Origin: Candidatus Versatilivorator sp.
GTDB lineage: Bacteria > Acidobacteriota > Terriglobia > Versatilivoradales > Versatilivoraceae
DNA length: 64,000 bases
Reading direction: 5' to 3'
Assembly: GCA_965207735.1 (NCBI GenBank)
Contig: OZ242296.1
Coordinates: 64,001-128,000 of the forward strand
The translations under genes were made by a program, and so were the position numbers. Shown piece by piece: positions 1-64,000 of the stretch. The notes under the pieces are model-generated. The model did no database searches and had not been told where the DNA came from. It saw only the letters and a list, made by a program, of their open reading frames with translations. How positions within the stretch are numbered: the first letter of the stretch is position 1; the number at the start of each line of letters is the position of its first letter.

Positions 1-812
1 CGGAAGCGGGTGGACTGCTCCAAGAACCGGATGGAAGCAGCGGTCCATTGGGCAGCCGGATCCATCCCGAAAGAGACGACGTTGGTGGGCGCATCGGCGC
101 TCAGGTTCCGAACCGTTTCATCGTCCCAGCCGGCGATCAATGCCCCCTTGGAGGGGATAATGTTCAGCAGCCGCCGGAAGCTTTGTTTGACGGCCGAAAA
201 ATCGGGATAGATGTCGGCATGGTCGAACTCGCAGTTGTTGAAGATGACCATGTCGGGCAGGTAGTGCAGGAACTTGGGACCCTTGTCGAAGAAAGCGGTG
301 TCGTACTCGTCTCCTTCGATCACAAAGTGCTCTCCATCGGCCACCCGAAAGCTGCTGTCGAAATTGCGGGCGATGCCTCCGATCAGAAACGATGGCCGCA
401 GTCCGGCGGACTCCAGCAACCAGGTCAGCAGCGCCGCCGTGGTGGTCTTTCCGTGTGTTCCCGCCACCACCACCGAGGTTGTCCCGCGGATGAAGACTTC
501 CTTGAGGGTCTCCGGCAGGGAGCGGTAGGGAATTTTCTCATCCAGAATCGCCTCCACTTCCGGATTGCCTCGGGAGACCGCGTTGCCGATCACTACCAGA
601 TCGGGGCGGGGCCTGAGATGAGCTTCGGAAAATCCCTGCTGGATCGCGATCCCGCGATCCTGCAGGAAAGTGGACATGGGAGGGTAGATATTCCGGTCCG
701 AGCCGGTGACGCGAAGCCCCTTTTGTTGGAGCATGCCCGCCACCGAGGCCATGGCCGTGCCGCAGATACCGACCAGGTGAATGTGTCTGACGCCGTGCAG
801 AAAATCAACCAT
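1..812 (-). CDS. mpl: Murein peptide ligase Mpl (MurC-like); runs off the window start
   Basis: Not in the ORF track because it is truncated. Minus-strand translation from ATG at 812 gives MVDFLHGVRHIHLVGICGTAMAS...VTGSD...YPPMS, and later VAGTHGKTTT and EGDEYDTAFFDK. Adjacent to an LD-carboxypeptidase. Confidence 0.88.
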   Translation of the reverse strand, partial: MVDFLHGVRHIHLVGICGTAMASVAGMLQQKGLRVTGSDRNIYPPMSTFLQDRGIAIQQGFSEAHLRPRPDLVVIGNAVSRGNPEVEAILDEKIPYRSLPETLKEVFIRGTTSVVVAGTHGKTTTAALLTWLLESAGLRPSFLIGGIARNFDSSFRVADGEHFVIEGDEYDTAFFDKGPKFLHYLPDMVIFNNCEFDHADIYPDFSAVKQSFRRLLNIIPSKGALIAGWDDETVRNLSADAPTNVVSFGMDPAAQWTAASIRFLEQSTRF

Positions 813-884
813 GGGCGGATCTCCCGAGCGGGGAGGCCAAACGGGCGCGGTATCCGATGCGGCTGAGAACAGGGGCGCCGGGAC

Positions 885-1808
885 TCATCTTTCCGCCACG
901 GCTGCTTCCTCGAACTGGAGCCAACGCTGTCCGGCATCCAATCGAACATCCAGACCGAACGGCAGAGTCAGGCATCCGGTGCTGGTGTGCCCCGACGGCA
1001 GACCGTACCAGATGGGGACCTGGAATTCCTTCAAGAGGCCCGTGACGATTTCCGGGATGGCCGGCGCTTGCCCGGCCTGTCCGCAGTCGAACATTTCGCC
1101 GAAAATGAAGGCACGCACGCCCTGCAATTTCCCCGCCAGCTTGAGCTGCATCATCATCCGGTCCACCTGGTAGGGTTTTGCGTTGATGTCCTCCAGAAAA
1201 AGGATCCTGTCCTGAGACTGCAATTCATAGGGTGTGCCGAGAGAGGCGACCAGAAGCGACAGGCATCCCCCGGTCAACCGTCCACGAGCGGTTCCGGGTT
1301 GGAGGGTCAGGCTGCCGGGGGCGTGGAGCCTCCGGCCGGGCCGCGTTCCAGTCAGACAGTTCAGCAGGTTCTCGCGAACGTAGTAGGGCTCTCCCTGGGC
1401 CAACTCCTTGGCCACCATGGGGCCGTGGAAACAGACCAGGCCGCATTGGTTTTCCAGCAACTGCAGCAGGACGGTAACATCGCTGTAGCCCACAAAAATC
1501 TTGGGATGGGCTCGCAGGGTCTCCGGATCCAGCAATTCCAGCAGGTATTGGCATCCGTAGCCACCCCGTGCGCAAATGATCGCCTTGACCCCGGGATCGG
1601 TGAAGAGATTCATAAGCGACTCTGCCCGTTGCCGGTGGGAGCCCGCAAAGTAATGGTGCCTGGCAAAGAGGGAGTCGTCGTAACGGACCTGGAAGCCCAG
1701 TTTCCGGATCTCCGCGACTCCGCGCAGCAGGTCCTCGCGCCGGACACACCCTGAAGGGGCTGCAATTCCGACCGTGTCCCCGGGTTGAAGTGGGCTAGCT
1801 TTCCGCAT
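885..1808 (-). CDS. ldcA: LD-carboxypeptidase (peptidase S66)
   Basis: Motifs ARGGYG, FVGYSD, FHGPM, GGCLSLL, FLED, SGH. Start taken at MRKASPLQPGDTVG. Confidence 0.9.
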   Translation of the reverse strand: MRKASPLQPGDTVGIAAPSGCVRREDLLRGVAEIRKLGFQVRYDDSLFARHHYFAGSHRQRAESLMNLFTDPGVKAIICARGGYGCQYLLELLDPETLRAHPKIFVGYSDVTVLLQLLENQCGLVCFHGPMVAKELAQGEPYYVRENLLNCLTGTRPGRRLHAPGSLTLQPGTARGRLTGGCLSLLVASLGTPYELQSQDRILFLEDINAKPYQVDRMMMQLKLAGKLQGVRAFIFGEMFDCGQAGQAPAIPEIVTGLLKEFQVPIWYGLPSGHTSTGCLTLPFGLDVRLDAGQRWLQFEEAAVAER

Positions 1809-2196
1809 CGATCTGGCGGCGGAGGATCCCCGCCTCTCCAATTCGCTTCAGGATCAATTCTCCCATTTTGGGGTCGGGCCCCAACGGGGGGCTGAGGCGG
1901 ACCGTGACCCGGGGGTGTTTTTGGGCCACTTCCTCCAACATCCTTGGTATATCGGTAGTGGAGTGCCTGCCGGGACCCAGGAAGTAGGGTTGAACCACGA
2001 TCGCGTCCACACCGGCCGCCACACAGGTCTCGAATCCCTGTTGGATGGTGGGCTCCGCCAATTCCATATGGGCATGCTGGACAATCAGGAAACGGGATTT
2101 CGCCCGTATCATTGCGGCAACCTGGCGCACCACTCGATTGGCGTCGGGACGGCGGCTCCCATGGTCGATAATCAGAAGTCCTGTTTTGTCGGCCAT
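1795..2196 (-). CDS. Single-domain CbiX/SirB-type sirohydrochlorin chelatase
   Basis: IIDHGSRR, HMELAEPTI, PYFLGPGRHSTTDIP. Confidence 0.85.
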   Translation of the reverse strand: MADKTGLLIIDHGSRRPDANRVVRQVAAMIRAKSRFLIVQHAHMELAEPTIQQGFETCVAAGVDAIVVQPYFLGPGRHSTTDIPRMLEEVAQKHPRVTVRLSPPLGPDPKMGELILKRIGEAGILRRQIDAES

Positions 2197-2197
2197 T

Positions 2198-3355
2198 TCA
2201 GGACCGATCCTTCAACACGGCCCGGGCGATGGTTTCGAGCTGCATGAACGAGGTCCCTTCATAGATCTTGCCGATCTTGGCATCGCGGAAAAATTTCTCG
2301 ACCGGGTAGTCTCTGGTATAGCCGTAGCCTCCAAAGATCTCGATCACTTCCGAGGCAATCCGCTCGGCCACCCTGGAGGCATAGTATTTGGCCATGGCCG
2401 CCTCCTTGAGGAACGGTATTCCGGCGTCCTTCATCCGGGCCGCGTTGTAGGTCAACAGGCGCGCCGCCTCCAGTTCGGTGGAGAGTTCGGCGATCTGGAA
2501 GCGTATGGCTTGAAATTTGGACAGGGATTGTCCGAACTGCTGCCGCTCCCTTACGTAGCGGGTTCCCTGTTCCAGCGCTCCGGCGGCCAGTCCGATCATC
2601 TGTGCGGCGATCCCGATTCTGCCTTCGTTGAGGGTTTCAATGGAAACCTTGTAACCCTTGCCGCGCTCTCCCAGAACATTCTCTTCGGGCACCCGACAAT
2701 GGTCCAACACCAGCTCGCAGGTGCTGCTGGCGCGGATACCCAGTTTTTCTTCCTTCTTGCCCACCGAAAATCCGGGGAAGTCCCTCTCGATGAGAAAGGC
2801 GGTGATTCCCCGATATCCCAGGTCGGGGTCAAGGGTTGCGAAAAGAATGAAGATGTCGGCCTCCACCGCGTTGGTGGTCCACAGCTTCTGGCCGCTCAGA
2901 AAATAGGCGCCGTCCTTTTCCACCGCCCGGGTCCGGAGCGCAAAGGCATCACTGCCGGCGGACGCCTCCGACAGCGCGTAGGCCCCCACCGAGCCAGTGG
3001 CCAAACGGGGAAGATAGCGGGATTTCTGCGTCTGGCTTCCCCAGTTCAGCAGGGCATTGTTGACCAGAGTATTCTGGACATCCACGATCACGGCGGCAGA
3101 GGGGTCCACCCGGGACAGTTCTTCCACCGCCAGGACGGACATGAAAAAGCTGCCCTCGGCTCCACCCCACTGCTGGGGAATCTGAATGCCCATCAGGTTC
3201 AATTCGAAAAATTGCCGCAGGAGCTGGGGGTCGAACTTCTCCCGGTCGTCCATTTCCTTGACACGGGGGCCGATCTCGGATTGGGCAAAGTCGCGAACGG
3301 CATCCCGGAACAACTCCTCCTCGGTCGTCAATTGGGTCAGGACTGGATTGTTCAT
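2198..3355 (-). CDS. Acyl-CoA dehydrogenase
   Basis: YALSEASAGSDA, GQKLWTTNA, EEKLGIRASST, FGGYGY, IYEGTS. Start taken at MNNPVL. Confidence 0.93.
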   Translation of the reverse strand: MNNPVLTQLTTEEELFRDAVRDFAQSEIGPRVKEMDDREKFDPQLLRQFFELNLMGIQIPQQWGGAEGSFFMSVLAVEELSRVDPSAAVIVDVQNTLVNNALLNWGSQTQKSRYLPRLATGSVGAYALSEASAGSDAFALRTRAVEKDGAYFLSGQKLWTTNAVEADIFILFATLDPDLGYRGITAFLIERDFPGFSVGKKEEKLGIRASSTCELVLDHCRVPEENVLGERGKGYKVSIETLNEGRIGIAAQMIGLAAGALEQGTRYVRERQQFGQSLSKFQAIRFQIAELSTELEAARLLTYNAARMKDAGIPFLKEAAMAKYYASRVAERIASEVIEIFGGYGYTRDYPVEKFFRDAKIGKIYEGTSFMQLETIARAVLKDRS

Positions 3356-3546
3356 GAGAGACAGCGGGGATTCCTGAATTCGAGTTCGGCCGGTTGGCCC
3401 GGGACAAGCCGGCATGGTCCCCGGGCTTCGGCAGTTCAGTTGGAAGGACGCGACCTCGGTCCGGGCGGCGGAACCCTCCAGGCGCCATTGACCCCGCAAT
3501 CGGAGACTGTCGACGCGGACCGTTTCCGTTTCGCCTCGGCCTTCGT

Positions 3547-4359
3547 TCAGACGGGCGGCGGCGCCCGGTGGCGGTGGAGGAAGTCCAGGGTCACGCGATT
3601 GAACTCTTCCGGCCGCTCGATGTTGTGCAGATGGCCGCCATCCCGAAAGATCACCAGCTCGCTGCCGGGTATGGCGGCGGCCACTTCTTGAGCATACATC
3701 GGGGGCAGGGCGAGATCAAAGCTTCCCACCGTGATCAGTGTAGGGACCTTAATCTCATGGAGACGCCCCAGGGCATCATGATCGAGATCCGCCTGGTACT
3801 GTTGCCTGAGCAGTTCGCGATCCGGGAGGTTGGAGACGATGTGTCGAATCTGTTGCTCCACCCGATCGGGATGGCGATGCATGGTTTCCGGCGTGATGAA
3901 CCACAACACGTTGATGGCGTAAAAGGAGGCAAGGTCCAATGTCTCCAGCAACTTGAGCTGAGCCTGGAATTTTCTTGCGGCGTATCCGTGAGCTCGCCCC
4001 CAGGTTCCATGCAGTTGCAGGGTCAGAACCAGATCGGGGTGATTCAAGGTCAATTCCTGGGCGATACAGGAACCCAAAGACAACCCCGAGACATGGGCCG
4101 GACCCAGTTCCAGGGACTGCAGTAGAGAGGCCGCATCCTCGGCCATGAGAGGGACACTCAACGGGACCGGGGGAGCCTCGGTCTTTCCCGTGCCGCGGTT
4201 ATCGAAGCGGATACAGTCGAATTCCTTCCGGTAGGCCTCCACCTGGGGGGTCCAGCAGGAGCTGTCAAGCCCGGTGCCCATGATGAGGATCAGAGGCGGT
4301 CCGTCTCCCTGGCGTTCATAGTGAAGGCGAACTCCCGTCGGAAGATTCAGAAAGGGCAT
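3547..4359 (-). CDS. Alpha/beta hydrolase (PcaD/MenH-like fold)
   Basis: GLSLG nucleophile elbow, FDNRGTG, GGHL...PEEFN. Confidence 0.85.
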   Translation of the reverse strand: MPFLNLPTGVRLHYERQGDGPPLILIMGTGLDSSCWTPQVEAYRKEFDCIRFDNRGTGKTEAPPVPLSVPLMAEDAASLLQSLELGPAHVSGLSLGSCIAQELTLNHPDLVLTLQLHGTWGRAHGYAARKFQAQLKLLETLDLASFYAINVLWFITPETMHRHPDRVEQQIRHIVSNLPDRELLRQQYQADLDHDALGRLHEIKVPTLITVGSFDLALPPMYAQEVAAAIPGSELVIFRDGGHLHNIERPEEFNRVTLDFLHRHRAPPPV

Positions 4360-4570
4360 GGTCGTGAGTGCCGATTCCCTAAAATCCGACATGTTAGCAC
4401 ACGGTCCGGGTGCCCTACCGCATGGACGGGTGCTGCCCGGCAACCCCACCGGCCCAGTCTATCGGCTTGCAAACGTTAACGCCGGCCGCCGTACTCGCGG
4501 CTTACTGAAACAACGCCTTGCGCCGAATGTCGGGAAACCGGTTCAAAGTCAAGCAGGGGCAGATGGTTTA

Positions 4571-4792
4571 TTGACATGGATGGACAGGATTTACGGGATT
4601 ATTTTGGAGGGAGGTTCCGCCGTCTTGAGTTCAGCAATCGCCTATGTTTCAACACCGATTCCCCAAACCGATCCCAGGCTCATGAATCACTTCCAACACC
4701 CACCCGATCATCGAGCGAGTCTGCTTCCTCTGCTTCCTGCGGCGCGGCGTCTCGTCCTGTTTATCCTGTCCATCCTGTAAATCCATGTTCAA
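4571..4792 (-). pseudogene. Decayed GxxExxY-family nuclease remnant between inverted ACAGGAT-type repeat arms
   Basis: Arms at 4571-4600 and 4755-4792 are imperfect inverted copies. The minus strand reads MDLQDGQDKQDE...TRSMIGWVLEVIHEPG, then a frameshifted G..ESV, then IAELKTAE. Confidence 0.6.
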
Positions 4793-5108
4793 TATTATGA
4801 AGTAAGCCGGATTGACGGGACAGGGTCCTTGTTCCTGATAGGCCATGCAAGGTTCGTTGTTTCACGCTCAAACAATCCGCACGGCAGGGTGGGGCTCGGT
4901 TGTGCAGGTTCTTCGTCTCAAGAGTGTGGCCGCAAGATGAGACATGGAGGCCGAGGCCCGGGGCCAGTTTGAAATTGCGCCCGCCAGGGGTTTGCGACTA
5001 AGATACCAGGCTCTTCCGGTGGCCGGTGGCCGGTGGCGCTGCAGGAAGAATTCAGCAGGAAGGTTCCCCGCACTCAGGATTGTCGAGGTCTCAGGAGCGG
5101 TTTCCACG

Positions 5109-5969
5109 ATGCCGAGTCGATTGATCACCGTAGCCCACAGTCCGGATTCGGATGACGCTTTCATGTTCTACGCCCTGGCGAAAAACCGGATCGACAGCGG
5201 CGAGTTCGAGTTCCGGCACGTCCTGAAGGACATCGAGACGCTGAATCGAAGCGCACTGGAGGGCCGTTACGAAGTCACGGCAATCTCCTTTCATGCCTAT
5301 GCCTTTTTGTGCGATCGATACAGCCTGCTGGACAGCGGGGCCAGCATGGGGGATCGCTATGGCCCCCTGGTAGTCTCCAAGAGACCCATGACGCCCGGCG
5401 AACTCAAGGGCAAGGTGCTTGCCATTCCAGGCACCATGACCTCCGCCTATCTGATCATGAGGCTTTTCCAGCCCGACTTCACCCCGGTGGTGGTTCCCTT
5501 CGACCGGATATTTGAGGCGGTGGCCGATGATCGTGCCGATGCCGGACTGATTATTCACGAGGGCCAATTGACCTATTCCAGTCTGGGCCTGCACGCCGTG
5601 ATCGACCTGGGGGAGTGGTGGCACCGGGAAACCGCCCTGCCGTTGCCCCTGGGCGGCAATGCCATCCGCAAGGATCTGGGACCGGCAGCCATTGGACGGA
5701 TCGCCCGGATCCTCAAGCAGAGTATTCAATATGGGCTGGACCATCGGGCTCAGGCACTGGACTACGCCATGAGCTTCGCCAGAGACATGGACCCGCGCCT
5801 GGCGGACCGATTCGTGGGCATGTACGTGAATCAGAGAACTCTTGGCTATGGCGCCGCCGAGCGGCGCGCGGTACGACTGCTATTGGACCGGGGTTACCGG
5901 GAGGGGGTTATCGACCGCCAGGTCGAGGTGGAATTCGCGGACCGGGATGGATCGGACGGGCAGAATTGA
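5109..5969 (+). CDS. mqnD: 1,4-dihydroxy-6-naphthoate synthase (futalosine menaquinone pathway)
   Basis: AHSPDSDDAFMFY, DIETLN, YGPLVV, IIHEGQLTY, DLGEWW, PLPLGG, MYVN. Confidence 0.88.
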   Translation: MPSRLITVAHSPDSDDAFMFYALAKNRIDSGEFEFRHVLKDIETLNRSALEGRYEVTAISFHAYAFLCDRYSLLDSGASMGDRYGPLVVSKRPMTPGELKGKVLAIPGTMTSAYLIMRLFQPDFTPVVVPFDRIFEAVADDRADAGLIIHEGQLTYSSLGLHAVIDLGEWWHRETALPLPLGGNAIRKDLGPAAIGRIARILKQSIQYGLDHRAQALDYAMSFARDMDPRLADRFVGMYVNQRTLGYGAAERRAVRLLLDRGYREGVIDRQVEVEFADRDGSDGQN

Positions 5970-5996
5970 ATCGGGCTTCCCACCAGCCTCCAAACG

Positions 5997-6026
5997 TTGA
6001 CAGGTTCGAAGAAGTCCCCTTATAAT
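5997..6026 (+). promoter_or_regulatory. Sigma70-type promoter of rplU-rpmA
   Basis: Perfect TTGACA (5997-6002), 18-nt spacer, TATAAT (6021-6026), then GAGGT RBS before the ATG at 6050. Confidence 0.85.
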
Positions 6027-6049
6027 CTCGGGCCACGGAACGAGGTGTC

Positions 6050-6376
6050 ATGTACGCAGTGATCCAAACCGCCGGCAAGCAGTATCGGGTGGCCCCTGGA
6101 GAGGTGGTCCGCCTTGACAAGATGGAAGAACAGGTGGGGGAACAGGTCGAATTCGACAAGGTGCTGGCCATTCAGGACGAGGAGCAGTACACCATCGGTC
6201 ATCCCACCGTTGACAAGGCCAGGGTTGTGGGGACGGTGGTCGAGACCGGCAGAGCCAAGAAGATCCGCGTCCTGAAATTCAAGCGTAGAAAACAGTATCG
6301 CGTCCTGCGGGGGCATCGCCAGGCGTTCACTGCCGTCAAGATCGACGCGATCCGCACCGGACCGCAAGAGGATTGA
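6050..6376 (+). CDS. rplU: 50S ribosomal protein L21
   Basis: [14 protein letters not shown]...KFKRRKQY...GHRQ. Confidence 0.97.
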
Positions 6377-6389
6377 AGGAGGAGAACCC

Positions 6390-6650
6390 ATGGCCCACAA
6401 GAAGGGAGTGGGCAGTTCCCGAAATGGCCGCGATTCCAATGCCCAACGGCTTGGCGTCAAGCGATTCGACGGCCAGCAGGTCACGGGCGGATCCATATTG
6501 GTCCGTCAGCGTGGGACCAGAATCAAGCCGGGCGCCAATGTGGGTCTCGGAAAGGACGACACGCTCTTTGCCTGCATCGGTGGGCGGGTGAAGTTTGAAA
6601 ACAAAGGACGAAAAGGGCGGTTTGTCAGCATCTATCCCGCGGCTGAATAG
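6390..6650 (+). CDS. rpmA: 50S ribosomal protein L27
   Basis: [24 protein letters not shown]. Confidence 0.98.
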
Positions 6651-6668
6651 AAAAACTCGATCCGGATG

Positions 6669-6717
6669 AATCCCCTGTAGTGGACTTTGGAGGTTCACGG
6701 CAGGGGATTTTGTTTTT
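6669..6717 (+). terminator. Intrinsic terminator after rpmA
   Basis: AATCCCCTG...CAGGGGATT stem followed by TTGTTTTT. Confidence 0.65.
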
Positions 6718-6726
6718 GGAGTCGGG

Positions 6727-7755
6727 ATGTTTCTGGATGAGGCTTCCATCAGCGTCAGGGCCGGAGACGGCGGGGCCGGCTGTGTTGCCTTCCGCCGGGA
6801 AAAGTTCGTTCCCCGTGGAGGACCGAGCGGTGGCGACGGCGGACGCGGCGGGCACATTCATATGCAGGCCTCCATGCGCCACAACACGCTGATCCAGTAC
6901 CGATACAAGAGAGTATTTCGAGCGCGGCGGGGAACTCACGGTCTCGGAAGCAAATGCCACGGCAGGGACGCTCCGGATCTGACGCTCATGGTGCCGGTCG
7001 GCACCGTTGCTCGCGACGCCGGTAGCGGCGATCTGGTTCACGACTTCCTGGTTGCCGACGAAAAAGTTCTCCTGTGTCGGGGAGGCCGCGGAGGCAGGGG
7101 CAACGCGCAGTTCGCCAGCTCGGTGAACCAGGCGCCGAGGCGCTTCGAGTACGGCTTTCCCGGAGAGAGCCGCGAGTTCAAGCTGGAGCTGAAGCTCCTG
7201 GCCGACGTGGGACTGGTCGGCTTTCCCAACGTGGGAAAGTCCACTCTGATTTCGCGCCTTTCGGCTGCCCGGCCCAAGATCGCCAGCTACCCTTTCACGA
7301 CCCTGGAGCCGAACCTTGGCGTGGTCGAGCTGGAGGACTATCGAAGCTTTGTGGTTGCCGACATTCCCGGGTTGATTGCCGGAGCTCATCTCGGTCAGGG
7401 CCTCGGAATCCAGTTTCTGCGCCATATCGAACGGACCAAGGTGCTCTTGCATCTGGTGGACCTGGCGGGAGACCACGGCCGCGATCCGGTAGTCGACTAC
7501 GAGACCGTCAATCGGGAATTGGCCGCCTTCAATCCGGCAATGCTCCGGAAGCCGACCCTGGTAGTTGCCTCCAAGATCGATGCCATGGGCGACTCGACTG
7601 CCCTGGAGGTGCTGAGAAGGGCGGTGCAGGACCGCGGTCTGGACTGTCACTCCATTTCCGCGGTTACCGGCCAGGGTCTTGAGGCCCTCAAGTTCAAGAC
7701 CTGGGGAATGTTGGAGAGTCTGGCCGGGGAAACAGCGCCGGCCGCGGGCAACTAG
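6727..7755 (+). CDS. obgE: GTPase ObgE/CgtA
   Basis: [36 protein letters not shown]. Confidence 0.97.
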
Positions 7756-7768
7756 CCCGCATTTCTCA
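7753..7768 (+). repeat. Solo copy of the CCCGCATTTCTCA repeat end (intron target motif)
   Basis: TAGCCCGCATTTCTCA fills the whole obgE-nadD gap. Confidence 0.6.
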
Positions 7769-8454
7769 TGAATGACGGGATGGTTCGAGTCGGCTTGCTG
7801 GGAGGAACCTTCGACCCCATACACCGGGGTCATCTCCAGCTCGCTGAAGCCGCCCTCGGGGTGGCGGGTCTGGAGCGGGTCTACCTGGTGACGTCGGTGC
7901 GCCCGCCCCACAAGACTCGAAAGACCGAGGCCAATTTTCTTGACCGCCACGCCATGGTGGCTCTGGCCGCCTTGGGCCATCCCCGGCTGATTCCCTCCAG
8001 TCTGGAGTATGGCAGGGAGGGAAAATCCTACTCCGTGGACACCATTCGTCAGTTCAAGCAACGGCTTGGAGCAGCCTCGGAAGTCTTTTTTGTCCTGGGC
8101 ATCGATACCTTTCTGGACATTTCGAGTTGGAAAGATTTTGAGCGTCTGCCCCGACTCTGCCGGTTTCTTGTCTTTTCCCGCCCCGGATTCGATGACAGCC
8201 AACTGGCCCTGAGAATCCCCCGCGGATTTCTCGAGTCAGCCTGTGTGATCGACGAACGGAACCCGATATCTCTGGACCCGCATCGTCGCTGTTATTTGTA
8301 CCGTGAGTTCTCCAACGGTATCTCGTCTTCGGAAGTTCGGGAAAGGATTCGGCGCGGGCAGTCGGTGAATGAGATGCTGCCTCCAGCAGTGCTGGAATAT
8401 ATCGGGGAAAACCGTCTCTACGGAGGAAAGCGGAGAGTGGAGAGTGGAGAGTGA
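7768..8454 (+). CDS. nadD: Nicotinate-nucleotide adenylyltransferase
   Basis: GGTFDPIHRGH, PPHK, SYSVDT, ISSSEVR. Confidence 0.95.
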   Translation: MNDGMVRVGLLGGTFDPIHRGHLQLAEAALGVAGLERVYLVTSVRPPHKTRKTEANFLDRHAMVALAALGHPRLIPSSLEYGREGKSYSVDTIRQFKQRLGAASEVFFVLGIDTFLDISSWKDFERLPRLCRFLVFSRPGFDDSQLALRIPRGFLESACVIDERNPISLDPHRRCYLYREFSNGISSSEVRERIRRGQSVNEMLPPAVLEYIGENRLYGGKRRVESGE

Positions 8455-8471
8455 AGAGTGGAGAGTGGAGA
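8432..8471 (+). repeat. Heptamer tandem array (RAGAGTG)n
   Basis: GGAGAGTGGAGAGTGGAGAGTGAAGAGTGGAGAGTGGAGA overlapping the nadD stop. Confidence 0.85.
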
Positions 8472-8490
8472 TTCTGACACGAGGCCTTTC

Positions 8491-8880
8491 TTGACAATAG
8501 ACGATTCTCACCTCAGGCATGCGTTTGAAGCCGCCCGGGACAAAAAGGCGCACGATCTCATTGTTCTGGATCTCAAGGAGATGACGGCCTTTACCGATCA
8601 CTTCATCGTTTGCTCGGGCAATTCGGCGCCCCAGATCCAGGCGATTTCCAACGAGATTGAAATCAGACTGAAGAAAGTCGGGAAAACCCCCGACCATATT
8701 GAGGGCTACCGGCAGGCACAGTGGATCCTGATGGACTATTCCGAGTTCGTCGTCCATATTTTTTCTCCGGACAGGCGATCCCACTATAACCTGGAGCGCC
8801 TGTGGCGCGGCGCCAGGAGGATTGACGACTCCGCCTCCTCCGCAAGCGCACCTCCCGGTTCGCTGTCTGAAATTTCCTGA
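8491..8880 (+). CDS. rsfS: Ribosome silencing factor (iojap)
   Basis: DKKAHDLIVLDL, WILMDYSEFVVHIF, YNLERLW. The GTG at 8458 lies inside the repeat, so TTG 8491 is preferred; start uncertain. Confidence 0.92.
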   Translation: MTIDDSHLRHAFEAARDKKAHDLIVLDLKEMTAFTDHFIVCSGNSAPQIQAISNEIEIRLKKVGKTPDHIEGYRQAQWILMDYSEFVVHIFSPDRRSHYNLERLWRGARRIDDSASSASAPPGSLSEIS

Positions 8881-8914
8881 GTAGTGAACGGCCTCCGGGG
8901 AGCTTCCGAGGCTT

Positions 8915-9918
8915 AACCCGCATTTCTCAGTGCGCCATGGAAAGGCGCCTTCTTCCAACGGGTGCGAAACCCGTCCAACAACTGTCGCTCCGGTTGGTAG
9001 CAGCCAGGGCGGATCATGGAGGTAACGATATGGTCTGAAGCCCTCTGGTGTCAAAGGGCCGCTTAAGGCGGTTCAGCGAGCATGCGGGCCGGAACGCGAG
9101 TGAACGTCGAGCAGGCCTCGAAACGGGCAATGCGGGGGCCGACCCACCTGAGAAATGGGGAAGGCCGAAGACGGAGGGGGAAGCGAGCGACGCGGGCACC
9201 CCTTTGGACCCGCCGGGGTAGTGGCGCTGGCACGCATGGAAGGGGAAGAAGGCAGCAACATGGGAAGCCCTGTGGGTGGTGAGGCACGCACCGAACCGGA
9301 AGCTCGCGAGAGTCAGTCTAGGCCGACAGGGTGGCGGAGAGGCCTGTAGTACCGGAGAAGCCGGGTAATACCGGTGGAGGGAAGGGGCCTCAGGTGAGGA
9401 GCGGTGACCGAAGGGGGAAGGGTCCCGGGAGTGGCGAAAGCCTGAAACCCCGACCAAAAAAGGGCCGGAGACTCCGGAAGCATCACATGCAAAAGTGAAA
9501 GGGTCGTCGGAGGAGGACGGCGTCGTCAGGGCATCAACAGGCCTGGCGGCAACCCGGGAGCGGAAGTGGATGGAGTGGGGGACGGGTGCCAATCCCATAG
9601 GAGTCGTCCACGGATGCGAGCGGGGACCTGTGTGCGAGACGCATGATCCCACTGGAGAGCCGAGATGCGGGAAAACCGCACGTCCGGTTCGGAGAGCGGG
9701 GACTGGAAACGTGATAAGGGAGCCGGACTGAGGCCCGAAGCGAAAGCGACGGAATAGCCACCGGACCCTATAGTCAACGCGCCAGTCCTCGACTCTACCC
9801 AGGGGGGCATGCCCAGCGCAGTCTGTTACCCACAAGCCCTTACCATGGATCCAATCAAAGTACTGAAGATAAACTACTTTTCGTCATGGCACCAGCGACC
9901 TGGCGAGAAATGCGGGTT
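8915..9918. mobile_element. ~135-bp MITE/REP-like element split by the intron
   Basis: Joined exons give AACCCGCATTTCTCA|CCAGG, the inverted complement (19/20) of CCTGGCGAGAAATGCGGGTT at 9899-9918. Confidence 0.75.
8930..9798 (+). ncRNA. ORF-less group II intron (IIB-like ribozyme)
   Basis: 5' GTGCG at 8930. D3-like GCGGAG...GTAGTACCGGAGAAGCCGGGTAATACCGGTGGAGGGAAGGGGCC. D5 GAGCCGAGATGCGGGAAAACCGCACGTCCGGTTC (9657-9690). D6 with bulged A at 9792 and 3' end CTCTAC. No RT ORF. Confidence 0.92.
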
Positions 9919-9924
9919 CGACCC

Positions 9925-10386
9925 ATGAAACTGATCCTGCGGTGGGTCGGGAAGACCAGAAATCCCCATCTGTCGGCACTCATCGCTGACTTCCAAGCTC
10001 GGATCGGAGCCTTGGCGGATCTGACTCTTTCCGAAGTCAAGGGCGTTGAGTTTCGGGATCCTGTCCGGGCTGTCGAGGCCGAGGGCCGACACCTGCTCAG
10101 AGGACTTGGCCGGGATGACTATCTGATTGCCATGGACCCCCAAGGCCAACCGTTGAATACGGAGGGATTTGCCCAGTTCATTGCCGATCGGAGGGAATAC
10201 TCCCTGAAGCGGATGGTGTTTGTCCTTGGGGGGCCGGATGGGTTGTCTGAGGCGGTCCGAAGCCGCAGCCAACGAGTCATTTCTCTTTCTTCCATGACCT
10301 TCAGCCACGAGATCGCGCGCTTGCTGCTGCTGGAGCAGATTTATCGGGCCTTCACCCTGGTCCATCGCATTCCCTACCACAAATAA
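9925..10386 (+). CDS. rlmH: 23S rRNA (pseudouridine1915-N3)-methyltransferase
   Basis: FVLGGPDGL, SLSSMTFSHEIARLLLLEQIYRA, PYHK. Conserved synteny after rsfS. Confidence 0.95.
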   Translation: MKLILRWVGKTRNPHLSALIADFQARIGALADLTLSEVKGVEFRDPVRAVEAEGRHLLRGLGRDDYLIAMDPQGQPLNTEGFAQFIADRREYSLKRMVFVLGGPDGLSEAVRSRSQRVISLSSMTFSHEIARLLLLEQIYRAFTLVHRIPYHK

Positions 10387-10495
10387 CTTGGGTTTTACCG
10401 CATTTTTGGGGTAGTATTCCCGATTTCGTCGGCCCTGTACGCGGCGGATGCGCGAGGCCGTCATCGCCTCAACCCCGCGTTCGGATGTCATGGTC

Positions 10496-10867
10496 ATGGA
10501 TGCCAGAAGACTCGACCGCTTCAGGAAGAAGCTGCTGACAAAGAAAGAAGAGCTGTACCGGATGGTCTCCAAGACGGAGCAGTATGGCCGGGAGGCTGAC
10601 GAGGAGAGTTCCCAGGACGTTGCCGACAAGGCAGCCAGCTCCTACACCAAGGAGTTTCTCTTCAGCCACAGCAGCAGCGAGCGCTCCATCATGCAACTGG
10701 TGGAGGAGGCCTTGGCCAGGGTCGAGGGCGGCTCATTCGGCGTATGCATCGCTTGCGAGAGCGCCATTCAAGCCCGAAGGCTGGAAGCGGTTCCATGGAC
10801 TCGGTACTGCATTAGCTGCCAGGAAAAGCAGGAACAAGGTCTTCTGGAGGAATCCCGCTTTTACTAA
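10496..10867 (+). CDS. DksA/TraR family C4 zinc-finger protein
   Basis: DVADKA, FGVCIACESAIQARRLEAVPWTRYCISCQE. Confidence 0.9.
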   Translation: MDARRLDRFRKKLLTKKEELYRMVSKTEQYGREADEESSQDVADKAASSYTKEFLFSHSSSERSIMQLVEEALARVEGGSFGVCIACESAIQARRLEAVPWTRYCISCQEKQEQGLLEESRFY

Positions 10868-10906
10868 TCCCTCAACTAATCCCTCCCTCGCTGTCCGATC
10901 CGTAGT

Positions 10907-11677
10907 TTGAATTCTGTCTTCGGGCGTTTTCGCCCTTTATGCGATTCGCTGGTTTCAGTTCTGTTTCCCGCTACTTGCGCGGTCTGCCAGAGCGCGGTGG
11001 AAACCTTGGACTGCGGGGTCGTTTGCGGGCCTTGCTGGCAGCGGGTTTCTCGGCTGGAGGGAATTCTGTGCGACCTGTGCGGCTACGCCTTTGCTTCCCG
11101 AAATCTGCCGGCCGAGAAGGTCTTGTGTGCGGCCTGCCGCCAAGGGTACTTCCACTTCGATTTCGCCCGATCCTGGTCCAGACTGGAGGAGCCGCTCCAG
11201 GGGATCATCCACCAGTTCAAGTACGGCTCCCATCCCAGCCTGGCCCGTCCCCTGGCCCGGCTGCTCCACGCGCTATGGGTGCAGGCCTATCGGGACCGGA
11301 CTCTCGACATGATCGTGCCGGTGCCCCTCCACAGGGCGCGCCAGAGGGAGCGCGGATTCAACCAGTCCCGGTTGCTGGCCCGGCACCTGAGTCGCTGGAC
11401 GCAAGTCCCTCTGATGGACCGGGTTCTTGTCAGATCTCGGTCGACCGAAGCCCAGGCGGGGCTCTCTCGCGAGCAGCGGCGCCGGAATATCCAGGGCGCG
11501 TTCAGAGTGGCGGATCGGGCGGCCATCCGCGAGCGCGCGGTCCTGCTGGTGGACGATGTTTTCACCACCGGCGCTACCTTGAACGAATGTGCTAGGATGC
11601 TTAGAAAACAGGGGGCGCAACGAGTCGATGTCTTGACCATTGCACGAGTCGTGGCCTGGTCAATCCCGCCTGTGTGA
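10907..11677 (+). CDS. comF: ComF family protein (zinc ribbon plus PRTase)
   Basis: CxxC pairs, VPVPLH, RGFNQS, LLVDDVFTTGATL. Confidence 0.9.
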   Translation: MNSVFGRFRPLCDSLVSVLFPATCAVCQSAVETLDCGVVCGPCWQRVSRLEGILCDLCGYAFASRNLPAEKVLCAACRQGYFHFDFARSWSRLEEPLQGIIHQFKYGSHPSLARPLARLLHALWVQAYRDRTLDMIVPVPLHRARQRERGFNQSRLLARHLSRWTQVPLMDRVLVRSRSTEAQAGLSREQRRRNIQGAFRVADRAAIRERAVLLVDDVFTTGATLNECARMLRKQGAQRVDVLTIARVVAWSIPPV

Positions 11678-12750
11678 GCCTCATGGCACGGTTCAGTTCC
11701 ATTGCCAATGCCGCCGCGGCCAGTGGATTCTTGTGGGGCCTGTGGTATGTCTTGGCTCCGGCCGGAATCGAACCGCCTGCCCGCGCAAACCCGGTTTCCC
11801 TTCCTGATGAGACCGCGTTCCGGCAGGACTATTTTCTCAGTCCCGACTATCTCCCGCTGCAGCTCGGCAACCGCTGGATCTATGAGCGGGAGGACAGCCG
11901 ATTTCAGAGGACGGCTCAAGTCAAGGTTGAGATTATCGCCAGACCGATCCTGCAGTGGACCACCTACTATGTCTTCAATCATCTTCCGTTTGTGCCGGGT
12001 CTGGAGGGCGAACCAAACGTGGTGGTCCGCTACGATCAAGACAAGCGCCGGTACCTTCGCTTGATTGCTCAGGATCAGGACCGGGAGGAAATTCCCCTGT
12101 TTCCCGTGGGGGAATCGGCCGACGCTGTCATTGACCAGTCTCCGGACGATGACGGACTGCCGGTGGCCAACCGTTTGAGCTACCTGACCTGTCCCGATTG
12201 TGAGTCTTCAGGCCTGGAGATGATCTTCGACCGCGGTTTGGGGATTGTGGAGGTCGGAATCTTTTCCGACTGGGGGTCGGAGTCCTACCGACTGAAATCC
12301 GCCGTGGTCAACGGCCGCAATTTCGGCGAACCCATGCAGCCGGAGACCGAACCCGAGCGAGCGAGGTCCGAAGTGGTAATCAGCCGGGCCGACCCCATGC
12401 TGAGCCTGGAACTCCAGAAGAAGCCCCAGGCTGTCGATCTGCTGTTTGTCGTCAAGAACCCGACCGACTACTTTCTGAGCTTCAACTTTGACTCCAGCCA
12501 GACCTACGACTTTGTCATCCGGGAAAAGCAGACGGGGTTCGAAGTCTGGCGCTGGTCGAAGGGCTACTTCTTTACACCGGTAATCCGCAGCCATGCCCTG
12601 CTGCCTCAGAAGGAATGGAAGTTCAAGGAGGTGTGGAACTTGAAGGACAACGAACGCAATGACATCAGGCTGGGGGCCTACGAGGCCGTGGCCATACTCA
12701 CCTCCCAGGTTCCCCGCGAATCCACGGCAGTCGACATCGTGCTGCCTTAA
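11674..12750 (+). CDS. Hypothetical exported protein with a C-terminal BsuPI-like domain
   Basis: N-terminal hydrophobic segment, DYLPLQLGNRWIY, C-terminal FDSSQTYDFVI...EVWRWSKGYFF. Confidence 0.6.
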   Translation: MSLMARFSSIANAAAASGFLWGLWYVLAPAGIEPPARANPVSLPDETAFRQDYFLSPDYLPLQLGNRWIYEREDSRFQRTAQVKVEIIARPILQWTTYYVFNHLPFVPGLEGEPNVVVRYDQDKRRYLRLIAQDQDREEIPLFPVGESADAVIDQSPDDDGLPVANRLSYLTCPDCESSGLEMIFDRGLGIVEVGIFSDWGSESYRLKSAVVNGRNFGEPMQPETEPERARSEVVISRADPMLSLELQKKPQAVDLLFVVKNPTDYFLSFNFDSSQTYDFVIREKQTGFEVWRWSKGYFFTPVIRSHALLPQKEWKFKEVWNLKDNERNDIRLGAYEAVAILTSQVPRESTAVDIVLP

Positions 12751-13100
12751 GGCAGGGTCCACAACAGGTAGGCGGCCACTACCGTTCCCGTCACGGCTCC
12801 TCCGTAACAGAAGAGGTTGATGGCCGGATTGAGGTGCTTGATCTGCAGGCCGTCGTAGAGGGTGAAGCGAAATCGATGAGCCCAGTGAAAGAGCGACAGA
12901 AAGCAGAGCAGGAACAGGCCCAGCCGGGCCAGCGGATGTCGGACCAGTTCCAGCGTTCTCTCGTAGCCGGGTGATTGCAACCACTCCAGTGGGAAAGCCA
13001 ACCCGTAAAGAAAGAGGAGAATGGGGATCAGAAATGCGGCCGCCACACCTCCCCCGCTGAAGAGGGCCCAGAGAAAAGGCTCGTTGGATCGATTGGCCAT
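12747..13100 (-). CDS. frdD: Fumarate reductase anchor subunit D
   Basis: RSNEPFLWALFSGGG, HWAHR...CYGGA. Confidence 0.9.
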   Translation of the reverse strand: MANRSNEPFLWALFSGGGVAAAFLIPILLFLYGLAFPLEWLQSPGYERTLELVRHPLARLGLFLLCFLSLFHWAHRFRFTLYDGLQIKHLNPAINLFCYGGAVTGTVVAAYLLWTLP

Positions 13101-13103
13101 GGG

Positions 13104-13523
13104 TCAACCCTGTCGCATGAGAAGAAATACAATCAGCCCGGAAATCGCCAGCCAAGCCGCGTAGTTGGGGGCGGCCACCAGCACGTTGGGGAGCCGTTTG
13201 CCTCGCAAGCGGACCACCATCGCCTTGGGAGTCAAGTTGAACCAGGTCACCGCGTGAAAGAGCACGAACAGAAAGCTGACGCCGTTGAGAATTACCAGCC
13301 ACGGGTTCTTGAGCCAGTCCTGGAACCCCTGATAGGCTTCAGGCCCTCCCCTCAAGGCGTGGAGCTGCAACAGAAGGATCACCACGTAAAAGGCCACAAA
13401 GACACTGCTGAGCTCCCTCAGCATGAACTTCAGGTACGACCACTTTCGGCTCCACCATAGGGTTGAGACCCGGGTTCGGTGCCATTTGGGATGGTACTGG
13501 CGATAAGCCGTGGATGGCTTCAT
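13104..13523 (-). CDS. frdC: Fumarate reductase anchor subunit C
   Basis: WW...[24 protein letters not shown] overlap with frdB. Confidence 0.9.
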
Positions 13524-14263
13524 TGCTTGCTCCAGGGCATCAGGAAGGATTTGAACCATTCCTTGGTGGCCGCGAGCTTGTATTGCTGGATGGCTCCCGC
13601 CGGATCCACGTTCTTGGGACAGACCTCGGTGCACTCGCCCACGAAGGTGCATCCCCAAATTCCCTCGTGCTGGGAGAGGACATCCATACGGTCTTGCTCA
13701 CCCTGGTCGCGGGAATCGAGATTGTATCGCTGCGCCAGGGCAATGGCGGCCGGTCCCACGAATTGCGGGTCGAGGGCGTAAACCGGGCAGGCGGCGTAGC
13801 AGATCATGCAGTTGATGCACATGCTGAACTGCTTGTAGATGTCCAACTGCTCCGGAGTTTGCAGAAATTCTCCCTTCGCGGGGGCAGGATCATTCTCTCG
13901 GACGATCCAGGGTTTCACCGCCTGCAGTTTTTCCAGAAAATCGGTCATTTCGATGACCAGATCCCGAACGACCGGAAAGTTTTGGAGGGGCTCCACGCGA
14001 ATAGGTCCGGGAAGATAATGGGACAGGAAAGTGGCGCAGGTCAGCTTGGGTTCGCCGTTCACGGTCATGCCGCAACTGCCGCAGACGCCCATGCGGCAGG
14101 ACCAGCGAAACGAGAGGGAACCATCCACATGGTCCTTGATGTAATTCAAGGCGTCGAGAACCACCCAGTCCTTGTTGAAGGGCACCTCGTAGGATTGTAA
14201 GGTGGGTTCACCCTCCTGCTCTGGTCGGTATCGAGCCACTTCGATGGTTATCGTTTCGGCCAT
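13520..14263 (-). CDS. frdB: Fumarate reductase Fe-S subunit
   Basis: [42 protein letters not shown]. Confidence 0.95.
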
Positions 14264-14349
14264 ATTTCCTCTAGCGCGGTTGATTCCCGGGTGTCCATTG
14301 GTTCAAATCCAGTCCGGCTGCCCTCGAGACACTCCCGTCCTGTCAGTCT

Positions 14350-16134
14350 TTACCCCGGTGGCGTCTTGGCCGCCGGGCGGCCGTAAACCCGTTCGCCCGG
14401 GGGCCAGCGGGTGATGGTGACCGGAAGGTACTCGACCTCTGGTCGATCCCCGGGACGGTGCGAGACCAGGGAGTGTGCCAGAAACCGCTCGTCGTCCCGC
14501 CGTGGAAAATCGTTCCGCTGATGAGCTCCCCGGGACTCGGTTCGATGCAGGGCGCTCTCGACCACGGCTTCGGCGACATCCAACATGTATGAGAGCTCCA
14601 GGGCGGCCGTCAATTCGGTGTTGAAGGTGTGGCTGTGGTCCTGGATGGCTACCTGTCGGAAACGTTCCTTCAGTTCGGCTATATTGGCCTGAGCCTCTTC
14701 CAGCAGAGCCCCCGTGCGGTAGATCCCGGCGCTTTTTTCCATGGTGGACTGCATTTCCCCGCGCAGGCCCGCAATGGGCTCGGTGCCGCCGCTCTTGTGA
14801 AGAAACTCCTGTTCCAGGCGCTTTTTCTCATCGGCCGCCTGGGCCTCGATCCCGGCGCTCACCGGCTTGTTCTGCAATGCGTATTCAGCCGCCGCCCGCC
14901 CCGCCCGGGCGCCGAAAACCAGAAGCTCGGTCAAGGAATTGGAGCCCAGACGGTTGGCTCCGTTGATACTCACACAGGCCACTTCGCCCGCGGCGAACAG
15001 GCCCGCCAGGGGCGTGGCTCCCTGGATGTCGGTATGGACGCCGCCCATCATGTAGTGAACCACCGGGCGGACCGGAATCAGTTGGCTCACCGGGTCGATA
15101 TTCTCGTACTTGAGGCAGAGTTCGCGAACGAAGGGCAACTTGGTGTCGATGATCTTCTTGCCCAGGTGGGTGAGGTCAAGATGGACGTAGGGTCCGTAAG
15201 GCCCCTCGAGCGTGCGACCCTTATCCAACTCCTTCATGAAGGCCTGTGACAAGCGGTCCCGAGGACCCAGTTCCATGGACCGCAGCACCGGCTTGGGCTG
15301 AGGCGTCCCCAGATCGTAGTCCTGCAGGTAGCGGTATCCGTCCTTGTTGAGCAGGAACCCGCCTTCGGCTCTGGAGGCTTCGGTGATCAGAATCCCGGTG
15401 AAAGGGAGTCCGGTCGGATGGTACTGCACGAACTCCATATCCTTCAGGGGCACTCCCGCGCGGTAGGCCAGGGCCATGCCGTCACCGTTCTTGATGTTGG
15501 CATTGGTGGTGAAAGGAAACACCTTGCCGCAACCGCCGGTGCAAATGATGACGGACTTGGCGGTGATGGCCTGGATCCTTCCCGTCATCAGTTCGATGGC
15601 CACCACGCCTTGCACGCGGCCGTCCTCCACCAGAAGCCTGGTGACGAACCATTCGTCGTAGCGGGTGATGGACCTGTATTTCAGGGAGGTCTGAAAGAGC
15701 GCGTGGAGCATGTGGAAGCCGGTCTTGTCGGCGGCGAACCAGGTGCGTTCCTTCTTCATTCCGCCGAAGGGACGAACGGCCACCCGCCCGTCCGGTTCCC
15801 GGCTCCAGGGGCAACCCCAGTGCTCCAGTTGAAGCATCTCCCGTGGGGCCTCGTTGACGAAGAGCTCCACGGCATCCTGGTCGCACATCCAGTCCCCGCC
15901 GGAGATGGTGTCGTAGGCGTGTTCCTCCAGGCTGTCGCCCTCCTTGATAACGGCCGCGGCTCCGCCCTCGGCCGAGACCGTGTGGCTCCTCATGGGATAA
16001 ACCTTGGAGACCACCGCCACGCTCAGATTGGGGTCAACCTCGGAGACGGCAATGGCGGCTCTCAGGCCCGCCCCTCCGCCACCCACCAAGAGCACGTCAT
16101 GGGAAGGCGTTTCTGAAGACACACTGTCTATCAT
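14350..16134 (-). CDS. frdA: Fumarate reductase flavoprotein
   Basis: [13 protein letters not shown]-attachment His, [29 protein letters not shown]. Confidence 0.95.
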
Positions 16135-16149
16135 GATGTTTCCAGCAGC

Positions 16150-16168
16150 CCGGTGAGAAATGCGGGCC
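16150..16168 (-). repeat. Solo copy of the CCCGCATTTCTCACC repeat end
   Basis: CCGGTGAGAAATGCGGGCC, 16 nt upstream of the frdA start. Confidence 0.6.
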
Positions 16169-16436
16169 AGGGCTTGCCTGTTTCCCTACAGAATTCTCGA
16201 CCGCCTGAAGCGGATTGCGTGAGGACTTGGCAGGATGGTTGGGACGTCGCGGGACGCGCCAACGGTGGACAACGGTGGAGAGATTACCGCAACCCCTCTT
16301 GCAGAATCAAGAGAGGATTTGGGGAAGGGGTAGAACGGCAGTGGTTAGGGATTGGTTGCGATGATTGGTGCCTGCAAAGCGCATGTACAACACTATCGGC
16401 AGAAGGTACGCCGTGCCGCCTGCCGTCACTCACGGG

Positions 16437-16790
16437 ACGCCGAGTCTGCCCCCCTCCGGATCGACTGCGGGCTGGCGCCCTTGTCTCTCCGACTCCCCCT
16501 CAAGGGGGGAGTGATACTTGAGGCTTGTAGAGGGCGCCTTGCCCGATTGCTGGGCAGGATGTAAACCATGTTCCCGGTCTAGTGTATAAACTCCGTTCCC
16601 TCTTCATAACACGGATATCACTCCCCCCTTGAGGGGGAGTCGCAGAAGCCGAGCCGAATGGCGAAGGCTGATGCGGTGGGGGGCCAACGCGGCGCCTCCG
16701 AACGGCAGCGCCGAATGGCCAGGCCTTGTGCGCAGGGGGGGGCGCACAACCCCATCCGTCAGGCGAAGGCTGATGCGGTGGGGGGCGGAC
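16437..16790. repeat. REP-doublet (REPIN-like) element, copy 1
   Basis: CGACTCCCCCTCAAGGGGGGAGTGATA (16490-16516) and its exact inverse (16616-16642) around a 99-nt core. Near-identical copy at 56653-56805. Confidence 0.88.
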
Positions 16791-16849
16791 GCCGACGATT
16801 GTAGTGCGTGACATCCTTCCCCTTCGTGCACTACTCATTTGCTCGCCGG

Positions 16850-17326
16850 CTACCCGATGTTCAACCACTTGGCCAGCGCCTTGTCGGGATCCGCCAGTTC
16901 CTCGATCGAGGTATACCAGCTGGCTTTCCAGCCCTTTTCCGGAAGACCGGTGAACACCATCAGGTTGAGAGGATAGGCCTCGCTGTCGCTGCAACGCCGG
17001 AAATCGTCCCGGAACAGGAACACCGGCTTTTCCCAGGCGATCGCCATACCCAACTCCACCATCACGCCTTCGTCCGGGGGGCAGCCGTTGACGACTGCAA
17101 AGAGCCCGTCCGCCTCCCGCACATCGCGAAGGTCGGCCTGACCGGTCCGATAGGCCCAGCTTGCACTGGTCAAATCGATCTGGCTGGTGCGGGCAAAGGG
17201 TTCCCACACCTCGGCGCCCATCGATTCCAGAGCCGCCACCAGTTCCTGCAACGGTCCGTCGCGCTGCTGGGGGGAGAAACCGTATGGATTGGCCAGATAG
17301 AGGGTCTTGGGGGTCGTTGTGCTCAT
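16850..17326 (-). CDS. Nucleoside 2-deoxyribosyltransferase family protein
   Basis: LYLANPYGFS, WEPF, DEGVMVELGMAIA, NLM. Confidence 0.85.
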   Translation of the reverse strand: MSTTTPKTLYLANPYGFSPQQRDGPLQELVAALESMGAEVWEPFARTSQIDLTSASWAYRTGQADLRDVREADGLFAVVNGCPPDEGVMVELGMAIAWEKPVFLFRDDFRRCSDSEAYPLNLMVFTGLPEKGWKASWYTSIEELADPDKALAKWLNIG

Positions 17327-17375
17327 TTCAGCCAAGCTCCGGACAGGAGGAGAGTTGATCGGGTTGCGCCAAGGG

Positions 17376-18218
17376 TTACCTGCCGCTGCTGCCGGACATT
17401 TCACTCAGGAAGTCATCGATCTTCGTCCAGTAGGAGTGCCCCCCTATACCGGACACGTCGTTATGGGCGGCGCCGGGGACCAGCAGCCACTCCTTGGGCT
17501 CCGGGGCCGCTTCAAAGAGGGCTCGGCCCAGGGAAAGGGGGACCGTCCTGTCCCGGTCGCCGTGAATGGCCAGCAAGGGGCAGCTCAGGCCACTGATCTT
17601 GGGCATGGAATCGAAAGGGTCCTTTATCAACAGACCCACGGGCAGAAGGGGGTACCTGTGTTTGCCGACATCCCTCGCCGACGAGAAACCCGATTGGATG
17701 ATGAGTCCGGCAGGAGCGGCCCGGATCGCCATCTCCACCGCCACTCCGGACCCCAGCGATTCTCCAAGGTAGGCCAGTTTTCGACCCGGCTCTCTGGCGA
17801 GCCAGTCCACCGCGGCCTGGGCGTCCCGGTAGAGACCCGCCTCGGTGGGAGTTCCCGGGTTGCCTCCGTATCCGCGGTAATCCAGCAGAAAGAGGCTGTA
17901 GCCCAAGCGGTGAAAGTCCCGGGCCCAGTCGAGGCGATCCATGCGATTACCGCCATTCCCGGGGAAATAGACCAGGGTGAGCGGCCTTTCTCCCGGCCAA
18001 TACCAGCCCGCCAACCGGTTGCCGTCCTCCGTTTCCAGTTCGATCTCCTGGAGTCCCCGATATGCCTCTCCCCGGGGCAGGGGCACCGGATCGGCTTTGG
18101 GGAAGTACTGGAGTTTTCTCTGGAAAAGATAGACGCTTCCGACCAGGACCACATAGATCACCAGCAAGCCTTTCAGGAGCGGCCAGACAAAGGAGAAATC
18201 GTGCTGCGAGGGCGCCAT
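17376..18218 (-). CDS. Membrane-anchored alpha/beta hydrolase (Bem46/ABHD13-like)
   Basis: FQRKLQYFP, FPGNGGN, DYRGYG, GESLG, IHGDRD, GAAHND. Confidence 0.88.
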   Translation of the reverse strand: MAPSQHDFSFVWPLLKGLLVIYVVLVGSVYLFQRKLQYFPKADPVPLPRGEAYRGLQEIELETEDGNRLAGWYWPGERPLTLVYFPGNGGNRMDRLDWARDFHRLGYSLFLLDYRGYGGNPGTPTEAGLYRDAQAAVDWLAREPGRKLAYLGESLGSGVAVEMAIRAAPAGLIIQSGFSSARDVGKHRYPLLPVGLLIKDPFDSMPKISGLSCPLLAIHGDRDRTVPLSLGRALFEAAPEPKEWLLVPGAAHNDVSGIGGHSYWTKIDDFLSEMSGSSGR

Positions 18219-20428
18219 CAGTTCTCTCCGGTCCGAGAGGATTCCGCCCCCTCCAGGCCGGCCAGGTCCATCTTCAGGTTGTGGACCAGGAAACCCCACT
18301 GATCGGCCACTTCCTCGATGACCTTGCCGGTGGGCTTGCCGGCTCCGTGGCCGGCCTGGGTCTCGATCCGGATGAGCACCGGCGCCGCGCCCGACTGGGC
18401 GGCCTGCAGGGCGGCGGCGAACTTGTAGCTGTGGGCCGGCACCACCCGGTCATCGTGGTCGGCGGTGGTGATGAGCGTGGGCGGGTAGCGGGTGCCAGGT
18501 CGAAGGTTGTGAAGCGGAGAGTAGGCCAGCAGCGCCTTGAATTGCCGGGCATCCTCCGAGGAGCCGTAGTCGGATACCCAGGCCCATCCTATGGTGAATT
18601 TCTGGAAACGCAGCATGTCCAACACCCCGACCGCCGGCAGAGCGGCGCCGAACAGTTCCGGTCGTTGGGTCATGACGGCTCCCACCAGCAGACCGCCGTT
18701 GCTGCGCCCGCCGATGGCCAATTGGGAAGGACGGGTGTATTCATGCCGGATCAGCCATTCGGCAGCCGCAATGAAGTCATCGAAAACGTTCTGCTTGTTT
18801 TCCTTGGTCCCGGCCCGGTGCCACTCCTCTCCGTACTCGCCTCCGCCCCGCAGGTTGGGGACCGCCAACAGACCCCCCAGTTCCAGCCAGACCAGGTTGG
18901 CGACGGAGAAGTAAGGGGTCAGGGAGATGTTGAAGCCCCCGTAGCCGTACAGGTAGGTTGGGTGCGTCTGTTCCCGCGAGAGGTCCTTGCGGTGAGTCAG
19001 GAACATCGGGACTCGGGTCCCGTCCCTGCTCCGGTAGAAGACCTGCCGGGTCTCATAGTCTCGGGCGTCGAAGTCGACGCTCGGCTCCCGGAACAAGCGG
19101 CGCTTACCCGATGCGAGGTCCTGGTGGAAAATGGTCAGAGGAGTGGTGAATCCGGCGAAGCCGAAGAAGGTTTCCGTATCTCCTTTCCTGCCGTCGAAGC
19201 CGGTGACGGTGCCGAGCCCGGGAAGCTCGATGGTCCCGGCGGACTGCCCCTCGAGCCCAAAGAGCCGCACCGTGGAGTAGGCGTCCTTGAGGTAGGTGGC
19301 GATGAACCGGTGATCGATCAGGCTCACCTGTTCCAGCGTCTCGGCCGATTCCGGTATGACTTCCCTCCAGTGTGATCGGTCCGGCCGTTGAACGTCCACC
19401 GCAATCACCCGACCGCGCGGGGCCTCCAGGTCGGTGTGGAACCAGAAATGGGAACCGTCGTTGCCGATGAAGCGGTAGGACGCGTCGAAGTCGTCCAGCA
19501 GGGGGACGACCTCAGAGGCTGTGCCGTCAAGGGGCTGGATATAGACGCGATTTCGCCTGTCGGTGCCTTTCCATACGTGGATGACCAGATAGTTCCCGTC
19601 CTCGGTGACCAGAGGACTGAAGCCCCACTCCTTCCGATCGGGGCGCTCGTAGACCAGCACATCCTCCGATTGAGGCCTGCCGATCCGATGGTAGTAGAGT
19701 TTCTGATGGTAGTGGGTGTCGGTCGCACCGGGAGTTCCCTTGGGTTCGTTGTAGCGGCTGTAGTAGAATCCCCGATTGTCATCGTCCCATGAGGCGCCGG
19801 AAAACTTGATCCAACGCAGTGTCTCCTTCAAGTCCTTGCCTGTCGAGACCTCTCGAATCTTCCATTCCATCCAATCCGAACCGGAGGTTGAGAGACCGTA
19901 GGCCATGAATCTGCCATCAGGGCTGATGGAATAGTTGGCCAGGGCGATGGTCCCTTGAGCGGACAGCCGGTTGGGGTCCAAGAGCACCCGGGGCTTTCCG
20001 GTCAGGCTGGGAACCGTATAGAGCACGCTTTGGTTCTGGAGGCCGTCGTTCTTTCGGTAAAAATAGCGGCCGCCTTCCTTGTGGGGCACGCCGTAGCGTT
20101 CGTAGTTCCACAGCCGCTCCAGCTTTCTCCTGATTGGCGCCCGCTGAGGAATTTTGCCGAGGTATCGGAAAGTCAGAGAGTTTTGGGCCTGAATCCAGGA
20201 ACGAGTTTCTTCCGAATCGGGGTTTTCGAGCCAGCGATAGGGATCCGGGACGTCGATGCCGTGGTAGTGGTCCACCCGATCGGCTTTCCTGGCCTCGGGG
20301 TAGGCAAGGGAGCGACGTTCGGGAGAGGGTCCCGAGGAATGGGCTCGGGTCTGCTTGATCCCCGCCGCCAGCCATCCCAGGGACAGCGCTACCGTCAAGA
20401 CAACAACGAGGGGGAGCTCGTGTTTCAT
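18218..20428 (-). CDS. Prolyl oligopeptidase (S9A), exported
   Basis: DPYRWLE, YGYGGF, GRSNGGLL, DDRV, AGHGAGK; signal peptide. Confidence 0.95.
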   Translation of the reverse strand: MKHELPLVVVLTVALSLGWLAAGIKQTRAHSSGPSPERRSLAYPEARKADRVDHYHGIDVPDPYRWLENPDSEETRSWIQAQNSLTFRYLGKIPQRAPIRRKLERLWNYERYGVPHKEGGRYFYRKNDGLQNQSVLYTVPSLTGKPRVLLDPNRLSAQGTIALANYSISPDGRFMAYGLSTSGSDWMEWKIREVSTGKDLKETLRWIKFSGASWDDDNRGFYYSRYNEPKGTPGATDTHYHQKLYYHRIGRPQSEDVLVYERPDRKEWGFSPLVTEDGNYLVIHVWKGTDRRNRVYIQPLDGTASEVVPLLDDFDASYRFIGNDGSHFWFHTDLEAPRGRVIAVDVQRPDRSHWREVIPESAETLEQVSLIDHRFIATYLKDAYSTVRLFGLEGQSAGTIELPGLGTVTGFDGRKGDTETFFGFAGFTTPLTIFHQDLASGKRRLFREPSVDFDARDYETRQVFYRSRDGTRVPMFLTHRKDLSREQTHPTYLYGYGGFNISLTPYFSVANLVWLELGGLLAVPNLRGGGEYGEEWHRAGTKENKQNVFDDFIAAAEWLIRHEYTRPSQLAIGGRSNGGLLVGAVMTQRPELFGAALPAVGVLDMLRFQKFTIGWAWVSDYGSSEDARQFKALLAYSPLHNLRPGTRYPPTLITTADHDDRVVPAHSYKFAAALQAAQSGAAPVLIRIETQAGHGAGKPTGKVIEEVADQWGFLVHNLKMDLAGLEGAESSRTGEN

Positions 20429-20565
20429 GGGAAATCCTGCAATTCGGAAGGTATGTGGTCCGTCTGGTTGGGGCCGGTTCAAGGTTGCGGACGCGCCGCC
20501 GGCGCCGGGACCTCCGACTAAAATACAGCAGGGTTCGTCAGAGGGCAATGGGCGTTCAAAACCCC

Positions 20566-20723
20566 GAAGTGGAGAGTGGAGAGTGAAGAGTAGTCAGCGG
20601 AGTGTTTCGTGAACCGGCAAGCGCCTGATGACCTGGTTGAGCTTTTTTGAACGGCTGCATCGAGATCGACAAGATGCTTTAGGTGCCGACCAAATCACTC
20701 TCCACTCTCCACTATTCACTCTT
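20566..20723. repeat. ~160-bp element with inverted heptamer-array arms, copy 1
   Basis: (RAGAGTG)n ... core ... (CACTCTY)n; the core matches 48762-48932. Confidence 0.8.
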
Positions 20724-20803
20724 CCCCTACCCGCACAACCTTCTCATACGAGGGAGCGGCTCACACAGGGTGAACCAGGAGTGTTTCAAGGCGGGGTGTT
20801 TCA

Positions 20804-21565
20804 GTGTCACCAGTGATTCTGGCTGTCAAAAACCTTAGCAAGAGTTATGGAGAGCTGGTTGCCGTCGATCGGGTCAGCTTTTCGGTCCATCGCCAGGAAA
20901 TCTTCGGCATCCTGGGTCCCAACGGCGCTGGAAAGACCTCCACCCTGGAAATGATTGAAACGCTGAGGCCCATTGACACCGGGACGGTCATGCTGGATGG
21001 ACTGGACGTCAAAAAGCACCCCCGGCAGGTTCAGCAACGAATTGGCGTTCAACTCCAGGCGGCTTCCTTTTTCGAGAAACTCAATCTGAAGGAGTTGCTG
21101 CTGCTGTTCGGCGAACTCTACGGCCGGCCGGTCGATCCGGTGAAACTGTTGGGAGAGGTGGATCTGCAGGATCGCGCCAAGGCCCAGGTGGCCCAGCTTT
21201 CGGGGGGGCAGCAACAGCGTTTCTCCGTAGCGGCGGCCTTGGTGAACGATCCGCTGCTGCTGTTTCTGGACGAGCCGACCACCGGACTGGACCCCCAGGC
21301 TCGAAGACACCTCTGGGGGGTGATTCGCCGAATTCGTTCCGAAGGCAAGACGGTGGTCCTGACGACGCATTACATGGAGGAGGCCGAGGAATTGTGCGAT
21401 CGAGTGGCCATCATGGACCGGGGCAGGATTGTCGCCGACGCCCCTCCCCAGAAGCTCATCGGCGACCTCTTGGCGTCCGGATTCACGAAGGCACGGGTGG
21501 AGAGGCTGGCCAACCTGGAAGACGTCTTTCTCCACCTCACCGGCCACGCCTTGCAAGAAGATTGA
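20804..21565 (+). CDS. ABC-2 exporter ATP-binding protein
   Basis: GPNGAGKT, LSGGQ, LDEPTTGLDP, TTHYMEEAE. Confidence 0.95.
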   Translation: MSPVILAVKNLSKSYGELVAVDRVSFSVHRQEIFGILGPNGAGKTSTLEMIETLRPIDTGTVMLDGLDVKKHPRQVQQRIGVQLQAASFFEKLNLKELLLLFGELYGRPVDPVKLLGEVDLQDRAKAQVAQLSGGQQQRFSVAAALVNDPLLLFLDEPTTGLDPQARRHLWGVIRRIRSEGKTVVLTTHYMEEAEELCDRVAIMDRGRIVADAPPQKLIGDLLASGFTKARVERLANLEDVFLHLTGHALQED

Positions 21566-21668
21566 ATCGGGAATTTGGCCCGGCCCGTGCCCGGGTCGAT
21601 GGAATTTCGGAAGCGGCAACTGGAAATCCGGCGATTCCGCTACACTCCGCAACCGGCGGTGACAAACT

Positions 21669-22736
21669 ATGCGGCTGCGATGGAAATTGACGGTGGCGTC
21701 TCTGAAGATGTTCACCCGACAGAAGGAAGCCATCATCTGGACCATGTTGCTGCCGCTCTTCATGGTCTTTCTGTTCGGATTTGTCAGCTTCGAGGGACTG
21801 GAACCGATTCGGATCGGAGTGGCCGGTGCGAAGGACGAGCAGGCCGGCCGGTTGGTCGGGAGGCTTGGGGAGGTTCGGACGGTTCAGGTCACGCGCGGAG
21901 AGGAAAGCTCGGAGTTGGCGCAGCTCAAGGCCGGCAAGCGGCATCTGATTCTGGTCCTTCCCGAGGAGTTCGATCCCGCCGGGGGCTCGGAGCTGAGAGT
22001 CCTGGTCAATGACGGCAAGCCCGAGGAAACCCAATTGGGCCTGGTGATCCTGCGCAAGGTGCTGGACGATGCAACTTTCGGGATGCATTCGGCGCCGGAG
22101 CGAATTCCAATGACCGTCCGATCGGTAGCCAGCCGCCGATCGAGCTATATCGACTTCCTGCTTCCCGGCGTGCTGTCCCTGGCCATTATGCAGAGCGGCA
22201 TTTTCGGAGTGGCCTTCGGATTCGTTTCGCTCCGAAGACGGGGAGTGCTTCGCCGCCTCTCGGTGACTCCCATGAGACCCCAGGACTTCATTGCGGCCCA
22301 GGTGACGATGCGGCTGATGGTCCTGCTGGCGCAGATCGTTGTCCTGGTCGGGGTGGGGATTGTCTTCTTCGACCTGCAGTTCATGGGAAGCCTGCTGGAT
22401 CTTTTCGCCATGGGCCTGTTGGGCGGGGTCGTGTTCCTGGCCATAGGCTTTTTCCTGGCAGGAATCGCCAAAACGGAAGATCAGGTGGTCCCCCTGGCCA
22501 ACGTGGTTTCGCTCCCCATGATGCTTCTCTCGGGGGTATTCTTCAGCCGCTCCAATCTGCCCGAGCCGGTTCGGCTGGTCACCGAGTTCTTTCCCCTCAC
22601 CTACTTGGCCGACGGCATGCGAAGCATCGTGCTGGAAGGCTCGACTCTCTCGACCCATTGGCTCCAGTTGGGCGGCTTGGGATTGTGGAGCATCGTCGCT
22701 GTCTGGCTGGCGGTGAAGGTCTTTCGATGGGAGTAA
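21669..22736 (+). CDS. ABC-2 exporter permease
   Basis: YIDFLLPG, LSGVFF, PLTYLADGMR, FRWE end. Confidence 0.92.
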   Translation: MRLRWKLTVASLKMFTRQKEAIIWTMLLPLFMVFLFGFVSFEGLEPIRIGVAGAKDEQAGRLVGRLGEVRTVQVTRGEESSELAQLKAGKRHLILVLPEEFDPAGGSELRVLVNDGKPEETQLGLVILRKVLDDATFGMHSAPERIPMTVRSVASRRSSYIDFLLPGVLSLAIMQSGIFGVAFGFVSLRRRGVLRRLSVTPMRPQDFIAAQVTMRLMVLLAQIVVLVGVGIVFFDLQFMGSLLDLFAMGLLGGVVFLAIGFFLAGIAKTEDQVVPLANVVSLPMMLLSGVFFSRSNLPEPVRLVTEFFPLTYLADGMRSIVLEGSTLSTHWLQLGGLGLWSIVAVWLAVKVFRWE

Positions 22737-22775
22737 CCCCGTTGCTCCCCAGGCCGAGCCCGTAATTTCCCCTTC

Positions 22776-23999
22776 ATGGACTTGCTTTTCCTGCTTCTTG
22801 CCGGCGTGGTTCTCCTCAAGGGCTTGCTGGGTGTGCTGCACAGCCTGAGCTACCAGCGTTACCTCGACCGACAGCTGTCCCGAACACCACCTGCCTGGAT
22901 GCCTCCCGCCTCCGTGATCGTTCCCTGCAAGGGGAGCGAATTCGAACTGCGCGAGAACGTGGAAGCCATCCTGGATCAGGAGTTCGAAGACTACGAAGTC
23001 ATCTTTGTGACCGCCACCGAGGCCGATCCCTCGCTGGTGGCGCTCCGCCAGGCGGCGCGGAAATTTCTCGACCGGCGGGTCAAGTTCGTCGTGTCCGGAT
23101 TCTCGAGCCAGCGGGGAGAGAAGGTGCATAACCTCATGCGGGCCTTGGAAAGAGTCGATCCGGGCTCGCAGGTCCTGGTTTTCGCAGATTCGGACGGGCG
23201 CCCCCACCGGCATTGGCTTCGGGATCTCCTGTCGCCCCTGAGGGACCTCGAAACAGGAGCCTCCACCGGTTACCGGTGGTTCTTCCCCCGCGGTCGAAAC
23301 CTGGCCAGCCTTCTGCGGGCGACCTGGAACAGCTCCATAGCCACGCTGTTGGGGGGGCACCGTCACAACTTCGCCTGGGGAGGCTCGATGGCGATCCGGC
23401 GGTCGACCTTTGCGGCAGTGGACGTACCGGCTTTTTGGGAGCATTCCATCAGCGACGACTATTCCCTGACCGAGGCGGTGAACGCGGCGGGCTTGCGGAT
23501 TCACTTTGAACCTCGCTGCCTGGTTGCCTCCCATGGGGACTGCACCTGGAGAGAGCTGGTGGAATGGTCCACTCGCCAAATCATCATTACCAAGGTCTAC
23601 TCGCGAGGCCTCTGGAAGCTGGCGCTGCTTTCGGAGTGGCCCTTTGTGCTGTTCTGGTGGTGGGCGGTGGGTGAGCTGACAGTCTGGGCTCTGGGGGTCG
23701 GGGCGTTGATCCGGATCCCGTGGCTCCAGGGCGCCCCCTTGCTGCTCCTGCTGGGGGTGGTCTGGTTGCTGGGCGCCGTTCGCGGGCTCTTTCGCTGGAG
23801 AATGGTCCGCCGGATTCGACCCGAGCAGCGGGAGAGGCTCAATCGGGACTCTTGGGGATACCTGTTGCTGGGGCCGCTGGCGGCAACGCTGACCGCCTGC
23901 AACCTGGCGGTCTCCCTGTTCACCTCCACCATCGTGTGGCGCCGGGTTCGCTACGAAATGGTGTCCAGCCGCGAGGTGCGGGTGGTTCGGGATGGTTGA
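22776..23999 (+). CDS. Membrane glycosyltransferase (GT2/GT21, ceramide glucosyltransferase/HpnI-like)
   Basis: IVPCKG, EKVHN, FADSD, WGGSMA, SDDY, W..RQ. Confidence 0.8.
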   Translation: MDLLFLLLAGVVLLKGLLGVLHSLSYQRYLDRQLSRTPPAWMPPASVIVPCKGSEFELRENVEAILDQEFEDYEVIFVTATEADPSLVALRQAARKFLDRRVKFVVSGFSSQRGEKVHNLMRALERVDPGSQVLVFADSDGRPHRHWLRDLLSPLRDLETGASTGYRWFFPRGRNLASLLRATWNSSIATLLGGHRHNFAWGGSMAIRRSTFAAVDVPAFWEHSISDDYSLTEAVNAAGLRIHFEPRCLVASHGDCTWRELVEWSTRQIIITKVYSRGLWKLALLSEWPFVLFWWWAVGELTVWALGVGALIRIPWLQGAPLLLLLGVVWLLGAVRGLFRWRMVRRIRPEQRERLNRDSWGYLLLGPLAATLTACNLAVSLFTSTIVWRRVRYEMVSSREVRVVRDG

Positions 24000-25057
24000 T
24001 CCGGGGACAGATGCAGTTGGCCGCAGGCGGCATGAATGTCCATTCCCCTGGGTCTCCGGACATAAGCAGGCAAGCCCTTACTCGTGAGAATCTCCCGAAA
24101 GCGGTTCACCCGCTTGGGGGACGAGGGTCTCAATCCGTTGGCATTGCCGGGGTTCAGGGGAAGGAGATTGACCTTCGAGCGGAGGTGAGCCAGCAGTTTG
24201 ACCAGGCGCCGGGCATCGTCGTCGCTGTCATTGACCCCGGCCATGAGGACATATTCAAACGTGACTCGTTGGTTTCCCTTGAGAGGAAAATCGGCGCAGG
24301 CCTGCAGGATCGTGTCGATGGGATACTTTCGGTTGATGGGCATCAACCGGTCACGCACCTCATCGGTGGTGGCGGAAAGCGAGACGGCCAGGTTGGGCAA
24401 TACGGGAGCCTGAGCCAGCTCCCTCATCTGGGGGGCCAACCCCACCGTCGACAGTGTGATCCTGCGGGGAGAAAGCGCCAGCCCCAGAGGATCGGCCATT
24501 ATGGAAAGGGATTTGAGGACGTTCTCGAGATTGAGCAGCGGCTCCCCCATTCCCATCAGCACCAGGTTTGTGAGCGCCGGACCGCTGCCGCTTGCCACGG
24601 AAACGACTTCAAGGTTCTTGTCACCAAGCACGTAGAGGACCTGTCCCAGGATCTCCGCCGGGCTGAGGTTGCGCTTGAACCCCAGCATGGCTGTCAAGCA
24701 GAAGCGGCAATCCAGGGGGCAGCCGGCCTGGGTCGAAATACAGAGGGTATTGCGCTTCCGCTCCGGGATCAAGACACACTCGATCTTCGCCCCGTCGCCC
24801 AGTTCCAGCAGGTATTTCTCGGTGCCGTCGGCGGCTCGCTGACGCCGTTGGAGCCGGGGCAGAGTGATGGTGCAGTTCGCGAGCTTCCGCCGCAGGTCCT
24901 TGGAGAGTTCGGTCATCGATCCCGGATCCAGTTGCCTCCGGCGGTAGAGGGCTCCATAGAGCTGTCGTCCATGGAAGGGTTCCTCCCCCCAATCGACCAT
25001 CATGGCAGCCAGTTCTGCCGGGGTCAGTCCCAGAAGCTCGCCCCTGGAAGCATCCAT
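23951..25057 (-). CDS. rlmN: 23S rRNA m2A2503 radical SAM methyltransferase
   Basis: CISTQAGCPLDCRFC, MGMGEPL, EYVL, AACGQL. Confidence 0.95.
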   Translation of the reverse strand: MDASRGELLGLTPAELAAMMVDWGEEPFHGRQLYGALYRRRQLDPGSMTELSKDLRRKLANCTITLPRLQRRQRAADGTEKYLLELGDGAKIECVLIPERKRNTLCISTQAGCPLDCRFCLTAMLGFKRNLSPAEILGQVLYVLGDKNLEVVSVASGSGPALTNLVLMGMGEPLLNLENVLKSLSIMADPLGLALSPRRITLSTVGLAPQMRELAQAPVLPNLAVSLSATTDEVRDRLMPINRKYPIDTILQACADFPLKGNQRVTFEYVLMAGVNDSDDDARRLVKLLAHLRSKVNLLPLNPGNANGLRPSSPKRVNRFREILTSKGLPAYVRRPRGMDIHAACGQLHLSPDQPSRTTRTSRLDTIS

Positions 25058-25295
25058 TGCTAGAAGTCTCCTGTTTTCAACTGCTTCAAGCTTGAATGAG
25101 GATCATAACAGAGGCATTGCCGGGAGCGCAATCGGCGCTCGCACCCGGGTGCGGCAATTTGGTTCGGGAGGGGTTCGATGCTATATTTTGCACTTGATTT
25201 CAAACCTTGGTTCACGGCGTGAAGCGCCCGGGGTTTTTGACCCCGACGGGTGAGGCAAGCCCACCTGAAGGCGGGCCTGCCGCGTCGGAGGTGTT

Positions 25296-26447
25296 ATGGA
25301 CGGAAACCTGCGTTTCCGGCGTCTGCGGTTGCGGAATTGGCGAAACTTCACCAGCATCGAGGTTGCCATCCCGGACCGTCTATGTCTCATTGGCCCCAAC
25401 GCGTCAGGGAAATCCAATTTTCTGGATGTATTCCGTTTCCTGAGGGACTTGGCTGTGCCGGGTGGTGGCTTTCAGGCGGCCGTGGCTCGACGGGGCGGGG
25501 TGAGCACCATCCGCTGCCTGGCGGCCCGCAGGCAGTCGGAGGTCGAGATCGGAGTGGAATTGTCCGAGGGGAAGGGAGGGATTCAGTGGAACTACGAACT
25601 GGGCCTCACGCAGGATCGACAAAGAGGGGCCCTGGTTTGCAAGGAGCGGGTCTTGCGCGACTGCGTGGAACTGATCAAGCGTCCGGATGACGAGGACTAC
25701 GCCGACCGCGAACGTCTCACCCAGACCAGCCTGGAGCAGGCGAGCTCCAACCGGACCTTTCGTGAGTTGGCCGCCTTCTTGGCTTCCACTCGCTACCTGC
25801 ACATCGTGCCTCAGCTCATCCGCGACTCGGACCGCTCGGGGGGAGGCTCGAACGACCCTTATGGCAGCGATTTCCTGGAACAGGTGGCAGGGGTCCCGGA
25901 TCGCACCCGTAATGCGCGTCTCCGACGGATCGGGAAGGCCCTTCAGATGGCGGTTCCTCAACTGGAGGCCATCGATCTATGGCGGGATTCCCGGGGAACC
26001 CCCCATCTTCGCGGCAAGTACCGGCACTGGCGCCCCCAGGGCGCCTGGCAAACCGAAGAACAGTTCTCGGACGGTACTCTGAGGCTCATCGGCTTGTTCT
26101 GGTCGGCTATGGAGAGGGAGGGGCCCTTGTTGCTCGAGGAACCCGAACTCTCGCTCCATCCCGGCATGGTCCGAGCGCTGCCGAAGATGCTGGCCCGGGT
26201 GCAGCGCGGCACCGGAAGGCAGACCCTGTTGAGCACCCACTCGCCGGAACTGTTGCGAGACAAGAGAATTGGACTTCAGCAGGCTCTGGCCATCATTCCG
26301 GGAGCGGAGGGATCCCGAGCGATTCCCCTGGAATCGAACGGGAAAGCCCGCGAACTTCTGGAGAGCGGCTTTTCCCTTCCCAGTGACCTGGTCTCCGGGG
26401 TCGGGCCGGAGCACACGGGGCAACGTCCCCTGTTCGGGGAGGGGTAA
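25296..26447 (+). CDS. AAA_21/AbiEii-like ABC-type ATPase
   Basis: NWRNF, GPNASGKSN, SDGTLR, LLEEPELSLHP, STHS. Confidence 0.85.
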   Translation: MDGNLRFRRLRLRNWRNFTSIEVAIPDRLCLIGPNASGKSNFLDVFRFLRDLAVPGGGFQAAVARRGGVSTIRCLAARRQSEVEIGVELSEGKGGIQWNYELGLTQDRQRGALVCKERVLRDCVELIKRPDDEDYADRERLTQTSLEQASSNRTFRELAAFLASTRYLHIVPQLIRDSDRSGGGSNDPYGSDFLEQVAGVPDRTRNARLRRIGKALQMAVPQLEAIDLWRDSRGTPHLRGKYRHWRPQGAWQTEEQFSDGTLRLIGLFWSAMEREGPLLLEEPELSLHPGMVRALPKMLARVQRGTGRQTLLSTHSPELLRDKRIGLQQALAIIPGAEGSRAIPLESNGKARELLESGFSLPSDLVSGVGPEHTGQRPLFGEG

Positions 26448-26591
26448 TTCATCTCCTTGAAAACCCCTTGGGGTTGTGCTAATTTCACAGCTTAAGCAGT
26501 CACCTACGCGGCTCGACGGATTCTCCCACTGCCGCAGCCACAGTCGAGTCTTCCGGAAAAACACAGCCCACACCCCCAGGGCACGGACTCC

Positions 26592-27860
26592 ATGGAGAAT
26601 GTCAATAAGGACGTGCTGGACAATGGGCTCACCGTTCTCACCGAGCGCATGCCTCATGTCCGTTCCGTTTCCATGGGAGTCTGGGTGAAAACGGGCTCTC
26701 GCAGCGAAAGCCCTGAACTGAACGGAGTCGCCCATTTCGTGGAGCACTTGTTGTTCAAGGGCACGCGGCGGCGCACGGCCGAAGAGATTGCCAAGGAGGT
26801 CGACTCCATCGGCGGCCACCTGGACGCCTTCACGGGAAAGGAAACCGCCTGTTACAGCGCCAAGGTTCTGGATGACCATCTCTCATTGGCTTTCGACATT
26901 CTTTCGGATCTCGTCCTCAACCCCCGCTTCGATCCCGAGGAGATGGAGAGGGAACGCAGCGTGGTTCTGGAGGAGATCAAGATGGAGGAGGACACTCCGG
27001 ACGACCTGGTTTGCGAGATCTTCACCCAGAACTTCTGGAGGGACCAGCCGCTGGGACGGCCAATCCTGGGAACCAGCCGGTCGGTCAACCGCCTGGACCG
27101 GGACGGGGTGGCCGGTTTTTTCCAGGAACACTACACTCCGGACCAGCTGGTGGTCTCGGCCGCGGGCCACTTGGACCACCGCAACATCCTGGACCTGGCC
27201 GTGCAGCATTTTGGCCACCTGGAACGCCGGCCCAACGGGCGAGCTCCGGCTCCGGCCAAGCCTTGCAATTCCATCTCCTTGCGCACCAAGAAAGAGCTGG
27301 AACAGGCCCACATCTGCCTGGGCGTGCCCGGCTGCGCCCTCACCGACCGCAACCGGTTCGCGTTTTATCTCTTGAGCACCATCCTGGGCGCCGGGATGAG
27401 TTCCCGGCTTTTCCAGAACATCAGGGAAAAGCAGGGTCTGGCCTATGCCATCTACTCGGGGTTGAGTTCATTCCGGGACACCGGCTGCCTTTCGGTCTAT
27501 GCGGGAACCTCTCTCGAAAATGCCGGCAAGGTTGTCAGTTCCGTCGTGCAAGAATTCCGTGACCTCAAGGAGCATCGAGTGAAGGACGAGGAACTTCGCC
27601 GCGCCAAGGATCACTTGAAGGGGAGTCTCCTCCTGAGCCTGGAATCCAGTTCCAGCCGCATGGGCAACCTGGCCCGTCAGGAACTCTATTTCGGGGATTA
27701 CACGCCTCCCCAGCAGACGATTCTGGAAATCGATCGAGTTTCCGCGGACCAAGTTCAGGCCTTGGCTCATTCGGTGTTCGACACTCGCCAGGTGGCGCTC
27801 AGCGTGCTGGGCAACCTGGAGGGGGTCCGGTTTACGCGTGCCGACCTGGATTGCGGTTGA
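26592..27860 (+). CDS. M16 family zinc peptidase
   Basis: HFVEHLLFKGT (HxxEH), AFTGKE, SSRLFQNIREKQGLAY. Confidence 0.93.
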   Translation: MENVNKDVLDNGLTVLTERMPHVRSVSMGVWVKTGSRSESPELNGVAHFVEHLLFKGTRRRTAEEIAKEVDSIGGHLDAFTGKETACYSAKVLDDHLSLAFDILSDLVLNPRFDPEEMERERSVVLEEIKMEEDTPDDLVCEIFTQNFWRDQPLGRPILGTSRSVNRLDRDGVAGFFQEHYTPDQLVVSAAGHLDHRNILDLAVQHFGHLERRPNGRAPAPAKPCNSISLRTKKELEQAHICLGVPGCALTDRNRFAFYLLSTILGAGMSSRLFQNIREKQGLAYAIYSGLSSFRDTGCLSVYAGTSLENAGKVVSSVVQEFRDLKEHRVKDEELRRAKDHLKGSLLLSLESSSSRMGNLARQELYFGDYTPPQQTILEIDRVSADQVQALAHSVFDTRQVALSVLGNLEGVRFTRADLDCG

Positions 27861-27946
27861 GGGGTCGGCCCAGGCAAGGCCACGGAGTTCAGGGACGGTC
27901 GCAGGGAAGTGGAGAGTGAAGACAAGACAAGCCCGGCGGAGCGACA

Positions 27947-28723
27947 GTGGCGGTTAGGGTCTCAATTCTGGGCAGCGGGAGTTCCGGCAACTGCACCTTT
28001 ATTGCCACCGGAAGAGTCAAGCTGCTTCTGGATGCAGGATTCAGTCGGGCCCAGACGGCCAGGAGGCTGCTGGCCATCGGAGAATCGCTGGAAGACATCG
28101 ATGCCCTGCTCATCTCACATGAGCACACCGACCACGTCAAGGGCTTGGCCGGGCTCCTGAAGACCTGTGATATTCGCACCTTCATCGGAGATGGGACTTA
28201 CGAGGCTCTCTCAATCAAGCCGGTGCTGAAAAAGAGGGAATGCCTCAGAGCTGGAGAGTCGTTTCAGCTTGGCGATCTGAAGATAACCCCGTTTCCGGTT
28301 TCCCACGATGCTGCTGACCCCCTGGCCTTCAATCTGGAAGCCGAGGGAGTCAAGATCTCTCATGTGACGGATCTGGGCGTTCTCACCGAATTGGTGCGGC
28401 GCCGTATGGCAGGCAGCGACCTGCTGGTCCTGGAGTCGAACCATGACCTGGAAATGTTGCGCCTCAGCCCCTATCCCTGGGCGGTGAAGCAACGAATCAT
28501 GAGTCGCCATGGCCACCTTTCCAATGAGAGTGTCGGAAAGTTCTTCGAAGAGGACTTCGACGGAAAGGCCGGATACATCCTGCTGGCCCACCTGAGCGAG
28601 AACAACAACCATCCCGATATTGCGCGCATGGTCGCCCGTAAAGCTTTGGAAAAGAAAGGCTTTGAAGTCGACAACCTGATCCTGGCCTCTCGGTCCGGTC
28701 CGAGCAGGGTCATCCGATTCTAG
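27947..28723 (+). CDS. MBL-fold hydrolase (YycJ/WalJ-like)
   Basis: GSGSSGN, SHEHTDH, SHDA, TDLG, ESNHD, GHLSN, HLSENNN. Confidence 0.9.
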   Translation: MAVRVSILGSGSSGNCTFIATGRVKLLLDAGFSRAQTARRLLAIGESLEDIDALLISHEHTDHVKGLAGLLKTCDIRTFIGDGTYEALSIKPVLKKRECLRAGESFQLGDLKITPFPVSHDAADPLAFNLEAEGVKISHVTDLGVLTELVRRRMAGSDLLVLESNHDLEMLRLSPYPWAVKQRIMSRHGHLSNESVGKFFEEDFDGKAGYILLAHLSENNNHPDIARMVARKALEKKGFEVDNLILASRSGPSRVIRF

Positions 28724-28749
28724 CCCGCTTTTGAGGAGGGTTACCCACC

Positions 28750-30060
28750 GTGATTGAGCGTTACACCCGTCCCCGCATGGGGCAGATCTGGTCTCCGGAA
28801 AACAAGTTTCGGAAATGGTTGGAAGTGGAGCTGGCCTGTGTGGACGTCCTGGCTGAGCGGGGTGTAATACCCGGCGATGCGGCTGGAGTCATTCGGGAGA
28901 AGGCCGACTTCGACGTGGCCCGGATCGATGAGATCGAGCGCGAGGTCAAGCATGACGTGGTGGCCTTTACCACCTCGGTGGCCGAGCATGTGGGACCTGA
29001 GTCCCGCTACGTCCACTACGGCCTGACCTCCTCCGACGTGGTGGATACGGCCCTGGCTCTGCAGCTCAAGGAAGCTTCGCAGATTCTCACCGAAGGGCTG
29101 GCCGGGTTCCTGAAGGTGCTGGAGAGCCGAGCCCATGAGTTCAAGAGAACGGTCATGGTGGGGCGGACTCACGGGATTCATGCCGAACCCACTACGCTGG
29201 GCCTCAAGCTGGCCGTGTGGTACGAGGAAGCGCGCCGCAACCAGAGGCGGCTCGAGACCGCGGCCGAATGCGTTCGCGTGGGCAAGTTGTCCGGAGCCGT
29301 TGGGACTTTTGCCCACCTCGATCCCACGGTGGAGGAATCGGTTTGCCGCATCCTGGGACTGCAGCCCGACCCGGTCTCGACCCAGATCGTGCAACGTGAC
29401 CGCCATGCCGAATACCTGTCGGCGCTGGCCCTGATTGCGGCCAGCCTGGAGAAGATCGCCACCGAGGTCCGCGGGCTGCAGCGCACTGAGGTTCGTGAGG
29501 TCGAGGAGTACTTCTCGGCCGGGCAGAAGGGCTCTTCGGCCATGCCGCACAAGAGGAACCCCGTGACCAGCGAACAGATCTCCGGCCTGGCCCGGGTGGT
29601 GCGCTCCAATCTGCTGGCCGGCCTGGAAAATATCACGCTGTGGCACGAGCGGGATATTTCCCACTCTTCGGTGGAGCGTGTGATTCTGCCGGACTCGACC
29701 ATTCTGGTCGACTATCTGCTGGCCAAGACCACGCGACTGCTGGAAAGACTGCTGGTCTACCCGGAGCGGATGCTGGAGAATCTGAACTTGATGAAGGGGC
29801 TGGTCTTTTCCGGCCAGATTCTTCTCGATCTGACTCGAAAAGGGGTCAGCCGGGAGAAGGCCTATCGGTGGGTGCAGCGAAACGCCATGCGCGTTTGGTC
29901 GGACGGGACGGACTTCAAGAGCCTGGTGCTGCAGGACGAAGAGATCCTGAAACATCTGTCCCGTTCCGAAATCGAAACCAGCTTCGATCTGGAACACCAG
30001 TTGCGGCACCTGGACGCCGTTTTCGAGCGCGTGTTCGGTGGGAAGTCGGCTCTGAAGTGA
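28750..30060 (+). CDS. purB: Adenylosuccinate lyase
   Basis: MIERY, GRTHGIHAEP, GSSAMPHKRNP. Confidence 0.97.
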   Translation: MIERYTRPRMGQIWSPENKFRKWLEVELACVDVLAERGVIPGDAAGVIREKADFDVARIDEIEREVKHDVVAFTTSVAEHVGPESRYVHYGLTSSDVVDTALALQLKEASQILTEGLAGFLKVLESRAHEFKRTVMVGRTHGIHAEPTTLGLKLAVWYEEARRNQRRLETAAECVRVGKLSGAVGTFAHLDPTVEESVCRILGLQPDPVSTQIVQRDRHAEYLSALALIAASLEKIATEVRGLQRTEVREVEEYFSAGQKGSSAMPHKRNPVTSEQISGLARVVRSNLLAGLENITLWHERDISHSSVERVILPDSTILVDYLLAKTTRLLERLLVYPERMLENLNLMKGLVFSGQILLDLTRKGVSREKAYRWVQRNAMRVWSDGTDFKSLVLQDEEILKHLSRSEIETSFDLEHQLRHLDAVFERVFGGKSALK

Positions 30061-30065
30061 GGTTG

Positions 30066-30218
30066 TGCCTGAGACCGACAAACCAGAAAAAGAGATATCC
30101 ACGAAGGCCCACGAAGGACTAAAAAGGGACACGAAGAGACAGATTAATGAATTGTTGATTGTGGGGGACCACTGATTGTGACTCAAATCCGAAATCTACA
30201 ATCCGAAATCTACAATCC
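30066..30218. repeat. Composite intergenic repeats: a CCACGAAG unit plus a TTGATTG/CTACAATC-armed element
   Basis: CCACGAAGGCCCACGAAGG as at 41617 and 43291; ATGAATTGTTGATTG...CTACAATC as at 39685-39777. Confidence 0.65.
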
Positions 30219-30250
30219 TATACAGCATGTTCACAGCGACCCGGTGAGAT

Positions 30251-30493
30251 ATGCGGGCTAAGGTATTTGTCAGCCTCAAGAAAAGCGTTCTGGATCCCCA
30301 GGGCAAGACCATTCACCATAGTCTGCAGAACATCGGTTTTGGAAAGATAACCGAGGTCCGCCAGGGGAAGTTCTTCGAAATCGACTTTGACTCCGAGTTG
30401 ACTCGGAAGGAAGTTCAAGCCGAGGTCGAAAAAATCGCCAGGGACGTACTGACCAACCCGGTCATCGAGGAATTCAGCTACCGGATCGAGTAG
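30251..30493 (+). CDS. purS: FGAM synthase subunit PurS
   Basis: VLDPQG, VRQGK, LTNPVIE. Confidence 0.96.
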
Positions 30494-30573
30494 GTGGAGC
30501 CAGGACTGAGGAAGGCGGTTGTTGGGAAAGTATGCTTTCTGCCTTCCGTCCGGATTCCAGGAGACGGTTGAAG

Positions 30574-31269
30574 ATGAAATTCGGGGTGCTGATATTTCCG
30601 GGCAGCAATTGCGAGCACGATGCCTACCACGCCGTTCGCAAGGTGCTGCGCCAGCCGGCGGAGTTCATCTGGCACCAGTCGACCGACCTCAGGGATTGCC
30701 AGGCCATCATCGTTCCCGGGGGATTCTCCTACGGGGATTACCTGCGCACCGGGGCCATCGCCCGGTTCTCTCCGGTGATGGGAGCGGTGCGGCGATTCGC
30801 CGACCGGGGTGGATTGGTTCTGGGTATCTGCAACGGCTTCCAGATTCTGCTGGAAACCGGATTGCTGCCGGGAGCCATGCTGAGGAACCGCGGGTTGAAG
30901 TATGTGTGCCGGCAGGTCTCGATTCGGGTTGAGAACGCCGGCATTCCCTTTACGGGCCTGGCCACGGAGGGCGATGTCTGGACCATCCCCATAGGACACA
31001 TGGAAGGCAACTACACCCTTGACGCCGAAGCTCTCCGGAGCCTGGAGCGCAACCGGCAGGTGGTCTTCCGTTACTGTGCGCCGGACGGTGAGATTTCCGC
31101 CGACGCCAATCCCAACGGTTCGGTGGCCAATGTGGCCGGGATCTGCAATGCCCGCGGGAACGTGCTGGGCATGATGCCCCACCCGGAAAGAGCCAGCGAG
31201 CCGCTGCTGGGCAGCGAGGACGGGGTGCGCCTATTTCAGTCCATGATTCGGTCCCGATCCCAGGTCTGA
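30574..31269 (+). CDS. purQ: FGAM synthase glutaminase subunit
   Basis: [29 protein letters not shown]. Confidence 0.96.
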
Positions 31270-31270
31270 C

Positions 31271-33550
31271 ATGCAAGCCAATCTGTCTATGACGGCTGAA
31301 GTGCTGGAACAGCACAACCTGACCCAAGCCGAATACGATCGCATCCTGTCGATCCTGGGCCGGTCCCCCAACCTGACGGAACTGGGGATCTTCAGCGTCA
31401 TGTGGAGTGAGCACTGCAGTTACAAGAGTTCCAAGCTCCATTTGAAGCGGTTGCCCACTCGGGGCCCCCAGGTGCTGCAGGGACCCGGTGAGAACGCCGG
31501 GATCATCGATATCGGGGACGGCTACGCGGTGGCCTTCAAGATAGAGTCCCACAACCATCCCAGCTTCGTAGAGCCCTACCAGGGAGCGGCTACCGGTGTC
31601 GGGGGGATTCTGCGGGATATCTTTACCATGGGCGCCCGTCCCATCGCCGCCATGAACTCTCTGCGCTTCGGGCCGCCCGATCAGTCCCGGAACCGGCAAG
31701 TCATGGAGGGCGTGGTGGCGGGGATTGCCGGTTACGGGAACTGTTTCGGGGTACCGACCGTGGGCGGGGAAGTGGTGTTTGGGGAATGCTACTCCCAGAA
31801 CCCTCTGGTGAATGCCTTCGCGCTGGGCCTGTTCAGAAAGGACCGGATCTTTTACGGGAAAGCCGCGGGAATCGGGAATCCGGTGATCTATGTCGGCGCC
31901 AAGACCGGCAGAGACGGCATCCACGGGGCCACCATGGCTTCGGCCGAGTTCGACGAGGCCTCGGAGAGCAAGCGCCCAAACGTGCAGGTCGGCGACCCCT
32001 TTCTGGAGAAACTCTTACTGGAAGCCTGTCTGGAGTCCATGAAGACGGGCGCCGTTGTGGGCATCCAGGACATGGGGGCCGCCGGACTCACCTGTTCCAC
32101 CTGTGAGATGGGTGGACGGGCGGACACGGGGATCGAGATCGATCTGGCAAAGGTGCCTAAACGCGAGGAGGGCATGACTCCTTACGAAATCATGTTGAGC
32201 GAATCTCAGGAACGGATGCTTCTGGTGGCTGAACGGGGAAGGGAAGAGGAGATATTCCGGATTTTCCGAAAATGGGAGATCGATGCCGTTGCTATCGGAG
32301 AAGTCACCGGGGACGGGATGCTCCGAATCCTGGACCGGGAAGACAAAGTGGCCGAGATACCCAACCGGGCCCTGACCGATGAGGCTCCCCTTTATCGCCG
32401 ACCGGTAGCCGCCCCCGCACCGACCTCTCCGGCGCCGGCGCCACCCGGGTCCCTGTCCATGGATTGGGGCAAGCTTCTGGAATGCTTTCTGGCTTCCCCC
32501 AACCTGAGTTCGCGGGAGTGGGTCTATCGCCAATACGACCACATGGTGAGGACCAATACGGTTCAGTTTCCCGGAGCCGATGCGGCGGTGGTTCGAGTCA
32601 AGAACACTCGGAAGGCCCTGGCCATGAGCCTGGATGGCAACGGTCGCTATTGCCGTCAGGATCCTCGGGTGGGAGCCCAGTTGGCGGTGGCCGAGAGCTG
32701 CCGCAACCTGGTCTGTGCCGGAGCCCGTCCCCTGGCGGCCACCAACTGCCTGAATATGGGCAATCCGGAAAAACCCGAAATCATGTGGCAAATGACCCAG
32801 GTGGTGGAAGGGATTGCCGATGCCTGCCGCGCCCTGGGGACGCCCATCACCGGCGGAAACGTCAGCCTCTACAACGAGACGCTGGGGGAGGGCATCGACC
32901 CCACTCCCGTCATTGGAATGGTGGGCTTGATCGAACCGCTTTCTCGCCTCCGGGGTTCCTGGTTTGTCCGGGAGGGCCATCGGGTCATATTGTTGGGGCC
33001 GCTGGTGGGGTGTCCGACGGGCTATTCGAGCGCTGTCCGCCACAACCTGGCGAAGTTGCATCCGTTGCAGGAGAGGGGTGCGGACGTCTATACCCGCTGG
33101 GTCAGTCGGCTTCCCTGTCCGCCCTTGGACCTGGACCTGGAGGTTCGTGTGCAGAGGGCTTGCCGGAAGGGCATCGAGAGCGGCCTGATTCTTTCCGCTC
33201 ACGACTGTTCGGATGGAGGGTTGGCCGTAGCCTTGGCGGAGATGGGCTTTTGCCGCGATGGCGCAGGGACTCTGGGGGCGGAGATTCTTTTGCCCCGGTC
33301 CGAGGAGGTGGGAGAGGTGTTGTTTGCGGAATATCCCTCCCGGATTCTGGTGACGGTCGCGGAGGAAAATCTGGCGGCCCTGGAGAAGATGGCGGCGATT
33401 CAAGGTGTGCCGGTGACTTTTCTGGGACAGGTGGTCCCCGAAGTATTGAGCGTGCGTAGTCCCGATTCGGTTGTGCTCGAAAGATCGATAGTCTCCCTGG
33501 AGGAGACCTGGAGAAATTGTCTGGGAGGATTGTTCGCCGATCCATTATAA
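31271..33550 (+). CDS. purL: FGAM synthase subunit PurL
   Basis: [46 protein letters not shown]. Confidence 0.97.
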
Positions 33551-33643
33551 TTTTCTATTCACGCCGCCCGTCATCCCTGTTGCCAATCTCTCCAATAGCC
33601 TCAGGCTGCGGTCCGGACAAAACTAAGGTGTCCCGGGGAACCG

Positions 33644-35035
33644 ATGTTCGACAAGTTTCGGGAAGAGTGCGGAGTCTTTGGGGTAATTGGCCATCGTGAG
33701 GCGTCCCGGATCACCTATCTGGGTCTGTACGCCCTTCAGCATCGGGGCCAGGAGAGCGCGGGAATTGTCTCGACCGATGGCAACGAACTCCACAGCGAGA
33801 CGGGGATGGGCCATGTGGCCGACATCTTTACCCAGTCTCGCCTGGAGAATCTGAAGGGGGAGGCGGCCGTCGGCCATACCCGCTACTCGACGGCGGGTGA
33901 GAGCGCCGCCAAGAACGCCCAGCCCCTGGTTGTTTCCTGCAGCCAGGGCGACTTGGCGCTCTGTCATAATGGGAACCTGATCAATGCCTTGCAGGTGAGG
34001 CGCCAGCTCGAGAAGTCCGGCTCGATCTTTCGGTCCACCAGCGATAGCGAGGTCATTCTTCACCTCATTGCCCGGTCCCGCGAGGGAACCATCGAGGGCG
34101 CAATTCAGGAAGCCCTGTCGCAATTGACAGGGGCCTACTCACTGGTTTTCCTGACCCACGAAAAAGTCATTGCCGTTCGGGATCCGCGGGGGTTTCGCCC
34201 CCTTAGCCTGGGTTGGTTGGAGGGCTCTCCGGTGCTGGCTTCGGAGACCTGCGCCTTTGACCTCATCGACGCCCGCTTTGACCGGGAAGTCGCTCCCGGG
34301 GAAATGCTGACGCTTTTCAAGGGCGGGACCCGGTCACGCCAGATCTCGCCGCCGCTGCCTCCCTCCTTTTGCGTCTTCGAGCACGTATACTTTTCCAGGC
34401 CTGACAGCCACATTTTTGGCCGGTCCGTTTACGAGAGCCGTCAGCTCCTGGGTCGGGCCCTGGCACAGGAGCAGCCGGTCGAGGCCGACATCGTGGTGCC
34501 GGTTCCGGATTCGGGGGTGGCCGCGGCCATCGGCTTCTCCCACGAATCGGGGATCCAGTTCGAGTTCGGGCTGATCCGCAACCACTATGTCGGCAGGACC
34601 TTCATCGAGCCCAAGCAGTCCATTCGCCATTTCGGGGTCAAGATCAAGTTGAATCCGGTGTCGGAGTTGATCCGGGGGAAACGAGTGGTGCTGGTGGACG
34701 ACTCCATCGTGAGGGGAACCACCAGCCGAAAGATCGTCAAGATGGTCCGGGACGCCGGCGCCGTGGAAGTCCATGTACGGATCAGTTGCCCACCCACAAT
34801 CTCCCCGTGTTTTTACGGGGTGGACACGCCTACCAAGCGGGAGTTGATTGCCTCCAGCCATTCGGTCGACGAAATTCGAAAGTATATCGAGGCCGACACC
34901 TTGGGATATTTGAGCCACCAGGGCATGCTCCGCGCCTGTGGCGTGGAGGAGGGCCAAGGCCATTTCTGCTCGGCCTGCTATACCGGCGACTATCCGGTGC
35001 CTTTTCCTGAGATGTCTGCGGTCGAGACTGTCTGA
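33644..35035 (+). CDS. purF: Amidophosphoribosyltransferase
   Basis: EECGVFG, QHRGQE, VDDSIVRGTT. Confidence 0.97.
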   Translation: MFDKFREECGVFGVIGHREASRITYLGLYALQHRGQESAGIVSTDGNELHSETGMGHVADIFTQSRLENLKGEAAVGHTRYSTAGESAAKNAQPLVVSCSQGDLALCHNGNLINALQVRRQLEKSGSIFRSTSDSEVILHLIARSREGTIEGAIQEALSQLTGAYSLVFLTHEKVIAVRDPRGFRPLSLGWLEGSPVLASETCAFDLIDARFDREVAPGEMLTLFKGGTRSRQISPPLPPSFCVFEHVYFSRPDSHIFGRSVYESRQLLGRALAQEQPVEADIVVPVPDSGVAAAIGFSHESGIQFEFGLIRNHYVGRTFIEPKQSIRHFGVKIKLNPVSELIRGKRVVLVDDSIVRGTTSRKIVKMVRDAGAVEVHVRISCPPTISPCFYGVDTPTKRELIASSHSVDEIRKYIEADTLGYLSHQGMLRACGVEEGQGHFCSACYTGDYPVPFPEMSAVETV

Positions 35036-35108
35036 ACCGGTCCAAGTAAAAAAGTTGTTGCCACCGGATGCCGCGCCTCGTCCTGGTGAGCCGAGCCTTT
35101 GTGAGCCC

Positions 35109-36152
35109 ATGACTGCCAAGACCGTCTTTGCCTACCGGGACGCCGGCGTGGATATCGACCGGGCCGATGCCGCCAAGAAACGCATCAAGGCGCTGGCCCG
35201 CCAGACCTTTACACCGGAAGTGGTCAGCGAGATCGGCACCTTCGGCGGACTCTTTCGTCTCGAGAGGCAGCCGACGGCTCGGCCCATTCTGGTATCCAGC
35301 GTGGATGGTGTCGGGACCAAGCTCAAGATCGCCTTTGCCACCGGAGTCCATCACACCGTAGGCAGGGATCTGGTGGCCCATTGTGTCAACGACATCCTGG
35401 TGCAGGGAGCCTTTCCTCTCTTTTTCATGGACTACATCGCGACCCATCGGATGGAGCCGGAGGTCATCGCCAGGGTCGTGGAGGGCATAGCCGCCGGTTG
35501 CCGGGAGGCGGGATGCGCTCTACTGGGAGGAGAGACGGCCGAGATGCCGGGGTTCTATTCCGAAGGAGAGTACGATCTGGCCGGTTTCATCGTGGGACTG
35601 GTCGATCAGTCGCAACTGCTTGACGGACGACGCATCCGGCCGGGAGACGCCATCCTGGCACTGGCATCCACGGGGTTGCACACCAACGGTTACTCCCTGG
35701 CCCGCAAGTTGTTGTTCGAAGTGGGCGGTTATGAGGTTGGCACCAGGCTTCCCCGGTTGCCGCTCCCCTTGGGAGAGGCACTGCTGCAGCCTCACCGGAA
35801 TTATCTGTCCCTGCTGAAGCCACTGCTGGAGCGGGGTTGGCTCAACGGCTTGGCTCACATCACCGGAGGGGGACTGACCGACAATCTGCCCCGCATTCTC
35901 CCCGGTGGCTGTTCGGCTCACATTCAACTGAACTCCTGGCCCGAGCCGTCCATCTTCGGCGTTCTGCGGGAACTGGGACGGATCGATGAGGCCGAGATGC
36001 TGCGTACCTTCAATATGGGTATCGGCATGGCGCTGGTCGTATCGCCGGGCGAAGTGGCCAAAGTGGAAGAACATCTTGCCCGGAGCCGGGAATCCCTCTA
36101 CCGGATCGGCGAGATCCGTTCGGGGAAGCGACGGGTCTACTATAGGCGCTAG
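35109..36152 (+). CDS. purM: AIR synthase
   Basis: YRDAGVDI, DGVGTK, GGETAEMPG, HITGGG, TFNMG. Confidence 0.97.
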   Translation: MTAKTVFAYRDAGVDIDRADAAKKRIKALARQTFTPEVVSEIGTFGGLFRLERQPTARPILVSSVDGVGTKLKIAFATGVHHTVGRDLVAHCVNDILVQGAFPLFFMDYIATHRMEPEVIARVVEGIAAGCREAGCALLGGETAEMPGFYSEGEYDLAGFIVGLVDQSQLLDGRRIRPGDAILALASTGLHTNGYSLARKLLFEVGGYEVGTRLPRLPLPLGEALLQPHRNYLSLLKPLLERGWLNGLAHITGGGLTDNLPRILPGGCSAHIQLNSWPEPSIFGVLRELGRIDEAEMLRTFNMGIGMALVVSPGEVAKVEEHLARSRESLYRIGEIRSGKRRVYYRR

Positions 36153-36215
36153 CTTCAGGGAAGGTTCGCGGTGTCCCTTGCCGGGATCCGGGCCTTCAGG
36201 ATGAGTGTGCATCGG

Positions 36216-36818
36216 ATGAAACGTCTCGCGATCCTGCTGTCCGGACGCGGCTCCAACTTCGAGGCCATCGCCGACAGCATCCAGCAGGGTCGCTTGCCGG
36301 CCCGCATCGAAGTGGTGGTCAGCAACCTGGCCTCGGCATCCGGACTGGAAAAGGCGCGGCGGCGGGGGTTGAAAACGCTGATTCTCCCCTCCCGGGGTGT
36401 GGCACGAGAAGACTATGACCGGAGCCTGGTCTACGAGTTGAAGCGGCACCGGGTGGATCTGGTCTGCTTGGCCGGGTTCATGCGGATCCTCAGTCCCCGC
36501 TTCGTCCGGTCCTTTCCCAACCGAATCCTGAATATCCATCCCTCCCTGCTTCCGGCCTTTCCAGGACTGCATCCGCAGCGTCAGGCGCTGGAATACGGCG
36601 TCCGGTTTTCGGGCTGCACCGTCCACTTTGTGGATGAAGGGGTGGATTCCGGCCCCATTCTACTGCAGGCTGTGGTGCCTGTGCTGGAGAGCGATGATGA
36701 AGAGTCGCTGGCCGCGAGGATCCTGGCGGAAGAGCATCGGCTCTATCCCCAGGTGATCGGGATGCTGGTCCGGAATGAATTGCGCCTGGTAGGTCGACGG
36801 GTGGTCCGCAGGTCCTGA
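36216..36818 (+). CDS. purN: Phosphoribosylglycinamide formyltransferase
   Basis: SGRGSN, LAGFMRIL, NIHPSLLP, DSGPI; exact start uncertain. Confidence 0.96.
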   Translation: MKRLAILLSGRGSNFEAIADSIQQGRLPARIEVVVSNLASASGLEKARRRGLKTLILPSRGVAREDYDRSLVYELKRHRVDLVCLAGFMRILSPRFVRSFPNRILNIHPSLLPAFPGLHPQRQALEYGVRFSGCTVHFVDEGVDSGPILLQAVVPVLESDDEESLAARILAEEHRLYPQVIGMLVRNELRLVGRRVVRRS

Positions 36819-36876
36819 CTGTCGGATCGCGGAGCGCTGTTCAGATCGAGGGTTTTTCCTCTTGAGTTCGTCAAGT

Positions 36877-36906
36877 AATCCTGTTCATCCTGTCCATCCA
36901 TGTTAA
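36877..36906. repeat. Solo ATCCTGT-type arm (same family as 4571-4792)
   Basis: AATCCTGTTCATCCTGTCCATCCATGTTAA. Confidence 0.7.
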
Positions 36907-36999
36907 TTGACCACGATACCCATGCTTGACTTTGAAGCGGTTTCCCGCCATCCGGCGCAGGGCGTTGTTTCAGGCGTTAGAGAGGGTACGGCTTGAATC

Positions 37000-38217
37000 G
37001 TGACTGTTGAGGAACAACTGAGCTTCCTGCGGCAGGGAGTCGCCGAGCTGATTCGACCGGAAGACCTTCAAGACCGGTTGGCACGCTCGGCTCAAACCGG
37101 AAGGCCCTTGCGGATCAAGGCGGGTTTCGATCCCACGGCGCCGGACCTGCACTTGGGCCACACGGTCATGTTGCGCAGCATGAGGCGTTTTCAGGACCTG
37201 GGCCACACGGTCATCTTCCTGATCGGCGACTTTACCGGCTTGATCGGGGACCCCTCCGGCCGCAGCGCCACCCGCAAGCCCTTGACCCGGGAGGAGGTGG
37301 CGGAAAATGCCGAGACCTACAAGCAGCAGGTGTTCAAGGTCCTGGATCCGGAAAAGACCGTCATCGACTTCAATAGCCGTTGGATGACGCCCTTCGGCAG
37401 CGAGCAGTTCCTCGGGTTGGCCTCCCGCTACACCGTGGCCCGCATGCTGGAGCGAGACGACTTCAGCAAGCGGTTGAAGAGGTCGCAGCCGGTCGCGATT
37501 CACGAGCTCCTCTATCCCCTGATTCAAGGGTATGACTCGGTGGTGTTGCGGGCCGACGTGGAAATGGGCGGCACCGATCAGAAGTTCAATCTGCTGGTGG
37601 GCCGGGAGCTTCAGAGGGAATATGGACAGGCCCCCCAGGTGCTGGTGATGCTGCCGTTGCTGGAGGGCTTGGACGGCGTGCAGAAGATGTCGAAGTCCTT
37701 GGGAAACACCATCGGGATCCAGGAACCGGCCTCGGAGATTTTCGGGAAGGTCATGTCGATCTCGGATGACCTCATGTATCGCTACTACGAACTCTGCACC
37801 GATCTGAGCTCGACGGGGGTCGACCGAATTCGAAACCAGGTGGCTCAAGGCAGCCTGCATCCCAAGGCTGCCAAGGTGAACCTGGCCAAGAGGATCGTGC
37901 GGGAGTTTCATTCGCACCAGGCCGCCGACCGGGCCGAGGAGGAGTTCCATCGCATCCATTCCCGGCGGCTGCTGCCGGATCGGATGGAGGAAAAAAGGCT
38001 GCCGGTCTCTCAGGAGCGGCTGCGGCTTTCGAAATTGATGGTGCGGGTGGGTCTGGCCGCCTCGGTGGGCCAGGCCGTACGCCTGATCGCCCAGGACGCG
38101 GTATCCCTGAACCAGGAGAAGGTCACCGATGTGAAGGCGGAGATGGATTGTTCCCGACCGTCCTCCTCGGTCTTGAAGGTAGGCAAACGGGGATTTGTGA
38201 AGGTGATCGTGGAGTGA
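37000..38217 (+). CDS. tyrS: Tyrosine--tRNA ligase
   Basis: [24 protein letters not shown]-terminal S4 domain. Confidence 0.97.
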
Positions 38218-38266
38218 GCGTCCGGGGAGGGGGAACTCGGGGAATCAGCCTCATCGTGTTCATTGG

Positions 38267-38295
38267 TTGACAGGGAACATTCGTTAAAGTAGCCT
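38267..38295 (+). promoter_or_regulatory. Probable sigma70 promoter
   Basis: TTGACA, 17 nt, TAGCCT upstream of the gene at 38348. Confidence 0.5.
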
Positions 38296-38347
38296 TACTT
38301 CCAGTAGTCCCCAAATGAATGACATTTCTTGGGAAGCGGGAGGAACT

Positions 38348-38668
38348 ATGAGAAACGCAGTCCTGATTTTCTTGCTGGCGGTTGCCGTGGCCGGCGGGCA
38401 ATTCATGGCGGGTGAGACCTTGACCGGACACGTCTCCGATGCCAAGTGCGGCGCCGCCCACGCCGACCATTCCGAAAAGTCGATCGGTTGTGTAAAGGGG
38501 TGTGTGAGTGGCGGTCAGGCACCCGTCTTCGTCACGGGAGACAAGAAGGTCCTCAAGATCGCCAATGCCGACAAGGTGATGGGTCATCTCGGCCACAAGG
38601 TCGAGGTCACCGGCAAGGTGATGGACGGGACCCTGACCATCAAGTCGGTCAAGCACCTGGCTCCTTAA
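38348..38668 (+). CDS. Small exported Cys/His protein (OB-fold-like), function unknown
   Basis: GGAGG RBS, signal peptide, GHVSDAKCGAAH, CVKGC, GHKVEVTG. Confidence 0.75.
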   Translation: MRNAVLIFLLAVAVAGGQFMAGETLTGHVSDAKCGAAHADHSEKSIGCVKGCVSGGQAPVFVTGDKKVLKIANADKVMGHLGHKVEVTGKVMDGTLTIKSVKHLAP

Positions 38669-38692
38669 GGGTTGCACCCGATGGCAATCTTC

Positions 38693-38726
38693 CGGGGCAG
38701 GCATTCCAGCCTGCCCCGTTTCGTTT
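38693..38726 (+). terminator. Intrinsic terminator
   Basis: CGGGGCAGGC-ATTCCA-GCCTGCCCCG followed by TTTCGTTT. Confidence 0.7.
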
Positions 38727-38882
38727 CCGCAGGTCACTAGCCCCTGTTGCACCGAGAGGGTACGAAGGGGGCGCAGTCTCCTCCAAGCCGGTCCCTCGAT
38801 CGCCCTGGCCTATATTGTGGAAGTGCATCCGCCGACTCCGAGAATCGGAACCGAGGCGCTGCCCTTGTGCCATAATGGTTTC

Positions 38883-39275
38883 ATGATCAAGATTCTCGCC
38901 CTATTCCTCCTCCTTCCTCTGATCGAACTGGCCCTCCTGATCGAGATAGGCAGCCACATTGGCACCCTGGCCACCGTGGCGCTGATTCTCGCCACCGGGG
39001 CGCTGGGAGCCTTTCTGGCTCGCAGCCAGGGGCTGGAAGTGCTACGCCGATTGCAGGCGGACACGGTGGCCGGAAGGCTCCCGGCGGCCCCGTTGGTCGA
39101 CGGGGTGATTATCCTGCTGGCAGGCGCCGTCCTGCTGACTCCCGGCGTCCTGACCGACATCCTGGGCTTTTTGTGCCTGGTCCCTGCGTTTCGGCAATTC
39201 CTGAAAGCAATGCTCTGGCGAAAGTTGAGACACTGGGTGGAGCAGAATCGGGTTCAGGTCTCAGTCAACCTCTAG
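38883..39275 (+). CDS. fxsA: FxsA family membrane protein
   Basis: PLIELALLI, RSQG, LLTPGVLTDILG. Confidence 0.9.
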   Translation: MIKILALFLLLPLIELALLIEIGSHIGTLATVALILATGALGAFLARSQGLEVLRRLQADTVAGRLPAAPLVDGVIILLAGAVLLTPGVLTDILGFLCLVPAFRQFLKAMLWRKLRHWVEQNRVQVSVNL

Positions 39276-39297
39276 CCCTGATCGGGCGCGACAGGCC

Positions 39298-39657
39298 ATG
39301 CAATCATCCGGGGCTTCAACCGATCTGGTCGTCGACAGCCACACGGGCCTGACCTGGAGCCGGCAAGACAACGGAAGGCGTCTCAGCTGGCACGATGCCG
39401 CCCGCCGCGCCCAGAGTCTGGATTTGGGTGGCCATCGCGATTGGCGCTTGCCGACACTGGAGGAACTCCATGGGTTGTGGGATCCGCCCCGCCGCACCAT
39501 TCGTAAGCCCTTCGAATTGTCCGGAGCCTGGGTGTGGAGCGCCACTCGTGCCGGAGCCGACCACGCCTGGTGTTTCTACTTCGCCATCGGGATGCGGATG
39601 CGCTATCCGCTCAATGTGTCCTATGATTTGAGGGCCCTGTTTGTGAGAGACCCCTAG
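39298..39657 (+). CDS. DUF1566 (Lcl) domain protein
   Basis: DSHTGLTW, LSWHDA, GGHRDWRLPTLEEL, WSAT. Confidence 0.8.
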   Translation: MQSSGASTDLVVDSHTGLTWSRQDNGRRLSWHDAARRAQSLDLGGHRDWRLPTLEELHGLWDPPRRTIRKPFELSGAWVWSATRAGADHAWCFYFAIGMRMRYPLNVSYDLRALFVRDP

Positions 39658-39684
39658 CGAGGCTGTGTCTCATGTCAACAAAAC

Positions 39685-39777
39685 ATGAATTGTTGATTGC
39701 TGATTGCTGATTGTTGATTGAGTGGTTAGGACCATCGATTGTGCCGTCAATCCATCTGAAGTCCACAATCTACAATC
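39685..39777. repeat. TTGATTG/CAATC heptamer-armed element
   Basis: ATGAATTGTTGATTGCTGATTGCTGATTGTTGATTG...CACAATCTACAATC; related to 30147-30218. Confidence 0.65.
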
Positions 39778-39924
39778 AGGGATTCACGGTCCGCAAATTG
39801 GACAATCCTGTCAACGTTGTATCACAGCGAGAGAATTAGACGGGATTTTCCACCGGGTTCCCGATTTGCCGGGACGGCGGCTTGAGCCGGCTTGTCGGGG
39901 TTCGGTGGCAGGTAAGGAGATAAT

Positions 39925-41565
39925 ATGCTGGGCAGCCAAGTGATCGCCGAACTATTGAAACGGGAAGGCGTGGAGCAGGTGTTCTGCTTTCCGCTGACTC
40001 CGATCCTCGACGCCTTGACCGAGGCCGGGGTTCGGCTGATCGTGGCCCGTCAGGAACGGGTGGCGGGCAACATGGCCGACGGATTCTCGCGGACCGCCTG
40101 CGGCGACCGCATCGGAGTAGTGACTGTGCAGCAGGGTCCGGGAGCCGAAAATGCCTTCGCCGGGATCGCCCACGCCTATACCGATTCCAGCCCCATCCTC
40201 TTCCTTCCGGGGCATCCCGGGAGAAACCAGGCCGGGGTTCCACCCACCTTCGGCTCGCTGGAAAACTACCGGGCCACCACCAAGTGGGCCGACCGGATCC
40301 CGGCGGCGGCAGCCATCCCCGGCCGGATGGCCCGGGCTTTCACCGCCTTGCGTTCGGGGAGACCCGGTCCGGTGTTGCTGGAGATTCCGGTAGACGTGGC
40401 CGAGGAGAAATTTTCGGGTTCCCTGGAGTACCGGCCGGTGCCGAAAATCAGGACCGGAGGAGACCCCGCGGCCGTCAGGGAAGCCGTTCGGGTGCTGCTG
40501 GCTGCCAAGCGACCGCTCATCTGGGCAGGGCAAGGGGTTTTCTACGCCAAGGCCGCCAGGCAACTGGAGCAGTTGGCGGAGCGGTTGGCGGCGCCGGTGA
40601 TGACCTCGCTCCAGGGCAAGAGCGCCTTCAACGAGACCCATCCTCTGGCTCTGGGGACCACCGGGTACAGCCAGACCGACATGGTGGGGGAGCACCTGGC
40701 GACCAGCGACGCCCTGTTGGTCATCGGCGCCAGCCTCACCCGCTCCCTGTTCGCCCCTGCCATTCCCGCCGACGGCCGGGTGCTCATTCATGCCACCCTG
40801 GACTGGAAGGATCTGAACAAGGGTTATCGGGCCGACGTGCCCATCCTGGGAGACGCCAAGCTGGTCCTGGAGCAGATGCTGGAGGAGGTCGAACGCCAGT
40901 CGGGGAACGAGGGACGGGAAGCTCGCCGCCGATCGGTCGAAGCCGGAATCGGGAAGCGTCGCGAGGCTTGGCAGGCACGCTGGGACGGCAAGCTCCAATC
41001 CTCCCAGACGCCCATCAACCCCTATCGAGTCATCGGCGAGCTGAAGAAAGCAGTGGACCCGGCCTCGGCCATCGTCACTCACGATTCCGGTTCCCCCCGA
41101 GATCAGATCGCTCCGCTCTACGAGGCGGTGACGCCGCGCGGTTACCTGGGATGGGGAAATTCAACCCAGTTGGGCTTTTCCCTGGGTGCCGCCATGGGGG
41201 CCAAGCTGGCGGCTCCCGACAAGCTGGTGGTCACTCTCATGGGAGATGCGGCCTTCGGGATGGTGGGCATGGATCTGGAGACGGCGGTGCGGGAAAACAT
41301 CCCCATCCTGGTTCTGCTATTGAACAATTCGGCCATGGGCGGCTACGAACAGCACATCCCCAAAGCCGCCATAGAAGGCCGCGTCAAGTTCCTGTCGGGA
41401 AACTACAGCCAGGTGGCTCGGGGGTTGGGGGCCTATGCCGAGCGGATCGAAGATCCGGAAGCGGTGCAGGCTGCCTTGCAACGCGGAATGGCTGCAACTC
41501 GGGAAGGGCAGCCGGCCCTGTTGGAGTTCATCACCTGCGAGGAAACGGATATCGCCAAGCGCTAG
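39925..41565 (+). CDS. Thiamine-diphosphate-dependent enzyme (acetolactate synthase-like fold)
   Basis: ARQER, GPGAEN, GRPGPVLLEIP, GDAAF...NN motif. Confidence 0.9.
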   Translation: MLGSQVIAELLKREGVEQVFCFPLTPILDALTEAGVRLIVARQERVAGNMADGFSRTACGDRIGVVTVQQGPGAENAFAGIAHAYTDSSPILFLPGHPGRNQAGVPPTFGSLENYRATTKWADRIPAAAAIPGRMARAFTALRSGRPGPVLLEIPVDVAEEKFSGSLEYRPVPKIRTGGDPAAVREAVRVLLAAKRPLIWAGQGVFYAKAARQLEQLAERLAAPVMTSLQGKSAFNETHPLALGTTGYSQTDMVGEHLATSDALLVIGASLTRSLFAPAIPADGRVLIHATLDWKDLNKGYRADVPILGDAKLVLEQMLEEVERQSGNEGREARRRSVEAGIGKRREAWQARWDGKLQSSQTPINPYRVIGELKKAVDPASAIVTHDSGSPRDQIAPLYEAVTPRGYLGWGNSTQLGFSLGAAMGAKLAAPDKLVVTLMGDAAFGMVGMDLETAVRENIPILVLLLNNSAMGGYEQHIPKAAIEGRVKFLSGNYSQVARGLGAYAERIEDPEAVQAALQRGMAATREGQPALLEFITCEETDIAKR

Positions 41566-41788
41566 CCCGCCCTGCCGTGCCTGAAACAAACGAAAAAAGA
41601 CAAAACAAAAAACTTTTCCACGAAGGGGCACGAAGAACGACGAAGGGCCACCAAGGCGCTGAGGTAAACCGCGACGGGGTGCCAAGTTCGCGAAGGGATT
41701 GTCGATTTCTGATTGTTTCACTCTCGAATGATCCGCACGGCAGGGTGGGGGCGGGACTTGTCTGAAACAAACGAAAAAAGACAAAGGA

Positions 41789-43275
41789 GAGCCTTTTGCA
41801 AAATTCGCAGATAGCGGGAATTTTCACGTGGGGAAAGATCAAGGAGGGCAGGTGGAAGGAGGGGCAAGACCACTGTCTGTTGTATCATGAAGGTGTCTGA
41901 ACCACATGATGAACGGAGGTGGAACTTGCCCCTTAGGGAAACCCTATCACGACACTGGTTCCGGTTTCAACGAGAGCTGTTTCCCCTGCTGGAGGAAGTT
42001 TTGGGGCCTCTGGGAGAGCGTTACCAGCGGCTGGTGCAGGTATTGGAGTTGGTGCGGGTGGAGGAGTTGCTGCCTTACAGTCGGGGCTGGCGTGGCCGGC
42101 CGCTGGAGGATCGGGCAGTGCTGGCGCGAGCCTATCTGGCGAAGTCGATGCTGGAGGTGGCGACCACGCGGGGATTGGTGGAGCGGCTGAGGAGTGAGGG
42201 GAGGCTGCGGCGGCTGTGCGGCTGGGAGAGGGCGTGGGAGGTACCGAGCGAGTCGACCTTCTCGCGGGCCTTTGCGGAATTCGCTGAGAGCGACCTGCCG
42301 GGGCGTTTGCACGAGGCATTGCTGGAGGAGACGCTGAAGGGCCACTTGGCGGGGCATGTGTCGAGGGACTCGACGGCGATTGCGGGACGGGAAAAGCCAG
42401 CGGCCAAGGCTGCGCCGGAGGCCAAGCGGAAACGCCGGCGGGGCCGGCCGCCGAAGGGCGAGCGACGGCCCAAGCGGTTGAGCCGGCTGGAGCGGCAGGG
42501 GTCGATGACGCTGGAGGAAATGTTGAAGGAGTTGCCCAAGGCCTGCGACATCGGCGTCAAGCGCAACGCCAAGGGGCATCAGGAGAGCTGGACCGGCTAC
42601 AAGCTACACCTCGACGCCATTGACGGCGGGATTCCGGTCAGTTGTCTGCTGACCTCGGCCTCGGTGCATGACTCTCAGGCAGCCATTCCGCTGGCGACGC
42701 TGACGGCAAGGCGGGTCGAGAGTCTCTACGACTTGATGGACAGCGCCTACGATGCGCCGGAGATCCGGGCCTTCAGTGAGAAGCTGGGGCATGTGCCGAT
42801 TATTGACGTCAACCCCCGCCGAAGAGCTACCTTGAAAGCCGAGCGGAAGCGGGAGGCACTGGCCCGGCGCTGTATCGGCCAAGTGACTCCCGAGGCGCGG
42901 CGCTACCGGGAACGCTCGACGGTGGAGCGGGTCAACGGACGGCTCAAGGAGGAGTTTGGCGGGAGGCAGGTGAGGGTTCGCGGCCCCGACAAGGTGAGGT
43001 GCCACCTGATGTTCGGCATTCTGGCCCTGACGGTGGATCAGTTGATGCGCCTGACGCTCTGAAGACCGGGTTGCCACCCCCAACCGCACAGCAGGTTCGC
43101 CCGCCTCAAGGCCGGGAGAGGGTAAGCTGTGCCTGCGTCCGGCGACCGCTGGCCATCCGGCCATCAGATTCGGGCTTTTTCCTTCAAAAGGGTCTTTGCA
43201 GCTGGGTAGTCACCGCCGGAACATCACTGTTGCCAGCCCAATGTCATGCCCGATTCCGAATTTTGCAAAAGGCTC
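41789..43275 (+). mobile_element. Complete insertion sequence (DDE, IS4/IS5/IS1182 clan)
   Basis: Perfect 19-bp TIRs GAGCCTTTTGCAAAATTCG (41789-41807 and 43257-43275); AGGA target duplication (41785-88 and 43276-79). Confidence 0.93.
41926..43062 (+). CDS. DDE transposase
   Basis: PSESTFSR, RDSTAI, GYKLH, SVHDS, MDSAYD, YRERSTVERVNGRLK. Start taken at TTG after a GGAGGT RBS. Confidence 0.92.
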   Translation: MPLRETLSRHWFRFQRELFPLLEEVLGPLGERYQRLVQVLELVRVEELLPYSRGWRGRPLEDRAVLARAYLAKSMLEVATTRGLVERLRSEGRLRRLCGWERAWEVPSESTFSRAFAEFAESDLPGRLHEALLEETLKGHLAGHVSRDSTAIAGREKPAAKAAPEAKRKRRRGRPPKGERRPKRLSRLERQGSMTLEEMLKELPKACDIGVKRNAKGHQESWTGYKLHLDAIDGGIPVSCLLTSASVHDSQAAIPLATLTARRVESLYDLMDSAYDAPEIRAFSEKLGHVPIIDVNPRRRATLKAERKREALARRCIGQVTPEARRYRERSTVERVNGRLKEEFGGRQVRVRGPDKVRCHLMFGILALTVDQLMRLTL

Positions 43276-43439
43276 AGGAAAAAGACCTATCCACGAAGGG
43301 GCACGAAGAACGACGAAGGGCCACTAAGGCGCTGAGGTAAACCGCGACGGGGTACCAAGGTCGCGAAGGGATGGTCGATTTCCGATTGTTTCACTCTCGC
43401 ATGATCCACCCCGTGCGGCGGGGCCGGCTAACTACTAAT

Positions 43440-43530
43440 CACTCTCCACTCTCCACTCTCCACTCTTCACTCTTCACTCTTGCCTGAAACAACCCTGTTT
43501 CACTCTCGTATCGTCCGCACGGCAGGGGTG
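43440..43530. repeat. Heptamer array (CACTCTY)n plus a mini copy of the 181-bp repeat ends
   Basis: CACTCTCCACTCTCCACTCTCCACTCTTCACTCTTCACTCT, then GCCTGAAAC..TGTTTCACTCTCG..TCCGCACGGCAGGG. Confidence 0.75.
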
Positions 43531-43533
43531 TTG

Positions 43534-44562
43534 CTATCCGCCAGCCTCCAGAATATAGCTGATCACCGTATACACAACGTAAATGGCCAGCATGACCACT
43601 CCATGAGAGCGTCTCAGCCGATCTCGGCCCGGGCGGAGGCCGATCCTCAAGGTCAGCATCAGCAGCAGCATGGTCGGGAACAGAAGAATAAAGAATATGG
43701 GATCGGCGCTCAGACCCACGCGCGTGACCGCCCCCGCGGCTCCCACCACGAACAGGACGTTGAGGATATTGGCGCCGATCACGTTGCCCAGCGCCAACTC
43801 TCCATGGCCCCGAAAGGCGGCGGTGGTAGCGACCACCAGCTCCGGCAGGGAAGTCCCGAAAGCGACCAGCGTGGCCGCGATCACGCTCTCCGGAACCTCT
43901 AGGCGGACGGCGGACTCGGTGACCGCCGGCAGGAGAAGGCGTGCGGAGACCACGACCAGGGCAACCGATCCCACCAACCAGGCGACAATAGTCCCCGTCG
44001 AGTCCGTTTCACCCTGCTCACCCTCTTCCGACACCGGGCTTCTCTCCCGGGCCCAGTGGACCGATTGCCAGACATAACCTGCAAGGGCCAGCAGAAAGGC
44101 GACGGCCACGAATTGGGTGACTCGGCCGCCGCGGCTGAAGGCATCGCCTACCGAGGGCCAGGGGAAACAGGCCAGAACCAACAGAATGACCGCGGCCAAC
44201 TGGATGGCATTCTGCCGCGTGACGATCTTTCGGGCGATCCTCGGTGGATCCAGCAGACAGGACAGCCCCAGAATCAGACCGGTGTTGCAGATGATGGAGC
44301 CGACGGCGTTTCCCAGAGCCAGGCTCGACTGTCCCCGAATGGCAGCCAGAACCGAGACCGCCACCTCCGGCGTGGTGGTCCCCAGGCTCACAATGGTGGC
44401 TCCGATCACGACCTCGGGAATGCGTGAGCGCTGCGACAGGCTGACGGCCGCCGAGATCAGCCAGTCGGCCGCCTTTCCCAAAATGAGCAGGCTGCCCAGA
44501 ATGACTCCGGTCAGCAGGCTCCAATGGATCTCGGACAAATAGGATTGAAAGGCTTGTTCCAA
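43534..44562 (-). CDS. Calcium/sodium antiporter (YrbG/CaCA family)
   Basis: Alpha repeats GTTTPE...GNAVGSIICN and GTSLPE...GNVIGANILN. Confidence 0.92.
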   Translation of the reverse strand: MEQAFQSYLSEIHWSLLTGVILGSLLILGKAADWLISAAVSLSQRSRIPEVVIGATIVSLGTTTPEVAVSVLAAIRGQSSLALGNAVGSIICNTGLILGLSCLLDPPRIARKIVTRQNAIQLAAVILLVLACFPWPSVGDAFSRGGRVTQFVAVAFLLALAGYVWQSVHWARERSPVSEEGEQGETDSTGTIVAWLVGSVALVVVSARLLLPAVTESAVRLEVPESVIAATLVAFGTSLPELVVATTAAFRGHGELALGNVIGANILNVLFVVGAAGAVTRVGLSADPIFFILLFPTMLLLMLTLRIGLRPGRDRLRRSHGVVMLAIYVVYTVISYILEAGG

Positions 44563-44684
44563 GGGGTCGAGCGCGGGTCGTGGGGTGAAGGCTATTCAGG
44601 CGGTGAGTGGCTGACGGCGACACTCGCCCGGGACTCGGCGGGTACCGCAGGCAGGATGCTATTCGTTTCCGTCCCGGATGGCAA

Positions 44685-45290
44685 TCAAATCCCGCCTCCG
44701 GCGCTTTCACCAGCCACCTTCCCACGCGGGGCCGGCTCCAGATGCACGTCGTAGTTCTGGGTGACCGGGATGCAGAAAGTGTCGGCGTCGTCGCAGGCGA
44801 AGTAGCGCACGGTAAGGTGCAAAGGCCGGTCTCGTCCGGTGGCGGCGATGTCCAGCAGGAACTCCCGCGGGTCCTTGTCGGCGGGTTGCTCCACCTTGGG
44901 GCCGGTTGCGCGGCTGGGCGTGACTCGGACTCCCTCGGCAGTTTCCAGCCGGAATTCCAGCGGCTTGACCCGGTTGTTCCAGTGGACGGCATAGCCTGGA
45001 TCCAGGTGGAAACCGAGATAGAGCTTGCCCTCTCCCCGAGTCAGAAAGGGTCGATCCACCTCAGCCCGCAGGGTGGCGTAGTAGGGGATGGGCCTTTTCC
45101 GCTTTCCCGGCACGATCTTCAGCGGGACCATTCCGGCAGGGCGCCGGACCCCGGGAACGATGCCGGAGGGAATTTTCCGGTTGGGACGACCGGACTTTGC
45201 CTCCGTCTGCGGCTCGGCTGCCCCGGACCGTTCCATGCTGACGAGCGTCAGGGCAAAAAGTCCCAACCCAACCCATGCGGTTGCACGCAT
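44685..45290 (-). CDS. Exported hypothetical protein, DsbD-N-like
   Basis: GGAGG RBS, signal peptide MRATAWVGLGLF, GFHLDPGYAVHWNN, YFACDDADTFC. Confidence 0.65.
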   Translation of the reverse strand: MRATAWVGLGLFALTLVSMERSGAAEPQTEAKSGRPNRKIPSGIVPGVRRPAGMVPLKIVPGKRKRPIPYYATLRAEVDRPFLTRGEGKLYLGFHLDPGYAVHWNNRVKPLEFRLETAEGVRVTPSRATGPKVEQPADKDPREFLLDIAATGRDRPLHLTVRYFACDDADTFCIPVTQNYDVHLEPAPRGKVAGESAGGGI

Positions 45291-46768
45291 CACCGTTCTT
45301 CCTCCCCTTGTAGTGTATCGCCTGTCGAACGGCAGCCGCCACCCGTTTGGTAGGCTCCGCCTGTACCGGCGCGGTGTCCCCGCAGTGAGGGCGTCCGGCC
45401 CTCTCTGAGCTCTGTGGACTTGCGGGTCCAGACCGCCAGCAGCACCGCGCCGATGCCAATCAGCCCGGCCGACAGTCCGACCCACAGGCCCTGGACCCCC
45501 CAATTGAAATGAAAGCAGAGAAGATAGCCCAGCACCATGCCCACCGGCCAGTGTCCGATCAGGTTGACCACCATGGGCGTTCTGGTATCGGCGGCGCCTC
45601 TCAGGATCCCGGTAGCCACCACCTGTATGCCGTCGAAAAACAGGAAAGCCGCGGCGATCAGCAACAGGGACGTTCCGATGGAGATCACCTGCAGGTCCGA
45701 GGTGAAGAGGCGGATGATCCCCTCCGGCAGCAGGACAAAAAACAGACCGGCGACCAGCATGAAGCCGCTTCCCAGCAGCAGGGCCATCCAACCCGAATCC
45801 GCCGCCCGCCGTGGATCTCCACGGCCGATTTCCCGGCCCACCAGTACCGCTCCGGCCGAGGAGACACCCAGCGGAACCATGAACACGAAGCCGGCCGCGT
45901 TCAGCGCGATCTGGTGGGCGGCCACCGCTGCCGGCTCCAGCTTTCCCGCCAGCGACGTCACGGTGGCAAAGACCCCCACCTCCAGGGTGGTCTGCAGCGA
46001 TGCCGGAAGACCCAGGTTCACCAGGCGGCGCATTCTGTCCAGGTCGGGCCAGAAAGAGATCCGTAGAAGGGGTGTCTGCCGGCGGCGGTGGTGACGGAAG
46101 ATGAGCATCGCCAGGCCGAGAGCCATGTAGAGGCGCGAGATGCAGGTGGCCCAGCCCGCGCCCTCGACCCCCATGGCGGGGAACCCCAATTTGCCGAATA
46201 TGAGCACCCAGTTGGAGCCGACGTTCACCAGGTTGGCGGTGACCAGCACCACCATGATCCCCTTGACTCGCCCGATTCCCTGCAGGTAGCGGCGAAAGTT
46301 GTTGTAGAGCATCAGGGGGAAAATGCCCCAGCTCACCGCCACCAGGTAGGGCGGCGTGAGCGCCAGCACCTCGGGGTGGAAGCCCCAGAGTCCCAGGTAG
46401 GGCAGGCTGCCCCAGAGGATGAGCATCATGAGGGGGCTGAGCAGAATACTGAGATGGATGCCGTGCACCAGCCATTCCTGGCATTCCTGCCATTGATTGG
46501 CTCCGTGGGCTTGAGAGACCAGGGTGTCCAACCCCAGCGACAGCCCCATTCCCAGGATGGTTGCCGCCAGGAAAACCGCCGTTCCGATGCTCACGGCCCC
46601 GATGGCTTCCGCACTCAGGCGCCCCACCATCATGGTGTCCACCAGGCTCATGGTCATCCAGCCCAACTCGGTCGTGGCCACCGGGACCGACAGCCAGACC
46701 ATCGGTTTCAGTTCGCGCAGCAGTCTGACACGGGGATCCTTCGGAGCGGGATAGGGGATGGGGGACAT
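45290..46768 (-). CDS. MATE efflux transporter (NorM-like)
   Basis: VDTMMVGRL, MGVEGAGWAT, AAHQIALN, DGIQVVATGILRG. Confidence 0.93.
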   Translation of the reverse strand: MSPIPYPAPKDPRVRLLRELKPMVWLSVPVATTELGWMTMSLVDTMMVGRLSAEAIGAVSIGTAVFLAATILGMGLSLGLDTLVSQAHGANQWQECQEWLVHGIHLSILLSPLMMLILWGSLPYLGLWGFHPEVLALTPPYLVAVSWGIFPLMLYNNFRRYLQGIGRVKGIMVVLVTANLVNVGSNWVLIFGKLGFPAMGVEGAGWATCISRLYMALGLAMLIFRHHRRRQTPLLRISFWPDLDRMRRLVNLGLPASLQTTLEVGVFATVTSLAGKLEPAAVAAHQIALNAAGFVFMVPLGVSSAGAVLVGREIGRGDPRRAADSGWMALLLGSGFMLVAGLFFVLLPEGIIRLFTSDLQVISIGTSLLLIAAAFLFFDGIQVVATGILRGAADTRTPMVVNLIGHWPVGMVLGYLLCFHFNWGVQGLWVGLSAGLIGIGAVLLAVWTRKSTELREGRTPSLRGHRAGTGGAYQTGGGCRSTGDTLQGEEER

Positions 46769-46936
46769 TCTTTTTGTTTTGTGGTTTGGGAAGTTACTCC
46801 GTAAACTCTCGGCACGTTCCAGTCGGCCCGACGAGCGTCAGGGAACGACAGCCGGACGACTGGGAAATTGTTGCCGGGAGCGAGCCGACGGCGGTGGGAG
46901 ACGGTTCATTCAACGAGAAAAGGAGGTCCCTTGGTC

Positions 46937-48040
46937 ATGAGACAGGAATCCAATTTAGCAAAAAACAGGCCCATGGAGCGCCGGGAATTTCTGCGGGCGG
47001 CAGGGAAAATTGCCGCCGTCACCGCCATGACCTCGGAGGCCTTCGGACGCAACTTCGGCCCTGAGGCGGAGCCGGTGCGCTACCCGGAGCCAGACGTGGT
47101 GGCTCTCGACGAGCGCTTCAAATACAAGCTGGGGAATTCACCCATTCTGCGCCTGCACCGCGGGACCCTGTGGGCCGAAGGGCCGGCCTGGAACGGCGTC
47201 GGCCGCTACCTGCTATGGAGCGACATCCCCACCAACGAGCAGCTTCGCTGGCTGGAGGAAGACGGCCACGTGGCCCGGCGGTTTCGCTTTCCCTCGGGGA
47301 ATTCCAACGGGAACACCTTTGACTTTCAGGGCCGCCAGATCGCCTGCGAGCACGGCAACCGCAGGGTGGTACGCTACGAGTTCAACGGAGGAATCACGGT
47401 GCTGGCCGATTCCCATGGGGGCAAGTCGCTGAACGCTCCCAACGACGCCGTGGTCCACCCTGAAGACGGCGCCGTCTGGTTTACCGATCCCGGATACGGC
47501 AGCCTGATGAATTACGAGGGGAACCGGGCCGACACGGGATCCCTCCAGCCCTTCCAGAAGGAAGCCATCTACCGGGTCGCCCCCCGGCAGGGCACACTGG
47601 AAAAGGTGGCGGACGACATCTACAAGCCCAACGGGCTCTGCTTTTCTCCCGACTACAAGAAACTCTACGTGGCCGACACCGGGGCCTCACACTATCCGGA
47701 TGCACCCAAGAACATCAAGGTCTGGGACGTGGTGGACCGGAAGCATCTGAGAAACGGCAGAGAGTTCGCTTCCATGGAGTTCATGGGCAAGACCGGTTTC
47801 GCCGACGGTATCCGAGCCGATACCGACGGCAACATATGGGCCAGCGCCGGTTGGGTTGGGGACGGTTACGACGGGGTGCACATCTTCGCTCCCGACGGCG
47901 ACCGCATCGGCTTGATCCGGCTGCCGGAGATCTGCTCCAACGTCTGCTTTGGGGGAACCAAGCGCAACCGGCTGTTCATGACCGGGAGTCAGTCCCTCTA
48001 CGCGGTCTACGTGGAGACGCAGGGAGCCCACCTGACCTGA
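46937..48040 (+). CDS. SMP-30/gluconolactonase family protein, Tat-exported
   Basis: ERREFL, WAEGPAW, SNGNTFD, PNDAVV, PNGLCFSPD, DGIRAD. Confidence 0.92.
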   Translation: MRQESNLAKNRPMERREFLRAAGKIAAVTAMTSEAFGRNFGPEAEPVRYPEPDVVALDERFKYKLGNSPILRLHRGTLWAEGPAWNGVGRYLLWSDIPTNEQLRWLEEDGHVARRFRFPSGNSNGNTFDFQGRQIACEHGNRRVVRYEFNGGITVLADSHGGKSLNAPNDAVVHPEDGAVWFTDPGYGSLMNYEGNRADTGSLQPFQKEAIYRVAPRQGTLEKVADDIYKPNGLCFSPDYKKLYVADTGASHYPDAPKNIKVWDVVDRKHLRNGREFASMEFMGKTGFADGIRADTDGNIWASAGWVGDGYDGVHIFAPDGDRIGLIRLPEICSNVCFGGTKRNRLFMTGSQSLYAVYVETQGAHLT

Positions 48041-48092
48041 AGCCGTCGGTTTATTTTCCAATTGCGGGTTAGCGGTTCTTTTCACGGGGGCG

Positions 48093-48581
48093 TCAGCTTG
48101 CGTCAGCCTCCACGGTCTTGTCGCCGCGCCTCTTGCCTTTGATGAGAAGCAAAATGGAGCCCAGAACCATACCGATGACCATGGCCATCACGATCCAGAC
48201 CACCAGGTTGCGCACCGGAATTACCAGGTACCCCTGAAAAGCGCCGATGCCCTCGCCCACGTTTCCTCCCATGGCGGTGAGGAAGCGGGACGACTGCCAC
48301 TGCCACAGGAAGGCCATCCAGTAGGTCACCAGCACCATCAGCCGGGTGTAGAGGGTATAGAGGAAAAGGTCCTTGAAAAGCGCTCGGTAGGGACGATCGC
48401 TCCCATACGCCTGGATCTGGTAAGCGAGGTAAAAGGGCACCAGAAAGTGCAGCCAGGCGACCCCCAGAAGATTGTTGATCGAATCGGGCGTGCCCAGTTG
48501 TTCCAGGACAATCCTCAACAGGACCAGGATTGCGGCGACGATCAGGGGCCATTTCAGTCTGTTTCCGGCGTCCGATGCCAT
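48093..48581 (-). CDS. Hypothetical four-TM membrane protein
   Basis: GGAG RBS and four hydrophobic segments. Confidence 0.7.
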   Translation of the reverse strand: MASDAGNRLKWPLIVAAILVLLRIVLEQLGTPDSINNLLGVAWLHFLVPFYLAYQIQAYGSDRPYRALFKDLFLYTLYTRLMVLVTYWMAFLWQWQSSRFLTAMGGNVGEGIGAFQGYLVIPVRNLVVWIVMAMVIGMVLGSILLLIKGKRRGDKTVEADAS

Positions 48582-48761
48582 GGGTTGTCTCCTTGGGATT
48601 CAGTCGATGTCGGTAGCCTGTAGCATATCACGGCCCGGAGCTTGGAACGATTCCCCCCGGTCGGAGTTGGGGGTTGGCACGCGTCACCGGATCCGGGAAG
48701 GAGAGGCCTATTCCGTGGTTGGCCAGCCCTCCGTCCTCGACGACGGGACGGATCATTCAGG

Positions 48762-48932
48762 GTGAAATATAGTGAAGAGTGAAGAGTGAAGAGTGAAGAG
48801 TGGTCAGCGGAGGGTTTCGGGAACAGGCAAGCACCTGATGAACTGACTGGGCTTATTTGAAAGACTGCGCCGAGACCGACAAGTTGCATTACCTGTCGAT
48901 CAAATAACTATCCACTATCCACTCTTCACTTT
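48762..48932. repeat. ~165-bp element with inverted heptamer-array arms, copy 2
   Basis: (AAGAGTG)n GTCAGCGGAG...CAAAT (CACTATC/CACTCTT)n; the core matches 20566-20723. Confidence 0.8.
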
Positions 48933-48989
48933 TGCCTGGCCTAGCCGCCGTCCCATACGACGGGGCGGCTCAAAAAGGGTGAAACCAGA

Positions 48990-50486
48990 GTGTTTCGAAC
49001 AAGAGTTGGTCCCTTGATCGGGTGTCTCTTTGTGGCTGCAGGCGGCGGCTCGGCACGAGCCCTGGATTTTGTGCAGCAGATCGCTCCCGGAGTCCATCTG
49101 GCCGGTTTTGCCGACCGCTTTGGTTCCGCCAACTGCGGTTGGATCGAGTTGGAGGATCGGACGGTGCTGATCGACCTGCCGCATGGGATCGGGGCGGAAG
49201 CATTCCTGGCGACTGTTGCCCGAACCAGTTCCAAGCCGGTCCGCTCGCTGTTGCTCACCAGCGCGCCGGATCCGGAAAATCAAACGCTGCAGGCACTCAG
49301 GGCGCGAGGCGTCGAAGTGATTGAGGGTGGCGCGGCGCGCAGGGAAATCTCGTTCGGTAATGGGCTGGGACGTATCGAAGCCATCCCCTGCGACGACGGC
49401 CTGAAACCCCCAGCGGCAGCCTTCTATCTGCCGCGTGAGCGGATCCTGTTTGCAGGTCGTATGGTTATTCACGGCCCGCGGGCCGATCTGACCGGCCGGG
49501 ACACCCTGGCCTGGACGGCTACGTTGCGGAAACTGAAACAGCTCGGGTCCAAGCGGGTGGTTCCGGGCTCCGGCAGCTGGGAGGGAGAGGATCTGCTGGG
49601 TCGCCAGATGGGGTATCTGGCCGAGTTGCGCCGCCAGGTGGCGTACGGGATCTGCCTGGGCCTCCCGCTGGAGGAGATCCGTAACAGGATCCTGTTGCCC
49701 GCTTCCTACTATGCCTGGCCGCCCTACGGTGAGCCGACCGCCGAAGACATCGAGCACCTGTTCCGGGAACAGACGGTCCCCACGGCTCCCTTCGGACGGC
49801 AAGGGCCCCCCAGGCAAGGCCAGAAACCTCAGGCCCTGGTCCTAATCGGCGACCGCTTTCACGAACCGGAGCACATCCAGGCGGGCTTGGAACCGGTCTT
49901 CAAGGCGAACGGGGTGACCCCCCACTTTGCCGTCGACGTCCGGGCGCTCTCGGCCGAAAACCTGGCTCGGGTCCAACTGCTGGTGGTCTTGAAGGACGGC
50001 ATGCTGTGGCCGGAGGGAAATGACCGTCCCTACCGGCAGTGGATGACCAGGGAGCAGCAGAATGCGGTGGTGGAATTCGTGAAAGGCGGCGGGGGATTCC
50101 TCAATCTGCACAACTCCATGGGACTGTACCCCGAGGGCTCCTACCTCGACCTGGTGGGAGGGCGCTATGAGGGGCACGGGCCTCTGGAGAGATTCGGGGT
50201 GGAGGTGGTGGATGGGGAGCACCCCGTTACACGGGGCGTGAGCAGCTTCTTCGTGGCCGACGAGCAGCACACGCCTTCTTACGATGCGCAGAAGGTGTCG
50301 TTGCTGCTGAGGAATCGGTCGGATCAGGGCAAGGCGGGCGCAGCCGGATGGGCCTATCAGGCCGGCCAGGGACGCCTGTGTCACCTGGCCAACGGCCATA
50401 CCCGGGAGTCCCTGGACCACCCGATGTTTCAGCGCCTGTTGCGGAACGCCGTCAAGTGGTGTCTGGCTTTGCCGGACCGCCGATAG
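48990..50486 (+). CDS. Exported fusion of a degenerate MBL-fold domain and a ThuA-like domain
   Basis: SANCGWI...VLID, VVPGSG; C-terminal GGGFLNLHNS, HPVTRGV, DEQH, GQGRLCHLANGH. Confidence 0.75.
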   Translation: MFRTRVGPLIGCLFVAAGGGSARALDFVQQIAPGVHLAGFADRFGSANCGWIELEDRTVLIDLPHGIGAEAFLATVARTSSKPVRSLLLTSAPDPENQTLQALRARGVEVIEGGAARREISFGNGLGRIEAIPCDDGLKPPAAAFYLPRERILFAGRMVIHGPRADLTGRDTLAWTATLRKLKQLGSKRVVPGSGSWEGEDLLGRQMGYLAELRRQVAYGICLGLPLEEIRNRILLPASYYAWPPYGEPTAEDIEHLFREQTVPTAPFGRQGPPRQGQKPQALVLIGDRFHEPEHIQAGLEPVFKANGVTPHFAVDVRALSAENLARVQLLVVLKDGMLWPEGNDRPYRQWMTREQQNAVVEFVKGGGGFLNLHNSMGLYPEGSYLDLVGGRYEGHGPLERFGVEVVDGEHPVTRGVSSFFVADEQHTPSYDAQKVSLLLRNRSDQGKAGAAGWAYQAGQGRLCHLANGHTRESLDHPMFQRLLRNAVKWCLALPDRR

Positions 50487-50531
50487 CCATCGGCTCCGAT
50501 CCGGCTCCCTGCCTGATGGGACAGGGCGCGA

Positions 50532-51617
50532 TCAGTTCTGATTTTTCTTCTTTCTCTCCTCCTCCGCCGAGAAGGTGGTTTTTACCTTTTGGGAGAAAGC
50601 CGTGATCATGGTCTTGGCCTCCAACGCGTGGGACCCGGTGGGAGCGATCTCCAGATATCTCTGATAAGCCTCCAGGGTGCCGGGAGCAGGGATCTGCTGA
50701 CCATCTTCGGTGACCGTGGCCATGCTGACCAGGGTGACAGCCAACTGGTACTGGGCCTCGGCGTTCTTGGGGTCGGCCTTCAGGGATTTTTTGAAGGCTT
50801 CTACCGCCTCGGCGGACTTCCCGGTTCGCACGAATGCCGCCGCGATTCTGAAGTAGACATCGGACAGTTTTTCGGGTGCCACCTCGGCGATCTTTGCAGC
50901 TGCCGCATACGCCTCAGTGCCCTTGCCGGCCATGGCCAGGGCTGAAGCCATGCTCCTCCGGTAAGCCACTTCAGAGTTGGGATTGGACTTCTTCTTTCCC
51001 AGGGCGGTGAGAGCGCTCTGGTAGCTTCCGACGGCCTGGTCGTATTTTCTCATCTGCCGGTAGGTGTCGCCCAGAAAGGCGTGGATCACATGCTGATCGG
51101 GGTCCAACTTGGCGGCCCTTTGGAAGGCCAGGGCGGCCATGGTGAAGTTTTTCTTCATGAACATGTCCCGCCCCTGCTGAAACTCCTCGTTCAGCTTGGC
51201 GTAGGCGGCGTCATTACCCCCTCCTCCTTTGGACGTGCGAAGAGCGATGGGAGGCATGACGCGAGTGTCCCTTCCTCCCAGGCACTCGGATCCGGGGCTG
51301 CAGACGTCGACGACGTTCTCCCAGACCTTGTCGTTGTCGATGTGCACCGAAACCTTGTAACGCCCGATGGGAATGAAGTAGCGGTTGAAGCGGCCCTTCT
51401 TGTTGGTCTTGGCCTCGATGGGTTTTCCGGCCCGCCCCAGGTTCTCGAACTGGATTATGGCATCTTTAACGGGTTGACCGTCGAGGGTGACGACTCCTTC
51501 GACGGTGCCTCTTTGAGCCAGGGCTTCCGGCGGCTCAGCCAGCGCCGCAAAGGTCAGAACCAGGCCACAGGCCAAATAGAATTTCCAATGTTTCCTCATG
51601 GGAACCTCCAGTGTCAT
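50532..51617 (-). CDS. Exported TPR protein with a carboxypeptidase-regulatory-like N domain
   Basis: GTVEGVV...GQPVKDA, TNKKG, TPR helices, YQRYLEIAPTG. Confidence 0.8.
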   Translation of the reverse strand: MTLEVPMRKHWKFYLACGLVLTFAALAEPPEALAQRGTVEGVVTLDGQPVKDAIIQFENLGRAGKPIEAKTNKKGRFNRYFIPIGRYKVSVHIDNDKVWENVVDVCSPGSECLGGRDTRVMPPIALRTSKGGGGNDAAYAKLNEEFQQGRDMFMKKNFTMAALAFQRAAKLDPDQHVIHAFLGDTYRQMRKYDQAVGSYQSALTALGKKKSNPNSEVAYRRSMASALAMAGKGTEAYAAAAKIAEVAPEKLSDVYFRIAAAFVRTGKSAEAVEAFKKSLKADPKNAEAQYQLAVTLVSMATVTEDGQQIPAPGTLEAYQRYLEIAPTGSHALEAKTMITAFSQKVKTTFSAEEERKKKNQN

Positions 51618-51839
51618 CTCCTCGGGGATGGGGTGCGGTTGCCGTTACGGAACCGAGCCCTCGGTCTGGAAAATTGCGCCAACGATTGGAATCCAAGCAC
51701 GGGTCAATTATACGCCAGGGGCTCGGGAACCGTCACCCTTTCTTCGGCGAACGTGGGTTGGCGTCCGCTTGCATTGACGTAGAAACCTGTCCCTCGGTTT
51801 CGAAAAGTAAGAAATGAATAAGACGCCGGTTCCGGACGA

Positions 51840-52961
51840 TCAGCCGGTGGCCGCTGTCCTTGGAGAGAGCTGGCGCTGGAGGGCGGGCATGACCTCGGAG
51901 GCGAACAACTCCAGGCTGTGGATGTGCCGCTCCTTGTCGTCCCAGTCGTGAGCCACCAGCACCAGCGTGCCGAACGGTCCCACCTCCCGGCGCAGCTCAA
52001 CGATCTGACGGGTCACCTCTTCCGGGTCGCCGGCAATGACGACCTCGTTCATGAAGTAGTCGAGGTTGCAATCGGCGTCGTTCATCTCGGGGTCTCGCCG
52101 AAACAGCTTCAACTCGCCCGCGAACTTCCGGGTGAAGGTCAGGATGTATTCGATGGTCCAGCCCAAGGTATTTTGGCGCGCCAGGCGCTTGGCTTCCGCC
52201 GTCGTGTCGGCCACGAAGATATTGAGGGAAACCTTCCAGTCCCGCGGCTGGGGTGTTCGTCCGGCCTGCCCGGCCGCCTGGCTGTAGGTGATCCAGTGAT
52301 CCTTCAGCACCTCGCGATGGAGCATATGGTGGCTGAAGGGCTGAAAACCCCGGGCGCCGGCCATTTTGACCGTTCCCGAACCACGGCTCATGCAGGGCAC
52401 CGCGATTGGAGGGTGGGGAAGTTGGTAGGGCCGGTGAACCACTCCGGTCCCCAGATCATCCGAAACACTCTCCTGCAGCCGGTAGTCCCAGAATTTGCCG
52501 GTCATCTCCCGCGGCGGTGTTTCCCCCCAGAGTTTCAGGATCATGTCGATGGATTCGGCGACCATGGCCCCGCTGTTCTTGGGTTCGACCTTGTGCACTT
52601 CCAGGTCGGAGGGAACCGCGCCCGGCCCGAAGCAGAGGTTCAGTCGTCCCTTGCACAGATGGTCCAGGAACGCCAGGCGCCCGGCTACCTGGGCGGGGTG
52701 GTGGTATTGAAGACAAATGGGGGCCGGTCCCAGGCGAATCCTCTCGGTCAGGGTAAACGCCTTGGCCAGAAAGATCTCCGGCATGACGATGTTTTCGTAG
52801 CTGGAGGTGTGGTGCTCGCCTACCCAGAACTCCTCGTATCCCCACTCCTCGCAGCGGCCGATCAGCTCCAGATCCTCGTCGTAGCACTGGGCCTTGGGCT
52901 TGGCCGGGTTGTGGATGGGCATCAGAAACATGCCGTATTTCAGGGGTTGATCGGGACTCAT
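51840..52961 (-). CDS. LLM-class flavin-dependent oxidoreductase
   Basis: GMFLMPIH, WVGEHH, HHPAQVA...LDHL, LELFASEVMP. Confidence 0.9.
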   Translation of the reverse strand: MSPDQPLKYGMFLMPIHNPAKPKAQCYDEDLELIGRCEEWGYEEFWVGEHHTSSYENIVMPEIFLAKAFTLTERIRLGPAPICLQYHHPAQVAGRLAFLDHLCKGRLNLCFGPGAVPSDLEVHKVEPKNSGAMVAESIDMILKLWGETPPREMTGKFWDYRLQESVSDDLGTGVVHRPYQLPHPPIAVPCMSRGSGTVKMAGARGFQPFSHHMLHREVLKDHWITYSQAAGQAGRTPQPRDWKVSLNIFVADTTAEAKRLARQNTLGWTIEYILTFTRKFAGELKLFRRDPEMNDADCNLDYFMNEVVIAGDPEEVTRQIVELRREVGPFGTLVLVAHDWDDKERHIHSLELFASEVMPALQRQLSPRTAATG

Positions 52962-53241
52962 GCTGGATTCCTCACTGGGTTCACGTGGTTCGAGCTCCCC
53001 GGCTGCAAGAATCGGAAACATATATTCAACCCCGGATAGAGTCAATCTCAAAAGGGAGCTGCGATTTACAGGACAACGGGAGATGAAATCCGCTAACAGA
53101 GCGGATCCAATCGAGCTCATCTCTCCAATGCCCGGGATCGTCGTTCCGGGACGCGCTTTTCTCTTTGAGTTGTCCCGAAACATCGAATAGATTAAGTGGC
53201 TGATTCACAGCTATGAGGCCGGGTCGGCGCCAGGCCCGGGA

Positions 53242-54546
53242 ATGCCGACATCGAAGGGAGAAGAATCGAAGATGCCCAACGGGAACTGCTACACCGACGA
53301 CTGGAAACGGACCACCCCCGACTATGCGGTCTATCTGCAGGAGGCACCCGGAGAACGCGACGAGTATTCCGACCACATTCACGTCTTTTACACCCCGGGA
53401 GGCGATCTCATGTGCATGTGGACCCAGGGTTCCTATGAGAGTTCTCCCGACCTGCGGGTGGTTTGCTCCCGCAGCAAGGATGGTGGAAAGACGTGGTCCC
53501 CGATCGTTGCCATTGACGAACCCAAGTACAAGAACATGGTCCCGGCCCTGGGATTCCCCCTGATCAGCCGCACGGGTCGGATTTACTGCCTCTACAACCA
53601 GCATCTGGGTTACGGCGACGGGGGACTCTACTCCGGGCCCCTGCGGGTAAAATATTCCGATGACGACGGTCACACGTGGATCGCCAGTGGCGTGGATCTC
53701 CCCTGGCGGCGGACCCGTTTCGACCACCCCGATCCCAAGGTCCATCCCAGCGGGATCATCTGGCAGCAGCCTATCCGGGACGCCAGGGACCGGGTGATCG
53801 TGGGATTCACGCGCTGGAGCAGCAGCATGGCTTATCCCCGACCCATCGGGGGAAATCGCAACCACTCCGACAGCGGCATCGAGTTCATGCGCTTCGAGAA
53901 TGTGGACGAGGGCCCCCACCCCAGGGACCTGAAAATCACTTGGCTGCCGGACGAGGCAGGAACCGTTCGAGTCTCGCCCAACATCGAACCCGAGCACTCC
54001 CGAGGCTACAGTCTGGCCCAGGAGCCGGGCTTGGTGCTTTTGCCGGACGGGCGCTTGTTCACCACCATGAGGACCGTCACCGGTTACATCTGGTACACGG
54101 TTTCCGATGACCACGGCCACAGTTGGCGTCCCACCCAACCCATGCGCTATCGAGACAACGGCGCCAAGGTCGAGCATCCCAAGTCGCCCGAGCCCCTCTA
54201 CCGCCTGGCCGATGGCCGTTACCTGTTCTTCTACCACAACCACTCCGGCTACCGGGACGGGGCCACCGGCCCCTGGGACATGGACGCCCGCCGTCCCGTA
54301 TACATCACCGTGGGAGAGTTTCGCCCCCAGGCGGAGCAACCCCTCTGGTTCAGCGAGCCCAAGTTTCTCTTCGACACCCAGAAGGTCACCGCCGGGGTGA
54401 CCCGGCTCTGGTGGCTGGCCATGTACGCCAGCCTGACGGAGAGGGACGGCCAGCGCACCTTCTGGTACGCTGACCGCAAACAGTTCGTCCTGGGAAAAAA
54501 CATCACCGACGAGATGCTGGCCGACATGAAGGCCCCGGAGGCATAA
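53242..54546 (+). CDS. BNR/Asp-box sialidase-like protein
   Basis: Asp boxes SKDGGKTW, SDDDGHTW, SDDHGHSW. Confidence 0.8.
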   Translation: MPTSKGEESKMPNGNCYTDDWKRTTPDYAVYLQEAPGERDEYSDHIHVFYTPGGDLMCMWTQGSYESSPDLRVVCSRSKDGGKTWSPIVAIDEPKYKNMVPALGFPLISRTGRIYCLYNQHLGYGDGGLYSGPLRVKYSDDDGHTWIASGVDLPWRRTRFDHPDPKVHPSGIIWQQPIRDARDRVIVGFTRWSSSMAYPRPIGGNRNHSDSGIEFMRFENVDEGPHPRDLKITWLPDEAGTVRVSPNIEPEHSRGYSLAQEPGLVLLPDGRLFTTMRTVTGYIWYTVSDDHGHSWRPTQPMRYRDNGAKVEHPKSPEPLYRLADGRYLFFYHNHSGYRDGATGPWDMDARRPVYITVGEFRPQAEQPLWFSEPKFLFDTQKVTAGVTRLWWLAMYASLTERDGQRTFWYADRKQFVLGKNITDEMLADMKAPEA

Positions 54547-54551
54547 GGCTT

Positions 54552-56414
54552 GTGAAAAAGACACAGATGAGAAATCAGATGCCGTTCGGGTGGCCTGCCG
54601 CCCTGCTCCTTTCATCGGCCATCCTCTGGACCGGCTGTTCGGTGTCGCCCCCTTCCGGTGAGCAACCCGCGGCGGGGACTTCCAACGCTGTTTCGGAGCC
54701 CAACGCCATCTATCTGACCGACCTGGAGAAGTGCCAGCCGGCTTCCGCCCTGGCCAGTGAATGGAAACATGGCACTTGGCGGCTGCTTTCCTACGCCACT
54801 GATTCCTTCAGCGGCAACCTGCTGGTGGCCGCCGAGGACAACCGGCCACCTGAAATCACCTATCCGCTGCAGCGGGAAGGATGGCACCGGATCTACATCG
54901 GCATCTACCGCGAACCGTTCACCGGCCCCAGACGAATTCAGGTCCGCCTGAGCCACGACAAGGCCTTCGCCACCCTGACGGGGCTCGAGGGGGCCAAGGA
55001 CCATCAGGAGCATTTTATCGATGATATTTTCTGGAAGGAAGCCGACCTCACCGGTAGGGACATCGTTTTCAAGCAGATCGTCGAGCCCATGGCGGTGCAC
55101 GCCTGGGTCGCTTACATCAAGCTGGTGCCCCTCACTGAGAAGCAGGTGCGATCCATCCAGACTGACCGTCGTCGCAAGGACACCAAGAGACTGTTCATCC
55201 ATAACGACGCCGGAGTGATCGATCGCAGCGGAACCGAGCAGAAAATCCGGGATCAACTGGAACCGCTGCGTCATTCCGACGTGGCCCGGGTCTACTGGGA
55301 ATTCGGTACCGGCGACCGGGCCAAGCGTTTCTCCAAGATCGCCCGGGACCACTCGCTGGATTTGACCCAAGCAACAGGGGGCCGTCCCTTCTTTACCAGC
55401 CCCCACAGCCGCTGGTGGGCCGAGAGCTGGAAGGCCTACCACGAGAACGGGGTGGACCCCTTTCTGGTGGCTGCCGAGTACGCCCGCCAGGTGGGAATAG
55501 AGTTCCATGCCTCCTACCGTCCCGGGGGCTTCATCTACCCGGCCAACTATGGTCCGACGCTTCCGGGCGTCAGCTTTTATGAAAAGCACCCGGAGTTGGT
55601 CTGCATGAATCGCGAGGGCAAACCCATGCCCCGTATCTCCTATGCCTTCCCCGAGACTCGGCGCTATGTGTTGTCGCTCTATCGTGAAGTGGCCACGGAA
55701 AATCCTATCGACGGAGTGGCGGTTCTCTACAATCGCCGCCCACCGCTGGTGGCCTACGAGGCGCCGGTGGTTGAAGGGTTTCAGAAAAAGTACGGCTTGG
55801 ACCCGCGCCAGCTTCCGGAGAATGATCCTCGCTTCATGCGCCACCGTTCACAGTTCCTGACCCAGTTCATGAGAGAACTGCGAGCCGAGATGGACCAGGT
55901 AGCTCGAGAGCTGAAGAGGGAGACGCCCTTCGAGATCACAGCTGTTGTTTCCAATGGCGAAGAAAACCTGCTGTTGGGGATGGACCTGGCCACCTGGGTC
56001 GAGGAAGGTCTGGTGGATGTGATTATTCCCTATTCCTCGGTCGAGCGGATAGGAGCCTATGGAAACAAAGTTGGCCCAAACACATGGGACGGCGAACCCA
56101 GCTGGGAGGACCCCCAGGATGTGGAGTGGTTTGTCTCCCTGGTCAAGGGCACCCGAACCCGGGTGGCCCTGAACATGATGCCGCGGTTCCTGACGAAGGA
56201 AGCTCAATACCGCAAGGCACACCAACTCTACGAGGCCGGGGTGGAAAACCTCTTCTTCTGGGACGGGACCCACAGAGTGCGCAATGTTCTGCGGCTGGGA
56301 CACCGGGAAGAGGTGTCTGACTGGATGGCTTCGGGTCAGCCTCCCTTCCGACCCACCAACGTAAGGGTTTGGGAACTGGGGGGATGGGACCTGCACACTG
56401 AAACCCCCGGGTAG
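54552..56414 (+). CDS. Lipoprotein with a GH-like TIM barrel (GHL10/DUF187-like)
   Basis: Lipobox WTGC, GIEFHASYR, HPE, SYAFPETR, IDGV, DLATWVEEGLVD. Confidence 0.65.
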   Translation: MKKTQMRNQMPFGWPAALLLSSAILWTGCSVSPPSGEQPAAGTSNAVSEPNAIYLTDLEKCQPASALASEWKHGTWRLLSYATDSFSGNLLVAAEDNRPPEITYPLQREGWHRIYIGIYREPFTGPRRIQVRLSHDKAFATLTGLEGAKDHQEHFIDDIFWKEADLTGRDIVFKQIVEPMAVHAWVAYIKLVPLTEKQVRSIQTDRRRKDTKRLFIHNDAGVIDRSGTEQKIRDQLEPLRHSDVARVYWEFGTGDRAKRFSKIARDHSLDLTQATGGRPFFTSPHSRWWAESWKAYHENGVDPFLVAAEYARQVGIEFHASYRPGGFIYPANYGPTLPGVSFYEKHPELVCMNREGKPMPRISYAFPETRRYVLSLYREVATENPIDGVAVLYNRRPPLVAYEAPVVEGFQKKYGLDPRQLPENDPRFMRHRSQFLTQFMRELRAEMDQVARELKRETPFEITAVVSNGEENLLLGMDLATWVEEGLVDVIIPYSSVERIGAYGNKVGPNTWDGEPSWEDPQDVEWFVSLVKGTRTRVALNMMPRFLTKEAQYRKAHQLYEAGVENLFFWDGTHRVRNVLRLGHREEVSDWMASGQPPFRPTNVRVWELGGWDLHTETPG

Positions 56415-56499
56415 CCGGCCGGCTGACGCATCGGCCGGGACATTTGTGGGCAGGACGCCCGTGCTCCCCGGCGATGCCGTAGGTTGAGATTCACTCACG

Positions 56500-56850
56500 G
56501 GGCGCCGCGTATGCCCCCCACCGGATCGATTGCGGGCTGGCGCACCCTCGCGACGCCGCGTCTGCCCCCCTCTGGATCGACTGCGGGCTGGCGCACCTTC
56601 GGGACGCCGAGTTTGCCCCCCTCCGGCTCGACAGCGGGCTCCGCCCTCTCGCCGACTCCCCCTCAAGGGGGGAGTGATACTTGTGGCCTGTAGAGGGCTT
56701 ATTGCCCCATTCCTGGGCAGGATGTAAACCATGTTCCCGGTCTACCGCATAAACTCCGTTCCCACTTCATAACACGGATATCACTCCCCCCTTGAGGGGG
56801 AGTCGCAGAAGTCGAGCCGAATGGCGAAGGCTGATGCGGTGGGGGACAGG
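56500..56850. repeat. REP-doublet element copy 2, preceded by three ~50-bp tandem units
   Basis: Arms at 56653-56679 and 56779-56805 with a 99-nt core; units CGCCG.GT.TGCCCCCC.C.GG.TCGA..GCGGGCT. Confidence 0.88.
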
Positions 56851-56883
56851 CGCCGGGCCGCCATTCCGTGTCGGAAGGTCCGG

Positions 56884-58218
56884 TCAGGGGCCTGGCTGCC
56901 GGTCCAGCCGGAGCAGCGTTTGCAGCAGCAGGTTGGCTCCGTTGGTGACGTCGCGCGGTTTGGTGTATTCCTTTGGGGAGTGGCTGATCCCGCCCACGCT
57001 GGGAACGAAGATCAGGGCGGAGGGAGCAATGTGGACCATATTCTGGGCGTCGTGGGCGGCCCCGCTGGGCAGCCGGGCGTAGCTCAGGCCCAGGGCGTCG
57101 GCCGTTTGCCGGATCACCTCCTGCAGGTTCGGGTCGGTGAGGGTCGGCTCCACTCGGATGTCGATTTCCTTGAACTCGATCCCGGCGTCGGTCTCCTGCT
57201 CAATGATTCGCGCCGTGCGCCGTATTTCCTGGGAAACCTCCTCCAGCTTGGATTGTTCGAGATCGCGCAGCTCCAGGCTCAGTTCCACCCGTCCGGGAAT
57301 GACGTTGGGAGCTCCCGGCTCGGCCGTGATGCGCCCCACCGTGGCCACCTGTCTTCCGGGCAGGCTTGTAGCGGCTCGGTTGACCGCGATCACCAGCCTG
57401 GCGGCCGCCAGCAGGGCGTCCCGGCGGGCGTTCATGGGGGTGGTGCCGGCGTGGTTGGCTGAACCCGTCACGGTTACGTCCCACCACCGGATCCCAACGA
57501 ATCCTTCCACAATACCTACGTCGATTCCTTCCGACTCCAGGCTGCCGCCTTGCTCGATGTGCAACTCCAGGTAAGCCTTCACCTCTCCAGGCCGGCGTAT
57601 GGCACGGGAGATTCGGTCGGCATTCCCTCCCAGGGCTGCAATCCCTTGCCGGATGGAAATTCCGCTGCGGCTGGATTCCTCCAGGGCTTGGGCGTTGAGC
57701 CGGCCCGCCAGGGCACGGCTGCCGGTCAAGCCTCCCTCCTCGTTGGCGAAGACAATGACTTCGAGGGGGATTCGGGTCCGGATTCCCTGCTCCCCCAGCA
57801 CCTGGACGCACTCGATGGCCGCCATCACTCCCAGCACGCCGTCGTAGGCGCCGGCCAGAGGCACAGTGTCGATGTGCGACCCCAGCACAATGGGGGCGAG
57901 TTCGGGCGATTCACCCTGCAGGCGCCCCGACAGGTTGCCGGCGTGGTCGATGCCGACCTCCAGGCCGGCCTCCCGCATTAGCCGGGTCACGTATTCCCGG
58001 CCGCGAAGGTCGGCTTCGGTGAAAGCCAAACGGGTCACACCCTGGGGACTCCCTCCGATGCGGGCCAGTCGGTCAATGCGCTCCTGGAGGCGTTCCGCAT
58101 TGACCCGGAGAGCCGTCGGCTCTCCGGATTCAGTCCCTTGCAGGGGCCATGAGAGCAGCAACAAGCCGAGGGTCAGGCGGCAGAGACCGGGCAATCTGCT
58201 GATTTCGGATGGCTGCAC
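56884..58218 (-). CDS. M20 Zn amidohydrolase (N-carbamoyl-amino acid/allantoate type), with signal peptide
   Basis: GSHIDTV, YDGVLG, NEEG, ELHIEQG, NHAGTTPM, SGAAHDA, SHSPKE. Confidence 0.92.
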   Translation of the reverse strand: MQPSEISRLPGLCRLTLGLLLLSWPLQGTESGEPTALRVNAERLQERIDRLARIGGSPQGVTRLAFTEADLRGREYVTRLMREAGLEVGIDHAGNLSGRLQGESPELAPIVLGSHIDTVPLAGAYDGVLGVMAAIECVQVLGEQGIRTRIPLEVIVFANEEGGLTGSRALAGRLNAQALEESSRSGISIRQGIAALGGNADRISRAIRRPGEVKAYLELHIEQGGSLESEGIDVGIVEGFVGIRWWDVTVTGSANHAGTTPMNARRDALLAAARLVIAVNRAATSLPGRQVATVGRITAEPGAPNVIPGRVELSLELRDLEQSKLEEVSQEIRRTARIIEQETDAGIEFKEIDIRVEPTLTDPNLQEVIRQTADALGLSYARLPSGAAHDAQNMVHIAPSALIFVPSVGGISHSPKEYTKPRDVTNGANLLLQTLLRLDRQPGP

Positions 58219-58589
58219 GGGCTTCTCCCGGATTGGGCTGATTCCACTGGTTGTCGAACTTCCCTCAGGAGCCTTGGACTCCTGCGCCAGCCATCATACC
58301 CGATGCGGGGGAATCGGGATCACCAACCGGCGCTTGCCGGCCGCCGGAGGGGTGGCAGGGGGGCGGCAGGGCTTGCGCCGACGGGATCGCGCAATTATAC
58401 TGGTTATGTCCTCGAAGACTCCCTCTCCACACGGACTGTTTGTGGGCTGATCGTTTCGTTGCGGCCATTGCCAGCCCTGCAGACAATTCGGGACTGACGG
58501 TCCACTGCCACCGGCAACGGGATTGAACGGTGCGCAGATGGACCGCCAAGTGAGATCCGTTGGAGCCAAAGAAAGGAGAGGGAGGCGCC

Positions 58590-59135
58590 ATGAGCATCAT
58601 GGTCACGGAGATTTATCGGGCGCTTGTCGATGCGGGGGCGTCAGAGGAAAAAGCCAGAGCGGCGGCGGAAGCCATTCCCGACATGTCGGATCTAGCCGAT
58701 AAAAATGACGTTGCCGAATTCAGGTCCGAGTTGAAGCACGACATTGGCAATCTTCGGTCCGAGCTAAAACAGGACATCGCCGATTATCAGTCCGAGCTAA
58801 AACAGGACATCGCCGATTATCAGTCCGAGCTGAAGCAGGACATTGTTGATGTTCGGTCCGAGTTCAAACGCGAGATTGTTGAACTACGGTCCGAGTTCAA
58901 ACACGAGATTGTTGAACTACGGTCCGAGTTCAAACGTGAGATTGTTGAACTACGGTCCGAGTTGAAACAGGATACCGCCGATCTTCGGTCCGAGCTGAAG
59001 CAGGATACCGTCAATCTTCGGTCCGAGCTGAAGCAGGACATTGTCGGACTGAAGGCCGACCTGTACAAGCACATGTGGCTCATGCAGGGAGCGACCGTCC
59101 TTGCCATCGTCGGCCTATTGAAACTCCTGCCTTGA
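58590..59135 (+). CDS. DUF1640/CCDC90-like membrane-anchored coiled-coil protein
   Basis: EIYRALVDAGASEEKARAAAE, LADKND, hendecad repeats, C-terminal TM segment. Confidence 0.85.
   Translation: MSIMVTEIYRALVDAGASEEKARAAAEAIPDMSDLADKNDVAEFRSELKHDIGNLRSELKQDIADYQSELKQDIADYQSELKQDIVDVRSEFKREIVELRSEFKHEIVELRSEFKREIVELRSELKQDTADLRSELKQDTVNLRSELKQDIVGLKADLYKHMWLMQGATVLAIVGLLKLLP
58721..59050 (+). repeat. Ten in-frame 33-bp tandem repeats
   Basis: Invariant GTCCGAG every 33 nt, encoding an RSELKQDIxxL-type unit. Confidence 0.92.
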
Positions 59136-59348
59136 TTGCAGCGGCTCTGATACGTGACTCGTACGGGCCAAATTTCCAGACGCTCATCATCCGGCAACGA
59201 CCTGCGAGGCCGGGTTCTGGAACCCTTCACATTCCATCCTCGGAATCACGCCCATCACGGTCCCGGCACGGCATTGTGCCTCTTGCCCCTGCGGTGGTAA
59301 CATGCTGTCAACTCCAGAGTTGACGTGAAGGTGGGAGGAAACCCGACG

Positions 59349-60392
59349 ATGCCCGGCTCCAGCCGCAGAGCGCTTCTCAGGAAGGTGGGCCTGATGGCCG
59401 GGGCCGCCGCGTTGAAGGCTCCGGTCGCCGGATGGGCCGGACCGCGTTCCCCCAACCGCCCGGACATGGACCGATTGCGGGAGCGTATCCAGGGCGTTCA
59501 CTGCTTTATGGTGACTCCCTTTCATCCGGACGGCAGCCTCAACGCCGAGGGTCTTCGCCGCAACATCGCCCACCACGCCGATGCCGGAATCCAGGACATG
59601 ACCATCGTGGTTGGGGGCGGCATGGGGGAGATCTTCTCGCTGGACCTGCAGGAGCATCGGGCCATGGCGGAAGCCGCGGCCAGTGGCGCCCAGGGCAAGT
59701 TGCCGGTGGTGGTGGGGGCCTGCGGCGGCTACCGCATGGCCGGGATCATGGCCCGCAACGCCCAGGAAGCCGGCGCCGACGCCATCCTCCTGTTTGCGCC
59801 CCCTTACTGGAGCTGGATTCCCGGGTACGACGAGGGCACCATTCGCTACTTCACCGAGGTGGCGCAATCGATCGACATCGGAGTGGTGCTGGCCACGGTG
59901 TCGGGCCACAATTTCCCCACCGGCAAGGAGAAGTACTGGCCCAGGGTCCTGAAACGTCTGTCCGAGCTTCCCAATGTCCTGGGATTCGAGGATTCCAGCG
60001 GCGACATCGCCATGGGACAGGAGTTGGGGACTCTGGTCTCCGACCGGCTGGTCTGGATCGCCCGCGGCGAGGGGCACGCCGTCAAGGCCCTGCCGGCCGG
60101 AGCCCGCGGCAACACCTCGGCCGTGGCCACCTTCGTCCCTCAGGCCTGCAGGGAGTTTTGCAAGCAGGGGCAGCTGGGAGAGGTCGAGCGCATGCAGGAG
60201 GTGCTCCGGACGCGGATACAGCCCATGGCTCGAGTCAGGTCCCTCAGTCCCGGCTACCACGTGAGCGGGATCAAGGTAGCCCTGGAGGCCCTGGGTCGGG
60301 CCGGCGGTCCAGTCAGGCCCCCGAGCAGGGCCGTGCTTCCCGAGGACCGACCCCGGATCACCGCCATCGCCCGCGAGCATGCCGAGGCTTGA
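59349..60392 (+). CDS. DapA/NAL-family aldolase-fold protein with a Tat signal
   Basis: SRRALL, VTPF, GGMGE, GADAIL..PPY, GFEDSSGD, GPVRPP. Confidence 0.85.
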   Translation: MPGSSRRALLRKVGLMAGAAALKAPVAGWAGPRSPNRPDMDRLRERIQGVHCFMVTPFHPDGSLNAEGLRRNIAHHADAGIQDMTIVVGGGMGEIFSLDLQEHRAMAEAAASGAQGKLPVVVGACGGYRMAGIMARNAQEAGADAILLFAPPYWSWIPGYDEGTIRYFTEVAQSIDIGVVLATVSGHNFPTGKEKYWPRVLKRLSELPNVLGFEDSSGDIAMGQELGTLVSDRLVWIARGEGHAVKALPAGARGNTSAVATFVPQACREFCKQGQLGEVERMQEVLRTRIQPMARVRSLSPGYHVSGIKVALEALGRAGGPVRPPSRAVLPEDRPRITAIAREHAEA

Positions 60393-60459
60393 GCACCGGG
60401 GCTGATCCCCAAGTGGAGCGCGCTCCACCTGAATCGGAAATCATGAAGGTGCGAGTATC

Positions 60460-62433
60460 GTGAACCGGCAAACCTTGTACCCCTGGAAAAGCAGCGGGAC
60501 CGCCACCCGGGCAACCTGCTTTGGGCCGGCGCTGGTGGCCTTGGCGCTGCTGCCCCATGCGGTGGCCCAGGAAATGCCGGCTCCGGAACCCACCGAGCCG
60601 GAGGCCCACTGGATCTATCCGCTGGGAGGACGGCCGGACACCCGCCTGAAGGCCGAGGTCGAAGGCCGGTTGCTGCAGGAGGTGCACGCGGTCTGGTCTC
60701 CTGAGCCGGGCCTCAAAGGCGCCATCCTGGAAGTCCGCCCGGTTTCGGAACAGAAAAAGGAGGGGTCCGAGAAGGGCGGTTACGGAGACAAGGACAAGGC
60801 GCCCACTCAACGGGTTACCCTCGAGTTGGAGATAGATCCCGATGTCCCGAGCGGGGTCCACTCCCTCCACCTGGTTTCCGGACGTGGGATCTCCAATCCG
60901 CTAAGCTTCCTGGTCAGCCCCGATCCGGTCATGGAGGAGTCCGAGATAACGGGTGGGGTTGACTCCAAGCCCCGGACCATCCGTCCCCCGGTCATCCTCA
61001 ACGGCAGGCTCTCCCGAGACGGGGAAGTGGACAGCTACGCGCTGGAGGTGACGGCTGGGGAAGACCTCGCTTTCCAGCTCTTCAGCCCGGCCGAGACTTT
61101 CAGGCAAATCCTCAGGCTGCACAGCGACGAGGGAAGCTGGCTGCACGGAAACCGACCCGCGGAGCTGGAGTTCAGCCACAAGGGCAGCTACAGGCCCTCG
61201 CCGGCCAAGCACTGGCGTCATCGCTTTCACCGTGGCGGTCGCTATCTGATCGGGGTGGGGTCGGTCTACGGCAGGGCCGAACCCGAATTCGTCTATCAGC
61301 TCCGCATCGTGCCGGCTGGAGACGGATCGGCATACGGGGAATGGCCCGGTTCCGAGGGTCCGGTCAAGTGGAGCGAGCGACGGTACCTCAGGGAGTTGAC
61401 CCCGAACAGGCTGCGCCGGCTCCGGGCGCGCACGGTCAAGCCCGCCGGGGATGCGCCCCGGTCCAAGGCAGGCCCGGAATCCGACAAGCATTCGAGGGAG
61501 ACCACGGGCACAGCGGCCCCACCCGGTCCATCTTCGGACGGCGCCAATCCTGCCCCGGTGGTCTTTGAAGAAAAAGAGCCCAACGGAAATCGCGAGCGGG
61601 CCCCAGTGGTTGCGCTGCCGGCTCTGATCGGCGGCAGCATCGAAGTTCCCGGGGACGTGGATTTCTATCGATTTCAACTTTCGGCAGGGCAGACGCTGGT
61701 CTTTGAGGTGGAAACCCCGCGGGTGTCGCCGCCGGCCTTCAGTCCCAGCCTCAAGGTGTTGGATTCCGCCGGCCACCAATTGTTCGACAACAAGCACCGC
61801 AAGATTGCTCTGACCCGTCAGGACCCCATTTTTCTGGTGGAGTTGCTCAAGCTCCATCTCCCTGACCGGGGAAGCTGCAGCATCGGATCTCTTGCCTTTT
61901 TCGAGTCGCTGGAGGCCAAGATGGTGGCCGAGTTCGGCGTTGCCGGAGAGTACACGCTGCAGATCGGCGACCTGACCTCCCAGCAGGGCCGTTCGGACCA
62001 TGCTTACCGGGTTCTGATTCGCCCCGCCATTCCGCACGTGGGAGAGCTTGAGCTCGAAGGGGATCGTATCAATCTCACACGGGGCCAAGTCAGAACGCTG
62101 AAAGTGACCACCGGCCTGGAAGAGGGCTATTCGGGCCAGGTGGCCCTGAGCCTGGAAGGCCTGCCTCCCGGGGTGGCGCCCTTGACCGGCACGGAAGTGG
62201 AGCTCCCCAGCCCCATCGGGCCCACCACCGAGAGCCGAAAAAGCTTCCTGGGGTTCAGCGAGAAGGCCGTTATCCTGTTGCGGGCCGATGAGCAGGCGCC
62301 ATTGACGGACCTGCCGGTGCGGGTCAAGGTGTGGGCGCGGCCGGCTGTCGACAATGAGCTGGGAGACCGGCTGCCGGTGGGAGAGTTTCCACTCATGGTG
62401 ATTGATGCGCGGGAACAGGCGTCCGGTTCGTGA
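60460..62433 (+). CDS. Exported PPC-domain protein (planctomycete-type, partner of DUF1549/1553)
   Basis: IYPLGG, GISNPLSF, NGRL..GEVDSY, EKEPN, GDVDFY, LEGLPPGV. Confidence 0.75.
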   Translation: MNRQTLYPWKSSGTATRATCFGPALVALALLPHAVAQEMPAPEPTEPEAHWIYPLGGRPDTRLKAEVEGRLLQEVHAVWSPEPGLKGAILEVRPVSEQKKEGSEKGGYGDKDKAPTQRVTLELEIDPDVPSGVHSLHLVSGRGISNPLSFLVSPDPVMEESEITGGVDSKPRTIRPPVILNGRLSRDGEVDSYALEVTAGEDLAFQLFSPAETFRQILRLHSDEGSWLHGNRPAELEFSHKGSYRPSPAKHWRHRFHRGGRYLIGVGSVYGRAEPEFVYQLRIVPAGDGSAYGEWPGSEGPVKWSERRYLRELTPNRLRRLRARTVKPAGDAPRSKAGPESDKHSRETTGTAAPPGPSSDGANPAPVVFEEKEPNGNRERAPVVALPALIGGSIEVPGDVDFYRFQLSAGQTLVFEVETPRVSPPAFSPSLKVLDSAGHQLFDNKHRKIALTRQDPIFLVELLKLHLPDRGSCSIGSLAFFESLEAKMVAEFGVAGEYTLQIGDLTSQQGRSDHAYRVLIRPAIPHVGELELEGDRINLTRGQVRTLKVTTGLEEGYSGQVALSLEGLPPGVAPLTGTEVELPSPIGPTTESRKSFLGFSEKAVILLRADEQAPLTDLPVRVKVWARPAVDNELGDRLPVGEFPLMVIDAREQASGS

Positions 62434-62479
62434 GCCAGAGGGACCCTCGGGTGGAATCGGCAGGGTCCGGAGGTGTTTC

Positions 62480-64000
62480 ATGGGGAAACCTGATTGGAAG
62501 AGACTTGTCCGGGGGTTGGTGTTGAGCCTCCTGCCGATCCTGGCGCCCGTACAGCTGGAAGCGGAGAAAGATAGCCGACCCCAGTCCGCAGAAGCGGCAG
62601 CGGGCCCGAACGGCTCGGCAGGCTCCGGCCAATTCCGTTCCCCCGAGAGTCTGCGGGACGTTCGCCTGGTTCCCTCTCAGGTGAGGCTGCAAGGGGAAGG
62701 GGCCTCGCAATCCTTCCTGGTGGTGGCCACCGATGCTCGGGGGCTGGAAGTCGATCTCACCTCCGAGTCGCGGTTCAGCCTGTCGGATGACCGGTTGGCA
62801 GAGGTCGGACCCGAGGGGCTGCTGAGAGCGCACCGGGACGGAGAGGTCAGACTGCGGGCCGAGGTCGCCGGACGGAGACTGGAGGCAGCGGTTGATATCG
62901 AAGGGACCGCACGGGCCAGGCCCTTCGACTTCGCTCGGGATGTGGTCGGGATCTTTACCCGCAACGGTTGCAACGGCAGTGAATGCCACGGCGGGGTCAA
63001 GGGCCGGGGCGGCTTCAAGCTTTCCCTGCACGGTATCAATCCCCGGGAGGACTACCGCTGGACCGTCGAGGGCGGGGTCTATCAGGTGTTGTCCCCCAAG
63101 GCCGCCGAGCCCTTCGACCCTCGGGTAAACCTGGAAGAGCCGCGACAGAGCCGATTGCTGCTGAAGCCCGCGCTGGAGCTGCCCCACGGGGGAGGACAGC
63201 GCTTCGAGAGGGACTCGGCCGACTACCGGCGGCTGCTGGAATGGATTCGCCGGGGGGCTCCCTATGGGGACGGTGGGTCGGAGTCCCGGATCGAGCGCCT
63301 GGAGGTCTTTCCGCCAGAGGCAATCATGGAGCCAGGCACTCGGCGACGACTCCTGGTGACCGCTTTTCTCGAGGACGGCCGCAGTGAAGACCTGAGTCCC
63401 GAGGTGCTTTACGAGAGCAGCGACCCCGCGGTGATCGAGGTCAGCCCGGAGGGTGTGGTGCGCGCCCTCAAGCCGGGGCAGGCCAGAGTGGCGGTGAGGG
63501 CGGAGGGGAAGCTGGTCCAGGTCCGCTGCGGGGTGATTCGACAACCGCTGGCCCAATATCCGGAGGTGGCCGGAGGCAATTTCATCGATGACCGGGTTTT
63601 CGACCGGCTGCGAGACCTGCACATCGTTCCGGCGGGCCTCTCGAGCGATTCCGCCTTCCTGCGCCGGGTCTGTCTGGACCTGACGGGGACCCTTCCGCCT
63701 CCTGCCCGCGTGCGCGAGTTCCTGGCCGACCGGGACCCTCTGAAGCGGGAGCATCTGATCGAGCGATTGCTGAACTCGCCCGAATTTATCGACTACTGGA
63801 CCTTCCGCTTCGCCGACTTCTTCCGGGTGGTCTATCGCAATGCCTACAGTTACAAGAGCTGGATTCGGGAAAGCCTGGCCCGCAACAAGCCCTACGACCA
63901 GATGGCCCGCGAACGGGTGGCGGGCCAGGGCAACGGGGGGGCCACCCGGCATTTCATCAAGTCGATCAGCGGGGAGATCATGCGTCCCCACGAGAAGATG
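62480..64000 (+). CDS. DUF1549/DUF1553 protein with Ig-like domains; runs off the window end
   Basis: Not in the ORF track because it is truncated. GGAGGT RBS, MGKPDW..., FDFARDV...GCNGSECHGGVKGRGGFKLSL, NFIDD, FLRRVCLDLTGTLP, KPYDQM. Confidence 0.88.
   Translation, partial: MGKPDWKRLVRGLVLSLLPILAPVQLEAEKDSRPQSAEAAAGPNGSAGSGQFRSPESLRDVRLVPSQVRLQGEGASQSFLVVATDARGLEVDLTSESRFSLSDDRLAEVGPEGLLRAHRDGEVRLRAEVAGRRLEAAVDIEGTARARPFDFARDVVGIFTRNGCNGSECHGGVKGRGGFKLSLHGINPREDYRWTVEGGVYQVLSPKAAEPFDPRVNLEEPRQSRLLLKPALELPHGGGQRFERDSADYRRLLEWIRRGAPYGDGGSESRIERLEVFPPEAIMEPGTRRRLLVTAFLEDGRSEDLSPEVLYESSDPAVIEVSPEGVVRALKPGQARVAVRAEGKLVQVRCGVIRQPLAQYPEVAGGNFIDDRVFDRLRDLHIVPAGLSSDSAFLRRVCLDLTGTLPPPARVREFLADRDPLKREHLIERLLNSPEFIDYWTFRFADFFRVVYRNAYSYKSWIRESLARNKPYDQMARERVAGQGNGGATRHFIKSISGEIMRPHEKM

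Follow-up and report, generated by a model that had tools for sequence, protein, structure and literature searches.

A protein-less group II intron at one fixed base of IS1380 and MITE terminal repeats, with a domain 1 likely exchanged with RT-encoding introns

The window (the whole 64,000-nucleotide stretch of DNA that was analysed) carries an 869-nt group II intron at 8930..9798 on the + strand, which starts with GTGCG, ends with CTCTAC and lies in sense orientation with rsfS upstream and rlmH downstream. The initial annotation had proposed an ORF-less intron of this size at this place, and the sequence, Rfam and Pfam all bear it out: RF02003 (group-II-D1D4-4) matches at 8956-9099 with 80.8 bits, above its cut-off of 49, RF00029 (Intron_gpII) matches at 9655-9798 with 41.2 bits, above its cut-off of 40, and no RT-length ORF was found inside the 869 nt. 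The ATG of rlmH, at 9925, is 8 bp past the end of the MITE in which the intron sits. The features of the locus are the following.

8458..8880, + strand: rsfS, upstream gene (PF02410, E 3.4e-33)
about 8916/8917-8920, + strand: IBS2, in the 5' exon
8917..8929, + strand: end of the 5' exon, formed by the outermost 13 bp of the terminal repeat of MITE and IS1380
8923/8924-8929, + strand: IBS1, in the 5' exon
8985..8990, + strand: alpha loop, complementary to alpha-prime at 9185-9190 as read from the sequence
9124..9128, + strand: EBS2, in a single-stranded linker, by exon covariation
9132..9137, + strand: strand of an internal stem with partner 9208-9213, 4 of the 6 pairs being supported by compensatory changes
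9143..9159, + strand: Id3 hairpin, stem 9143-9146/9156-9159, loop 9147-9155
inside the Id3 loop 9147-9155, + strand: delta (C9148) and EBS1 (9149-9154/5)
9221, + strand: EBS3 (G), whose partner is the first 3' exon base, C9799
9395..9655, + strand: domain 4, approximate limits, specific to the ORF-less backbone
9657..9690, + strand: domain 5, with the AGC triad at 9658-9660, a 5-nt loop and an extra bulged A9663
9693..9796, + strand: domain 6, long, with branch A9792 predicted from the fold
9799..9916, + strand: remainder of the 131-bp MITE, with the right TIR at 9900-9916
9925..10386, + strand: rlmH, downstream gene (PF02590, E 4.7e-40), with a start common to relatives

From what is known of group II structure, we take 8985-8990 and 9185-9190 to be alpha and alpha-prime. 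The ends (GUGYG and AY), the AGC triad of domain 5, the bulged A of domain 6, and the EBS1-IBS1, EBS2-IBS2 and EBS3-IBS3 pairings, which are supported by covariation, are those of a IIB intron. In addition, alpha-prime is borne in the loop of a small hairpin (9183-9193), and this trait, together with the 5-nt loop of domain 5, corresponds to the description of IIE and IIF introns in PMC3753933. The EBS2-IBS2 covariation and the endonuclease-less RT of the related introns are two further likenesses to these classes (PMC3753933, PMC3552965), but domain 5 of most copies here has an extra A bulge (found in four of the six backbone introns aligned), and the assignment is left at IIE/IIF-like. Judged from its sequence, the 869-nt element is a IIB group II intron with IIE/IIF-like features; membership of class C (IIC) was considered and discarded, since EBS2 is present and covaries. 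The MFE fold of domain 1 taken alone is no better than those of shuffled sequences (z -0.66), the structure of this domain resting on covariation. Domain 4 contains eroded look-alikes of both ends of an RT gene. Elsewhere in the window, a short tandem repeat with a 7-bp unit lies at 8430-8470, at the nadD-rsfS border, and three further solo TIR-like sites without intron are found at 7756, just before nadD, and at 16166 and 30257.

The host of the intron in the window is a 131-bp MITE, which is a form of a 243-bp MITE with a 112-bp internal deletion and which has mismatched flanks. Removal of the intron had been proposed to rebuild a 20-bp terminal inverted repeat with a partner at 9899-9918; it does give a match at 19 of 20 positions, but the shared repeat is 17 bp, and 8915-8916 belong to the flank, other copies being flanked by a 4-bp YTAR duplication. 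This 17-bp terminal repeat is common to a 1698-bp IS1380 element and to the MITEs. The IS is present in 21 copies of 1697-1698 bp, 20 of which have a perfect 4-bp duplication, and with its transposase (NF033539, 410.6 bits) it has the properties of the IS1380 family. The MITEs comprise 36 elements of 240-260 bp and 11 shorter ones; their only notable match to the IS is the TIR, as is proper to MITEs, and the duplication is perfect in 25 of the 36 (230-265 bp class). Accordingly, of the two kinds of target first suggested for the intron, a MITE or a REP, the MITE stands, the motif being the TIR of 21 IS1380 and 36 MITE copies, while REP was rejected, as the motif is the end of these copies and not a free-standing palindrome. 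That the motif is a repeat family is confirmed by the 157 exact occurrences in the genome of the 13-mer that precedes the intron, against 0.14 expected.

The 5.26-Mb genome contains 28 near-identical copies of the intron (at least 99.6%), of which 22 are identical and six have one to three differences; these counts come from BLAST, a scan with a domain 5 pattern having missed all 28 and found 16 others. In run X1, which is possibly the source sample, the short-read depth of the intron is about 16 times that of single-copy DNA, which supports the presence of many copies, though fewer than 28. Each of the 28 copies is preceded by the same 13-mer, with a single mismatch in one case, and followed by CC, and all 28 are 13 nt inside the terminal repeat of the IS1380 element, of one of its MITEs or of a solo end. 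Introns are found in one end of 7 of the 21 IS copies (six ORF-less introns and one that encodes an RT), of 15 of the 36 full MITEs and of four of the 11 short elements, and in three solo ends, and in none of 26 elements are both ends occupied. The proposal of a multi-copy non-coding landing site is thus borne out for its multiplicity, but not in the sense of purely inert DNA, because six ORF-less copies interrupt intact IS1380 elements. In relatives, the rsfS-rlmH gap is devoid of intron in 11 genomes of the genus, measuring 3 bp in six and 34-48 bp in four and holding an intron-free MITE in one, whereas the gap with the window copy is 1044 bp, compared with 3 bp in most relatives.

Two side observations concern the neighbourhood of these ends. 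Deletion scars, in which no more of the intron follows the TIR than its first 7 bases in one case and some 20 in the other, are present in G000:C1 at 572756 (+) and 331226 (-). In addition, an IS1182-family element (13 copies, e.g. L130, G000:C1:675619-677210) is directly adjacent to the IS1380/MITE terminal repeat at 11 sites; of the TIRs on the lagging-strand template, those next to its left end have the intron in 7 of 7 cases, compared with 18 of 80 elsewhere (Fisher 8e-5). In G009 this association did not recur, none of 7 junctions being occupied, and in G011 1 of 2 is occupied; a similar junction is present in an RNA contig of run X16, and no consensus promoter was found at the IS1182 end.

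The same genome (G000) carries 15 RT-encoding relatives of the intron, 14 of them intact. One is on the same TIR (hereafter target class T1), which therefore hosts 28 ORF-less copies against a single RT copy, 13 are on a 213-copy repeat (T2) and one is on T3, a 19-copy palindromic repeat with introns at three of its 19 copies (e.g. C1:2497470), namely the RT intron, an ORF-less intron with 90% identity and a remnant of 117 nt. The remnant (L005, G000:C1:4260992-4261108) is a mini-intron made of the first 84 and the last 37 bases, which overlap by 4. T2 is a dispersed A-rich repeat with 213 sites, two of which are in the window (30096 and 43288), and it is also targeted by ORF-less introns in G004 and G008. 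In all, the RT backbone occupies the three target classes of G000 and the ORF-less backbone two of them.

Target recognition was analysed by natural covariation between intron and exon among the introns of this genome and relatives from others; the rows compared are related, so that the p values overstate. The exon tests were made without L010a, a decayed copy, and the permutations also without 17 of the 28 remaining rows, which limits relatedness. EBS1 had been placed at 9149-9156. The loop does map to Id3/EBS1 and covaries with the exon, with 54 Watson-Crick pairs at 9149-9154 against 32.7 after shuffling (11 introns, p 5e-5), but its length of 8 nt does not hold: 19 of 29 rows have a seventh pair, and T9156 closes the Id3 stem with A9146 (UA in 15, AU in 7 and GC in 4 of 29 rows), so EBS1 is 6-7 nt long. 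Two candidates had been given for EBS2. The region of 9124-9127 is confirmed, as 9124-9128 covaries with the exon (38 pairs against 30.6, 11 introns, p 8e-4; 85 against 55.8 and p 5e-5 for 24 RT-intron variants, which are the distinct EBS combinations parsed from 76 RT loci spanning several phyla); 9129-9136 is discarded, with an exon covariation of p 0.12 and most of it paired with 9208-9213 inside the intron. The EBS3/+1 pair is G/C in T1 and T2, A/T in L003 and L004 and T/A in L019 and L057, with wobbles and some mismatches in other relatives. The T1 RT sister is identical to the ORF-less copies at EBS1, EBS2 and EBS3, as the initial annotation had suggested looking for. That annotation had also named three findings that would speak against it, copies at unrelated targets, a loop that is not Id3/EBS1 and a motif that is no repeat family; each was tested, none was encountered, and its reading is supported.

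None of the 372 genomic sites that have IBS1 and IBS3 but lack the terminal CCC is occupied, compared with 24 of 60 optimal sites. A role of EBS2 in homing has been proposed from work on IIE/IIF introns (PMC3753933, PMC3552965), and the absence of introns from sites without IBS2 provides genomic support for it. Separately, we noted an A at position -15 of the 5' exon in 29 of 29 occupied and 153 of 174 empty sites, a difference that does not reach significance by itself; many distant relatives likewise have an A immediately upstream of IBS2, which is possibly an RT contact. Recognition also changes with the target. Two loci of G048 (L019 and L057) hold a 909-nt ORF-less relative in a related TIR, where the insertion point is one base closer to the outer end and EBS1 and EBS3 have shifted accordingly. 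Relatives target the ends of an IS1634 element and two other repeats, and since RT relatives are, here too, 13 nt inside the TIR of this 2.08-kb element, the lineage has been retargeted between transposon families.

Occupied sites are strongly oriented relative to replication. When the origin is set at dnaA, the lagging-strand template carries 25 of the 29 occupied sites (28 ORF-less copies and the RT sister), compared with 62 of the 174 empty ones (Fisher 3e-7), and in elements with two ends the occupied end is the lagging-template end in 23 of 26 cases. The count is 24 of 29 when the origin is set by local skew and 23 of 29 with the global skew extremes; the global skew minimum (4.5 Mb) disagrees with dnaA (3.54 Mb), the skew being reversed at about 4.0-4.5 Mb. 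This GC skew against the replichore in G000:C1 suggests an inversion. The lagging-template bias is as expected of endonuclease-less retrohoming, and the same bias has been measured for RmInt1 and RmInt2 (PMC4615759). The sister RTs are indeed 456-459 aa proteins (TIGR04416) with RVT_1 and GIIM only and no endonuclease match, and their closest named relatives are from Candidatus Versatilivorator and other Terriglobia. Of the five other genomes that hold the ORF-less form, four also have an RT sister; in the fifth, G048, with two ORF-less copies, no RT match was obtained at 1e-30 with the query used. The intron thus has the traits of a non-autonomous element, no RT ORF, an intact related RT in the same genome and a recent multi-copy spread at matched sites, and the 14 intact RT sisters could act on it in trans. 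In G011, L115 consists of RT introns in a head-to-tail tandem; such tandems are described for RmInt2 with U at EBS3 (PMC4615759).

The copies might instead stem from one or a few entries into a MITE or an IS, after which gene conversion or the IS1380 transposase would have spread the intron at the DNA level, as cargo. In favour of such a spread, two identical MITEs have the intron at the same end, and the occupied MITEs resemble one another more than expected at random (p 0.012), but this clustering fades among MITEs with perfect TIRs (p 0.13). Identical introns are present in five contexts (the two MITE ends, the two IS ends and solo ends) and in MITEs that differ at a median of nine positions, with haplotypes up to 15 positions apart, which points to independent homing. 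Moreover, transposition is not expected to produce a lagging-template bias, and the empty ends lean the other way. Cargo spread as the main route is largely refuted, and we consider it very improbable; the identical pair and the mild clustering leave room for some DNA-level copying.

Metatranscriptomes give a weak hint that the intron RNA is present. Contigs of six runs from three studies cover the intron; the MITE is nearly uncovered in five of the six and covered in X17, and in the three runs that were compared with the flanking genes, these have almost no coverage. The depth of such contigs sums organisms and is no measure of expression. No splice (8929-9799), lariat or circle joint was present among the joints listed (15 of 23; 6) for the RNA contigs.

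Full-length ORF-less relatives of the intron occur in at least five other genomes of the genus and at least one of another family (60 genomes searched, best 8 candidates per genome). Over the last 150 nt, ORF-less introns from three target classes have 97-99% identity to each other within the genus, 90% to those of G048 and only 65-68% to the RT introns of this genome. In the tree made from this region eight ORF-less rows form one clade (support 100/99), and the ORF-less intron of G047 has a separate origin. Domain 1, in contrast, groups by target, with matches of 95-99% to co-resident RT introns: that of the window intron is 95.2% identical to its own T1 RT sister and 88% to the T3 ORF-less copy, while that of the T3 ORF-less copy is 98% identical to the T3 RT intron. 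The closest domain 1 to that of the window copy belongs to an RT intron of another genome, G005 (97.3-97.6%), which counts against an exchange with its own T1 sister. A clade of ORF-less introns is rejected for domain 1 (p-AU 1.5e-10, 18 rows, without L070 and L073). Aligned with their co-resident RT introns, the ORF-less introns show two differences in the first 450 columns in G005, six in the first 400 in G000 for class T3 and two in the first 300 in G004; past these breakpoints there are 4-24 differences per 50 columns, and domain 4 differs from that of the sisters at 15-24 positions per 50 columns, which speaks against an action of their RTs in trans. The same mosaic thus recurs in the separate assemblies G000, G004 and G005, and in G008 by tree, and the three different breakpoints imply several exchange events. 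On these alignments and trees, the targeting module (domain 1) has likely been exchanged repeatedly between ORF-less and RT introns.

Another way to share a target would be through parallel point changes in the EBS sequences, or the sharing could be an artefact of mis-polished repeats, for assembly can homogenise repeats. The branch supports of the domain 1 tree are moderate (84-92), which leaves these ideas some ground, and EBS sequences are described as malleable in PMC2882425. Nevertheless, parallel changes at the EBS bases would not account for stretches of 300-450 contiguous columns with only two to six differences, which reach far past these bases, nor for an identity that stops at sharp and different breakpoints. 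Mis-polishing is disfavoured by the recurrence of the mosaic in separate assemblies and by the short reads of X1, where the contigs 9101-9260 and 9231-9800 overlap and match the intron across 9101-9800 with no difference and at equal depth (242.8 and 241.5). We consider this alternative very unlikely.

Finally, since a TIR is interrupted by an intron in 7 of the 21 IS elements and in 15 of the 36 full-length MITEs, the intron could be seen as a domesticated tool that the host has kept for disarming IS1380 and MITE ends. A similar role has been proposed for RmInt1 (PMC5894124), and the backbone is old enough to be common to another family. Yet the IS burst is recent despite the intron, because 19 of 21 IS copies are identical or one base apart, the same backbone also targets repeats that are not TIRs, and decayed copies and deletion scars exist; all these properties fit a selfish element, and domestication seems to us very unlikely.

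In conclusion, we hold it to be probable, with good confidence, that this is a protein-less intron which occupies one fixed base in the IS1380/MITE terminal repeat, likely retrohomes at replication forks with the RT of a sister intron, and likely gains new targets by exchange of domain 1. The excised intron RNA would bind the endonuclease-less RT from one of the 14 intact sister introns and reverse-splice into the single-stranded lagging-strand template, where EBS2 would pair with the terminal bases of the transposon, EBS1 with those that follow inwards and EBS3 with position +1; the inserted RNA would then be copied from a nascent-strand primer. Homologous recombination, or template switching by the RT, in the conserved region of domains 1 to 3 could move the guide module in either direction. 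An occupied TIR is split into 13 + 4 bp, and the transposase can probably not use it any more. A broader reading, for which we put the chances at about even, is that an old ORF-less backbone behaves as a parasite of parasites, which repeatedly captures the guide module of the succeeding autonomous intron, follows its helpers onto IS1380 ends and other repeats, outnumbers them there by up to 28 to 1 and splits the ends of at least a third of the transposon copies.

Parts of this behaviour have precedents. In Sinorhizobium meliloti GR4, both inverted repeats of ISRm17 are homing targets of RmInt2 (PMC4615759, PMC5894124), which is a class D intron with its own RT and seven copies, whereas here the ORF-less form is dominant, IIE/IIF-like and found mostly in MITE ends of the IS1380 family. 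The ORF-less TeI3 introns of Thermosynechococcus elongatus outnumber their RT introns and are moved in trans, and they resemble the present ones by ORF remnants in domain 4, divergence of the EBS towards new sites and a family, F4, in ISEL1 (PMC2882425). As described there, however, each EBS family of these CL/IIB1 introns is a clade of its own that does not share targets with ORF-containing families; unlike these, the ORF-less and RT introns studied here share target classes via a shared domain 1. In Hamiltonella defensa, c-Ha.de.I1 shows a gene conversion of roughly 700 bp between two intron subgroups of one genome (PMC3522654), described there as a single event that inflated a distance and not as a recurrent transfer of target to an ORF-less backbone. 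Class C introns, which are found at terminators and attC sites, likewise land on a non-coding motif that is dispersed in many copies, but they have no EBS2 and read a DNA hairpin (PMC8643678, PMC3753933), whereas here the primary sequence is read by EBS1, EBS2 and EBS3. ORF-less introns are described as rare in bacteria and as nearly always accompanied by a related RT nearby (PMC4424553, PMC2504315). In the open-licence literature without supplements, we found no report of introns in IS1380/MITE ends or of domain 1 exchange with ORF-less introns; such cases may be present in intron databases and supplementary tables.

Homing into IS ends and borrowing of an RT are therefore each already known, from RmInt2 and T. 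elongatus, respectively, and by itself the claim of the initial annotation would be a good new example of them. What appears to be new, from the comparison of sequences, is the likely recurrent exchange of domain 1 between ORF-less and RT backbones. The presence in one genome of three target classes, two backbones and many empty control sites makes the system unusually testable, and the compact 869-nt scaffold, with its natural target variants, may be of use for engineering. If domain 1 does move between backbones, group II introns would have a natural route of retargeting in one step. They would thereby bypass the loss of splicing that is to be expected when the EBS changes base by base, and the non-autonomous ones could in this manner persist across species.
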